A stretch of 49,556 nucleotides of DNA from Flavobacteriaceae bacterium (GTDB lineage Bacteria > Bacteroidota > Bacteroidia > Flavobacteriales_C > GCA-002722245). Within the stretch, counting starts at the first letter, position 1; each line of letters opens with the position of its first letter. The translations under genes were made by a program, and so were the position numbers. Location: positions 1-49,556 of the forward strand of contig CAXRIN010000032.1 in assembly GCA_964230605.1 (NCBI GenBank). The letters run 5' to 3'. A model generated the notes under the pieces. It saw only the letters and a program-made list of their open reading frames with translations. It was not told the DNA's origin and searched no databases. Shown here piece by piece: positions 1-49,556 of the stretch.

Positions 1-41
1 CCGAAAACGGAAGTTCCGTAAAAATGTGTAGTTTTATTCAT
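1..41 (-). CDS. IS4-family transposase, N-terminal fragment (partial)
   Basis: Manual translation from ATG 41-39 gives MNKTTHFYGTSVFG, similar to the N-terminus of Bacteroidota DUF4372-containing IS4 transposases. Only 14 codons are visible. Confidence 0.7.
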   Translation of the reverse strand, partial: MNKTTHFYGTSVF

Positions 42-63
42 AGTAGTATTTATTTCTCAAAAA

Positions 64-71
64 CAAATCTA
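64..71 (-). promoter_or_regulatory. Bacteroidota sigma-A -7 box for the transposase
   Basis: TAGATTTG on the minus strand matches TAnnTTTG, 22 nt upstream of the ATG. Confidence 0.55.
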
Positions 72-231
72 CTAAAAAAGAGAAAGGAAGATTTTATGGT
101 CTTCCTTCTCTTAATTTTTTTATCGGACAACAGTGATTTCTTTTATCGATTTTTGATGTCTTTAATCGTATTTAAAACTCATCCTGACGAAGAGTGTAAT
201 TCTTTTGCGATTAATAGACTATAATTACATT

Positions 232-1062
232 ATGAAAACTCCGCGAATTAGAAGTGTGAACGTGTTGGAGCTTGATCAAGCAATTTTTGATTCTACCTAT
301 CAAATTAGTTTAGAATTAGCCAATATTTTGAATGCTTCATTGCATGTGAGTATGCTTCATACGAAAGAGCAAAAGGAGTTTTATGATACAGTTTACGGAT
401 CAGATTTTACGCAATCCCAAGAAGTGAACGAAAATCAAATATCTGGAATTCTTACAGAAATCAAAAAGAGAGGAGGTTTATTTGATTTTGGATTTTCTAT
501 GGATCATTTTAATGAAGAAGATTCAATTCGTCAAATCTTTGGGAAGCTATCTCCAGAAGAAAGTTTATCGGTTCTTGGATATAATAAATCACCTAAGCAT
601 CAGAAAATCCTAAAGAAGCTTTTAAAGCATGATTTGGGAAATCCAATAATGTTGATTCCCATGGGGAAGAAAGTCGAGAACTTTCATAAATTGATAGTTC
701 CTTTTGATCCAGAATTTATTACCAAAAGAAAATTAATGAATCTTAAATGGTATGCTGATCAATTTGGAGTGATGATTGACTTTGTGCATTTCAAGAAAAC
801 TTCAGAGGAGGCTGAACAAAACCAATTAAAAGAGGTTTATGATATGATCTTTGAATGGGTAAATACTATCGGTTTTTCAAACATAGTTCATTTCCGATTT
901 CCTATTTCTAATAGTTTAAACGAAGGTTTAAAGGATTATTTAAAAGATCAATCTAACTATTTGCTTTGTATTCTCGATAATCAAATAAAAAAGTCTATCT
1001 GTACTAATAGTTCGAGTAATGAGTGTTTGACAGATATAAAAGAAGCTGTTGTCATTCTTTAG
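232..1062 (+). CDS. Divergent tandem universal-stress-protein (USP)-like protein
   Basis: Two-domain USP-like layout (LELANILNASLHVSMLH; NPIMLIP...HKLIVPFD; C-terminal AVVIL). ATG 232 is preferred over TTG 205. Confidence 0.6.
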   Translation: MKTPRIRSVNVLELDQAIFDSTYQISLELANILNASLHVSMLHTKEQKEFYDTVYGSDFTQSQEVNENQISGILTEIKKRGGLFDFGFSMDHFNEEDSIRQIFGKLSPEESLSVLGYNKSPKHQKILKKLLKHDLGNPIMLIPMGKKVENFHKLIVPFDPEFITKRKLMNLKWYADQFGVMIDFVHFKKTSEEAEQNQLKEVYDMIFEWVNTIGFSNIVHFRFPISNSLNEGLKDYLKDQSNYLLCILDNQIKKSICTNSSSNECLTDIKEAVVIL

Positions 1063-1077
1063 TAGTTGAATAATCCT

Positions 1078-1085
1078 TAACTTTG
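1078..1085 (+). promoter_or_regulatory. Bacteroidota -7 promoter box upstream of tatA
   Basis: TAACTTTG matches TAnnTTTG, 19 nt before the ATG. Confidence 0.5.
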
Positions 1086-1104
1086 TTACTCATATTTAAA
1101 TCTT

Positions 1105-1344
1105 ATGATGTTTTTGTTTCTAGGTATGAGTGCGGGTTCAATCTTTGTGATTATACTGGCTATTCTTTTACTTTTTGGTTCTAAAGAACTTCCTACAATT
1201 GCTAGGACACTTGGTAAAGGAATTAGAGAAATTAAAAATGCTACTAGTGAAATTCAAAATGAGGTAGTAAAAGGTACTCAAGGAACAGCTGTTGAGGATC
1301 TTAAAAAAATCAAAGACGATCTTGATGTAACCAAGCATATTTAA
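1105..1344 (+). CDS. tatA: Twin-arginine translocase TatA/TatE subunit
   Basis: TM helix, LLFG hinge, amphipathic helix LPTIARTLGKGIREIK. Confidence 0.9.
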   Translation: MMFLFLGMSAGSIFVIILAILLLFGSKELPTIARTLGKGIREIKNATSEIQNEVVKGTQGTAVEDLKKIKDDLDVTKHI

Positions 1345-1345
1345 G

Positions 1346-2311
1346 ATGGATTTTTTCTGGTTAATTCTTGGTTTTGTAACACTTATTATTGGAGGTGATT
1401 TTTTAGTAAAAGGAGCTGTAGGTTTGGCTTTAAAAGCTGAGGTTTCAACTCTTGTAATTGGAATGACTGTTGTGTCATTTGGAACATCAGCCCCAGAATT
1501 ATTAGTTAGTATGGGTGCAGCCTTTGAGGGAGGAGAGGAAAGCTTAATGAGTATTGGTAATGTAATTGGTTCAAATATTGCCAATTTAGCGCTTGTATTA
1601 GGGGTGACAGCATTAATATTTCCCGTAAAAGTTAAAAAAGTTTCTGTAAGGCAAGATTGGCCCGTAATGTTTTTCTCTACCATTTTATTTATTGTTTTCA
1701 TGGCATTTTTTGATGGTGAAAATTACATCATTAATAGGGTGGAAGGAATCATACTTTTTACACTAATAGTATTGTTCACCGTTTTCATGATTTGGAAATC
1801 AAGAAAGGCTTCGAGAAATGGAGAAGATCTTGAGGAAGATGAAGATATAACTGAAAATAAAGGGAAGCCACTTTGGGCAAATTTGTTTTTTTTAGCCTTA
1901 GGTTGTACAGGTTTGATTTTTGGATCTAATTGGTTGTTAGATGCAGCTACAAGTATTGCAACAGATGCAGGTGTTAGCCCATTTGTAATAGGTGTTACTA
2001 TTTTAGCGTTTGGAACTAGTGTCCCAGAGTTGGCAGCAAGCGCGATTGCTGCATACAGGAAGCAAACCGATATTGCAATAGGTAATTTAATTGGTTCGAA
2101 TATTTTTAATATCCTTTGTGTTGTTGGTTTAACAGGAGCTGTAACAGGAATGCCGTTGAGAAAAGAAGTCCTTGATTTTGACGCTTGGTGGATGTTAGGA
2201 GTTGCATTCGTGATTTTACCATTAATGATTTTTGGCGGTAAAATTTCAAGATTGAAAGGTGCTATTCTTGTACTTACTTATGCTGCCTATATTTTCTTTC
2301 TGATTAAATAA
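1346..2311 (+). CDS. Calcium/sodium antiporter (CaCA, YrbG-like)
   Basis: Two alpha-repeats, GTSAPE..GNVIGSN and GTSVPE..GNLIGSN; about 10 TM segments. Confidence 0.92.
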   Translation: MDFFWLILGFVTLIIGGDFLVKGAVGLALKAEVSTLVIGMTVVSFGTSAPELLVSMGAAFEGGEESLMSIGNVIGSNIANLALVLGVTALIFPVKVKKVSVRQDWPVMFFSTILFIVFMAFFDGENYIINRVEGIILFTLIVLFTVFMIWKSRKASRNGEDLEEDEDITENKGKPLWANLFFLALGCTGLIFGSNWLLDAATSIATDAGVSPFVIGVTILAFGTSVPELAASAIAAYRKQTDIAIGNLIGSNIFNILCVVGLTGAVTGMPLRKEVLDFDAWWMLGVAFVILPLMIFGGKISRLKGAILVLTYAAYIFFLIK

Positions 2312-2378
2312 TTTTCTTGCTTTTCAATCTTAAAATTGAGCTTTGTGGTTATCTTTATTTCACCACAAATTCGCTAAT

Positions 2379-4562
2379 ATGTCAACGCTTAGATTCAAAG
2401 CTTTAGAGGTTTTAATGAACCGTAATCCTAATGAAAACAATTTTGAAAATAATGCTAATTATGCCGAAATATTTGGCGCCAATGTTTTTAGCTTGGATAA
2501 AATGAAGGAGTTACTTCCGCTGGGAGCTCTAAAGATGGTAGAAAATGCAATCAAATTTGGTGATAAGATCGACATTAAAGTAGCGGGAGATGTTGCAAAT
2601 GCAATGAAAATATGGGCTGTTTCCAAAGGCGCAACGCATTATACACACTGGTTTCAACCATTAACTGGATCTACAGCAGAAAAACATGATGCATTTTTTG
2701 AACCCCTTGGAGATGGATCTGCTATTGAGAAGTTTGAAGGGAAAAGCTTAGTTCAACAGGAACCAGATGCTTCTTCCTTTCCTAGTGGAGGTTTAAGAAA
2801 TACTTTCGAAGCAAGAGGATATACTGCTTGGGATCCTTCTTCACCGGCTTTTATATTTGGAAAAACATTATGTATTCCTACCATTTTTGTTAGTTATACA
2901 GGTGAATCTTTAGATTTCAAATCACCTTTGTTAAAGGCCTTAAGTGCTGTAGGCGAAGCAGCAACAGGTGTAGCGCAATATTTCGACAAAGAAGTTCAAA
3001 GAGTACAAGCTACCTTGGGTTGGGAACAAGAGTTTTTCCTAGTGGATACGGCTTTGTATTCAGCTCGTCCTGATATGCAGTTGACAGGGAGAACATTGTT
3101 TGGTTTAGGGTCTCCTAAAAATCAGCAATTGAACGATAATTACTTTGGTTCAATCAATTCAAGAACAATGAATTTTCTATCTGAAGTTGAGGTTGAGGCT
3201 TTGCAGCTAGGAATTCCAGTAAAAACAAGGCATAACGAAGTTGCACCAATGCAATTTGAGGTTGCTCCAGCTTTTGAAGAATGTAACCTGGCAGTAGATC
3301 ATAATCAACTTTTAATTGAGTTGATGAAGAAGATTGCCAGAAGGCATAATTTTAGAGTGATATTTCATGAAAAGCCATATCAAGGAATTAATGGGTCAGG
3401 AAAGCATAATAACTGGAGTTTGAAAACCGATTTGGGAGTTAATCTGTTAAAGCCTGGGAAGAATCCACGTCAAAATTTACAATTCTTAACCTTTTTAGTA
3501 TGTGCAATCAAAGCAATACATGATTATGGAGATATATTGAGGTCTTCAATGGCTTCTCCAGGAAATGATTTGAGGTTAGGGACAGGAGAAGCGCCTCCTG
3601 GTATTATGTCGGTTTTTATTGGAGAGGAATTGACAAAAAAACTAGATGAAATTGAATCTAAAATTAGAGGAGGTAAAATGACTCCTGAGGAAAAAACAGA
3701 AATTAAATTAAACATTGGAAAAATTCCTCAGTTGTTAATTGATAATACTGATAGTAATAGAACCTCTCCTTTTGCCTTTACAGGTGATAAATTTGAAATT
3801 AGATCTGTAGGTTCAACGCTAAACTGTTCATCGGTTATGACGGCCATAAATACGATGATGGCTAAAGTATTATCAGACTTTAAAAATGAGGTTGATAAGA
3901 AAATAGATCAAGGTTTAAAGAAAGACGAAGCTATTTTTGAAATTCTTAGAAAGTTTATTATCGCTTCCAAAAAAATAAGGTTTGATGGTGATGGATACAG
4001 TAAGGAATGGGAAAAAGAAGCCAAAAAAAGAGGTTTAAGCAATGTCCCAAAGTCGGTTTATGCATATGAAGAAATGATTGGAGAAACTTCTGTGAAGTTG
4101 TTCTCTGATATGAAAGTAATGTCTAAATCAGAATTAGAAGCAAGGTATAACATCAATGTTGAGAATTATCAAAAAATCATTCAAATTGAAGCCCGAGTTT
4201 TGGGTGATATTGCCATAAATCATATTATCCCAACGGCTCTTAATTATCAAACTGAGTTATTAAAAAATGTTCAGTCGCTAAAAGAGGTTTTAGGAGATGG
4301 GGTTGGTGTTAAAACGCAAATTCAAACCATAAGAGAAATCTCTGATAGAGTAGAAGCAATACATCAAAAAGTAGCAGCTTTAGTGGAAGAAAGAAAAAAG
4401 CTTAATCCAGTTAAAAATACCGAAAAGAGAGCTAAATTGTATTGTGAGAAGGTGATTCCGTATTTTGAAGAAATAAGATACGAAGCAGATAAGCTGGAAC
4501 AAATAGTAGATGATAAGTTATGGCCACTTCCAAAGTATAGAGAATTGCTTTTTGCCCGATGA
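2379..4562 (+). CDS. glnN: Glutamine synthetase type III
   Basis: [46 protein letters not shown] motifs; about 727 aa from ATG 2379. Confidence 0.92.
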   Translation: [727 protein letters not shown]

Positions 4563-4850
4563 TTTTGTAAAAGTGAATTGTCATTTACCTGAATCTTAAA
4601 TTTATCATGGTTATCTGTTAATCCTTGGTTTGTATCTTTTTATTAAGAGATACATTATAGTTTAAAATTAAATTATTGTACCTGCCAGTTTGATGATTTA
4701 GTTAATGGTAATTCGGTTAGTTTTACTGAGGATTTGAGTGGTTCGAATTAACAACCGCGGAAACTCTGGTTCTTTTGGTAGTTCTTCAAAAATTATTATT
4801 ACTTTTAGGGCTTATTTGGTATAGTACACTAGGTTAAAAAACTTTTAAGT

Positions 4851-7031
4851 ATGAGATTAAACAAACTACTAACTATCTTATTGGTGACTGTGTTTACATT
4901 GGGGTCGATGGCACAGCATAAATTGACTAAGAAAGGAGATAGCGCATTTGAAAAGGGGTATTGGAATGCTGCTATTGAAAACTACAAACTAGCTTTAAAG
5001 AAAGAAAAAGATTCCGAAATCAAACTTAAAATAATGTACAACTTAGGTCAGTCCTATGCTGGTGCGAAAGAGTACAAAAATGCGGTTACTTGGTTTAAGA
5101 AAGTGGAAACTAAGGGGAAGTCTTTCTTGAGTGATCATCCTGAAGTTTTATTAAAAATGGCTGAAGCGTACAAGTCAATGGAGAAGTACGAAGAAGCTAT
5201 GGGAAGTTACAAATCGTACACTGAAATTAAGCCAGATGATGAGAGTGGTAAAAAAGGAGCTAAATCTTGTGAGTTAGCTATTAAATGGACTGATAAACCA
5301 TCAAGATATAAAGTTGAAAATGTTCGTCAACTAAATTCAAAATTCGATGATGCTATTCCTGCTTATTCAAACAGTAGATACAAAGAAATTGTTTTCCAAT
5401 CTTATCGCTCAGGAGCTGTAGGGAAAGGAGAAAATGACGTAAACGGTCAGGCTTATCCTGATATCTACACTTCAAGTTTAGATAAAAACGGTAAATGGTC
5501 ACCAGCTGCGCCGATTGAAGGAGATAGTAAAATTGGTGTAAATACAGAGTTCGCGGAAGGTGGACCAGCTATGAACGAAAAAATGAATACACTTTACTTT
5601 ACAAGATGTAAGAATTTTGATGGTAAAGAAAAGAAAGAAAAAAGCTGTCAGTTATACTACTCAAAGAAAAGAGGTAAAGCATACGGTGAAGCTATTATGT
5701 TGCCACTTGGTAATGATTCATTAATTGTTGCACACCCTGCTTTAACGAATAATGATCAAACTCTCTACTTCGTTTCTAATATGAAAGGAGGAATGGGCGG
5801 TAAAGATATTTGGGTTGCTGATTTTGATAAAAAGGAGAAGACGTGGGTGAATGTTAGGAATTTAGGGCCAGAAGTGAATACTCCTGGAGATGAGTTGTAT
5901 CCATTTGTGCATGCAGATGGGACGTTATATTTCTCTTCTAATGGGCACGTTGGAATTGGAGGTTTTGATATTTTTAAGGTAGAGAAATTGGAAGATGGTT
6001 GGGGACCAGTTGTGAATATGAAAGTTCCAATTAACTCTTCTGCTGATGATATTCAAATTGTTTTTGAAAAAGAATCTGAAAGAGGTTACCTAACTTCAAA
6101 TAGAGAAGGAGGTAGAGGTAGAATGGATATTTGGTCATTTAATTTACCTAAGTTAGTGTTGTTTGTTTCTGGTGTTGTGAAGGATAAGCTTACTAAGGAA
6201 ATTCTTCCTAACTCAAAAGTAACAATGACTGGTTCTGATGGTTCTTCAGTTGAAGCTGTTTCTGATGAAACTGGCGCTTACAAGTTTACTTTAATGCCAA
6301 ATACTACGTACCAAATTCAGGCTGATAATGATATGACTCTTGCAAACCAGTTCGGAGTTCAGGTTAAGAAATATTTTGCTTCAGAAAAAGCATTAATTTC
6401 AACTATCGGAGTTGAGGAGTCTAAAACGTTTATTCAAGATTTAGAATTAGAGCCAATCCCTGTAACTGGAATCGAATTACCAAACATTGTTTACGTATTT
6501 AACAAATGGGATTTGATGGAAGAATCTAAATTGAAATTAAATGGTTTAGTTGAAACTTTAAAAGATAACCCAACTTTAGTTATTGAGTTAAGTTCTCATA
6601 CTGACTTTAGAGGTTCTGCTGAATATAACCGAAACTTAGCTCAAAAGCGTGCTCAATCTGCAGTAAACTACTTGATTTCAAAAGGAATTGATAAAGAAAG
6701 AATGGTTGCTAAAGGTTATGGTGAAGATCAGCCGAAAACAATCGATTCAGCTTATGTAGAGAAATCTTACTTCGGAAAAGATGGTAAGCAGCCAACAGCA
6801 TCTAATTACTCAACAATCACAAAAAGAGGAAAGAGTGTTTCGGCATCTTTTGAAGAGCAAAAAGCAACTTTCGTAGCTGGAATGAAATTGGATGAAGCAA
6901 CAATTACATCATTGAAAACTGAAGGTCTTCAAGAATGTGCTCACCAAATGAACAGACGTACTGAGTTTAAAGTTCTTCGTACGGATTATAAGCCTGGGCA
7001 AACTGCTCAAGGTGTTGGAGAAAAGAAGTAG
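4851..7031 (+). CDS. PorE-like OmpA-family protein (TPR - PD40 propeller - carboxypeptidase-regulatory-like - OmpA_C), T9SS-associated
   Basis: Signal peptide, TPR-like helices, PD40 repeats (LYFVSN..GGMGGKDIW; NLGPEVNTPGDE), OmpA_C motifs SHTDFRG..YNRNLAQKRA and NRRTEF. Confidence 0.85.
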   Translation: MRLNKLLTILLVTVFTLGSMAQHKLTKKGDSAFEKGYWNAAIENYKLALKKEKDSEIKLKIMYNLGQSYAGAKEYKNAVTWFKKVETKGKSFLSDHPEVLLKMAEAYKSMEKYEEAMGSYKSYTEIKPDDESGKKGAKSCELAIKWTDKPSRYKVENVRQLNSKFDDAIPAYSNSRYKEIVFQSYRSGAVGKGENDVNGQAYPDIYTSSLDKNGKWSPAAPIEGDSKIGVNTEFAEGGPAMNEKMNTLYFTRCKNFDGKEKKEKSCQLYYSKKRGKAYGEAIMLPLGNDSLIVAHPALTNNDQTLYFVSNMKGGMGGKDIWVADFDKKEKTWVNVRNLGPEVNTPGDELYPFVHADGTLYFSSNGHVGIGGFDIFKVEKLEDGWGPVVNMKVPINSSADDIQIVFEKESERGYLTSNREGGRGRMDIWSFNLPKLVLFVSGVVKDKLTKEILPNSKVTMTGSDGSSVEAVSDETGAYKFTLMPNTTYQIQADNDMTLANQFGVQVKKYFASEKALISTIGVEESKTFIQDLELEPIPVTGIELPNIVYVFNKWDLMEESKLKLNGLVETLKDNPTLVIELSSHTDFRGSAEYNRNLAQKRAQSAVNYLISKGIDKERMVAKGYGEDQPKTIDSAYVEKSYFGKDGKQPTASNYSTITKRGKSVSASFEEQKATFVAGMKLDEATITSLKTEGLQECAHQMNRRTEFKVLRTDYKPGQTAQGVGEKK

Positions 7032-7051
7032 ATAAAATTCAATAAATAATT

Positions 7052-7085
7052 AAGCATCCTGACGATTTCGTCAGGATGCTTTTTA
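7052..7085 (+). terminator. Intrinsic terminator
   Basis: AAGCATCCTGACG-ATTT-CGTCAGGATGCTT, a 13-bp perfect stem followed by a T-run. Confidence 0.8.
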
Positions 7086-7094
7086 TGTTTTAAA

Positions 7095-8264
7095 ATGGCA
7101 ACAGAATCTAGATACGACGCAAGAGGTGTTTCTGCATCAAAAGAAGATGTACATAACGCAATTAAAAACATCGATAAAGGACTTTATCCTAAGGCATTTT
7201 GTAAAATTGTTCCTGATGTTTTAGGAGGAGATGATGATTATTGTACAATTATGCATGCTGATGGAGCGGGGACCAAAAGTTCGTTAGCTTACATGTATTG
7301 GAAAGAAACTGGCGATATGTCGGTTTGGAAGGGAATTGCACAGGATGCAATTATTATGAATACTGATGACTTACTTTGTGTTGGTGCAATTGATAATATA
7401 TTATTGTCTAGTACAATTGGAAGAAATAAAAATCTTGTTCCTGGAGAAGTAATTGCTGCTTTAATAAATGGTACTGAGGAGGTTTTACAAAACTTACGTG
7501 ACAACGGAATAGGAATATATTCAACTGGAGGTGAGACTGCTGATGTTGGTGACTTGGTTAGAACGCTAATTGTTGATTCTACTGTAACTGCTAGGATGAA
7601 GAAATCTGACGTGATTTCAAATGATAATATCAAAGGAGGAGACGTTATAGTTGGTTTAGCTAGTCATGGACAAGCAACATACGAAACAGAATATAACGGT
7701 GGTATGGGGAGTAACGGTTTAACCTCTGCCCGACATGATGTTTTTAGTAAATATTTAGCAGAGAAATTCCCTGAAAGTTTTGATCCTGGAGTTCCTTCTG
7801 ATTTAGTTTATTCTGGATCTAAAAAGTTAACAGAAGAGGTTTCTGGAACCGGAGTTACTGCTGGTAAATTAGTTTTGTCGCCAACTAGAACATATGCACC
7901 AATAATTAAGAAAGTTCTTGATGAATATAGAGGTGTAGTTAATGGAATGGTTCACTGTAGTGGTGGAGCGCAAACGAAGGTGATGCATTTTGTGGATGGT
8001 GTACATGTGATTAAGGATAATTTCTTCTCAATTCCTCCATTATTTAAAATGATTCAGGAGGAATCTGGTACGGATTGGAAAGAGATGTACAAAGTGTTCA
8101 ATATGGGGCATAGAATGGAGGTTTACCTTTCAGAACAATATGCTCAAGGAATTATTGAAATTTCAAAATCATTTGGCGTAGATGCTCAAATTGTAGGTAG
8201 AGTTGAGAACTCAGCAACAAATAAATTAACTTTAAAATCAGAGTTTGGAACTTTTGAATACTAA
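7095..8264 (+). CDS. purM: Phosphoribosylformylglycinamidine cyclo-ligase (Bacteroidota-type AIR synthase)
   Basis: YDARGVS, HADGAGTK, GGETADVG, SNGLT, FNMG motifs. Confidence 0.92.
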   Translation: MATESRYDARGVSASKEDVHNAIKNIDKGLYPKAFCKIVPDVLGGDDDYCTIMHADGAGTKSSLAYMYWKETGDMSVWKGIAQDAIIMNTDDLLCVGAIDNILLSSTIGRNKNLVPGEVIAALINGTEEVLQNLRDNGIGIYSTGGETADVGDLVRTLIVDSTVTARMKKSDVISNDNIKGGDVIVGLASHGQATYETEYNGGMGSNGLTSARHDVFSKYLAEKFPESFDPGVPSDLVYSGSKKLTEEVSGTGVTAGKLVLSPTRTYAPIIKKVLDEYRGVVNGMVHCSGGAQTKVMHFVDGVHVIKDNFFSIPPLFKMIQEESGTDWKEMYKVFNMGHRMEVYLSEQYAQGIIEISKSFGVDAQIVGRVENSATNKLTLKSEFGTFEY

Positions 8265-8270
8265 GATTTT

Positions 8271-9344
8271 ATGTTAGATAAATTAGCGGAAATAAATGTA
8301 AGGTTTGAAGAGGTTGGAGAAAAACTGACTATGCCAGATGTTGTGGCGGATCAGAAGAAATTCGCTGAATTAAGTAAGCAATTTAAAGATCTTGAACCTA
8401 TAGTTAAAGTATACAAAGAGTACAAAAATGTTCTTGATAATATAGAGTCATCAAAGGAAATTTTGGAGATTGAAGATGATCCGGAAATGAAAGAGATGGC
8501 CAAAATGGAGATTGAGGAATTGTCGTCCAAGAAAGATGAAATGGATGAAGAAATTAAGATACTTCTTATTCCTAAAGATCCTGCAGATGACAAGAACTGT
8601 ATTATTGAATTAAGAGCTGGTACAGGAGGAGATGAGGCTTGTATTTTTGTTGAAGACATGTATAGAATGTATACAATGTACTTTAAAACAATGGGCTGGA
8701 AGTCGGAAATTATCAATTCTACAGAAGGTACTGTTAAAGGATATAAAGAAATTTCAATGGAAGTTTCAGGAGAAGGTGTATATGGTACCATGAAATATGA
8801 GTCTGGTGTTCACCGTGTTCAAAGGGTTCCTGAAACTGAATCTCAAGGAAGAGTTCATACTTCCGCTATTACAATTGCTGTTATGCCTGAGGCGGAAGAG
8901 ATAGATTTTGAATTGAATTTGAAAGATGTTCGTAAAGATACTTTTAGAGCATCAGGGGCTGGAGGTCAGCACGTAAATAAAACTGAATCGGCAATTCGTT
9001 TAACGCATATTCCAACTAATACAGTTGTTGAATGTCAAGATGGAAGGTCGCAGCATCAAAACTATGATAAAGCCCTTCAGGTTTTAAGGTCTCGATTATA
9101 TCAAGCTCTTTTAGATGAACAAAATTCTGAGATTTCTGCAACTAGAAAAGCTCTTGTTGGTTCAGGGGATAGATCGGCAAAAATCAGAACTTACAATTAC
9201 CCTCAAGGAAGAGTTACAGATCATAGAATTAATAAGACAATTTATAATTTGTCTAATTACATGAATGGTGATGTTCAGGATATGTTTGATGCTATGAAAA
9301 TGGCTGAGACAGCTGAGAAAATGAAAGAAGGGGAAAGCTTTTAA
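8271..9344 (+). CDS. prfA: Peptide chain release factor 1
   Basis: PxT motif (RVPETE), GGQ motif, RTYNYPQGRVTDHR. Confidence 0.97.
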   Translation: MLDKLAEINVRFEEVGEKLTMPDVVADQKKFAELSKQFKDLEPIVKVYKEYKNVLDNIESSKEILEIEDDPEMKEMAKMEIEELSSKKDEMDEEIKILLIPKDPADDKNCIIELRAGTGGDEACIFVEDMYRMYTMYFKTMGWKSEIINSTEGTVKGYKEISMEVSGEGVYGTMKYESGVHRVQRVPETESQGRVHTSAITIAVMPEAEEIDFELNLKDVRKDTFRASGAGGQHVNKTESAIRLTHIPTNTVVECQDGRSQHQNYDKALQVLRSRLYQALLDEQNSEISATRKALVGSGDRSAKIRTYNYPQGRVTDHRINKTIYNLSNYMNGDVQDMFDAMKMAETAEKMKEGESF

Positions 9345-9347
9345 AAT

Positions 9348-9425
9348 AGTTTGAAGTTCGAAGTTTGAAGTTCGAAGTAATTCGCGCTCCAACTACGAAC
9401 TGTGAACTGCAAACTACGAACTATG
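9348..9425. repeat. Inverted heptamer tandem-repeat element
   Basis: (AGTTYGA)x4 + AGT, 12-nt spacer, then AACTACG AACTGTG AACTGCA AACTACG AACTATG; the two arms are near-complementary. Confidence 0.9.
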
Positions 9426-10244
9426 AATAAAGAGGAACTATTTGAGCAAATAAAAATCAAAAAATCATTTTTGTGTGTTGGATTGGATTCTGACCCTTTA
9501 AAAATTCCCGCTTTTTTGAATGATTTTGATGATCCTGTTTTTGAATTTAATAAAAGAATCATTGATGCTACCAAAGATTATTGTGTTGCATATAAGCCCA
9601 ATATTGCCTTTTATGAAGCGCAAGGAACTAAAGGATGGGAGTCTTTACAAAAAACTTTAGATTATATTCCTGAGGATATTTTTACAATCTCTGATGCTAA
9701 AAGAGGGGATATTGGAAATACTTCGAGTTTGTATGCCAGAGCATTTTTTGAGTCAATGAATTTTGATTCTGTAACTGTAGCGCCTTACATGGGGAAAGAT
9801 TCTGTTACCCCTTTTTTAGAATATGAGCATAAATGGGTTATACTGTTAGCTTTAACGTCTAATATTGGTGGTTTGGATTTTCAAACAAAGAGATTGCAAA
9901 ATGGAGAATTTTTATTTGAAACTGTTCTCAAAAAGTCTCTTGAGTGGGGTGACGAAAATAATTTGATGTACGTGGTAGGTGCTACAAGAGCAGATTTATT
10001 AACCAAAATTCGCGCAATTGTACCCAATTCATTTTTGTTGATTCCTGGTGTTGGTGCACAAGGTGGAAGTTTGAAAGATGTAGCTGAGTTTGGGCTGAAT
10101 GATACTTGCGGACTATTAGTGAATTCTAGTCGAGGGATTATTTTCGCTTCTCAAGAAAACGATTTTGCAGAAGTTGCAAAATTGGAAGCTCAAAAGATTC
10201 AGTTAGAAATGGAGCAGCTTTTAAAAAGTAAAAAATTGATATAA
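9423..10244 (+). CDS. pyrF: Orotidine-5'-phosphate decarboxylase
   Basis: [39 protein letters not shown]; ATG 9423 preferred. Confidence 0.96.
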
Positions 10245-10293
10245 ATCAATATTTAGTTTTCTAGTCTTTTACTTTTAGTGAAAATAACTATGA

Positions 10294-11586
10294 GTGAAAG
10301 AGCATATTTTACATCTTGTTTGGAAATTTGGTTTATTAAACCAATTGAATTGTTATTCAACTGTTGGGGAAAAGATAGAAGTAGTCCACCCAGGAGTACA
10401 TAATCAGCAGGATTCAGGTCCCGATTTTCATACAGCTAAAATAAGAGTAGGGGATACATTGTGGGTTGGCAATGTAGAGATTCATGTGAAATCATCTGAT
10501 TGGTATAATCATTTGCACCATTTTGATGCTGCTTATCAAAATGTGGTGTTGCATGTTGTTTATGAAGATGATTGTGGGTTGATTGAGGGGGTGAAGAATT
10601 TGCCTGTTATTGAATTGAAAAAGTGCGTTGACCAATCTGTATGGGACAGAATTTTAGATGTTGAGAAATCTAAAAGTAAAATTCCTTGTGCGCCATGGCA
10701 AAGTGAAATTTCTGCTTTCGAATGGATTTCATGGCAAGATCGATTATTAACAGAACGCTTTGAAAGAAAAGCAAACGATGTGCTTTTGATGTATAAACTA
10801 AATCAAAAGGATTGGGGGAAAGTTGTTTTTCAACTTTTAGCAAAAAGTTTGGGTGGGACTGTGAATAAAGAGCCTTTTACCATTTTAAGTAGAGAAGTTC
10901 CAATTGAAGTTTTGCGAAAACATAGATCTGATATTCTTGCTGTAGAGAGTATTTTGTTTGGAGTTTCTGGAATGTTGAATGATCATTTTAAAGATGTATA
11001 TCCGAAAGCTTTACAACGTGAGTACCAGTTTTATAAACAAAAATTCAAATTATCTGAAATGGAGAGCTTTTGGTGGAAATGGATGCGTTTGAGACCAAGT
11101 GCTTTTCCAACAATTCAAATAGCTTTGTTGTCATCTTTGTTTCACAATTTAAATCAAATTGAAAATTTATTTGAGATAAAAGATTTCAAAACATTTAAAG
11201 TAAAGATTCAAAAGTCCACGGTGTTATCTCCATATTGGGAGAATCATTACAAATTCGATAAGCCATCTAAAGAGAAAGTTAAAAACTGGGGAGAAGATTT
11301 AATCAAACGAATTTATATAAATGCAGTTTTGCCTTATCAAATTGCCCGAAAGCTTGAAAGAAAAGAAGAGTTAAATGAAATAATATCAGAGTTTTTATTT
11401 CAATTGAAAGCTGAAGATAATAAAGTTACGAGGTATTGGTTTGAATTAGGTCTGCCAATGAAAACAGCATATGAATCTCAAGCTTTTTTGCAGCTCTACA
11501 ACGAGTATTGTTCTCAAAAAAAATGTTTAAATTGCAACATTGGATTGAAAGTCCTAAAAAGAGCCAAGTATGATCAAGTTAGTTAG
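10294..11586 (+). CDS. DUF2851 family protein
   Basis: GPDF..GNVEIH..SDWYNH.H..D.AYQNVVLHVV, RLRPSAFPT, C-terminal CSQKKCLNC; GTG start. Confidence 0.88.
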   Translation: MKEHILHLVWKFGLLNQLNCYSTVGEKIEVVHPGVHNQQDSGPDFHTAKIRVGDTLWVGNVEIHVKSSDWYNHLHHFDAAYQNVVLHVVYEDDCGLIEGVKNLPVIELKKCVDQSVWDRILDVEKSKSKIPCAPWQSEISAFEWISWQDRLLTERFERKANDVLLMYKLNQKDWGKVVFQLLAKSLGGTVNKEPFTILSREVPIEVLRKHRSDILAVESILFGVSGMLNDHFKDVYPKALQREYQFYKQKFKLSEMESFWWKWMRLRPSAFPTIQIALLSSLFHNLNQIENLFEIKDFKTFKVKIQKSTVLSPYWENHYKFDKPSKEKVKNWGEDLIKRIYINAVLPYQIARKLERKEELNEIISEFLFQLKAEDNKVTRYWFELGLPMKTAYESQAFLQLYNEYCSQKKCLNCNIGLKVLKRAKYDQVS

Positions 11587-11797
11587 GAAAGTTCTTGAAA
11601 AAAATATTTTTGGTGTTTGCCAATGGTGGGGGGAGAAGCTAGGAATGAGATCATCCCGAATCAGACTTTATTTTATCTATTTATCATGCGTAACAGTAGC
11701 CTCTCCTATAATTGCTTATTTAATTATGGCTTTTGTTTTGGAGCATAAAGATCTCATTAAGGAAGGATTCAGAAGAAAAAGAGTTTGGGATCTATAA
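11570..11797 (+). CDS. PspC-domain small membrane protein
   Basis: FGVC..GEKLG....IRLYFIY followed by a TM helix. Confidence 0.85.
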   Translation: MIKLVRKVLEKNIFGVCQWWGEKLGMRSSRIRLYFIYLSCVTVASPIIAYLIMAFVLEHKDLIKEGFRRKRVWDL

Positions 11798-11806
11798 AAA
11801 GTTGTT

Positions 11807-12826
11807 GTGAGGAATTTCGCGAGGTTTAAAAACATCATTTTTTCTTTTTTCTTTCTCCTTCTAGTCTTAGTTATTGGAGTTGTTGGTTTTAAGGTTTTAG
11901 AGCCAAGGTATACCTTGCTGGAAGCGGTTTACATGACTATCATAACAATAGCTACTGTTGGTTATCGAGAAATTTATGAGCCAACGCAAGGGACAATGAT
12001 ATTTATTTCCCTTCTAATTGTTACAAGTTTTGGTACATTTGCTTATGCGGTTTCGGCTATTTCAGCCTATATAATAGATGGGGAATTTAGAGAGTATTTT
12101 AAAGAGTATAAAGTCAAAGCAGTTGTGAATAAATTAAAAGGACATGTTGTGATATGTGGTTACGGAAGAAATGGATCCCAAGCTGTTGCCGTAATGGAGA
12201 AACATAAGCAGCCGTACGTTGTTATTGAGAATAACCCAATTTCCATAGAGGATTTAAAAAGGTTTAATCCAGAAGCGCTTTTAGTAGTTGGAGACGCAAC
12301 ACATGATGAAGTGCTTTTAGAAGCGGGTATTGAAAAAGCAAAGTCTTTAATTACCACTTTACCTAGTGATTCCAATAATTTGTTTGTTGTCCTTTCAGCA
12401 AGATCATTGAATAATAACTTGAAAATAATAAGTAGAGCTTCTGAAGATAATTCTGATAAAAAACTTAGAATTGCTGGAGCTGACAATGTGATAATGCCCG
12501 ATAAAATAGGTGGGGCTCACATGGCTTCTTTAGTTATGAAGCCTGATATTATTGAATTCATGGATTATATTTCGGCTCAAGGTCAAATAGATATTAATCT
12601 TGAGGAAATTAGTTTTGACGAATTGCCTGAAAAGTATAAAAATAAGAGTATTACCGAAATTGGGATCAGACAACTGACTGGTGCCAATATTATAGGTTTG
12701 AAGGGGCCAGAAGGTGATTTTGTAATTAATCCAAAACCAGATACATTAATTACATCAAAAATTAAAATGTTTGTTCTTGGGACACCGGATCAAATAGCAA
12801 AGCTTAAAGAATTATTTCAAGTATAG
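11807..12826 (+). CDS. Potassium channel protein with RCK (TrkA-N/TrkA-C) domains
   Basis: 2TM plus pore (TIATVGYRE), HVVICGYGRNG, GDAT, AGADNVI. Confidence 0.9.
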   Translation: MRNFARFKNIIFSFFFLLLVLVIGVVGFKVLEPRYTLLEAVYMTIITIATVGYREIYEPTQGTMIFISLLIVTSFGTFAYAVSAISAYIIDGEFREYFKEYKVKAVVNKLKGHVVICGYGRNGSQAVAVMEKHKQPYVVIENNPISIEDLKRFNPEALLVVGDATHDEVLLEAGIEKAKSLITTLPSDSNNLFVVLSARSLNNNLKIISRASEDNSDKKLRIAGADNVIMPDKIGGAHMASLVMKPDIIEFMDYISAQGQIDINLEEISFDELPEKYKNKSITEIGIRQLTGANIIGLKGPEGDFVINPKPDTLITSKIKMFVLGTPDQIAKLKELFQV

Positions 12827-12833
12827 ATTTAGT

Positions 12834-13751
12834 ATGAAAAAAGTATTAATAACAGGATCAAACGGATTATTAGGGCAAAAGCTTATTTATCAGTTGGTAG
12901 GTTATCCAAATTTTCAAGTTTTCGCTACCTCAAGAGGAGAAAACAGAACTATGCTGAAAAAGAGATATGAATATATTCCCTTGGATATTACTGACGAAAC
13001 GGAGGTGAATGAGACTTTTGATTTTGTTAAGCCTGATATCGTTATTAATACCGCTGCGATGACAAATGTTGATGCATGCGAAGAAGATAAAGAGGGGTGT
13101 TGGGAACTGAACGTGGATGCAGTACAGTATTTGGTAAATGCGTGTGAAAAACATAAAACGCATCTAATTCATGTTTCAACTGACTTTATTTTTGATGGGG
13201 AAGATGGCCCTTACAGCGAGGATGCTGAACCCAAACCTTTAAGTTATTACGGGGAATCTAAAGTAGCTGCTGAAGAAATAGTGAAGAAAGCAAAGTGTAA
13301 ATGGGCTATAGCGAGAACCGTTTTAGTTTATGGTGTGGTTGATAATATGAGTAGATCAAACATAGTGTTGTGGGCTAAAGGAGCTTTGGAAACAGGTAAG
13401 GAGTTAACTGTTGTTGATGATCAATTCAGAACTCCTACTTTAGCAGAAGACTTGGCTCATGGATGTATATTAATAGCTCAAAAAGGTGCTGAGGGGATTT
13501 ACAATATTTCAGGAGAGGAGTATATGTGTATTATCGATTTGGTAAAAAGGGTTGCCAAATTTTACGGGTTGGATGAAAATTTGGTAAAGCCAGTTTCAAG
13601 TAGTACCTTAAATCAAAGAGCAAAACGACCTCCAAAAACTGGTTTTATTTTAGACAAAGCGAAAAAAGATCTGGGGTATAAACCTTCTACTTTCGAGGAA
13701 GGGTTAAGTATTGTTGATCTCCAGTTGTTTGCAGGCGAATCAGAATCTTAG
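12834..13751 (+). CDS. RmlD-like SDR oxidoreductase (dTDP-4-dehydrorhamnose reductase family)
   Basis: ITGSNGLLG, STDFIFDG, YGESK, DDQFRTPT. Confidence 0.85.
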   Translation: MKKVLITGSNGLLGQKLIYQLVGYPNFQVFATSRGENRTMLKKRYEYIPLDITDETEVNETFDFVKPDIVINTAAMTNVDACEEDKEGCWELNVDAVQYLVNACEKHKTHLIHVSTDFIFDGEDGPYSEDAEPKPLSYYGESKVAAEEIVKKAKCKWAIARTVLVYGVVDNMSRSNIVLWAKGALETGKELTVVDDQFRTPTLAEDLAHGCILIAQKGAEGIYNISGEEYMCIIDLVKRVAKFYGLDENLVKPVSSSTLNQRAKRPPKTGFILDKAKKDLGYKPSTFEEGLSIVDLQLFAGESES

Positions 13752-13754
13752 AAT

Positions 13755-15341
13755 ATGAGAAAAATTTTATCACTGGCGCTTTTTATAGCGCCTTTTTCAG
13801 TTTTTGCTGCAGGTGAAAATGAAGGATTAATAGAAAAATTAAATGCTGATATAAATGGTGCAATCGCTGGATTTGTTTACGAATATGTTGTACCTATCGT
13901 TTTTTATTCAATTGAATTTGAAGATGTAAGTATTCCTTTAGTTTTAGTTTGGTTAATAGCAGGTGCCGTATTTTTTACGGTTTACTTTAGGTTTATAAAT
14001 TTTAGAGGATTTAAGTATGCAATAAATTTAATTAGAGGTAAATATGATTTGCCTGGTGAAACAAAAAACTGGGATGGGGATGATGTAGTTGATTTACCAA
14101 AAAATCTAAAGGCAGAAGGACAGGTTTCTCATTTTCAAGCCTTGACTACAGCTCTTTCAGGAACTGTTGGACTTGGTAATATAGCGGGTGTTGCTGTTGC
14201 AATTTCAGCTGGAGGTCCAGGAGCTACATTTTGGATGATTATTGCTGGATTACTTGGTATGTCTTCTAAATTTGTTGAATGTACTTTAGGAGTTAAGTAC
14301 AGAAAGGTTAAATCAAATGGTGAGGTTTCTGGTGGCCCAATGTATTATTTATCTGAAGGTCTTAAAGAAAAAGGTTTAAAGGGGTTTGGTACCGTTTTAG
14401 CAATCTTTTTTTCAATTATGTGTATAGGTGGCTCATTTGGAGGTGGGAATATGTTTCAAGCTAATCAAGCAACAGCTCAGTTTACTCAACTTTCGATATT
14501 CGAGGGTACTTTCATTGCAGAAACAACAGGTTCAGTTTTTTTTGGAGTTATTATGGCTGTATCTGTAGGAATTGTGATTATTGGTGGGATTAAAAGTATT
14601 GCTAAAGTTACCGATAAGATTGTTCCATTTATGTGTGGAATGTATGTCTTTTGCGCACTTGTAGTATTAGGTGCTCATGTTGAGCAAATTCCGAAAGCTT
14701 TTTCTGATATATTGAGTGGCGCATTTTCTCCGGGTGCTATGTTTGGTGGTTTTCTGGGAGTTTTAATTCAAGGGTTTAAAAGGGCTGCTTTTTCTAACGA
14801 AGCAGGTGTTGGGTCTGCAGCAATCGCTCATTCAGCTGTTCAAACAGACGAACCGGTTACAGAAGGGCTTGTCGCCTTATTGGAGCCTTTTATCGATACT
14901 GTTCTTGTTTGTACAATGACAGCTTTGGTTTTAGTTATTACAGGTGTTTATGAAGATTCTACGGTAGAAGGTGTGGCTATGACTGCTAAAGGATTTGAAA
15001 GTGTGTTTGGGGCAGGGGCAAGCTTTATTTTAGCTGTTGCCGTTATATTGTTTGCTTTTTCAACTATGATTTCATGGAGTTATTATGGATTGAAATCGTG
15101 GACTTTTATTTTTGGAGATGGGAAATACTCAGAATTAACTTACAAAATTATTTTTTGTGTCATGATTGTGATTGGTTCAATTTTAACTCTTGGTGCAGTA
15201 GTCGACTTTTCAGATTCTATGATTTTTGCTATGTGTTTTCCTAATCTTATAGGTTTGTATATTCTTAGTCCTGTTGTTCGAAATGAACTCAATTTATTTA
15301 TTTCTAAAATTAAGAGAGGACAAATTAGAAGTGAATTGTAA
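13755..15341 (+). CDS. Alanine/glycine:cation symporter (AGCS family)
   Basis: TVGLGNIAGVA, GGPGATFW, GGPMYYL, FSNEAG.GS, PFIDT. Confidence 0.93.
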   Translation: MRKILSLALFIAPFSVFAAGENEGLIEKLNADINGAIAGFVYEYVVPIVFYSIEFEDVSIPLVLVWLIAGAVFFTVYFRFINFRGFKYAINLIRGKYDLPGETKNWDGDDVVDLPKNLKAEGQVSHFQALTTALSGTVGLGNIAGVAVAISAGGPGATFWMIIAGLLGMSSKFVECTLGVKYRKVKSNGEVSGGPMYYLSEGLKEKGLKGFGTVLAIFFSIMCIGGSFGGGNMFQANQATAQFTQLSIFEGTFIAETTGSVFFGVIMAVSVGIVIIGGIKSIAKVTDKIVPFMCGMYVFCALVVLGAHVEQIPKAFSDILSGAFSPGAMFGGFLGVLIQGFKRAAFSNEAGVGSAAIAHSAVQTDEPVTEGLVALLEPFIDTVLVCTMTALVLVITGVYEDSTVEGVAMTAKGFESVFGAGASFILAVAVILFAFSTMISWSYYGLKSWTFIFGDGKYSELTYKIIFCVMIVIGSILTLGAVVDFSDSMIFAMCFPNLIGLYILSPVVRNELNLFISKIKRGQIRSEL

Positions 15342-16163
15342 ATGAAGTTCTTCCAGTTAACACGCAATGAAAGGTTAGGGTTAGTTGGAATTGTTATAAT
15401 TCTACTTATAATAACTATTTATAGATATTTTGATACTCGCTTAGAATATACTTATATCCGTGTTTCAATTGAAAACCATTCTTTTGAATCTGCAGATTCT
15501 TTAAATCAAATTCATGATAAAACTCCAGATAAATTTGATTTAAGAAAATCAAAAGAAAAGAGTTTAAAGATTCATCCGTTCGAGAAGTTTGATCCAAATA
15601 AAGTTGATTCAGCCTATTGGAGTTCTATAGGATTCGACTCTAAAATGTCTATGAGGTTAACACGTTTTTCTTCTCGAGGGAAAAGAATAGAATCGGTTGA
15701 TGATTTATCAAGAGTATATGGGATGAAGAATGAATGGTTGATAGATTTAGAAGAATATATTAAAGTTACACCATTTCAAATTGATATTAATACCGCTTCA
15801 TTAGAGGAATTTGAGGAGATTAACGGCATAGGTTCAAAGCTTTCTTATAGAATTGTGAAATTTAGAGAGAAATTAGGTGGTTTTTCAGGTGTTCAACAGC
15901 TATATTTAGTTTACGGGTTGGATTCTAATTTAATTAAGAATAACATTCATACGTTTAAAATTGAGAAACCTCATTACTTATTAGATGTTAACACCGAGAC
16001 TTTAAATAATTTATCAAGTCATCCTTTTATTGGAAGAACTCAAGCTGAAGAGATTATTAGTATAAGATCAGTAAATGGATTGATTGATTCTACTTCACTT
16101 CGAAATATCTTTACAAGTGAGGAGTGGCAAAATGTAAGTGATTACTTGAAATGGAAGAATTAG
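15342..16163 (+). CDS. ComEA-like helix-hairpin-helix DNA-binding protein
   Basis: N-terminal TM; IDINTAS..F..INGIG.KLS.RIVKFR..LGGF; repeated HhH units. Confidence 0.85.
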   Translation: MKFFQLTRNERLGLVGIVIILLIITIYRYFDTRLEYTYIRVSIENHSFESADSLNQIHDKTPDKFDLRKSKEKSLKIHPFEKFDPNKVDSAYWSSIGFDSKMSMRLTRFSSRGKRIESVDDLSRVYGMKNEWLIDLEEYIKVTPFQIDINTASLEEFEEINGIGSKLSYRIVKFREKLGGFSGVQQLYLVYGLDSNLIKNNIHTFKIEKPHYLLDVNTETLNNLSSHPFIGRTQAEEIISIRSVNGLIDSTSLRNIFTSEEWQNVSDYLKWKN

Positions 16164-16684
16164 AAAAAGAGGTAAAGAATGTAATAAGGGATGTTCATGA
16201 TTTCCCAAAGGAAGGAATAGTTTTTAAGGATATAACTACTTTGCTTTCGAATCCGGATTTGAATCAGAAAGTTCAAGAAGCTTTTATAAAAGAGGCAGAT
16301 AAACTCGATGCTGACGTTATTGTGGGGATTGATAGTAGGGGATTTCTTTATGGAAATACAATCGCTTCTAAATTGGGAATTCCATTTGTTCCTGTTCGTA
16401 AAAAAGGAAAACTACCATATGAAACAATCCAGAGTTCTTATCAACTTGAATACGGAGAAGCTGTTTTGGAAATCCATACTGATTCCATAAGTAAAGGTCA
16501 AAAAGTATTGATCCATGATGACCTCTTAGCTACTGGCGGTACTGCGTACGCAACTGCTGAATTAGTAGAACGGCTTGGAGGAGAGATTGTAGGGTTTTCA
16601 TTTATTATAGATTTATCCTTTTTAAATGGCGCAGATAAACTGTTAGAAAAATCAGATAACCTATTTGCCATTGCAACGTACTAG
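16151..16684 (+). CDS. apt: Adenine phosphoribosyltransferase
   Basis: DFPKEGIVFKDIT, SRGF, RKKGKLP, LEYG, DDLLATGGT. Confidence 0.96.
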   Translation: MEELEKEVKNVIRDVHDFPKEGIVFKDITTLLSNPDLNQKVQEAFIKEADKLDADVIVGIDSRGFLYGNTIASKLGIPFVPVRKKGKLPYETIQSSYQLEYGEAVLEIHTDSISKGQKVLIHDDLLATGGTAYATAELVERLGGEIVGFSFIIDLSFLNGADKLLEKSDNLFAIATY

Positions 16685-16709
16685 GTAAACATTATTAAAA
16701 TTAGTTACT

Positions 16710-17849
16710 ATGAGATTTGGAACAACTGAAAATCAGCAAATGATTGCAGAAATGTTGAAGTCATTTGGCGAACAACATATTCGTCCATTTATGATGGATT
16801 GGGACGAAAAACAAACATTTCCAGTTGATTTATTTAGAAAGTTAGGTGAGTTAGGTTGTATGGGGGTTTTGGTTCCAGAAAAATATGGAGGTGCAGGTTT
16901 TGGATATAGTGAATATGTAACTACAGTTGTTGAAATCGCTAAAATTTGTGGTTCTATTGGTCTTTCAGTTGCAGCGCACAATAGTTTATGTACCAATCAT
17001 ATTTTAATGTTTGGTAGTGATGAGCAGAAGGAGAAATATTTGCCAAAACTTGCTTCGGGTGAACATATAGGAGCTTGGGGGTTAACAGAGCCTAATACAG
17101 GTAGCGATGCTGGAAATATGCAAACAACTGCAGTAAGAGATGGTGACCATTGGATATTAAATGGTAGTAAGAACTTTATCACTCATGGTATTTCTGGGGA
17201 AATTGCTGTGGTTATGACTAGAACGGGGGATCCTAGAACAAAAAATAACTCAACAGCTTTTATTGTTGAAAGAGGGACGCCTGGTTTTTCAGGCGGTAAA
17301 AAAGAAGATAAATTAGGGATGAGAGCATCTGAAACAGCTGAAATGGTTTTTCAAGATTGTCGAATTCCTGATTCTCAGAGGTTGGGTGAAGTAGGAGATG
17401 GATTTAAACAAGCACTGTCTATACTTGATGGAGGAAGAATTTCGATAGCCGCTTTATCTTTAGGGATAGCAAAAGGTGCTTTTGAAGCAGCTTTAAAATA
17501 TTCACAAGAAAGAGAACAGTTTGGTAAACCGATTTCATCTTTTCAAGGTATTTCATTCAAGCTAGCTGATATGGCTACAGAAATTGAAGCTGCGGAATTA
17601 TTAATAATGAATGCGGTGTTCAGGAAATCCAATGGGTTGAAATTATCGAAAGAAAGCGCTATGGCAAAGTTATATGCTTCAGAAGTTGCTGTGAGAACAG
17701 CAAATGAAGCGGTACAAATATTCGGCGGTTACGGGTATATTAAAGATTTTCCCGCTGAGAAGTATTTCAGAGATGCTAAACTTTGTACAATTGGAGAAGG
17801 TACATCTGAAATTCAAAAATTGGTTATTTCAAGAGAGTTATTAAAATAA
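16710..17849 (+). CDS. Acyl-CoA dehydrogenase
   Basis: LTEPNTGSD, NGSKNFIT, REQFGKPI, FGGYGY, IGEGTSEIQ. Confidence 0.95.
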   Translation: MRFGTTENQQMIAEMLKSFGEQHIRPFMMDWDEKQTFPVDLFRKLGELGCMGVLVPEKYGGAGFGYSEYVTTVVEIAKICGSIGLSVAAHNSLCTNHILMFGSDEQKEKYLPKLASGEHIGAWGLTEPNTGSDAGNMQTTAVRDGDHWILNGSKNFITHGISGEIAVVMTRTGDPRTKNNSTAFIVERGTPGFSGGKKEDKLGMRASETAEMVFQDCRIPDSQRLGEVGDGFKQALSILDGGRISIAALSLGIAKGAFEAALKYSQEREQFGKPISSFQGISFKLADMATEIEAAELLIMNAVFRKSNGLKLSKESAMAKLYASEVAVRTANEAVQIFGGYGYIKDFPAEKYFRDAKLCTIGEGTSEIQKLVISRELLK

Positions 17850-17874
17850 CTTTAGAAAAGTTAATAGAAATTTT

Positions 17875-17897
17875 GCCCAGCTTTGCTGGGCTTTTTT
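17875..17897 (+). terminator. Intrinsic terminator
   Basis: GCCCAGC-TTT-GCTGGGC followed by TTTTTT. Confidence 0.8.
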
Positions 17898-17920
17898 ATG
17901 TTTTGATGAAAAAAGTGAAA

Positions 17921-17955
17921 AACTTTGAACTTTGAACTTTGAACTTATAACTTTG
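17921..17955. repeat. Heptamer tandem repeat (AACTTTG)x5
   Basis: AACTTTG AACTTTG AACTTTG AACTTAT AACTTTG. Confidence 0.9.
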
Positions 17956-17968
17956 TTATGTATCTTTG
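17938..17968 (+). promoter_or_regulatory. Bacteroidota sigma-A promoter of rpsU
   Basis: TTTG (17938-41), 19-nt spacer, TATCTTTG (17961-68): the canonical -33/-7 consensus. Confidence 0.75.
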
Positions 17969-17994
17969 TCCTCCGATTTTTAAAAAGATATAAA

Positions 17995-18192
17995 ATGTTA
18001 GTTATTCAAGTTAAAGAAGGCGATAATATCGAAAGAGCTTTAAAAAAGTACAAGCGTAAGTTTGAAAGAACTAAAACTTTACGTGAGTTGAGAGCTCGTA
18101 AGACTTACACTAAGCCTGCTATTGCTAACAGAGAAGCTCGTAAAAAAGCTGTTTACGTTGAAGCAATGAAAAGATTAGCTGACGGGGAATAG
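17995..18192 (+). CDS. rpsU: 30S ribosomal protein bS21
   Basis: MLVIQVKEGDNIERALKKYKRK..ELRARKTYTKP; ATG 17995. Confidence 0.95.
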   Translation: MLVIQVKEGDNIERALKKYKRKFERTKTLRELRARKTYTKPAIANREARKKAVYVEAMKRLADGE

Positions 18193-18221
18193 TCTTCAGC
18201 TGACTTTTAAGATATTTTATT

Positions 18222-18271
18222 AAATAGGAAGAAACCATCATTTTTAAAATTGATGGTTTCTTCCTATTTTT
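18222..18271 (+). terminator. Long inverted repeat / terminator between rpsU and xerC
   Basis: 19-bp perfect stem AAATAGGAAGAAACCATCA / TGATGGTTTCTTCCTATTT with a 10-nt loop and T tail. Confidence 0.75.
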
Positions 18272-18277
18272 AGTTTT

Positions 18278-19147
18278 ATGCATATCGATGATTTCTTAAA
18301 TTTTGTATCCAAAGAAAAGAGATATTCCCATCATACTATAAAGGGTTACAAAAACGATTTGCTCGAATTTTCTGATTACGCTCATAAATATTTTGGTTCT
18401 TCCATTGAAACCGTTAACCATAGGGTTGTTAGATCATGGTTTGCTCAAATGATGGAAGAAGGGTTTAAACCTCGAAGTATTCATAGGAAATCGTCCTCTT
18501 TAAAGTCTTTTTTTAAATTTCTGCTAACTAGAGGCATAATTTCAAAAAGTCCAATGGACCTCGTTCCATTACCTAAACTTGATAAAAAGTTACCTAAATT
18601 CGTTGAGGAAAAAAGTTTAAATGTTTTACTAGAAGAATTGGAGTTTTCAGAAGATTTTGAAGGTAAGCGTGATAAATTAATTATTGATCTATTTTATCAA
18701 ACAGGAATAAGGCAAGCTGAATTAATTGGTCTTAAAGTTTTGGATGTAGATCATCAGTTAAAGCAGATAAAAGTTTTAGGAAAAAGAAATAAAGAGAGAA
18801 TTATTCCAATCTCGAGTAAATTACTTGAAACTATTGAAGAATATAAGGCGTATAGAATGTCCAGCTCTGAACCAAACCTATTGTTGACGTCAACTGGAAA
18901 AAAACTCTATCCAAAGTTGGTATATAATATAGTTAACTACAGCCTTTCAAAAGTTACGACGCTATCACAACGTAGTCCACATGTTTTACGACATAGTTTT
19001 GCTACGCACATGCTTAATGCTGGAGCAGAGTTAAACTCTATTAAAGAATTGTTAGGACATGTAAATCTTTCGGCAACGCAAGTTTATACTCACAACTCTA
19101 TGGAGAAAATTAAATCAATTTATAAACAAGCCCACCCTAGGGCGTAA
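18278..19147 (+). CDS. xerC: Tyrosine recombinase XerC-type
   Basis: TGIRQAEL, GKRNKER, HVLRHSFATH, LLGH, TQVYTH; rpsU-xerC-hpf context. Confidence 0.88.
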   Translation: MHIDDFLNFVSKEKRYSHHTIKGYKNDLLEFSDYAHKYFGSSIETVNHRVVRSWFAQMMEEGFKPRSIHRKSSSLKSFFKFLLTRGIISKSPMDLVPLPKLDKKLPKFVEEKSLNVLLEELEFSEDFEGKRDKLIIDLFYQTGIRQAELIGLKVLDVDHQLKQIKVLGKRNKERIIPISSKLLETIEEYKAYRMSSSEPNLLLTSTGKKLYPKLVYNIVNYSLSKVTTLSQRSPHVLRHSFATHMLNAGAELNSIKELLGHVNLSATQVYTHNSMEKIKSIYKQAHPRA

Positions 19148-19159
19148 AACTAAAAAGTT

Positions 19160-19459
19160 ATGAAAGTTAAAGTAAGTTCATTGCATTTTACTGCAGACCA
19201 AAAGTTAATTGATTTCGCAAACGACAAAGTAAGTAAACTTGAAAAGTTTTACGATAAGATAATTGATGGAAGTATCGTGTTCAGATTAGATAACGCAGAA
19301 GACAAAGAAAATAAAGTAACAGAAATTAAAATAAATATTCCAGGTAAGGAATTGTTCGCTAAAAAACAAAGCGATTCTTTTGAAAAGGCTGTTGATGAAG
19401 CAGTTGAGGCTTTACGAAGACAGATCAAAAAGCATAAGGAAAAGCTTGTTTCAGCATAG
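19160..19459 (+). CDS. hpf: Ribosome hibernation promoting factor HPF/RaiA
   Basis: HFTADQKLIDF..KVSKLEKFYD..FEKAVDEAVEALRRQIKKHKEK. Confidence 0.92.
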   Translation: MKVKVSSLHFTADQKLIDFANDKVSKLEKFYDKIIDGSIVFRLDNAEDKENKVTEIKINIPGKELFAKKQSDSFEKAVDEAVEALRRQIKKHKEKLVSA

Positions 19460-19506
19460 TAGAAAAAAAAAGTTTAAAAAATTGTTTTTCGTAATAATTT
19501 TATTCA

Positions 19507-19514
19507 TACATTTG
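19507..19514 (+). promoter_or_regulatory. -7 promoter box of the tRNA-tuf operon
   Basis: TACATTTG(CA) matches TAnnTTTG, about 50 nt upstream of the first tRNA. Confidence 0.7.
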
Positions 19515-19515
19515 C

Positions 19516-19541
19516 AGACCCTTAATCAAGGGTCTTTTTTT
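19516..19541 (+). terminator. Terminator hairpin overlapping the predicted tRNA-operon start site
   Basis: AGACCCTT-AATC-AAGGGTCT followed by a T-run. Confidence 0.65.
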
Positions 19542-19565
19542 GACCAAGATTAGGGAGATAAATAA

Positions 19566-19639
19566 GCCGATGTAGCTCAGCTGGCTAGAGCAGCTGATTT
19601 GTAATCAGCAGGTCGTGGGTTCGAGTCCCTCCATCGGCT
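19566..19639 (+). tRNA. tRNA-Thr (TGT)
   Basis: Cloverleaf with acceptor GCCGATG/CATCGGC, anticodon arm GCTGA-TTTGTAA-TCAGC, T-loop TTCGAGT. Confidence 0.96.
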
Positions 19640-19678
19640 CTTAGTTCTTTAAAAGACTTTACATTATTTATCGGTTTT

Positions 19679-19760
19679 GGGGAGATACTCAAGCGGTCAA
19701 CGAGGGCAGACTGTAAATCTGCTGGCTACGCCTTCGTAGGTTCGAATCCTGCTCTCCCCA
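19679..19760 (+). tRNA. tRNA-Tyr (GTA)
   Basis: Acceptor GGGGAGA/TCTCCCC, anticodon arm GCAGA-CTGTAAA-TCTGC, long variable arm. Confidence 0.96.
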
Positions 19761-19812
19761 CTATTGCCTTTACCGGTATCAAGTGTTTTACACTTGGGTA
19801 AAAAGAAATTAG

Positions 19813-19886
19813 GCGGGAATAGCTCAGTTGGCTAGAGCGTCAGCCTTCCAAGCTGAGGGTCGTGGGTTCGAGTCCCATTTCCCGCT
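19813..19886 (+). tRNA. tRNA-Gly (TCC)
   Basis: Acceptor GCGGGAA/TTCCCGC, anticodon arm TCAGC-CTTCCAA-GCTGA. Confidence 0.96.
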
Positions 19887-19913
19887 CTTTTTTTCTTTTT
19901 AACATTGGTTTAA

Positions 19914-19985
19914 GCCGATGTAGCTCAGGGGTAGAGCGTTTCCTTGGTAAGGAAGAGGTCACGGGTTCAAATCCCGTCATTGGCT
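19914..19985 (+). tRNA. tRNA-Thr (GGT)
   Basis: Acceptor GCCGATG/CATTGGC, anticodon loop TTGGTAA, T-loop TTCAAAT. Confidence 0.95.
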
Positions 19986-20030
19986 CGTATAAATTGTGTT
20001 TTATTATTAATAAATTAAATTAAACTAATC

Positions 20031-21218
20031 ATGGCTAAGGAAAGTTTTCAAAGGTCAAAGCCGCACTTAAATGTTGGTACTATCGGTCACGTTGACCACG
20101 GTAAAACAACTTTAACTGCTGCAATTACAAAAGTATTAGCAGAAGTAACTGGAGCAGAAGTAAGAGATTTCGATACAATTGATAACGCTCCTGAAGAAAA
20201 GGAGAGAGGTATTACTATCAATACTTCGCACGTTGAGTACGAAACAGAAACAAGACACTACGCTCACGTTGACTGTCCAGGTCACGCCGATTACGTAAAG
20301 AACATGGTAACTGGTGCTGCTCAAATGGATGGTGCTATTTTAGTTGTTGCTGCAACTGATGGTCCTATGCCACAGACTAGAGAGCACATCTTATTAGGAA
20401 GACAAGTTGGTGTTCCAGAAATCGTTGTTTTCTTGAATAAAGTTGACATGGTTGATGATGAGGAGTTATTAGAGTTAGTTGAAATGGAGGTAAGAGAATT
20501 ACTTTCTTTTTATGACTATGATGGTGATAACGCTGCTGTTGTTCAAGGTTCTGCTTTAGGAGCATTAAACGGAGAGCCTAAGTGGGTTGATACTGTAAAA
20601 GAATTAATGGCTGCTGTTGATGAAAAAATTCCTCAACCAGAAAGAGATACTGAAAAGCCATTCTTAATGCCTGTTGAAGATGTATTCTCAATTACTGGTC
20701 GTGGAACTGTTGCTACAGGATCTATAGAGACTGGTGTTATCACTGTTGGTGATGAGATTGAAATCGTAGGTATGCAAGACGAAAAAATGACTTCTACTTG
20801 TACTGGAGTTGAGATGTTCAGAAAGTTATTAGACAGAGGAGAAGCTGGTGATAACGTTGGACTTTTAATGAGAGGTATCGATAAAGAACAAATCAAGAGA
20901 GGTATGGTAATCTGTAAGCCAGGTTCAATCCAACCTCACAAAAAGTTCAAGGCAGAGGTGTATATCTTGAAAAAAGAAGAAGGTGGTAGACATACTCCTT
21001 TCCAAAACAAGTACCGTCCTCAGTTCTACTTAAGAACTCTTGATGTTACAGGTGAGATTTATTTACCAGAAGGAACTGAAATGGTTATGCCTGGTGATAA
21101 CTTAACTATTGAAGTGAACTTAATCGTACCAGTTGCAGTAAACAAAGGTTTACGTTTCGCTATCAGAGAAGGTGGAAGAACTGTTGGTGCAGGTCAAGTT
21201 ACTGAAATCATTGAGTAA
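20031..21218 (+). CDS. tuf: Elongation factor Tu
   Basis: [31 protein letters not shown]. Confidence 0.99.
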
Positions 21219-21242
21219 GATTTAAGATTCAAACCTTATAAA

Positions 21243-21274
21243 AAAGGTGCCTAGGTTTCTGGGCACCTTTCTTT
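21243..21274 (+). terminator. Hairpin after tuf (terminator or processing site)
   Basis: AAAGGTGCCTAG-GTTT-CTGGGCACCTTT followed by CTTT. Confidence 0.65.
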
Positions 21275-21296
21275 ACAAATAAGGTTTTTGATATCT

Positions 21297-21369
21297 ACGG
21301 GAGTAGCTCAGTTGGTAGAGCACTGGTCTCCAAAACCAGCGGTCGGGAGTTCGAGCCTCTCCTCCCGTG
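21297..21369 (+). tRNA. tRNA-Trp (CCA)
   Basis: Acceptor ACGGGAG/CTCCCGT, anticodon arm CTGGT-CTCCAAA-ACCAG; tuf-trpT-secE context. Confidence 0.96.
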
Positions 21370-21387
21370 CTAGAAAAAAGATTTAAA

Positions 21388-21576
21388 GTGGAAAAATTAA
21401 AAGTTTATTTGCGTGACGTTGTAATTGAGTTGAAGGAAAAAACAACTTGGCCAACGTTTAAGCAACTTCAAAAAGATGCTCTTCTTGTTTTAGGAGCTTC
21501 TGTTGTTTTCGCTTTGGTTATTAAAGTAATGAATTTGGTGTTCGAGAAGCTGATGGACATCATTTATAACCTTTAA
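21388..21576 (+). CDS. secE: Preprotein translocase subunit SecE
   Basis: ELKEKTTWPT followed by a TM helix. GTG 21388 is preferred because the ORF-track start at 21367 overlaps the tRNA. Confidence 0.92.
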   Translation: MEKLKVYLRDVVIELKEKTTWPTFKQLQKDALLVLGASVVFALVIKVMNLVFEKLMDIIYNL

Positions 21577-21587
21577 TCTTAGTTTTT

Positions 21588-22148
21588 ATGGCTGAGGCAA
21601 AAAATAGTGATATTGTTCTAAAATGGTACGTTGTTCGTGCCATTAGTGGAAAAGAAAAGAAAGTAAGGGATTATATCGAGCATGAAATCAAGGCTGCTGA
21701 TCTTGAGGATTATGTAAAACAGATTTTAATTCCTACCGAAAAGGTTTATCAAATTAGAAACGGAAAGAAAATTTCTAAGGAAAGAAGTTTCTTCCCAGGG
21801 TATATTTTGATTGAAGCCGCTTTAGTTGGTGAGGTTCCTCACGTAATAAAAAATGTTACGGGAGTAATTGGTTTCTTAGGGGATAAGCAAAACAATCCTG
21901 TTCCGCTAAGACCTGCTGAAGTAAATAGAATTTTAGGAAAAGTTGACGAGTTAGCTGAGAGCGAAGAGGAAATGAATATTCCTTACGTTGTTGGTGAAAC
22001 AGTTAAAGTTATAGATGGACCTTTCAACTCATTCTCAGGAATCATTGAAGATATCGATGAAGTGAAGAAGAAGTTAAAGGTTATGGTTAAGATTTTCGGA
22101 AGAAAGACTCCTCTAGAACTGAATTTTATGCAGGTTGAAAAGGAGTAA
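21588..22148 (+). CDS. nusG: Transcription termination/antitermination factor NusG
   Basis: WYVVRAISGKE, FFPGYILI, KOW motif DGPF..IFGRKTPLEL. Confidence 0.98.
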   Translation: MAEAKNSDIVLKWYVVRAISGKEKKVRDYIEHEIKAADLEDYVKQILIPTEKVYQIRNGKKISKERSFFPGYILIEAALVGEVPHVIKNVTGVIGFLGDKQNNPVPLRPAEVNRILGKVDELAESEEEMNIPYVVGETVKVIDGPFNSFSGIIEDIDEVKKKLKVMVKIFGRKTPLELNFMQVEKE

Positions 22149-22173
22149 TTGTTGTTAATTAATTTACTTAGAA

Positions 22174-22611
22174 ATGGCTAAGGAAGTAACAGGTATCATT
22201 AAATTACAGATCAAAGGTGGAGCGGCTAATCCGTCACCTCCAGTTGGTCCTGCACTTGGTGCTAATGGTGTTAACATCATGGAGTTCTGTAAAGCGTTCA
22301 ACGCAAGAACTCAGGATAAGGCTGGGAAAGTAATTCCTACGATTATTACTGTTTATTCTGACAGATCATTTGACTTTATTTTAAAAGAGCCACCAGTTGC
22401 TGTGCAAATTATGGAGACTCTTAAATTAAAGAAAGGATCATCAGAACCTAACAGAACAAAAGTTGGGAAGTTAACTTGGGAACAAGTTGAAGAAATTGCA
22501 AAAGGGAAAATGAGTGACTTAAATGCTTTCACTATTCCGTCAGCTATGAAAATAGTTGCAGGTACAGCAAGAAGTATGGGGGTTACAGTTGATGGAGATT
22601 TTCCTTATTAA
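22174..22611 (+). CDS. rplK: 50S ribosomal protein uL11
   Basis: [28 protein letters not shown]. Confidence 0.99.
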
Positions 22612-22632
22612 AAAAATTATTAATTATTAATT

Positions 22633-23325
22633 ATGGCTAAACTTAGTAAAAACCGGAAGGCAGCTTTAGCAAAGTACAATGTTGATGAATTGTACAGCTT
22701 AGACAAAGCAGCCGAGATCGTAAAGGATATTACTACTTCTAAGTTTGATGCATCTTTTGATGTTGATGTACGCTTGGGTGTTGATCCTAGAAAAGCTAAC
22801 CAAATGGTTAGAGGTATAGCTACGTTACCTCACGGAACCGGGAAAGAGGTAAGAGTTCTTGTTTTATGTACTCCTGATAAAGTTCAAGAGGCGTTAGATG
22901 CTGGTGCAGAATACGCTGGATTGGATGAGTATGTAGAAAAGATAAAAGGTGGTTGGACCGATATTGATGTTATTATCACTATGCCTGCTTGTATGGGTAA
23001 AGTTGGTGCTTTAGGTAGAGTTTTAGGACCTAGAGGTTTAATGCCAAACCCCAAAGCTGGAACTGTTACAATGGATGTTGCTAAAGCAGTAACTGAAGTT
23101 AAAGCAGGAAAGATTGATTTTAAAGTTGACAAATATGGTATTATCCATGCATCAGCTGGTAAAGTTTCTTTCGAGGCAGATAAGTTGGTAGATAACGTAA
23201 AAGAATTGATGTCAGTAATCAATAAACTTAAACCTTCGGCTGCTAAAGGTACTTATGTTAAGAGTTTAACAGTATCTAGTACGCAAAGTCCAGGTGTTAA
23301 GGTTGATACTAAATCATTCAACTAA
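22633..23325 (+). CDS. rplA: 50S ribosomal protein uL1
   Basis: [32 protein letters not shown]. Confidence 0.99.
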
Positions 23326-23380
23326 AAACGCTGTTACACGCTTCCAAATAAATTATTTCTCTAATTATTAGATCAAAAAC

Positions 23381-23902
23381 ATGAACAGAGAAGACAAAAA
23401 TCAAGTGATTGCAGATCTTAAGGTAAAGCTTGAGGCTAATCCTCATTTTTACTTGACAGATATTTCTGAGATGACTGTTGAGGATTCTAATAAACTGAGA
23501 GGTGCTTTTCATGAACAAGGTATCAGAATTGAAGTTGTTAAAAACACATTATTAAAGAAGGCCATGGAAGCTGCTGAGGCAGATTACTCACCTCTTTATG
23601 ATGTCCTTAAAGGATCAACTTCGATTATGTTCACTGAAGTAGGAAATGTTCCTGCCAAGGTTATCGAAAAGTTCAGAAAAAGCAGTGAAAAACCGATCTT
23701 AAAGGGTGCTTACGTTGAAGAGAGCGTATACATTGGTGATGATCAAGTTAAGGTTCTTAGCTCTATTAAGTCTAAGGATGAGCTTATCGGAGATATCATC
23801 GGATTGTTACAATCTCCTGCTAAAAACGTTATTAGCGGTCTTAAGGGAAGTGGATCTAAACTTTCAGGAATCCTTAAAACGTTGTCTGAGAAGGCAAACT
23901 AG
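23381..23902 (+). CDS. rplJ: 50S ribosomal protein uL10
   Basis: VVKNTLL motif; position between rplA and rplL. Confidence 0.97.
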   Translation: MNREDKNQVIADLKVKLEANPHFYLTDISEMTVEDSNKLRGAFHEQGIRIEVVKNTLLKKAMEAAEADYSPLYDVLKGSTSIMFTEVGNVPAKVIEKFRKSSEKPILKGAYVEESVYIGDDQVKVLSSIKSKDELIGDIIGLLQSPAKNVISGLKGSGSKLSGILKTLSEKAN

Positions 23903-23950
23903 AATTATTATTAATTAGAATTTTTATCAATTTTTTAAAAGCTTAGAAAA

Positions 23951-24331
23951 ATGGCTGATTTAAAAGAATTTGCAGAACAGTTAGTAAACTTAACAGTTAA
24001 AGAAGTAAACGAACTAGCTGATATTTTAAAAGAAGAGTATGGAATCGAACCAGCTGCTGCTGCAGTTGCTGTAGCTGCAGGAGGTGGTGCTGAAGGTGGT
24101 GCTGATGCTGCTGCTGAGCAAACTGAGTTCGACGTAATCCTTAAGTCTGCTGGTGCATCTAAATTAGGAGTTGTAAAACTTGTTAAAGAGATTACTGGTT
24201 TAGGATTAAAAGAAGCTAAAGGTGTTGTTGACGGTGCACCTGCTCCAGTAAAAGAAGGAGTAGCTAAAGAAGAAGCTGAAAGCATCAAAGCTCAATTAGA
24301 AGAGGCTGGTGCTGAGGTTGAATTAAAATAA
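23951..24331 (+). CDS. rplL: 50S ribosomal protein bL12
   Basis: Ala/Gly-rich hinge, [17 protein letters not shown]. Confidence 0.99.
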
Positions 24332-24346
24332 TTCGACATCAAAATT

Positions 24347-24393
24347 AAAAGGGTTAGTACCAATTCCTTAATGGGATTGGTCTAACCCATTTT
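24347..24393 (+). terminator. Attenuator-like hairpin between rplL and rpoB
   Basis: GGGTTAG(T)ACCAATTCC-TTAAT-GGGATTGGTCTAACCC followed by ATTTT. Confidence 0.6.
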
Positions 24394-24433
24394 GTGATTT
24401 AACACTATTGTTTTATAACAAACTCCTTTATTT

Positions 24434-27400
24434 ATGTCTGAATTGACTAAATTTCCACAAAGGATCAATTTCGCTGACGCAAAAGCGCGTCCGGAATATC
24501 CTGACTTTTTAGAAGTTCAATTGAAATCTTTCAAAGACTTCTTCCAGTTCGAGACTACTCCAGAAAACAGAGAGTCGGAGGGACTTTTTAAAGTTTTTGC
24601 TGAAAACTTTCCAATTACTGATGCGAGAAATCAATTCGTATTAGAATTTTTAGATTATTTTGTTGATCCACCAAGGTATACTATTGAAGAGTGTATCCAA
24701 AGGGGTCTTACCTATAGTGTTCCACTTAAGGCAAAATTGAAATTATATTGTACTGACGAAGAGCATGAAGATTTCGAAACTATCGTGCAGGACGTTTACT
24801 TAGGTACAATTCCTTATATGACACCGAAAGGTACTTTCGTGATTAATGGTGCTGAGCGAGTTATTGTTTCTCAATTACATAGATCACCAGGTGTATTCTT
24901 TGGTCAATCTAGACATGCTAACGGTACGAAATTGTATTCTGCGAGAATTATTCCTTTTAAAGGATCGTGGATTGAGTTCGCTACTGATATAAACAGTGTA
25001 ATGTATGCTTACATCGATCGTAAGAAAAAATTGCCTGTTACGACTTTATTAAGAGCAATTGGTTATGAATCTGATAAAGACTTATTAGAGATCTTTAACC
25101 TTGCTGATGAAGTTAAAATCAATAAGAAGAACTTAAAGGCTGCAGTTGGAAGAAAATTAGCTGCAAGAATTTTAAGAAGCTGGGTTGAAGATTTCGTAGA
25201 TGAAGATACTGGTGAAGTTGTTTCAATTGAAAGAAATGAAATCATTATTGATAGAGAAACTGTTATTGAGGAAAGTCACTTAGAACTAATTAAGGATTCT
25301 GGTGCAAAAACTATCTTATTACATAAAGAAGATACTTCAACTGCTGATTTTGCTATTATCTACAACACTTTACAGAAAGATACTTCTAACTCTGAGAAAG
25401 AAGCAGTAGAGCACATTTACCGTGTTTTACGTAACGCTGAACCACCAGATATGGAGACTGCAAGAGGAGTAATTGATAAATTATTCTTCTCTGATTCAAG
25501 ATATGATCTTGGAGAGGTAGGTAGATATAGAATTAATAAGAAATTAGGTAATGACATGTCTGAAGAGTCAAGAGTATTGACTAGAGAGGATATCATTTCC
25601 ATCATAAAGTACTTAATTGAATTAATTAACGCTAAAGCGGAGATTGATGATATTGACCACTTATCAAACAGACGTGTTAGAACTGTTGGTGAACAGTTGT
25701 ATTCTCAGTTCGGTGTTGGTTTAGCTAGAATGGCTAGAACTATCCGTGAGAGAATGAATGTTAGAGATAACGAGGTATTTACAGCAACTGATTTGATCAA
25801 TGCTAAGACTTTATCTTCTGTTATCAACTCATTCTTTGGAACTAACCAACTTTCTCAGTTTATGGATCAAACGAATCCATTAGCTGAAATAACAAACAAA
25901 CGTCGTTTATCAGCTTTAGGACCAGGCGGTTTATCTAGGGAAAGAGCTGGTTTCGAGGTTCGTGATGTTCACTATACGCACTACGGAAGACTTTGTACAA
26001 TTGAGACTCCTGAAGGACCGAATATTGGTTTGATTTCGTCTCTTTGTGTATATGCAAAAATCAACCGTCTAGGATTTATTGAAACTCCTTACAGAAAGGT
26101 TGAAAATGGTAAAGTAGATTTAAATAAGTTTGAATACTACTCTGCGGAAGAGGAAGAAGGTAGACTTATCGCTCAAGCAAATGCAGCTTTAAATGATGAT
26201 GGAACTTTCAAAAACAATGCTGTTAAAGCTAGATTAGAAGCTGATTATCCAATCGTAGAACCAACAGATATTACGATGATGGATGTTGCTCCTAACCAAA
26301 TTGCTTCCATAGCGGCCTCGTTAATTCCTTTCTTAGAGCATGATGATGCGAACCGTGCGTTGATGGGATCGAACATGATGCGTCAAGCAGTTCCATTGTT
26401 AAGTCCTCAAGCTCCAATCGTAGGTACTGGTTTAGAGAAACAAGTTGCTAGAGATTCTAGAGTTTTAATTAACGCTGAAGGTGAAGGTGTTGTTGAGTAT
26501 GTGGATGCAAACGAAATTCATATTAGATATAACAGAACTGAAGCTCAAAAATTAGTCTCTTTTGAAGATGATTTAAAAGTTTACCAATTAGTTAAGTTCA
26601 AGAAAACTAACCAAGGGACTTGTATCAACTTGAAGCCTATTGTACAAAAAGGTGAAAAAGTTGAAGAAGGTCAAGTGTTATGTGAAGGTTATGCAACTGA
26701 AAAAGGTGAATTAGCTATTGGTCGTAACTTGAAGGTAGCTTTTATGCCTTGGAAAGGATATAACTTCGAGGATGCAATTGTAATCTCTGAGAAAGTTGTA
26801 AAAGAAGATATTTACACTTCTGTTCATATCGAGGAGTTTATCATGCAGGTTAGAGACACTAAGCGAGGTTTAGAAGAGTTGACTGCTGATATTCCAAATG
26901 TTTCTGAAGATGCTACTAAGGATCTTGATGAAAATGGTATGATTAGAGTTGGTGCCGAAGTTAAAGAAGGTGATATCCTTATTGGTAAGATTACTCCGAA
27001 GGGAGAAACTGATCCAACTCCTGAAGAAAAATTATTAAGAGCAATTTTTGGAGATAAAGCTGGAGATGTTAAAGATGCTTCATTGAAAGTATCTCCATCT
27101 GTTCAGGGTGTTGTTATCGATAAGTTGTTATTCTCTAGGGCTATTAAAGACAGAAAGTCAAGAGCTGAGGAGAAAAACTTGGTTGCTAAATTAGAAGAAG
27201 AATACAAGAAGAATCTTGGTGAAGTAAAAGGTATTTTACTTGACAAGCTTTGGAAAATTGTTGAAGGTAAAACTTCAACTGGAGTATTCAACCTTTATAA
27301 AGAAGAATTAATTGGTAAAGGATCTAAGTTTACTAAGAAATCTTTAGCGGATATCGATTATGATAACGTTAATCCAATGAATTGGACAAAAGATGAGGAA

Positions 27401-28243
27401 GTAAACGATATGATTAAGCGTTTAATTCACAACTTTAACATTAAGGCTTCTGATATATTAGGTGCTCACAAGCGTAAAAAGTTCGCGATTACTGTTGGTG
27501 ATGAGTTACCGCAAGGTATCGTTAAGTTAGCTAAGGTTTATTTAGCTAAAAAGAGAAAGCTTAAAGTAGGAGATAAAATGGCTGGTCGTCACGGTAATAA
27601 AGGTATCGTTGCGAGAATCGTAAGAGAGGAAGATATGCCTTTCTTAGAAGATGGAACTCCAGTTGATATCGTTCTTAACCCACTAGGGGTACCTTCTCGT
27701 ATGAACTTAGGACAGATTTACGAAACTGTACTTGCTTGGGCAGGAGAGAAGTTAGGAATGAAGTTCGCTACTCCAATTTTTGATGGTGCATCTTTAGCAC
27801 AAATTAAAGAGTATACAGACAAAGCTGGTATAGCAGAAAATGGTCAGACATACCTTTATGATGGAGGTACTGGAGAGCGTTTCGATCAACCTGCAACAGT
27901 TGGTATTATTTATATGCTTAAGCTAGGTCACTTGGTTGATGATAAGATGCATGCTCGTTCTATCGGACCATACTCATTAATTACGCAACAACCATTAGGA
28001 GGTAAAGCTCAGTTTGGAGGTCAGCGTTTTGGAGAAATGGAAGTTTGGGCGCTTGAAGCATTTGGAGCAGCTAATATTCTTCGTGAGATCTTAACTGTTA
28101 AGTCTGATGACGTTTACGGTAGAGCTAAAGCTTACGAGGCTATTGTTAAAGGTGAACCAATGCCAGAGCCAGGTATTCCAGAATCGTTTAACGTATTGTT
28201 ACACGAGCTTCAAGGGTTAGGTCTTAACATTACGTTAGGATAA
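24434..28243 (+). CDS. rpoB: RNA polymerase beta subunit
   Basis: [38 protein letters not shown]. Confidence 0.99.
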
Positions 28244-28285
28244 TCCGAGTAACTGATTTTTTGTTGAATTTATTATCGTATTACG

Positions 28286-31200
28286 ATGGCATATAGAAAA
28301 AATGTAAAAACTCCACCAAAATTTGATAAGATCACTATTAGCTTATCATCTCCAGAACAGATTTTAGATCGTTCAAGCGGTGAGGTTATTAAACCAGAGA
28401 CAATTAACTACAGAACTTATAAGCCTGAAAGAGATGGTTTATTCTGTGAGCGTATTTTCGGTCCTGTAAAAGACTGGGAATGTCACTGTGGAAAGTATAA
28501 GAGAATTCGTTACAAAGGAATAGTTTGTGACAGATGTGGAGTAGAGGTAACTGAGAAGAAAGTACGTAGAGAGAGAATGGGACACATTCAATTAGTTGTT
28601 CCTGTCGCTCACATTTGGTACTTCAGATCTTTACCTAACAAAATGGGTTACTTATTGGGATTACCTACTAAGAAGTTAGACATGATTATCTACTACGAGA
28701 GATATGTAGTTGTTAATCCAGGTATTGCTAATAACAAAGATGGAGAACCTTTAGCTTATTTAGATTTCTTAACAGAGGAAGAGTATTTAGATGTTTTAGA
28801 TACTTTACCTGCTGAGAATCAGTATTTGGATAATGAAGATCCTAATAAATTTATCGCAGCGATGGGTGCTGAAGCACTTGAGTTGTTATTAAAGAGATTA
28901 GATCTTGATGCATTATCTTACGAGTTAAGACATAAAGCAAATACTGAAACTTCTCAACAAAGAAAAGCGGAGGCTCTTAAGAGACTTCAAGTTGTTGAAG
29001 CATTCAGATCAGCTAACAAGCACATTGAGAACCGTCCTGAGTGGATGATTATTAAAGTGGTTCCTGTAATTCCGCCAGAATTACGTCCATTAGTTCCATT
29101 AGATGGTGGTCGTTTTGCGACATCTGATTTAAATGACCTTTACAGAAGAGTTATTATCAGAAACAACCGTTTAAAGAGATTAATTGAAATCAAAGCACCT
29201 GAAGTAATCTTACGTAATGAAAAGCGTATGTTACAGGAAGCTGTTGATTCATTATTTGATAACTCAAGAAAAGCTAACGCTGTTAAAACTGATGCTAACA
29301 GAGCTTTAAAATCTTTATCTGATTCCTTAAAAGGTAAGTCAGGACGTTTCCGTCAGAACTTATTAGGGAAAAGGGTTGATTATTCTGCTCGTTCGGTAAT
29401 TATCGTTGGACCAACGTTGAAGTTACATGAGTGTGGTTTACCTAAGAACATGGCTGCAGAACTTTATAAGCCTTTCATCATTAGAAAGATGATTGAAAGA
29501 GGAATTGTAAAGACTGTTAAGTCTGCTAAGAAAATGGTAGATAAGAAAGATCCTGTAGTATGGGATATTCTTGAAAATGTTTTAAAAGGGCATCCAGTTC
29601 TTTTAAACAGGGCCCCTACTCTTCACAGATTAGGTATTCAAGCATTCCAGCCTAAACTTATTGAAGGTAAAGCAATTCAGTTACATCCATTAGCTTGTTC
29701 TGCATTCAACGCCGATTTCGATGGGGATCAAATGGCGGTTCATTTACCATTAGGTAATGCAGCAATTTTGGAGGCTCAAATGTTAATGTTAGCTTCTCAC
29801 AATATCTTAAACCCTGCTAATGGTGAGCCAATCGCTGTACCATCTCAGGATATGGTATTAGGTTTATATTACATTACAAAAGAGAAGAAAAGTACAAAGC
29901 AAGAGCCTGTTAAAGGTGAGGGTATGACATTCTACTCTTCTGAAGAAGTTATCATTGCTCTTAATGAAAAAGCTGTTGACATGCATGCTTGTATCAAAGT
30001 AAAAGCAACAGTTAGAGAAGATGAGCAGTTAGTTGAAAAGATTATTGAAACAACCGCAGGTAGAGTTTTATTTAACCAAGATACTCCTAAGGCTGTTGGA
30101 TTTATTAATAAGCTATTAACTAAGAAAGAGTTGAAGAAAGTAATTTCTGAGGTTATTAGAATCACAGGAATGGCTGAAGCTGCAGATTTCTTGGATAAAA
30201 TTAAAGAGAGAGGATTCATCAATGCATTTAGAGGTGGATTATCATTCTCGTTAAACGACGTAGTTATACCTGAAGCAAAAGCAAAATTAATTGCTGAAGC
30301 TGAAGAGAAGGTTGAGGAGATTAAGAACAACTATAACATGGGATTCATTACTAATAATGAACGATACAACCAGGTTATTGATGTTTGGGGTAGAACTAAT
30401 GTTGAGTTAACTGAAGTATTAATGCAACAGCTTGAGGAAGATAAGCAAGGGTTTAACTCGGTATATATGATGTACCATTCGGGTGCTCGTGGATCTAAAG
30501 AACAGATTCGTCAGTTATCAGGAATGAGGGGATTAATGGCTAAGCCACAAAAATCTGGAGCTACAACTCAAGCGGTAATCGAAAACCCAATTATCTCTAA
30601 CTTTAAAGAAGGGCTTTCAATTCTTGAGTACTTTATTTCTACTCACGGTGCTCGTAAAGGTCTTGCCGATACAGCTCTTAAAACGGCAGATGCTGGTTAC
30701 TTAACAAGACGTTTAGTTGATGTTGCACAAGATGTTGTTGTAACTGAAATTGATTGTGGTACATTAAGAGGTTTAGAGACTTCTGCATTAATGAAAGATG
30801 ATGAAGTTGTTGAATCATTAGCTGCAAGAATTGAAGGTAGAACATCTGTGCATGACGTAGTTCATCCACAAACAGGAGATCTATTAGTTGGTGCTGGAGA
30901 GGAAATAACTGCTAATGTTGCTGCTGCTATTGACGAATCACCTGTTGATTCAGTTGAAATAAGATCTGCGCTTACTTGTGAGTCAGAGAAGGGTATTTGT
31001 GCTAAATGTTATGGTAGAAACCTTGCATCTGGTAGAGTGGTTAAACCAGGAGAAGCTGTTGGTGTTATTGCAGCACAGTCAATTGGTGAACCAGGTACCC
31101 AGTTAACTCTTAGAACGTTCCACGTTGGGGGTACTGCCTCTACTTCATCAACCGATAACAAGAACATCGTTAAATATGATGGTTTACTTGAAATCGATGA

Positions 31201-32581
31201 ATTAAAGACTGTAGAAGGTGAAAATGATTTAGGTGAAAAAGTTGAAATAGTAATTGGTCGTTCAGCTGAAATGAGAGTTATCGATCCAAAGACTAAGATT
31301 CAATTAACTTCTAACTTAATTCCTTACGGAGCTACATTATTCATTCAGCCAGGTAAAAAGGTTAAGAAAGGAGATGTGGTTTGTGAGTGGGATCCATACA
31401 ACGCATCAATTATTACAGAAGAAGCTGGTAAGGTTGAATTTGAAAATATTGAGGAAGGTATTACTTATAGAGTTGAATCTGATGAACAAACTGGATTTGA
31501 GGAAAAAGTAATCGTTGAAAATAGAGACAAGAAGAAAAACCCAACTATTAAAGTAGTCAAAGGAAAAGAAGTTTTAAGAACATATTCTTTACCTGTAGGA
31601 GCTCATATTAGTATAGAAAACGGTCAAGCTGTTAAGCCTGGTCAAACTTTAGCTAAGATTCCTAGATCTGCTGCGAAAGGAGGGGATATTACTGGAGGTT
31701 TACCAAGGGTAACTGAGTTATTCGAAGCGAGAAACCCATCTAATCCAGCTGTAGTAGCTGAAGTTGATGGTATTGTTAGCTACGGTAAAATCAAAAGAGG
31801 TAATAGAGAGATTATTGTTGAAGCAAAAACTGGTCAAATTAAAAAGTACCTAGTTCCATTATCTAAGCACATTTTAGTACAGGAAAATGACTTCATCAAA
31901 GCTGGTATGCCACTTTCAGAGGGAGCTACAACTCCAAGTGATATTTTAAGAATCATGGGACCTACTAAGGTACAAGAGTACTTAGTAAACGAAATTCAAG
32001 AAGTATATCGTTTACAAGGGGTAGGGATTAATGATAAGCACTTCGAAGTTATCGTTCGTCAGATGATGAGAAAAGTAGTAATCGATGACGCTGGAGATAC
32101 TAAATTCTTAGAGAAAGAGATTGTTAACAAGATCGATTTCAACAAAGAGAATGATAATATTTTCGGTAAAATGGTTGTTACTGAAGTTGGAGATTCTACT
32201 GAATTAAAAGCTGGTCAAATTATTACTGCTAGAAAATTAAGAGAAGAAAACTCTTACCTTAAGAGAGAAGATAAAGCGTTAGTTGAAGCAAGAGAAGCAA
32301 TTCCAGCAACATCTACAGCAATCTTACAAGGTATTACAAGAGCGTCACTTCAAACTAACTCATTTATCTCTGCAGCTTCGTTCCAAGAGACTACTAAAGT
32401 TCTTAACGAAGCAGCTGTAAATGGAAAAGTTGATTACTTAGAAGGGCTTAAAGAAAATGTTATTGTTGGTCATAAGATTCCTGCAGGAACAGGTCTTAAG
32501 CATTACAAGAACATTGTAGTAGGTTCTAAAGAAGAGTATGATGCTGTAATGGAGGCTCGTAAAATGACTGAAGAAGTATAA
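28286..32581 (+). CDS. rpoC: RNA polymerase beta' subunit
   Basis: NADFDGD, zinc-binding Cys motifs, [13 protein letters not shown]. Confidence 0.99.
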
Positions 32582-32913
32582 TGGCTGATTTTAAAGAAAA
32601 GAATCAATCTGAAAATCAACTTAGTATTGAGTTGAATGAAGAAGTAGCTGAAGGGGTTTATACGAACTTGGCAATAATTTCACATTCGAATTCAGAATTT
32701 ATTATGGATTTTGTGAATATAATGCCTGGTGTTCCTAAAGCTAAAGTTAAGAGTAGAGTTGTAATGACTCCTCAAAACACCAAAAGATTGATTCATGCTT
32801 TATCTGAAAACATTAGAAAGTTTGAACAAATACATGGTCCTTTAAAAATGGATAATAGTCCAGAAAATCCTGGCTTCCCTATAAATTTCGGAGGACCAAA
32901 AGCAGAAGCTTAA
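32581..32913 (+). CDS. DUF3467 domain protein
   Basis: IELNEEVAEGVYTNLAII.HS.SEFIMDF...PG.PKAKVKSRVVMTP; TAATG overlap with the rpoC stop. Confidence 0.88.
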   Translation: MADFKEKNQSENQLSIELNEEVAEGVYTNLAIISHSNSEFIMDFVNIMPGVPKAKVKSRVVMTPQNTKRLIHALSENIRKFEQIHGPLKMDNSPENPGFPINFGGPKAEA

Positions 32914-32922
32914 ATTTTAGAG

Positions 32923-32946
32923 AAAGCCCCTTTTAAGGGGCTTTTT
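32923..32946 (+). terminator. Intrinsic terminator of the rpoBC operon
   Basis: AAAGCCCCTT-TT-AAGGGGCTTT followed by TT. Confidence 0.85.
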
Positions 32947-33018
32947 CGTTTAAAGTATAAAGTAGAGAGTTTACCACTAGTTGAACTTTAAATTTTAGAC
33001 GATAAACTTTAAACTTAT
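32947..33018. repeat. Degenerate inverted heptamer-repeat element
   Basis: CGTTTAA AGTATAA AGTAGAG AGTTTAC, 9-nt spacer, AACTTTA AATTTTA GACGATA AACTTTA AACTTAT. Confidence 0.65.
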
Positions 33019-33019
33019 T

Positions 33020-34168
33020 ATGGAAATTGTAGCAAAAACATTCGCCGGATTGGAAGACCTATTGGCTTCTGAAATTAAAGAGGCAGGAGGTAAAAGAATA
33101 AAATTAATAAAACGTGGAGTTAAGTTTGAAGGTGATGAGGAAGTTTTATATCGATGTTTGTTATCACTTAGAACTGTTTTAAGGTTACTTGTTCCTGTAT
33201 TTCAGTTCAAGGCACATACCGAAAAAGATCTTTACTTTAAAGTGAAAAAATTGCCTTGGGAGGATTTTTTAGAATTAGACCAAACTTTTGCAATAGATTG
33301 TGTTGCAAATTCAAATGTATTTAATCACAGTAAATTTGTTGCATTAAGAGTAAAGGATGCTATTTGCGATAGATTTAGGGCCAATAATAATGACAGAAGG
33401 CCAGATGTTAATGTTCGTAATCCTGATTTACCTATAAATGTTCATGTTAATAATTTAGACGTTACAATTTTGCTTGATGTTTCTGGTTATTCTCTTCATC
33501 AAAGAGGTTATAGAACTAGAGATCATAAAGCGCCATTGAATGAAGCTCTTGCAGCTGGTATTCTTATGCTTTCTGGTTGGGATAAAAAGCAGAATTTATA
33601 TGATCCTATGTGTGGTTCAGGAACTATATTAGTTGAGGCTGCTATGATGGCTCAAAATATAGCACCAAGGTTGTTTTCTAATAAGAGATTTGCGTTAGAA
33701 AAGTGGGATAATTTTGATTTACAACTCTGGAAGAAAGTGAAAAAGGAGTTAAAGGAACTAATAGAGCCTTCCTCAACAAAAATTTATGGTTCTGATATTT
33801 CTCCAAAGGCAGTTCAAATGGCAAAGTTTTCCTCTAAAGATGGTGCTGTTGATGATATTGTAGAAGTTGTGCAGGCGGACTTTTTTAAGCGACAAAATAA
33901 ATTTGGTGAATTGTTTATTGTTACAAACCCTCCTTATGGAGAAAGGTTAAAAGAAGAAGATATTATTGAATTTTATAAAGAAATTGGGAATACTTTTAAA
34001 AGGGAGTATAGAGGTAGTGAAGCATGGGTTTTGAGTAGTAATTTTGAAGCATTAAAATTCATAGGGCTAAAACCTTCAAAAAAAATCCCTCTGAAAAATG
34101 GAGCTTTGGATGTTAAGCTTCAGAAGTACGAAATGTATTCTGGTAGTAAAAAGGCTGTAAAAAATTAA
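33020..34168 (+). CDS. THUMP-domain RNA methyltransferase (RlmL-like, UPF0020)
   Basis: SLHQRGYR, APLNEALAAG, DPMCGSGT, TNPPYGERL. Confidence 0.9.
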   Translation: MEIVAKTFAGLEDLLASEIKEAGGKRIKLIKRGVKFEGDEEVLYRCLLSLRTVLRLLVPVFQFKAHTEKDLYFKVKKLPWEDFLELDQTFAIDCVANSNVFNHSKFVALRVKDAICDRFRANNNDRRPDVNVRNPDLPINVHVNNLDVTILLDVSGYSLHQRGYRTRDHKAPLNEALAAGILMLSGWDKKQNLYDPMCGSGTILVEAAMMAQNIAPRLFSNKRFALEKWDNFDLQLWKKVKKELKELIEPSSTKIYGSDISPKAVQMAKFSSKDGAVDDIVEVVQADFFKRQNKFGELFIVTNPPYGERLKEEDIIEFYKEIGNTFKREYRGSEAWVLSSNFEALKFIGLKPSKKIPLKNGALDVKLQKYEMYSGSKKAVKN

Positions 34169-34539
34169 AGTCGGTTTATTAAATCCAGTAATTTTTCATG
34201 TGTTAGAGGTTTGTTTATAAAGTCAAAAACGTCATTGTATTGAAAGGCAATTTCTTTATCTGCCTCTCTTATTGAACTAGTGTACATTGCTATTTTTGAT
34301 TTCCCTTCGAATCCGTTTTCTCTGTAAGTTTTTAAAAAATCTAAACCATCCATTATTGGCATGTTAATATCCAGAAGAATTAAGTCTGGAAAATTGAAAG
34401 CATCTTTTAATTTATTAATGGCTTCCAATCCATTGATAACAACATCAATATCTCCTTCAATGCCTGCTTTTTTTAAGGCGTTAACAGTAAGGAAGTTACA
34501 TATTTTATCATCATCTACAACTAATATGGATTTAGTCAT
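34165..34539 (-). CDS. Single-domain response regulator
   Basis: VVDDD, LLDINMPIMDG, TSS, NKPL: all receiver residues present. Confidence 0.92.
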   Translation of the reverse strand: MTKSILVVDDDKICNFLTVNALKKAGIEGDIDVVINGLEAINKLKDAFNFPDLILLDINMPIMDGLDFLKTYRENGFEGKSKIAMYTSSIREADKEIAFQYNDVFDFINKPLTHEKLLDLINRL

Positions 34540-34540
34540 T

Positions 34541-35179
34541 TTAAATTTTATTTAAAAGTTTTTCTACTTCTACAGTCGCTTCACTTAGTTCAATGCATGA
34601 CTGTTTTAACATGTTCATAGCTTCATTATTTAGCGTGCTATTTTCTTTGGATTCTTCAATTAAATAATTAATTAGTCCAAGTATTTTTAAGAGCGGCGCT
34701 CTTAGAACATGTGAGTTGTTGTACGATAATTTATCAATAGAGTTTTGTAAGTTTTCAACTTCTGCTTTTAATCCACTTATTTTAGTTTCAAATTCTTCCT
34801 TAGCCTGTTTTGATTTTTGAATACGTAAAGCTATGACTTGGAGTAATTCCTGAGTATTGAACGGTTTGTTTAAAAAGTCATCAGCACCTGAATTCATTCC
34901 TTCTCTAAAATCTCTTTTTTCTGTTTTTGCAGTAAGGAATATGAAAGGAGTGTTAGATATTTCGTTTATTGCACGGACATTTCTCAATGTCTCAAAGCCA
35001 TCCATTTCAGGCATCATGACATCACATATAATTAAATCTGGTTTAACTTGCAGCGCCTTTGCTACTCCAATTAATCCGTTTTCTGCAGTTTCTGTAGAGT
35101 AATTATTTAATTCAAGGATTTCTTGAATTGTATCCCTAATATTTTTTTCATCTTCAATAATTAATATTTTATTCATCAT
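34541..35179 (-). CDS. Response regulator with a C-terminal HisKA/DHp-like helical hairpin and no ATPase domain
   Basis: Receiver motifs IIEDE, CDVMMP, LTAK, KPF; coiled coil; H-box SHVLRAPL. Confidence 0.85.
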   Translation of the reverse strand: MMNKILIIEDEKNIRDTIQEILELNNYSTETAENGLIGVAKALQVKPDLIICDVMMPEMDGFETLRNVRAINEISNTPFIFLTAKTEKRDFREGMNSGADDFLNKPFNTQELLQVIALRIQKSKQAKEEFETKISGLKAEVENLQNSIDKLSYNNSHVLRAPLLKILGLINYLIEESKENSTLNNEAMNMLKQSCIELSEATVEVEKLLNKI

Positions 35180-37854
35180 TAAAGTGGTAGTTTAATCGTA
35201 AATACTGTCTTTTGATTGAGTTCTGATTCCACAATCAGTTCTCCGTTTTGTAACTCTATATATCTTTTACAAATAGCTAAACCTAATCCAGTTCCTTCGA
35301 TATCTTGTGTATGTTCGCTTCTGAAGAATGGTTGAAAAAGTTTATTTAAATCTTCTTTTGGAATACCCCGACCAAAATCAATGATCCTTATTAGTAAATC
35401 ATCAAAGAATTCTATTTCTATAAGTGGTGCTTCTCGATTAATTGAATATTTAAATGCGTTTTCAACTAAGTTTGTAAAAGCATGGTTAAATAGTTTGCTG
35501 TCGTAATTAACTTCCTTAGAATCACCAATTATTCTTATCGAAGCACATCGCTGATCATCTTGAATGGAGTTTAATTTATCTACAACCTCTTTGATGTCTT
35601 CCACAATATTTCCGAGTTTCGTTTCGGCGGTTAATACATTTGCGTTTAATTTTCCTAAGAGAAGAACATCATTCATAAGTTCTCCTAGTCTTAAAACCTC
35701 ATCTTGAATTCTTGTTGAAATTTTATCGAATTTTCCTTTTAACTCGCTGTCAATTTTCCCCGCCAGCATTTGAAATAATTCAACGTTTGAATGTATAACT
35801 GTTAATGGGGTCCTAAATTGATGAGAAGCCATCGATACAAATTGAGATTTTAATTCACCTAATTCTTTTTCTCTTTGTAAAGCTTTCTTTAATTCTTTTT
35901 TGGTAATATCTCTTTCTGCAACAAACGAAATCTCTCTTGAGATTTCATCTAGCATATTTTTATCGTTAAAAATAGTGTTATTGGGAGGGAGTAATGTTAA
36001 ATATATATATAGCATATTGTTCCCTACAATTACGGGTATTGAGGTGATGACAAAAGAATATGCGGTTAAAGTATTTGGATTGTAGTTAAGTTTAATGTTC
36101 CTCTCAACTAATGCTTCCTTGGAATTAAAAGTAGAGTTTAAGATTCTTTTTAATTCGTTTTCTGGTCTTATAAACAGTTGCTTTAGATTGTTTTTCTCCA
36201 GAACAGTTTTTGCAATTGATCGCTCAATAGTAAACCTTGGTCCACCATCAGTTATTTCAAGTTTAGTTAATATTCCCGAAATACCTTTACCTTGAGATAT
36301 TATAATTTCGTGAATAAGATTCAATACTTCTTCAATAGGAAGTGGTGAGTTAGCTATACTAGCAATGTTTTGCAGAATTTTTGCTTTTTTCTCATTTTCT
36401 GAAATGATTTCATTTGCTTGTGAAATTTCTTTATCCCTCTCTAATAATTTTTTCTCGCTTTCAAAACGTTCAAAGGAGTTTATAAATATCTCTCCAATAA
36501 AGCGTAATAGGTTGATGTCTTCAAGATTCCAATCCTTTATTACTGTAGAATAAGAAAGTCCAAATCCACCTTTGATTTCTTTGTTATAAGCTAATGGAAT
36601 TATTAGTATAGATTTAATTTTTGCATCAATAAGGAGTTTTTTTTGATCATTAAATTCTTCCGGAATAACATTAGTGTCTCGTAATATTAAGGGATCTAGA
36701 TTGTTGAGCTTATCAAAAATCAAGGGAAGATCTCCAGGTTTTTTCTTTTGAAAAATTTTTTGAATGTTTGCGGCCTGTTTTGAGGACGTATTTTCATTTT
36801 CGATAACAATTTCACCTCCTCTAATTTTAAACAAAAAGCAATTGTCTGCGCCACTAAATTCAATAACATCATTTAATGAAGTGTTTATTTGATTGTCAAG
36901 TTCATTAGATTGAATGGCAATTAACTCTGATGATATTTTTGAGATTAAATGTTCAAATTTGTTCCGTTGTATAAGTTGAATATTTAAGAGTTTTAAAGCG
37001 TGTGTTCTTCTTTCAACCCTTTCTTCTAATTCTTCATTCAACTTTTTTATTTCTTCTTGAGCTTTGTATTTTTCAGTTAGGTCAATGTTTGTGCCTGTAA
37101 GTCTTTCAAAATCACCAGTTTCATCTTTTATTCCTTTACCTCTTGATAAAACGTGGATATAAGTGCCATTTTTATGTTGTAATCTATATTCTATTTCGTA
37201 TTCAGGTACTAATCCACGAATGTAATCATCTAAATGTTTGAATGATTTTTGTAGGTCTTCTGGATGAATTAAACTTTCTAAAGTTTTAAGATTGTTATTC
37301 AATTCACTTATATCGTATCCAAGCATTTTCTTCCAAGTAGGAGAGAGGTACATTTCATTAGTTTTTAAATTCCAATCCCATACCCCAGCGTTAGTACCTG
37401 ATAATGCTAAATTTAATCTCTCTTCACTTTTTTTAAGTGCGGAGCTTATGATAACGTTCTCTTTTTCAGTTTTTAAACTGGAATAAGCATTGTCCAGAAT
37501 AAATTTAAGGTTTGAAGGCTCCCATGGTTTTTTAACATATTGCCATAATCCTACTTCATTAATTGCTTTTTCAAGCGCTTCAATATCCGTATAACCTGTA
37601 AGTAAAATGTATTTAGCATTAGGGAGTTTTTCCTTAGCTTTTATCATGAATTCGGTACCCGTCATACCAGGCATTCTTTGATCGGATACAATTATGTCAA
37701 ATTTTTGACCTTCATTTATTAATTCTATTACCTCTTCTGCAGAAGGAGAAGTTGTTATTATGTAATAATCCCGATAGCTAATTTTAAAAAGCCTTAGGTT
37801 TATTGATTCATCATCAACATATAATATTTTGGGTTTCAAATCCACATTAATCAT
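35179..37854 (-). CDS. Cytoplasmic hybrid histidine kinase (REC-PAS-GAF-like-HisKA-HATPase)
   Basis: REC motifs YVDDE/SDQRMP/KPW; PAS motif GVWDWN..IHPED; H-box SHQFRTPL; N-box NLVENAFKYS; DFGRGI; GTGLGL. Confidence 0.92.
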   Translation of the reverse strand: MINVDLKPKILYVDDESINLRLFKISYRDYYIITTSPSAEEVIELINEGQKFDIIVSDQRMPGMTGTEFMIKAKEKLPNAKYILLTGYTDIEALEKAINEVGLWQYVKKPWEPSNLKFILDNAYSSLKTEKENVIISSALKKSEERLNLALSGTNAGVWDWNLKTNEMYLSPTWKKMLGYDISELNNNLKTLESLIHPEDLQKSFKHLDDYIRGLVPEYEIEYRLQHKNGTYIHVLSRGKGIKDETGDFERLTGTNIDLTEKYKAQEEIKKLNEELEERVERRTHALKLLNIQLIQRNKFEHLISKISSELIAIQSNELDNQINTSLNDVIEFSGADNCFLFKIRGGEIVIENENTSSKQAANIQKIFQKKKPGDLPLIFDKLNNLDPLILRDTNVIPEEFNDQKKLLIDAKIKSILIIPLAYNKEIKGGFGLSYSTVIKDWNLEDINLLRFIGEIFINSFERFESEKKLLERDKEISQANEIISENEKKAKILQNIASIANSPLPIEEVLNLIHEIIISQGKGISGILTKLEITDGGPRFTIERSIAKTVLEKNNLKQLFIRPENELKRILNSTFNSKEALVERNIKLNYNPNTLTAYSFVITSIPVIVGNNMLYIYLTLLPPNNTIFNDKNMLDEISREISFVAERDITKKELKKALQREKELGELKSQFVSMASHQFRTPLTVIHSNVELFQMLAGKIDSELKGKFDKISTRIQDEVLRLGELMNDVLLLGKLNANVLTAETKLGNIVEDIKEVVDKLNSIQDDQRCASIRIIGDSKEVNYDSKLFNHAFTNLVENAFKYSINREAPLIEIEFFDDLLIRIIDFGRGIPKEDLNKLFQPFFRSEHTQDIEGTGLGLAICKRYIELQNGELIVESELNQKTVFTIKLPL

Positions 37855-39736
37855 TTTTTGAATGTGTGTATTTTAAAGGAATTTCTAATTTGAAAACAGT
37901 TTTTCTATTTTGTTCGCTTTCTACCGAAATATTCCCATTATGTTTCTTAATTATATTATAAGAAATAGATAATCCTAGTCCGGTTCCTTTACCTATACCT
38001 TTTGTTGTAAAGAAAGGATCGAAAATTTTACTTATGTTACTTTTTGAAATTCCGTAACCATTATCTTCTACTTCAATAAAGCAACTTTTCTCATTTTGGT
38101 AAACTTTAATATTGATTTCTCCACCATTATTAGGGCAGGCGTCAATTGCGTTAGTTAATAAATTAACAAATACCTGGTTGATAGAAGCAGGAAAGCATTC
38201 AACTTTAATACTTTCTTCAGTATATTGTTTAGTTATAGTTACCAACTTTTCACGGGCGTGACTACCTAAAATAGTTAAGGTAGAATTAATAGATTTATTA
38301 ATATCTATCGTTTTAACATCATCTTCATTTAGTCTGGAAAAGTTTTGAAGGCTATTAACTATTTCAGTAACTCTTTTTGATCCAAGTTCTATATCCTGAA
38401 TTGTTTGCTCAATAGATTTTTTTGTTTCTATGTATTCTTTAGAATCTAATTTGATTTGTTCAGAGGATTTGTTTTCTGCTTGAAGAATATTTTCAATTAT
38501 GTTGTTGTATCGATCAATTTCAGCTTTAAGAATAGATGTTCCTGTGTAAACAAAAGTCATTGGGTTATTTATTTCATGCGCCATTCCAGCAGTAACCATT
38601 CCTAAAGAAGCCATTTTTTCATTTTGAACTAGTTTAGCCTGGGCTGTTTGCAGCTCATCAAGAGCTTGTTGCAGTTTTGTATTTTGAGTAGCTAACTTTT
38701 TACTTGATTTTTGTTTACCTAGGAATGAAATGATAGCAAAAATTAAAATTCCCAGAAGTATAACTGAAAATATGTAGGCATAGTTGAGGTATTGTTGTTT
38801 TATGTTTAGTAAATTTTCTTGTTGCGCCAGAACATTGTCTTGTTCCTGTATTTTTGTGTTTCTTAATTCAATTTCATTGTTTTGAGTATCAAAAATTTCA
38901 GTTTGTTTCTTTAGTTTGTCTTCTTGTCTTGCTATTTCCTTTTCTTTTTTATCAAGCTCAATTGACGTTTCATTTATCTTTTTTGAAATGTCTTTAAGGA
39001 ATTCTTTTTGAAGGTTCAATTTGCCAATTGTGTTTTCTACTTCCAATGTTTTTTCGGCGATTTCTATTTCTTTTTCATTGATAGCACTCTTACTTGCTTT
39101 TAATTTTTCCTGAAGACTTAGCAGTTCTTTTTCCTTTTTGGAATTTTCCTCTTTTAGCTGAATAGTTTTTGATTTTTCAAATAATAATGAAGCATCTTTT
39201 TTTTCAAACAAGGAGAACACATCTGTGTCGCTTCCTCCAAGAATGAGTAATAAATTGGAAGGGTAAAAACCGTGTTTATTTAGCAGTGAAGAGTTTATTT
39301 TAAATTTTAATTTATTTTCAAAATTGGCAATGAAATTAATCATTGAGTGTTCAAGACTAGCTGCTTGATCTGTAAAGACTAAAACTTTTTTCCCTTCCAA
39401 AGAGTTTATAATATGCTCAGCTTGCTTGTGTTTATCAAACGCTACGAAAATAATATTACAACCTACAACTTCCTTAGATGAAGAAATAGAAATCACCTCT
39501 ATTGTTTTGCCTCCAATCGTTTTGTTTTTTGAGTAACCACTTAGAGTGGTTAAGAATTGTTTGTCGTTACCAAATACGCCAATTTTTATTTTTTCAGAAG
39601 TGTTCTTCCAATCAAAATCATCGGCTACTTTTATCAGGTAAGCACTTTTTAAATCATTTTCTGTGATTTGGGCGCTTAAATCAACAAAAATTGAAGATAA
39701 AATAATAAGTAAGAAAGTGAAATGTGTTTTACTCAT
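37847..39736 (-). CDS. Membrane histidine kinase with an N-terminal YfiR/HmsC (DUF4154)-like domain and a long coiled coil
   Basis: Signal peptide; LKSAYLIKVADDFDW..IGVFG..CNIIF..MINF..FKIN..LL.L; coiled coil at aa ~172-315; TM at ~318-339; AHEINNP, NAIDA, DNGYG, PFFTTK, GTGLGL. Confidence 0.85.
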   Translation of the reverse strand: MSKTHFTFLLIILSSIFVDLSAQITENDLKSAYLIKVADDFDWKNTSEKIKIGVFGNDKQFLTTLSGYSKNKTIGGKTIEVISISSSKEVVGCNIIFVAFDKHKQAEHIINSLEGKKVLVFTDQAASLEHSMINFIANFENKLKFKINSSLLNKHGFYPSNLLLILGGSDTDVFSLFEKKDASLLFEKSKTIQLKEENSKKEKELLSLQEKLKASKSAINEKEIEIAEKTLEVENTIGKLNLQKEFLKDISKKINETSIELDKKEKEIARQEDKLKKQTEIFDTQNNEIELRNTKIQEQDNVLAQQENLLNIKQQYLNYAYIFSVILLGILIFAIISFLGKQKSSKKLATQNTKLQQALDELQTAQAKLVQNEKMASLGMVTAGMAHEINNPMTFVYTGTSILKAEIDRYNNIIENILQAENKSSEQIKLDSKEYIETKKSIEQTIQDIELGSKRVTEIVNSLQNFSRLNEDDVKTIDINKSINSTLTILGSHAREKLVTITKQYTEESIKVECFPASINQVFVNLLTNAIDACPNNGGEINIKVYQNEKSCFIEVEDNGYGISKSNISKIFDPFFTTKGIGKGTGLGLSISYNIIKKHNGNISVESEQNRKTVFKLEIPLKYTHSKND

Positions 39737-39774
39737 ACCGACAAGCGCTTTACGTTATCGGAGCGAAAAAGTTA

Positions 39775-42042
39775 TTATTTAAGTAACTGTTTCAATCTTT
39801 GTATTGCTTCTCTATTATCAGGACGATAAATTGATTTGTAAGTAACTTTTTTCTCTGATTCAGTAAGGTGCCAACTAAGGCTTAGCTGTTTTTCTTTTGT
39901 GTTATCTAAAACTAAGTCAACAACATCAATATTTCCGTCAAACCATTCACTTGTATATTGAATTAATTGGTCATGGTCATAATCCTGAGTGAGGAATAAG
40001 TTTTTATAAACTGTACCAACAGGGGCAGAAATTGATTTAATAAAACTTTTCCCTCCTTCATTCTCAATTTCTGGTCTTTTTTCAGCATCTCGGATTTGAA
40101 TAAAAACAACGCCATCTGTGTTTCTTTGAATCCATTTTCTGAAAGTGTATAGAAATTTTACTGAATTTTTCACTCCAAAATTATCCCTTAATCCAGCATC
40201 CATAACCTGAATTTCAGGTTCACTTGGAAGGTATACAATTGGCATAACATAAGGAAAAGTACTACTCATTCTTAATGCGGAAGTAAATTTCAAATCATTT
40301 GCCCCTTGATATTTAAAGAACCTTTTGAACTCAATACTTTCCAGCAAGTATTGATTCGAAATGTTTTCTTGTGGGGCAATGTATGATAAATACGATGTTG
40401 GCTGAGGTGAAATGATTAATCGTTTTCCATTATTTATAATGGTTGGATTTATAATTAACATAGGTATAGTTGATTCGAATTCTGGCTTGTAATATTCGTA
40501 TAACCTTCTGTTTAAATAATTTCTTGTATTTGCATTTAATTGATCTTCAAATGCCGAGCCTCTATCTTTTATGTATTCAAAGCCATTATCTTCAAATGTT
40601 TGAAATTTGAAAATCATATCATTAACAGTTAAAGAAAAAGCAATTTTGTTTAAAATGTCTTTAGACATGTCAATACTGTATTTCGAATCGTGAAAATCCT
40701 CAATTTCTCCAAGCTTTTCTCTGTACATTAATTCTCTTAGGTAAGATAATCCAACTAATCCTCCAGAAGAGCCTGAGATTAGTTGTGTTTGATCCAATAG
40801 TCTGCCATCAAGAAGACTGTCGCAATACTGCATAGAATAGAAAGACCAAAGAGCACTTCGCATTCCTCCTCCAGTTGTGTTAATAAAAACCATTTTCGGT
40901 TTTTTGCCATTAATGGTGTTTTTTCTTCTCCATCTTTCGAGAATTTTTAAAGTATGCAGATAATCCTTTCTATAATTCTCGGGGTTAATATTGTGATTGA
41001 GAATTTTAGTGTTAAACTCAGCCGGCTTTGTAGAGTAGTTTAATCCAATAGCTTTGTTGTGAGTTGAAAAGAATTCATACTGACTGAAATGATTGAAAAT
41101 CAAGAATACACCTAACATAACTGCAGGAGCCCATCCTCTAAACCAAGAATGAATCGCACTGGTTATCATAATGAACATTGTGAACATTAAGGTTAAACTA
41201 GCTCCAGCCGGTATAGTTAGATATTCAATGTCACTACCAAAACTCAAGCTAACTAAAGAAATAAAAACAATAATTTCAAAAAGTGCTGCATTTAAATGGT
41301 TTTGTTCAAACACCTGTTTCAGCATTTCGTGATCATAATGTTCTGTAGATCTTGCAATACCAATTTTATTAAAGTGAGACATGTAAGTTTCAACTCTCCA
41401 TTCTCGGTCTGGATTGAAAAAGTTTTCCCATTTTACTTTTTTATGTAAAACCGCTTTAATTGGATTGGCCTTTGTTTTAGAAGATGTTTGATATTTTCCT
41501 TTCGAAAGTTTCTCAAGATCTTTATTAGTCTTAACGAAATATAGGAAGTTAATCCAAATCATTAATGCTATTCCGGTAAGAAAACCTAATAGAAATATCA
41601 TTGTTTGAGTTAATTCATATTTCTCTTCGAATACAAGAAATTTATAAGCACTTATTAGATATACGATGACAAGAGTTCCGCTCCAAAAAATATTGTTAAG
41701 AGTATATTTTAAAAATGGTTTTGACAAAGTCGCTATAAAAGGAAACCGGTGTCCATTTGTTATATAGCTGGATATGTTGAAGGCCATAATAAATCCACCA
41801 AAGGAGAAGCCAACGATTAAATAGGATAAAAAGCTTACATGGCCTAAATATTCTGGAGTTAAAAAAAGAAATGGAATACCATATTTCTCAGAAACTAATC
41901 TAGTTGTCACTGCGAGAATAAGGAACCAGATAGCCGTTAAAATGGGATTGTTTTTCAGATGAACAAAAATAAGTTGGACAGGAAAGAAATAAAATATCTT
42001 TCTGAACCAAACCTTATTTGTTATTTTTTCAGCAAGTTCCAT
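39775..42042 (-). CDS. Polytopic membrane protein with a C-terminal patatin-like phospholipase domain
   Basis: Multiple N-terminal TM segments; GGGMRS oxyanion motif, GSSGG nucleophile elbow, DAG catalytic Asp. Confidence 0.8.
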   Translation of the reverse strand: MELAEKITNKVWFRKIFYFFPVQLIFVHLKNNPILTAIWFLILAVTTRLVSEKYGIPFLFLTPEYLGHVSFLSYLIVGFSFGGFIMAFNISSYITNGHRFPFIATLSKPFLKYTLNNIFWSGTLVIVYLISAYKFLVFEEKYELTQTMIFLLGFLTGIALMIWINFLYFVKTNKDLEKLSKGKYQTSSKTKANPIKAVLHKKVKWENFFNPDREWRVETYMSHFNKIGIARSTEHYDHEMLKQVFEQNHLNAALFEIIVFISLVSLSFGSDIEYLTIPAGASLTLMFTMFIMITSAIHSWFRGWAPAVMLGVFLIFNHFSQYEFFSTHNKAIGLNYSTKPAEFNTKILNHNINPENYRKDYLHTLKILERWRRKNTINGKKPKMVFINTTGGGMRSALWSFYSMQYCDSLLDGRLLDQTQLISGSSGGLVGLSYLRELMYREKLGEIEDFHDSKYSIDMSKDILNKIAFSLTVNDMIFKFQTFEDNGFEYIKDRGSAFEDQLNANTRNYLNRRLYEYYKPEFESTIPMLIINPTIINNGKRLIISPQPTSYLSYIAPQENISNQYLLESIEFKRFFKYQGANDLKFTSALRMSSTFPYVMPIVYLPSEPEIQVMDAGLRDNFGVKNSVKFLYTFRKWIQRNTDGVVFIQIRDAEKRPEIENEGGKSFIKSISAPVGTVYKNLFLTQDYDHDQLIQYTSEWFDGNIDVVDLVLDNTKEKQLSLSWHLTESEKKVTYKSIYRPDNREAIQRLKQLLK

Positions 42043-42083
42043 AGGCCAAACCTTTTTGTTTACTTGTTAATCCTAAAAAAGGT

Positions 42084-42992
42084 TTATTCTAAGAAGAACT
42101 TTTTATCTATACGTTTTATTACAATTCCATTTACATAACCAGAATAAAAAGCAACAAACTTCTCATCTTGTGATATTGCTGGCGATCCGTCGTTGTCACC
42201 AACTGAAAAAGGGTGAGTTTCAGCATTATTTAAATCTAAAACTTGAGCGCTTCCGCTATAATTCAATCCAACAAAATTTAATCGTTTTAGTCTGGAAACT
42301 GTTTTCCCTTTTATTGGAAGTTCAAACCATTCAAGTTTTTTAGTTTTAAGAGAAAGTTCATAACAACCTCCATAACATGCAAGGTATAAATCAGTTTTTT
42401 GTCGGTTTATTCCGATAATTGGATGGCTAGTTTCGGTAACAAGCTTTTTGGAGTTTTTAACTTTATCGAATAGGTATAGTTTTTTAGGATCATTTTTAAA
42501 GACTACAAAAAGTGCTGTATCATTTTTCCAATGAGCTGTCTCAACATTTTCAATTTTTGTCCCAATAGTTTTCCTTGTAGATACATTAGTGATAAAAATT
42601 TCAGCAGATTCTTCCGGGTTACCAATCGATAAAACTCTTCTGCCGTCATTACTCCATTTTGGGGATACGAATGCCGTATCGTTTTCGGTTAGGGTTACAT
42701 AAACTCTCTTTTTATCACTTAATTCATTTACATATTTTGCTACATGTAATCCACTTCGAGAAAAGTTAATAGGCAAATCAAAAAGGTTGAGATAATAAAT
42801 TTTGCTTTTGCCTTCAAAAGTAGCTTCAAAGGCAAGTTTTTTTCCAGCACGATCCCAATCAATAACTCCCATGTTATTATCATAAGTTACAATTAAGGAT
42901 TCGCCATATTGAACTTCTCTGTAGGTGTAACCACCTCCAGAGGTAAAGCTGGATAAGATAAAAGCAAATATTATTAAGTTTAATTTACGCAC
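42084..42992 (-). CDS. Exported TolB/PD40-like beta-propeller protein
   Basis: Signal-like N-terminus; SPKWSNDGRRV and SPAISQDEKFVAF repeats. Confidence 0.55.
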   Translation of the reverse strand: MRKLNLIIFAFILSSFTSGGGYTYREVQYGESLIVTYDNNMGVIDWDRAGKKLAFEATFEGKSKIYYLNLFDLPINFSRSGLHVAKYVNELSDKKRVYVTLTENDTAFVSPKWSNDGRRVLSIGNPEESAEIFITNVSTRKTIGTKIENVETAHWKNDTALFVVFKNDPKKLYLFDKVKNSKKLVTETSHPIIGINRQKTDLYLACYGGCYELSLKTKKLEWFELPIKGKTVSRLKRLNFVGLNYSGSAQVLDLNNAETHPFSVGDNDGSPAISQDEKFVAFYSGYVNGIVIKRIDKKFFLE

Positions 42993-44007
42993 TTATTATT
43001 TTAACAATTTCGTTTCTTTTTATTTTACCACTTTCAGTTCTGGGGAAACTATCCAATAAGAATTGTTCTTTAATTCCACGATATTTTTCCAAACTGGAGT
43101 TTAATTTATTCAAGTCGAAATATTGTGAATTTTCAGTAACCAAAACAACTTTTTGGCCAAGTTTTTCATCTGGTATGCCAACTATTACGAAAGGGCAGCT
43201 AATATGTTTTGAGATGTTAGTTTCAATTGTCTCGGGAATGATTTTAATTCCACCGGAATTAATTAAGTTATCACTTCTACCAAGCCAATTAAATTGATTC
43301 GGTGATTTAAGATTTATCAAATCTCTTGTTTCAATCTTCCTTCTGGTGATGTTATTTTCTAGGATAATCAATTCATTGTTGTTGTTTTTGTCAACTTTAA
43401 ATCCATCAATTACAGTAAACCAGGCTTCGTAAGGGTTTAGTTCTCTTAAAGCAAAGTGGGTTAGGGTTTCTGTCATAGCAAATGATTCATAAGCCTTTCC
43501 TTTAAAATCCTTCAGCGCTTCAATAAGTTCCTTTTCAACTTTTCCGCCTCCGATTAACAATTTAGAAATCAAATTCAATTTCTCTGATTGAATTAAACTC
43601 TTGACTTGCATTGGTATTAGGGGAACAAAATCTAATTGAGAAGTAATAAATTCACTTGGGTCGCTAGATGGGGGAGAGAGGAATAGGTTAAGTTGTCCTA
43701 CTATGGCTCTAACCATCATCATTTTTCCTGCAATAAAATTGCAACTTAAATTAAGCAGAACTTTATCGCCTTTCTTAAGATTAAAGAATTTTATAGTGGC
43801 CTTAGCACTTAAAATCATTTGCTCTTTAGATACATTAAAAGATTTTCTGTTCCCAGTTGTTCCACTTGAAAAAACTTCAAGAGTGTTTAAGGTGTTATAA
43901 TCTTTTAAAAATGATAAAAATGAATTGGTCCAGTCATTCGATGACTCTTCAAGTTTTTTAATACTTTCTTCAATTGATATTTTCGAAAAGTCGAGATTGA
44001 TTACCAT
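42985..44007 (-). CDS. Short AMP-binding acyl-CoA ligase (MenE-like, O-succinylbenzoate-CoA ligase family)
   Basis: SSGTTGNRK, ESFAMTETLTH, ETRD, GRSDNLINSGGIK, PRTESGKIKR. Confidence 0.82.
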   Translation of the reverse strand: MVINLDFSKISIEESIKKLEESSNDWTNSFLSFLKDYNTLNTLEVFSSGTTGNRKSFNVSKEQMILSAKATIKFFNLKKGDKVLLNLSCNFIAGKMMMVRAIVGQLNLFLSPPSSDPSEFITSQLDFVPLIPMQVKSLIQSEKLNLISKLLIGGGKVEKELIEALKDFKGKAYESFAMTETLTHFALRELNPYEAWFTVIDGFKVDKNNNNELIILENNITRRKIETRDLINLKSPNQFNWLGRSDNLINSGGIKIIPETIETNISKHISCPFVIVGIPDEKLGQKVVLVTENSQYFDLNKLNSSLEKYRGIKEQFLLDSFPRTESGKIKRNEIVKIISA

Positions 44008-44086
44008 GAATAACTAATTTACAACGAGTTCTTGCTTAAGAAAAGTTAAAGGATCAATAACTTTCCGATTGCTAACATTTATGATA

Positions 44087-44094
44087 TAATTTTG
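44087..44094 (+). promoter_or_regulatory. -7 promoter box immediately before the MMPL gene
   Basis: TAATTTTG(CA) matches TAnnTTTG. Confidence 0.55.
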
Positions 44095-44098
44095 CACG

Positions 44099-46375
44099 AT
44101 GCAAAAAATGGCTCGTTTAGTATTGATTTTTCTGTCTGTCGCGACGATAGTATTGGCCTTTTTTGCTTCAAAGTTGGAAATGGATTATGATTATGAGAAG
44201 TATTTTCCAAAGGACGATGAGGTTAGATTGCATTATGAAGGATTCCGAAAAAAATATGGGGAGGACAGTGATTTTTTGCTGATAGCGTTAGAAAATAAGC
44301 AAGGGATTTTTCAAAAGGATTTTTTACAAAAAGTTAAACGATTTGGTGATGAATTATTGAAAGATACCTTAATAGAGTTTATTGCATCACCAGTACATAA
44401 TTGCGGATACTATAAAAAAAGTGGGTTAAGTGGCGTTGTGTTTAAGCCTTATTTGGATTTAGATGCAAAAATAATTTCAGAGGCTGATAGTTTAAGAATT
44501 TATGGAAATAAACAACTTGTTGGAAGTGTTTTATCTTCAAATGGTAAGTCTATTTGTCTCTTTTTAAATACACAGTCTCAATTAAACAAAAAAGAAGCTC
44601 TTCATTTAATAAGTTTTGTCAAATCAAAAAAAGCTGAGTTCGGTTTTGACAAGTTCATTTTCTCAGGTAGAGTTTTAGCACAAACATATTTTGTTGAGAA
44701 AATGATAACCGAATTGGCTGTTTTTATAACCTCTTCAATAATTCTTCTTGTATTCTTTTTGTATATCTCATTTCGCAGTTGGTGGGGGATTTTAATCCCA
44801 TTACTTATAATAATTGTTTCAATAATTTGGTCTGTAGGGATTATGTATTTAACCGGTAAATCTTTTGATTTACTTATGGTTATGTTGCCAACAATCATTT
44901 TTGTTGTAGGTATGTCTGATTTGGTTCATTTACTTGCTAAATATTTAGATGAATTAAGAACAGGAAAAGACCGTTTTGAAGCGCTGAAAATAGCTTTTAA
45001 AGAAGTTAGAAAAGCAACGTTTTTAACTTCTTTAACCACTGCAATTGGATTTTTCACTCTAATGTTTGCTAATATTTTGCCTATTAGAGAATTCGGACTT
45101 TATGCAGGGATAAGTGTTTTTGTAGCATATTTTTTAGCTTTTACATTCCTGCCAAGTGTACTTGTATTGGTAAAACCGCCAAGAAGTTTAATTGAAACTC
45201 CTGACAAGAATTTTTGGGACAAGTATTTACGCAAATGGTTTTTAGCTGTTTTAAAAGAGAGGTATAAAATAATTGCCATAATGGTAGTTCTAGGTGGTGT
45301 TGGAGTTTATACAGCATCTGAATTAAAGATTAATAATTTCATACTCGAGGATCTCTCAAATGACGACCCAATAAAAAAGGATGTGCTCTATTTTGAAGAG
45401 AACTATTCTGGGCTTCGACCTTTTGAGGCTGAAATTCGAACAAATACACCTGAAGGGATTTGGAGTTATGAATTCTTAACTGAGCTAAATAAGTTGGAAA
45501 ATTATTTAGATACCGGGTATACCCAAAATGGAGTAGGGTTTATGATGTCGCCTCTATCGGTTATTAAGGAGGCGAACTTTATAAAGTATGGCTCTAAACC
45601 TGAGGACAGAATTCTTCCTAATTCTGAAAGACGATTTAAGTCCTTACTTCGACAAATGGAGCGATTACAGGCTAATTCTAAAATCGTTGATTTAAGCGAA
45701 AAATTCAATCTTGTTGCTAAAGATGAGAAGAGTTGTCGCCTTGCTGGTAAAATCCATGATGTTGGAGGTTTGCAAATCAAAGCTGAAAATCAAAAGTTAG
45801 AACAATTTTTAGAGGAAAATATTAATCCAGACATTCTATCATTAAAACTTACAGGTACTGCTGTTTTAATTGATAAAAATAATGGAACCCTTGCCAAGAA
45901 TCTGACTTTGGGTTTGATCTTGGCTTTTGGAATAATTGCTCTTTTTGTAGGTTTTATGTTTAAGTCATTCAAAATTGCTTTGCTTTCTTTAATTCCAAAC
46001 ATACTTCCTTTGCTTCTTGTGACCACGGTAATGTGGTTAGGTGAGATTGATCTCAAAATTAGTACTAGTTTAATATTCACCCTTGCGTTCGGTATTGCTG
46101 TGGACGATACAATTCATTTATTGTCAAAATATAAACTTGAACGAAAAAAAGGGGTATCACATCTTTATGCCTTAAAAAGAAGCTATCTTTCTACAGGAAA
46201 GGCTATCATAGTTACGTCTTTAATTCTTGTTGGAGGTTTTTTAACACTTCTCTTTAGCTCGTTTACTAGTACCTTCTATATGGGACTATTAGTGAGTGTT
46301 ACTTTGGTAATAGCGGTTGTTTTGGATTTAGTTATTCTTCCTGTGATTTTACTTTTTGATAAAGGAAGGGGATAG
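44099..46375 (+). CDS. MMPL/RND-family transporter
   Basis: Two repeats of 1+5 TM; GMSDLVH and GIAVDDTIH; TSLTTAIGF. Confidence 0.9.
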   Translation: MQKMARLVLIFLSVATIVLAFFASKLEMDYDYEKYFPKDDEVRLHYEGFRKKYGEDSDFLLIALENKQGIFQKDFLQKVKRFGDELLKDTLIEFIASPVHNCGYYKKSGLSGVVFKPYLDLDAKIISEADSLRIYGNKQLVGSVLSSNGKSICLFLNTQSQLNKKEALHLISFVKSKKAEFGFDKFIFSGRVLAQTYFVEKMITELAVFITSSIILLVFFLYISFRSWWGILIPLLIIIVSIIWSVGIMYLTGKSFDLLMVMLPTIIFVVGMSDLVHLLAKYLDELRTGKDRFEALKIAFKEVRKATFLTSLTTAIGFFTLMFANILPIREFGLYAGISVFVAYFLAFTFLPSVLVLVKPPRSLIETPDKNFWDKYLRKWFLAVLKERYKIIAIMVVLGGVGVYTASELKINNFILEDLSNDDPIKKDVLYFEENYSGLRPFEAEIRTNTPEGIWSYEFLTELNKLENYLDTGYTQNGVGFMMSPLSVIKEANFIKYGSKPEDRILPNSERRFKSLLRQMERLQANSKIVDLSEKFNLVAKDEKSCRLAGKIHDVGGLQIKAENQKLEQFLEENINPDILSLKLTGTAVLIDKNNGTLAKNLTLGLILAFGIIALFVGFMFKSFKIALLSLIPNILPLLLVTTVMWLGEIDLKISTSLIFTLAFGIAVDDTIHLLSKYKLERKKGVSHLYALKRSYLSTGKAIIVTSLILVGGFLTLLFSSFTSTFYMGLLVSVTLVIAVVLDLVILPVILLFDKGRG

Positions 46376-46377
46376 TG

Positions 46378-47169
46378 CTAATTCAATATCAAATTTTCAA
46401 GAAATTGTAAATGATTATTTTTAGTATGTTCTATTTCAGAAGGGGAATCTTCTGAGATTTCAAATGAAATAGTATTCATAAAGGATGAAACACTTGAGGT
46501 AAATGCTTTGGTTTTTTCTAAAATTTCATCCAGGCTTTCAAATATTTTTGGTGCGTTGTGTTTGTAAATTGGTTTGTTGATATTAGAAGCAGGGTTAAGG
46601 TAAACACTCCAGTTTTTTTGTAAAGCAATCTGATTTTTTAGCCCTTGAATTAAAGGGCTGCTTTCTCCAACATTGTAAAAACGCCTAATTTTTTTTTCAG
46701 ATTCAACTTCAAACATAATGAAGCCTTTGTTATGGTTATCTATTTCATTAGGTTTTATAAAAAAGAACAAAGGCGTTTCGTGATTTTTGATTGCGCTAAA
46801 TTGTTTGTTGAGTTTTTTTACAAATAAAATAACGGTGTTTTTATTGATATTGTAATGTTCGCTTATTTCAACGTAGGTCCTTTTAACATTAAAAAAATAG
46901 ATGTCAAAAATTATTTTAAATGCTTTATTTAAAGGAAATTTTACTCCATGAAAAATTGTGTTCTGTGTTGGTGTGTTGATTTTTCTACATTTCCTACAAA
47001 CTCTACTAAATGGTTGAGTTCCATTCCAAAATTTGTTATGCCCACATCCCTTTTTGGAGTATTTAAATCCAGAGCCCCATTTAATATTCACTAGATAGGT
47101 ATAACAATCCGAATCTGTCTTGAACTTCTCAACGAAGTCTTTGATACTGGATATGTTAGGATGGTTCAA
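46378..47169 (-). CDS. IS1595-transposase-derived protein (zinc ribbon/HTH retained, catalytic domain eroded)
   Basis: F.EKFKTDSDCYTYLVNIKW..GFK....CGH...CRKC....PTQNTIFHGVKFPL.KAF.IIF resembles the Bacteroidota IS1595 N-terminus; TTG start. Confidence 0.7.
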   Translation of the reverse strand: MNHPNISSIKDFVEKFKTDSDCYTYLVNIKWGSGFKYSKKGCGHNKFWNGTQPFSRVCRKCRKINTPTQNTIFHGVKFPLNKAFKIIFDIYFFNVKRTYVEISEHYNINKNTVILFVKKLNKQFSAIKNHETPLFFFIKPNEIDNHNKGFIMFEVESEKKIRRFYNVGESSPLIQGLKNQIALQKNWSVYLNPASNINKPIYKHNAPKIFESLDEILEKTKAFTSSVSSFMNTISFEISEDSPSEIEHTKNNHLQFLENLILN

Positions 47170-47368
47170 TTTCTAATTGCTTTCTGAGAACAATTTTTAT
47201 GTACGTAATAAATAAAGTTTTGTTATATTAAAATAGTACAAGTAGTAAATTAAATATCATCTATTCAATTTTTGTCATTCCATAATTCTTATAATGTTCA
47301 TTAAAGGTGTAAAGCAATTCAAAAGAGCAATATTGTAGTTATATTAAAATAGGTTTTTAAAAAAGTAG

Positions 47369-47376
47369 TAAATTTG
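47369..47376 (+). promoter_or_regulatory. -7 promoter box
   Basis: TAAATTTG(CC), 23 nt upstream of ATG 47400. Confidence 0.6.
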
Positions 47377-47399
47377 CCGCCTATCTTTAATTAATTAAC

Positions 47400-49418
47400 A
47401 TGGGGGTGTTTATTAAAAAAGAGGTGGCGAGTAGTTCATCTCAAAAAAAATCATCAAACAAAACTGTTCTTCAATTTTTATTAATTGCATTTTTAAGCTT
47501 TTGTCAGGAAACTATTTCCCAACAAGACTTAAAATGGTTTTTTGGCTACCAAGGTATCGGTTTGACTTTTGATAAAAATGGTGGTGCTCCAACTGTTCAA
47601 CAGGGGGAGACGCCTCTTGAAATTTATGAATCAATTTCATCTGTTTCTGATTGTGAGGGGAATCTTCTTTTTTACACTGATGGTGTGAAGGTGATGGATG
47701 CTGGACATCAGGTGATGACTAATGGTAGTGGTTTAAATGGACCTAATGAAACAGGTAATACAACTTCTGGTTCCTCTCCTAATGGAGTTATCATTGTAAG
47801 TGATCCAGGTGATACTTCTCGCTACTATATTTTTACAATTGGAGAAACTATTAGCGGAGGTGCTAATGGATGGAATTATCATATTGTTGATATGGCTTTG
47901 CCAGGGAATGGGACAATATCTAACCCAAGAGGGGAGGTTGTATCAAAAAATCAAGTTATCACTGGTACTGGAGCTACATCTGAATTTATGGCTGCAACTG
48001 GAAATGAATGTGGTGATTCAATATGGGTTGTAGCACATTCTCAAACAGGTTCTGATTTTTGGGCAGTTCCGCTTACTATGACAGGTGGATTAGGTTCGGT
48101 AGTAACATCCAATTCTGGAATTGGTTTAGCAGGTACAGATGAATCAAGAGGTTCTGGAGATTTTAGTCCTAGCGGAACTAAGTTAGCTGTTGGTTTTATG
48201 ATGAGTGGAGGTGCTCATGTATTTGATTTTGATTTTTCATCAGGTTCTATATCTAATAATATTACCGTTAACGGAGGTGGGCATTATGGTTGTGAATTTT
48301 CTTTCGACGGAGATAAGGTGTATTTCACCAATTTTACTGGGGGGACCTTATATCAGTACAATTTGTTAAACTCAACTTTAACTTCACTTGCTGCTAGTCC
48401 TGGAGCAGTACTAGGGGATTTAGAAAGAGCTCCAGATGGTAAGATTTACATAGGTAGGTGGAATTCCAATAGTGTGCTTTCAGTTTTGGATACGCCTGAT
48501 GGGGTAGATGTGGCATCTGCAGGTTTTGTAGAAAATGGTTTAAATGTAGGTGGTTTAGTTAATCCTGGTTTACCACAAATGTTTTTAAGAGATGGAAAAG
48601 ATTTGAAAAAGGCGAAAATTGGAGTTCCTTTTAATCTTACTCAGGTCTGTGATAAAGGAGGTTCTCTGAATTTAAACGCCACTCCTGCATGTGGTGATTG
48701 GACTAGCGATGGAGTTTATGTAGATAATAACGGTGTGTTCGATCCTTCTGGTCTTGTTACTCCAGGGAGTTATAACGTTTATTACTCTGTTGGGAATTGT
48801 ATAATTCCTGATACCGTAACTTTTCTAGTTGAGGATTGCTGTCCTCCTTTACAGGTAAGAGACTCTGTTCTTTGTGAAGGTTCTGATGCTTTTCATGTTG
48901 GAATGTTGCTTGATACTGGGATCGGGACATGGGTAATGACTTCAGTTCCTACCGGTACTGGTTCGCCGGCCATTTTTGTTGATTCTATTTTTGATGCTTC
49001 TAATTATGTTAAGAATTCAACTTATGTAACAGATGGGAGTTATGAACTTACATACACTTATTGGAATGCTCCTTTGTCGGAATGTCCTGATTCTGCTGTT
49101 TCTATAATTGTTGTAGATAGTTTTCCTCGAGATATCTTTCTAGGTGCTAATTCGAGCTTAATTCAAGAATGCGGTATAGAGTATACTTTTACGGCTAAAG
49201 GTGGATTGGAATATAATTGGGCTGCCCCAATTTCTCAAACTACTAATCCGCAGACAGTTACTTCCGACGGAACTTATTTATTAACTGTTAATTCGCCAGG
49301 AGAGAACTGTTATTCAACAGACTCCATAGAAATTGAGTTTGATCAATATCCAGCTGCGGGAATTGATGTTAGGGATACAATTGTTTGTGGCGCTGGAGAA
49401 ATAAAAATAGGTGTTAAT
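47400..49418 (+). pseudogene. Large secreted beta-propeller/Ig-like protein (T9SS cargo type), interrupted by an IS
   Basis: WFFG..GLTF, SVSDCEGNLLFYTDG, APDGKIY..GLPQ propeller, then Cys-containing Ig-like repeats. The ORF runs into IS sequence at 49419 and stops at 49445 without a C-terminal sorting domain. Confidence 0.72.
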
Positions 49419-49556
49419 GGGTCAAGCACAAAAGTTGGGGATTAGGCATAAATATTTGTTAATCTGAATAAAAAGTATTCCTTGTTTTTTACACCTCTAA
49501 ACTGAGCTCTAAAAGCTTTAATTTTAGCATTAAATGATTCTGCTGATGCATTAGTG
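49419..49556 (-). mobile_element. Right end of an ISL3-family (ISAon1-like) insertion sequence
   Basis: Terminal sequence GGGTCAAGCACAAAAGTTGGGGA directly abuts the transposase stop codon. Confidence 0.8.
49442..49555 (-). CDS. ISL3/ISAon1-family transposase, C-terminal fragment (partial)
   Basis: Manual translation TNASAESFNAKIKAFRAQFRGVKNKEYFLFRLTNIYA* shows the ISL3 TNA..E..N.KIK..R...RG signature. Confidence 0.88.
   Translation of the reverse strand, partial: TNASAESFNAKIKAFRAQFRGVKNKEYFLFRLTNIYA

Follow-up and report, generated by a model that had tools for sequence, protein, structure and literature searches.

The hairpin of heptamer repeats that fills the prfA-pyrF spacer of a Flavobacteriaceae genome is probably a MITE-like, non-autonomous copy from a family of hairpin elements particular to that genome; the full-length member of the family is a cassette carrying a four-helix-bundle (4HB) gene between sufB and sufC. 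The window, i.e. the whole stretch of 49,556 nucleotides that was analysed, is contig C32 of genome G000 (2.55 Mb in 121 contigs, 34% G+C, estimated 81% complete). prfA and pyrF are separated there by a spacer of 78 nt, and the element takes up all but its first three bases. The parts of the element and its two neighbours are, in window positions:

8271..9344, + strand: prfA, peptide chain release factor 1 (TIGR00019, E 3.4e-151), stop TAA at 9342-9344
9345-9347: spacer bases AAT between the prfA stop and the element
9348..9378, unstranded: 5' arm AGTTTGA AGTTCGA AGTTTGA AGTTCGA AGT, beginning 3 nt past the prfA stop
9379..9390, unstranded: loop or core AATTCGCGCTCC, 12 nt, G+C 7/12 against 34% for the genome
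9391..9425, unstranded: 3' arm AACTACG AACTGTG AACTGCA AACTACG AACTATG, its final three bases being the pyrF ATG
9423..10244, + strand: pyrF, orotidine-5'-phosphate decarboxylase (TIGR02127, E 6e-69), start ATG at 9423

Direct reading and TRF bear out the array structure given in the original prediction; the element at 9348-9425, filling the prfA-pyrF gap, reads (AGTTYGA)x4 plus AGT, a 12-nt GC-rich loop and (AACTNNN)x5. The left arm has period 7 with 4.4 copies and also period 14 with 2.2 copies at 100% match; the right arm has period 7 with 5.3 copies at 76% match. The pattern AACTNNNAACTNNNAACTNNNAACT occurs five times in the window against 0.00 expected (100 shuffles), three times inside the element and twice at 17921-17952. 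The hairpin that had been proposed was likewise recovered, with a fold z of about -4 on both strands: 9342-9428 folds at -24.1 kcal/mol as RNA of the + strand (z -4.0, 0/200 shuffles as good) and at -23.7 kcal/mol on the - strand (z -3.9), i.e. with no strand bias, and hand alignment yields a stem of ~33 positions with 5 non-pairs and 3 G-U pairs (+ strand). The further proposal that the element supplies the start codon of pyrF had to be given up. ATG 9423 aligns with the pyrF ATG of element-free relatives (M-T/N-K/R-E...), and because of this alignment the start codon is judged to be ancestral and older than the element, the last heptamer merely overlapping it. The upstream start at GTG 9402 of the mechanical ORF list was rejected, relatives aligning from residue 1 at ATG 9423.

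Known RNA families and common signals gave little at this site. Rfam at gathering score returned five tRNAs only across the whole window, with no rRNA and nothing on the element, and a search of 9200-9600 at E<=10 gave a best E-value of 2.6 and nothing relevant. Between 8900 and 9800 there are no terminator-like sites (GC-rich stem plus U tract) and no sigma-70 promoter sites by a scan model that does not cover Bacteroidota promoters. The tRNA genes (RF00005) comprise four clustered at 19566-19985 and a fifth 1.3 kb on, at 21297-21369.

The element belongs to a family of non-coding repeat elements, as had been predicted. A regex scan of G000 found 26 arrays of at least three exact AACTNNN or AGTTNNN units, the inverted pairs among which include C32:9348-9425 (the present element), C81:21752-21812, C81:23131-23284, C81:24058-24542 and C94:7895-8035. 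Three successive AGTTYGR units match 11 times in G000, at five loci (C32, three in C81, and C94); elsewhere there is one match, in one of 20 other genomes of the family, and the reversed control gave 0. Between the arms of C81:24058-24542 lie 420 nt with a gene for a TIGR02436 "four helix bundle protein" (E 7.9e-36; PF05635, 125 bits). This 4HB cassette with the AGTTYGA/AACTNNN unit lies between sufB and sufC, while gene-less hairpins of the same unit are also found at sufC|sufD, sufD|sufS and bioB|bioF (C94). The order in C81 is sufB, 4HB cassette, sufC, gene-less element, sufD, gene-less element and sufS-sufE-SUF-associated, after which come a gene-less AATTTTG/ATTCAAA pair and the next gene. 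Some arms touch codons: AACTATG runs into the start at both C32 and C94 (bioF), and TAGTT lies over the sufD stop at C81:21808-21810. In the extracted suf operon locus (L047, G000:C81:17000-26800) the four heptamer-armed elements occupy successive gene junctions, at L047 2661-2757, 4753-4813, 6132-6285 and 7059-7543, one with the 4HB gene and three gene-less, one gene-less copy having a different unit.

The tie of 7-mer arrays to four-helix-bundle genes, put forward in the original prediction, extends to every such gene of the genome: all three PF05635/TIGR02436 genes of G000 stand between inverted period-7 arrays, with three different units, one of them AGTTYGA/AACTNNN and the other two GAAGGTG x14 plus ACCTTCT x7 (C68) and AATTTTG plus ATTCAAA (C5). 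The idea that the prfA-pyrF element is the empty site of a mobile cassette gives way to that of a gene-less copy. Its origin by internal deletion from a longer copy was considered and set aside; the loop resembles the sufC|sufD core (ATTCGCGCTCC and ATTCGCTCTCC, 10/11 positions identical), a link too weak to show descent. The second 4HB cassette, C68:33326-33961 (L049, G000:C68:31000-36000), is preceded by a perfect 14-copy GAAGGTG array and followed by ACCTTCT in 7 copies, and long solo GAAGGTG arrays are seen at C20:5857, C27:5562 and C30:19812.

Comparison with relatives, in 24 of whose loci prfA and pyrF are adjacent, found the gap of the congeners empty, as predicted. The spacer measures 78 nt in G000 versus 9-10 nt, repeat-free, in all five congener loci holding both genes, and in a sixth congener, G002, the two genes stand on contig ends sharing 7 nt of overlap, which implies a gap of 10 nt; six of six congeners lack the element, a seventh, with a genome 66% complete, giving no pyrF match. 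The suf junctions behave similarly. sufB|sufC is 498 nt in G000 versus 17-30 nt in 6/6 congeners, and sufC|sufD is 170 nt versus 9-21 nt in 5/6, the sixth having ~75 nt with another hairpin. This presence and absence, taken with the multi-copy distribution, suggests that the element family is mobile. By eye, a T precedes AGTT and an A follows AACT in four of five copies, the spacers of relatives being too diverged to define the pre-insertion site, and no clear target-site duplication was seen in the five copies beyond this T...A beside the arms.

A parallel case is found in a sister genus, g3, where four of nine genomes have their prfA|pyrF gap filled by AATGTTY, which is also the unit of the sufB|sufC cassette (by eye); therefore in two genera this gap holds a gene-less element built from the unit of the genome's own cassette. 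The prfA|pyrF gaps of further genera (L028, L033, L027, L012, L013, L021 and L022) hold different period-7 arrays, again by eye, e.g. in L028 four AACCTTG units that run up to the ATG, and in L033 a 245-nt gap with two sets of AACTGGG AACTCAT AACTGCC AACTGCT.

The element is also the most variable stretch between near-identical strains. Metagenome DNA contigs from two runs of different studies (marine and salt marsh) carry 9204-9344 with 0-1 differences and 9435-10100 with 3, and in the same two runs the 90 nt 9345-9434 are replaced by 76 other letters. The difference of 14 equals two units, and a guess from length alone (90-76=14) would make this allele two heptamers shorter. A scan of metagenome contigs for the 76-letter allele with the last 20 nt of prfA gave one unrelated chance match (L034). 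In the RNA contigs of X17 and X18, 9358-9404 is outside the coverage.

The cassette in C81 represents a wide family: out of 401 genomes sampled from the class, 226 contain a match to its 4HB protein at E<=1e-10, one of the 226 being an unpublished genome (G113). The best 29 loci (L062-L090, 44-57% identity to the C81 4HB protein) were compared. In 24 of them, on one flank or both, the lag-7 run reaches at least 8 and exceeds the runs at lags 5, 6, 8, 9 and 10; no such run was found at L064, L072, L079, L083 and L085. All 32 cassettes (the 29 loci and the three of G000) have complementary arms, of 18-89 positions, and this complementarity is kept while the units differ (AGTTCAA, AGTTCTT, AGTTCGA, AAGGTTC, GGGTTTT and others). 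The 1025 arm positions comprise 894 Watson-Crick pairs, 35 G-U, 37 A-C and 59 other combinations. With G-U at 35 and A-C at 37 over the 32 cassettes, the 4HB sense strand shows no wobble bias, and thus no pointer to a specifically RNA-level constraint. G exceeds C in the 5' arm of 30 of the 32, with two ties and none reversed (kin are not independent), and since an inverted repeat reads alike on both strands this G-rich-first polarity is intrinsic to the element; 29/32 are co-directional with both neighbours. Of the 29 closest 4HB homologues, 19 occupy the same sufB|sufC junction, and they come from several families of the class. By this distribution sufB|sufC is a conserved or repeatedly targeted 4HB cassette site, and because so many homologues share it the cassette there would be either old and lost in the congeners, or homing to that junction. 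A review of diversity-generating retroelements (PMC10053308) reportedly mentions PF05635.

Repeat units were followed across five genomes, in which 18-mers taken from the arms of five cassettes were searched with up to one mismatch. The patterns were taken from these genomes' own cassettes, so that the diagonal cells count the cassette's own arms, the rest being other loci:

AGTTYGA 18-mer matches: G000 20, G017 0, G405 17, G284 0, G161 0
AATGTTY 18-mer matches: G000 2, G017 196, G405 0, G284 0, G161 0
AACTAAG 18-mer matches: G000 0, G017 0, G405 19, G284 0, G161 0
AACCTTG 18-mer matches: G000 0, G017 7, G405 0, G284 15, G161 0
AATCTCA 18-mer matches: G000 0, G017 0, G405 0, G284 0, G161 48

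To judge from these matches, the units are specific to genomes and go with the cassette resident there. G161 has very long perfect arrays of AATCTCA, ~16 units at C2:1405759-1405874 and ~30 at 1803105-1803318, and the sufB|sufC 4HB cassette of that genome has the AATCTCA unit too.

Two further arrays in the window had been named as relatives of the element, at 17921 and 32947. Period 7 and the AACT core are indeed common to them; the unit of the prfA|pyrF element is not. They are:

17921..17955, unstranded: solo AACTTTG x5 array, with no partner arm, preceded by a terminator-like hairpin and followed by a promoter-like TATCTTTG
32942..33016, unstranded: AAAGT-type and AACTTTA-type units forming a weak inverted pair, whose end is 4 nt from a following ATG

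The first, of the AACTTTG/AGTTCAA unit family, forms no hairpin (fold z +0.8), and the second a weak one (-14.6 kcal/mol, z -2.2, 6/200 shuffles as good). Solo AACTTTG/AACTTCG arrays at 17921-17975 of the window and at L035 1500-1545 (G002) are followed within ~10-25 nt by TATCTTTG, which presumably fits the TAnnTTTG -7 box of Bacteroidota promoters; in the window it sits upstream of a candidate ORF whose translation resembles ribosomal protein S21. Such arrays may double as sources of -33 TTG motifs.

Over the whole of G000, TRF gives 183 non-overlapping arrays with at least three copies, of which 78 have period 7, against 25 with period 6, 17 with period 8 and 23 with period 9. The period-7 unit families are ATAGTCC/ATGGTCT, GAAGGTG/ACCTTCT, AATTTTG/ATTCAAA, AACTTTG/AGTTCAA, AGTTCGA/AACTNCG and TTCCACA. 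Collapsed, the period-7 arrays form 71 rows, 19 hairpin pairs (arms at most 260 nt apart) and 52 solo arrays, with 57 of the 71 outside long ORFs; the ORF calling behind these placement counts is crude. The 19 pairs lie between co-directional ORFs (13), convergent ORFs (3) and divergent ORFs (1), at a contig end (1) and inside an ORF (1). A restriction of hairpin pairs to operons was rejected, with only 13/19 between co-directional ORFs, a share that would be near what any intergenic feature gives. Array pairs 0.6-1.9 kb apart (C9, C68:11029/12253, C83) were also rejected as passenger cassettes: they enclose host genes that resemble nadD, trpB and gatA, judged from translations. In C68 (L093 285-366 and 1553-1630) two inverted ~75-nt copies bracket a trpB-like gene (again judged from translation), each made of a unique 45-nt part and an AATTTTG/ATTCAAA array, the arrays pointing toward that gene.

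A reading of the arrays as products of local replication slippage, with no mobility and no real tie to 4HB genes, is quite unlikely. Slippage would account for a left arm that is a perfect 14-mer duplication, for a strain allele differing in length by 14 letters and for the 52/71 period-7 rows of G000 that are solo arrays, and both heptamer over-representation and its explanation by slippage are in print (PMC4692102 and PMC4679880). It leaves unexplained the two complementary arms, the unit held in common with the arms of a 4HB gene and the genome-specific 18-mer matrix; the AGTTYGR unit is at five loci of G000 yet in none of 19/20 family genomes, and ~68 nt would have to come from a 10-nt spacer. 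Unlikely too is a role of the arrays as binding sites, on DNA or mRNA, for a multimeric protein, possibly a pentameric 4HB protein or a host regulator, that would tune the downstream gene, here pyrF. The genes flanked are unrelated (prfA/pyrF, suf, bio, trp, gat) and the congeners manage without the element, against which stand the construction of the units (a conserved 4-nt core and three variable positions), arrays that end at or a few nt from start codons, the five chains per entry of both solved relatives (2gsc, 2rld), and the intrinsic polarity (G > C in the 5' arm of 30/32 cassettes, 2 ties). The paper on TAACTGA repeats makes the same proposal for heptamers that stop 1 nt short of a start codon (PMC4679880).

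A dedicated cis-regulatory RNA of pyrF, e.g. a pyrimidine-responsive attenuator or a translation-blocking hairpin, is very improbable and was already disfavoured. Such a role would fit a stable stem that takes in the first two bases of the pyrF AUG, but the structure is missing in all six congeners, the same type of element occurs at suf and bio junctions, there is no Rfam match at gathering score (local best E 2.6) and no terminator-like U tract, and the antisense fold is equally good. The element is not an ordinary regulatory structure.

The reading as a gene-less copy of the 4HB cassette, in which the insert would have come from the resident cassette lineage and then changed by 7-nt slippage, also offers an account of how it is borne between two housekeeping genes. 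Pairing of the arms would begin 3 nt downstream of the prfA stop and extend into the A and U of the pyrF AUG, and with the insert extruded as a stem-loop the two codons would be as near to each other as they are across the ancestral spacer of 10 nt. It is probably by holding stop and start together in this way that the element is tolerated. A ribosome that terminates on prfA would open the lower part of the stem and expose the AUG of pyrF. The duplex of ~33 positions could also be an RNase III substrate, like rRNA intervening sequences, and such processing is plausible because an rnc gene is present in G000 (208 bits) and the Coxiella intervening sequence is cut in vitro. Counting against the gene-less-copy reading are the want of a clear target-site duplication or other direct sign of movement, the fact that 4HB proteins are not known transposases, the polarity of gain versus loss (19/29 homologues at sufB|sufC), the period-7 arrays of other lineages in the prfA|pyrF gap, the equal folding on both strands, the near-equal G-U and A-C counts (35 vs 37), and pairs that are not confined to operons.

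A broader proposal is tentative and open to real doubt: 4HB cassettes and gene-less hairpins may form one widespread mobile class without a canonical transposase, in which the 4HB protein would recognise, spread or homogenise its own heptamer arms in trans. The solved relatives 2gsc and 2rld are uncharacterised proteins with five chains per entry each. If true, this 4HB specificity would explain why the solo and hairpin arrays of a genome match the unit of the resident cassette, why the G-rich-first polarity is fixed, and why heptamers are the most over-represented long simple repeats of bacteria. Two loose ends would then join, the intergenic heptamer excess in bacteria and the function of the very large 4HB/IVS-protein family, and the gene-less element may help account for the abundance of 7-base repeats in bacteria. 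The prfA|pyrF copy is a compact case, a ~68-nt hairpin wedged between the stop and start of two housekeeping genes, which can show whether such inserts are extruded neutrally, cut by RNase III or bound by the 4HB protein. For annotation, heptamer arrays mark insertions, break assemblies and create false upstream starts, e.g. GTG 9402.

MITEs, and REP/BIME with their RAYT, are small, non-coding, multi-copy intergenic sequences with inverted ends that are present or absent between relatives. The element resembles a MITE in being 78 nt, non-coding, with inverted ends and a unit at five loci, and in its presence or absence at orthologous sites (short spacers at prfA|pyrF in 6/6, sufB|sufC in 6/6 and sufC|sufD in 5/6 congeners). 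It departs from a MITE in its full-length partner, whose one product is a 4HB protein and no known transposase, and from both MITEs and REP/BIME in its arms, which are tandem arrays built on a unit that differs between genomes. A REP/BIME system with RAYT was rejected for G000, where the Y1_Tnp (RAYT-like) gene at C38:24138-24758 is flanked by palindromes and not by heptamer arrays; no arrays immediately border a second Y1_Tnp match, C16:751-1446. At C38:23981-24890 REP-like palindromes, unrelated to the heptamer arrays, lie on both sides of the former gene. The terms MITE, REP/BIME and RAYT are introduced in PMC4692102.

Published intergenic heptamer repeats resemble the element in build. Two papers describe them: TAACTGA, which stops 1 nt ahead of start codons and is known from marine Beggiatoaceae, Bacteroidetes and Cyanobacteria (PMC4679880), and GGGAATC in Xanthomonas (70-75 convergent, or inverted, pairs) and GGGGAYT in Nostoc, with a heptamer excess known since 2007 (PMC4692102). 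Like simple heptamer repeats of the STRR-like kind, the prfA|pyrF element consists of tandem, intergenic 7-nt units. In the published repeats the 7-nt unit is present in anything from a few copies to tens, arrays mix related variants of it, and the placement is almost always intergenic and often a few nt from a start codon or ORF end; their indels between strains come in 7-nt steps. The units differ from those of the present case, and the papers discuss G-quadruplexes or regulator binding, not hairpin insertions. The terms "four helix" and "23S" have 0 occurrences each in the available text of PMC4679880 and PMC4692102, neither of which there ties the repeats to a cassette gene. In a full-text literature search of main texts, only the paper on the Coxiella intervening sequence (PMC4990558) was found to join heptamers with a PF05635-type ORF.

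The ORF-bearing intervening sequences (IVS) of 23S rRNA offer that comparison. The helix-45 IVS of Coxiella burnetii encodes S23p in a 4HB ORF; its stem measures 28 bp, its heptamers vary between strains, and RNase III cleaves it in vitro (PMC4990558). A selfish, mobile origin of IVS has been proposed since the 1990s, as cited there. Both systems have inverted termini that form a long stem (28 bp in Coxiella, ~33 positions in the prfA|pyrF element), the Coxiella IVS has direct heptamers in its 5' stem region whose number varies between strains (PMC4990558), and in both the loop of the full-length form carries a gene of the PF05635/TIGR02436 family. They differ in that the element lies between the protein-coding genes prfA and pyrF and not in a 23S helix (25 or 45), that the prfA|pyrF copy has a 12-nt loop and no ORF, its sister C81:24058-24542 having one, that both arms are wholly heptamer arrays with gene-less copies across G000, and that RNase III cleavage is demonstrated for the IVS and only predicted for the element. 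Were the broader proposal true, the rRNA intervening sequences would be the special case of such an element that landed in an rRNA helix.
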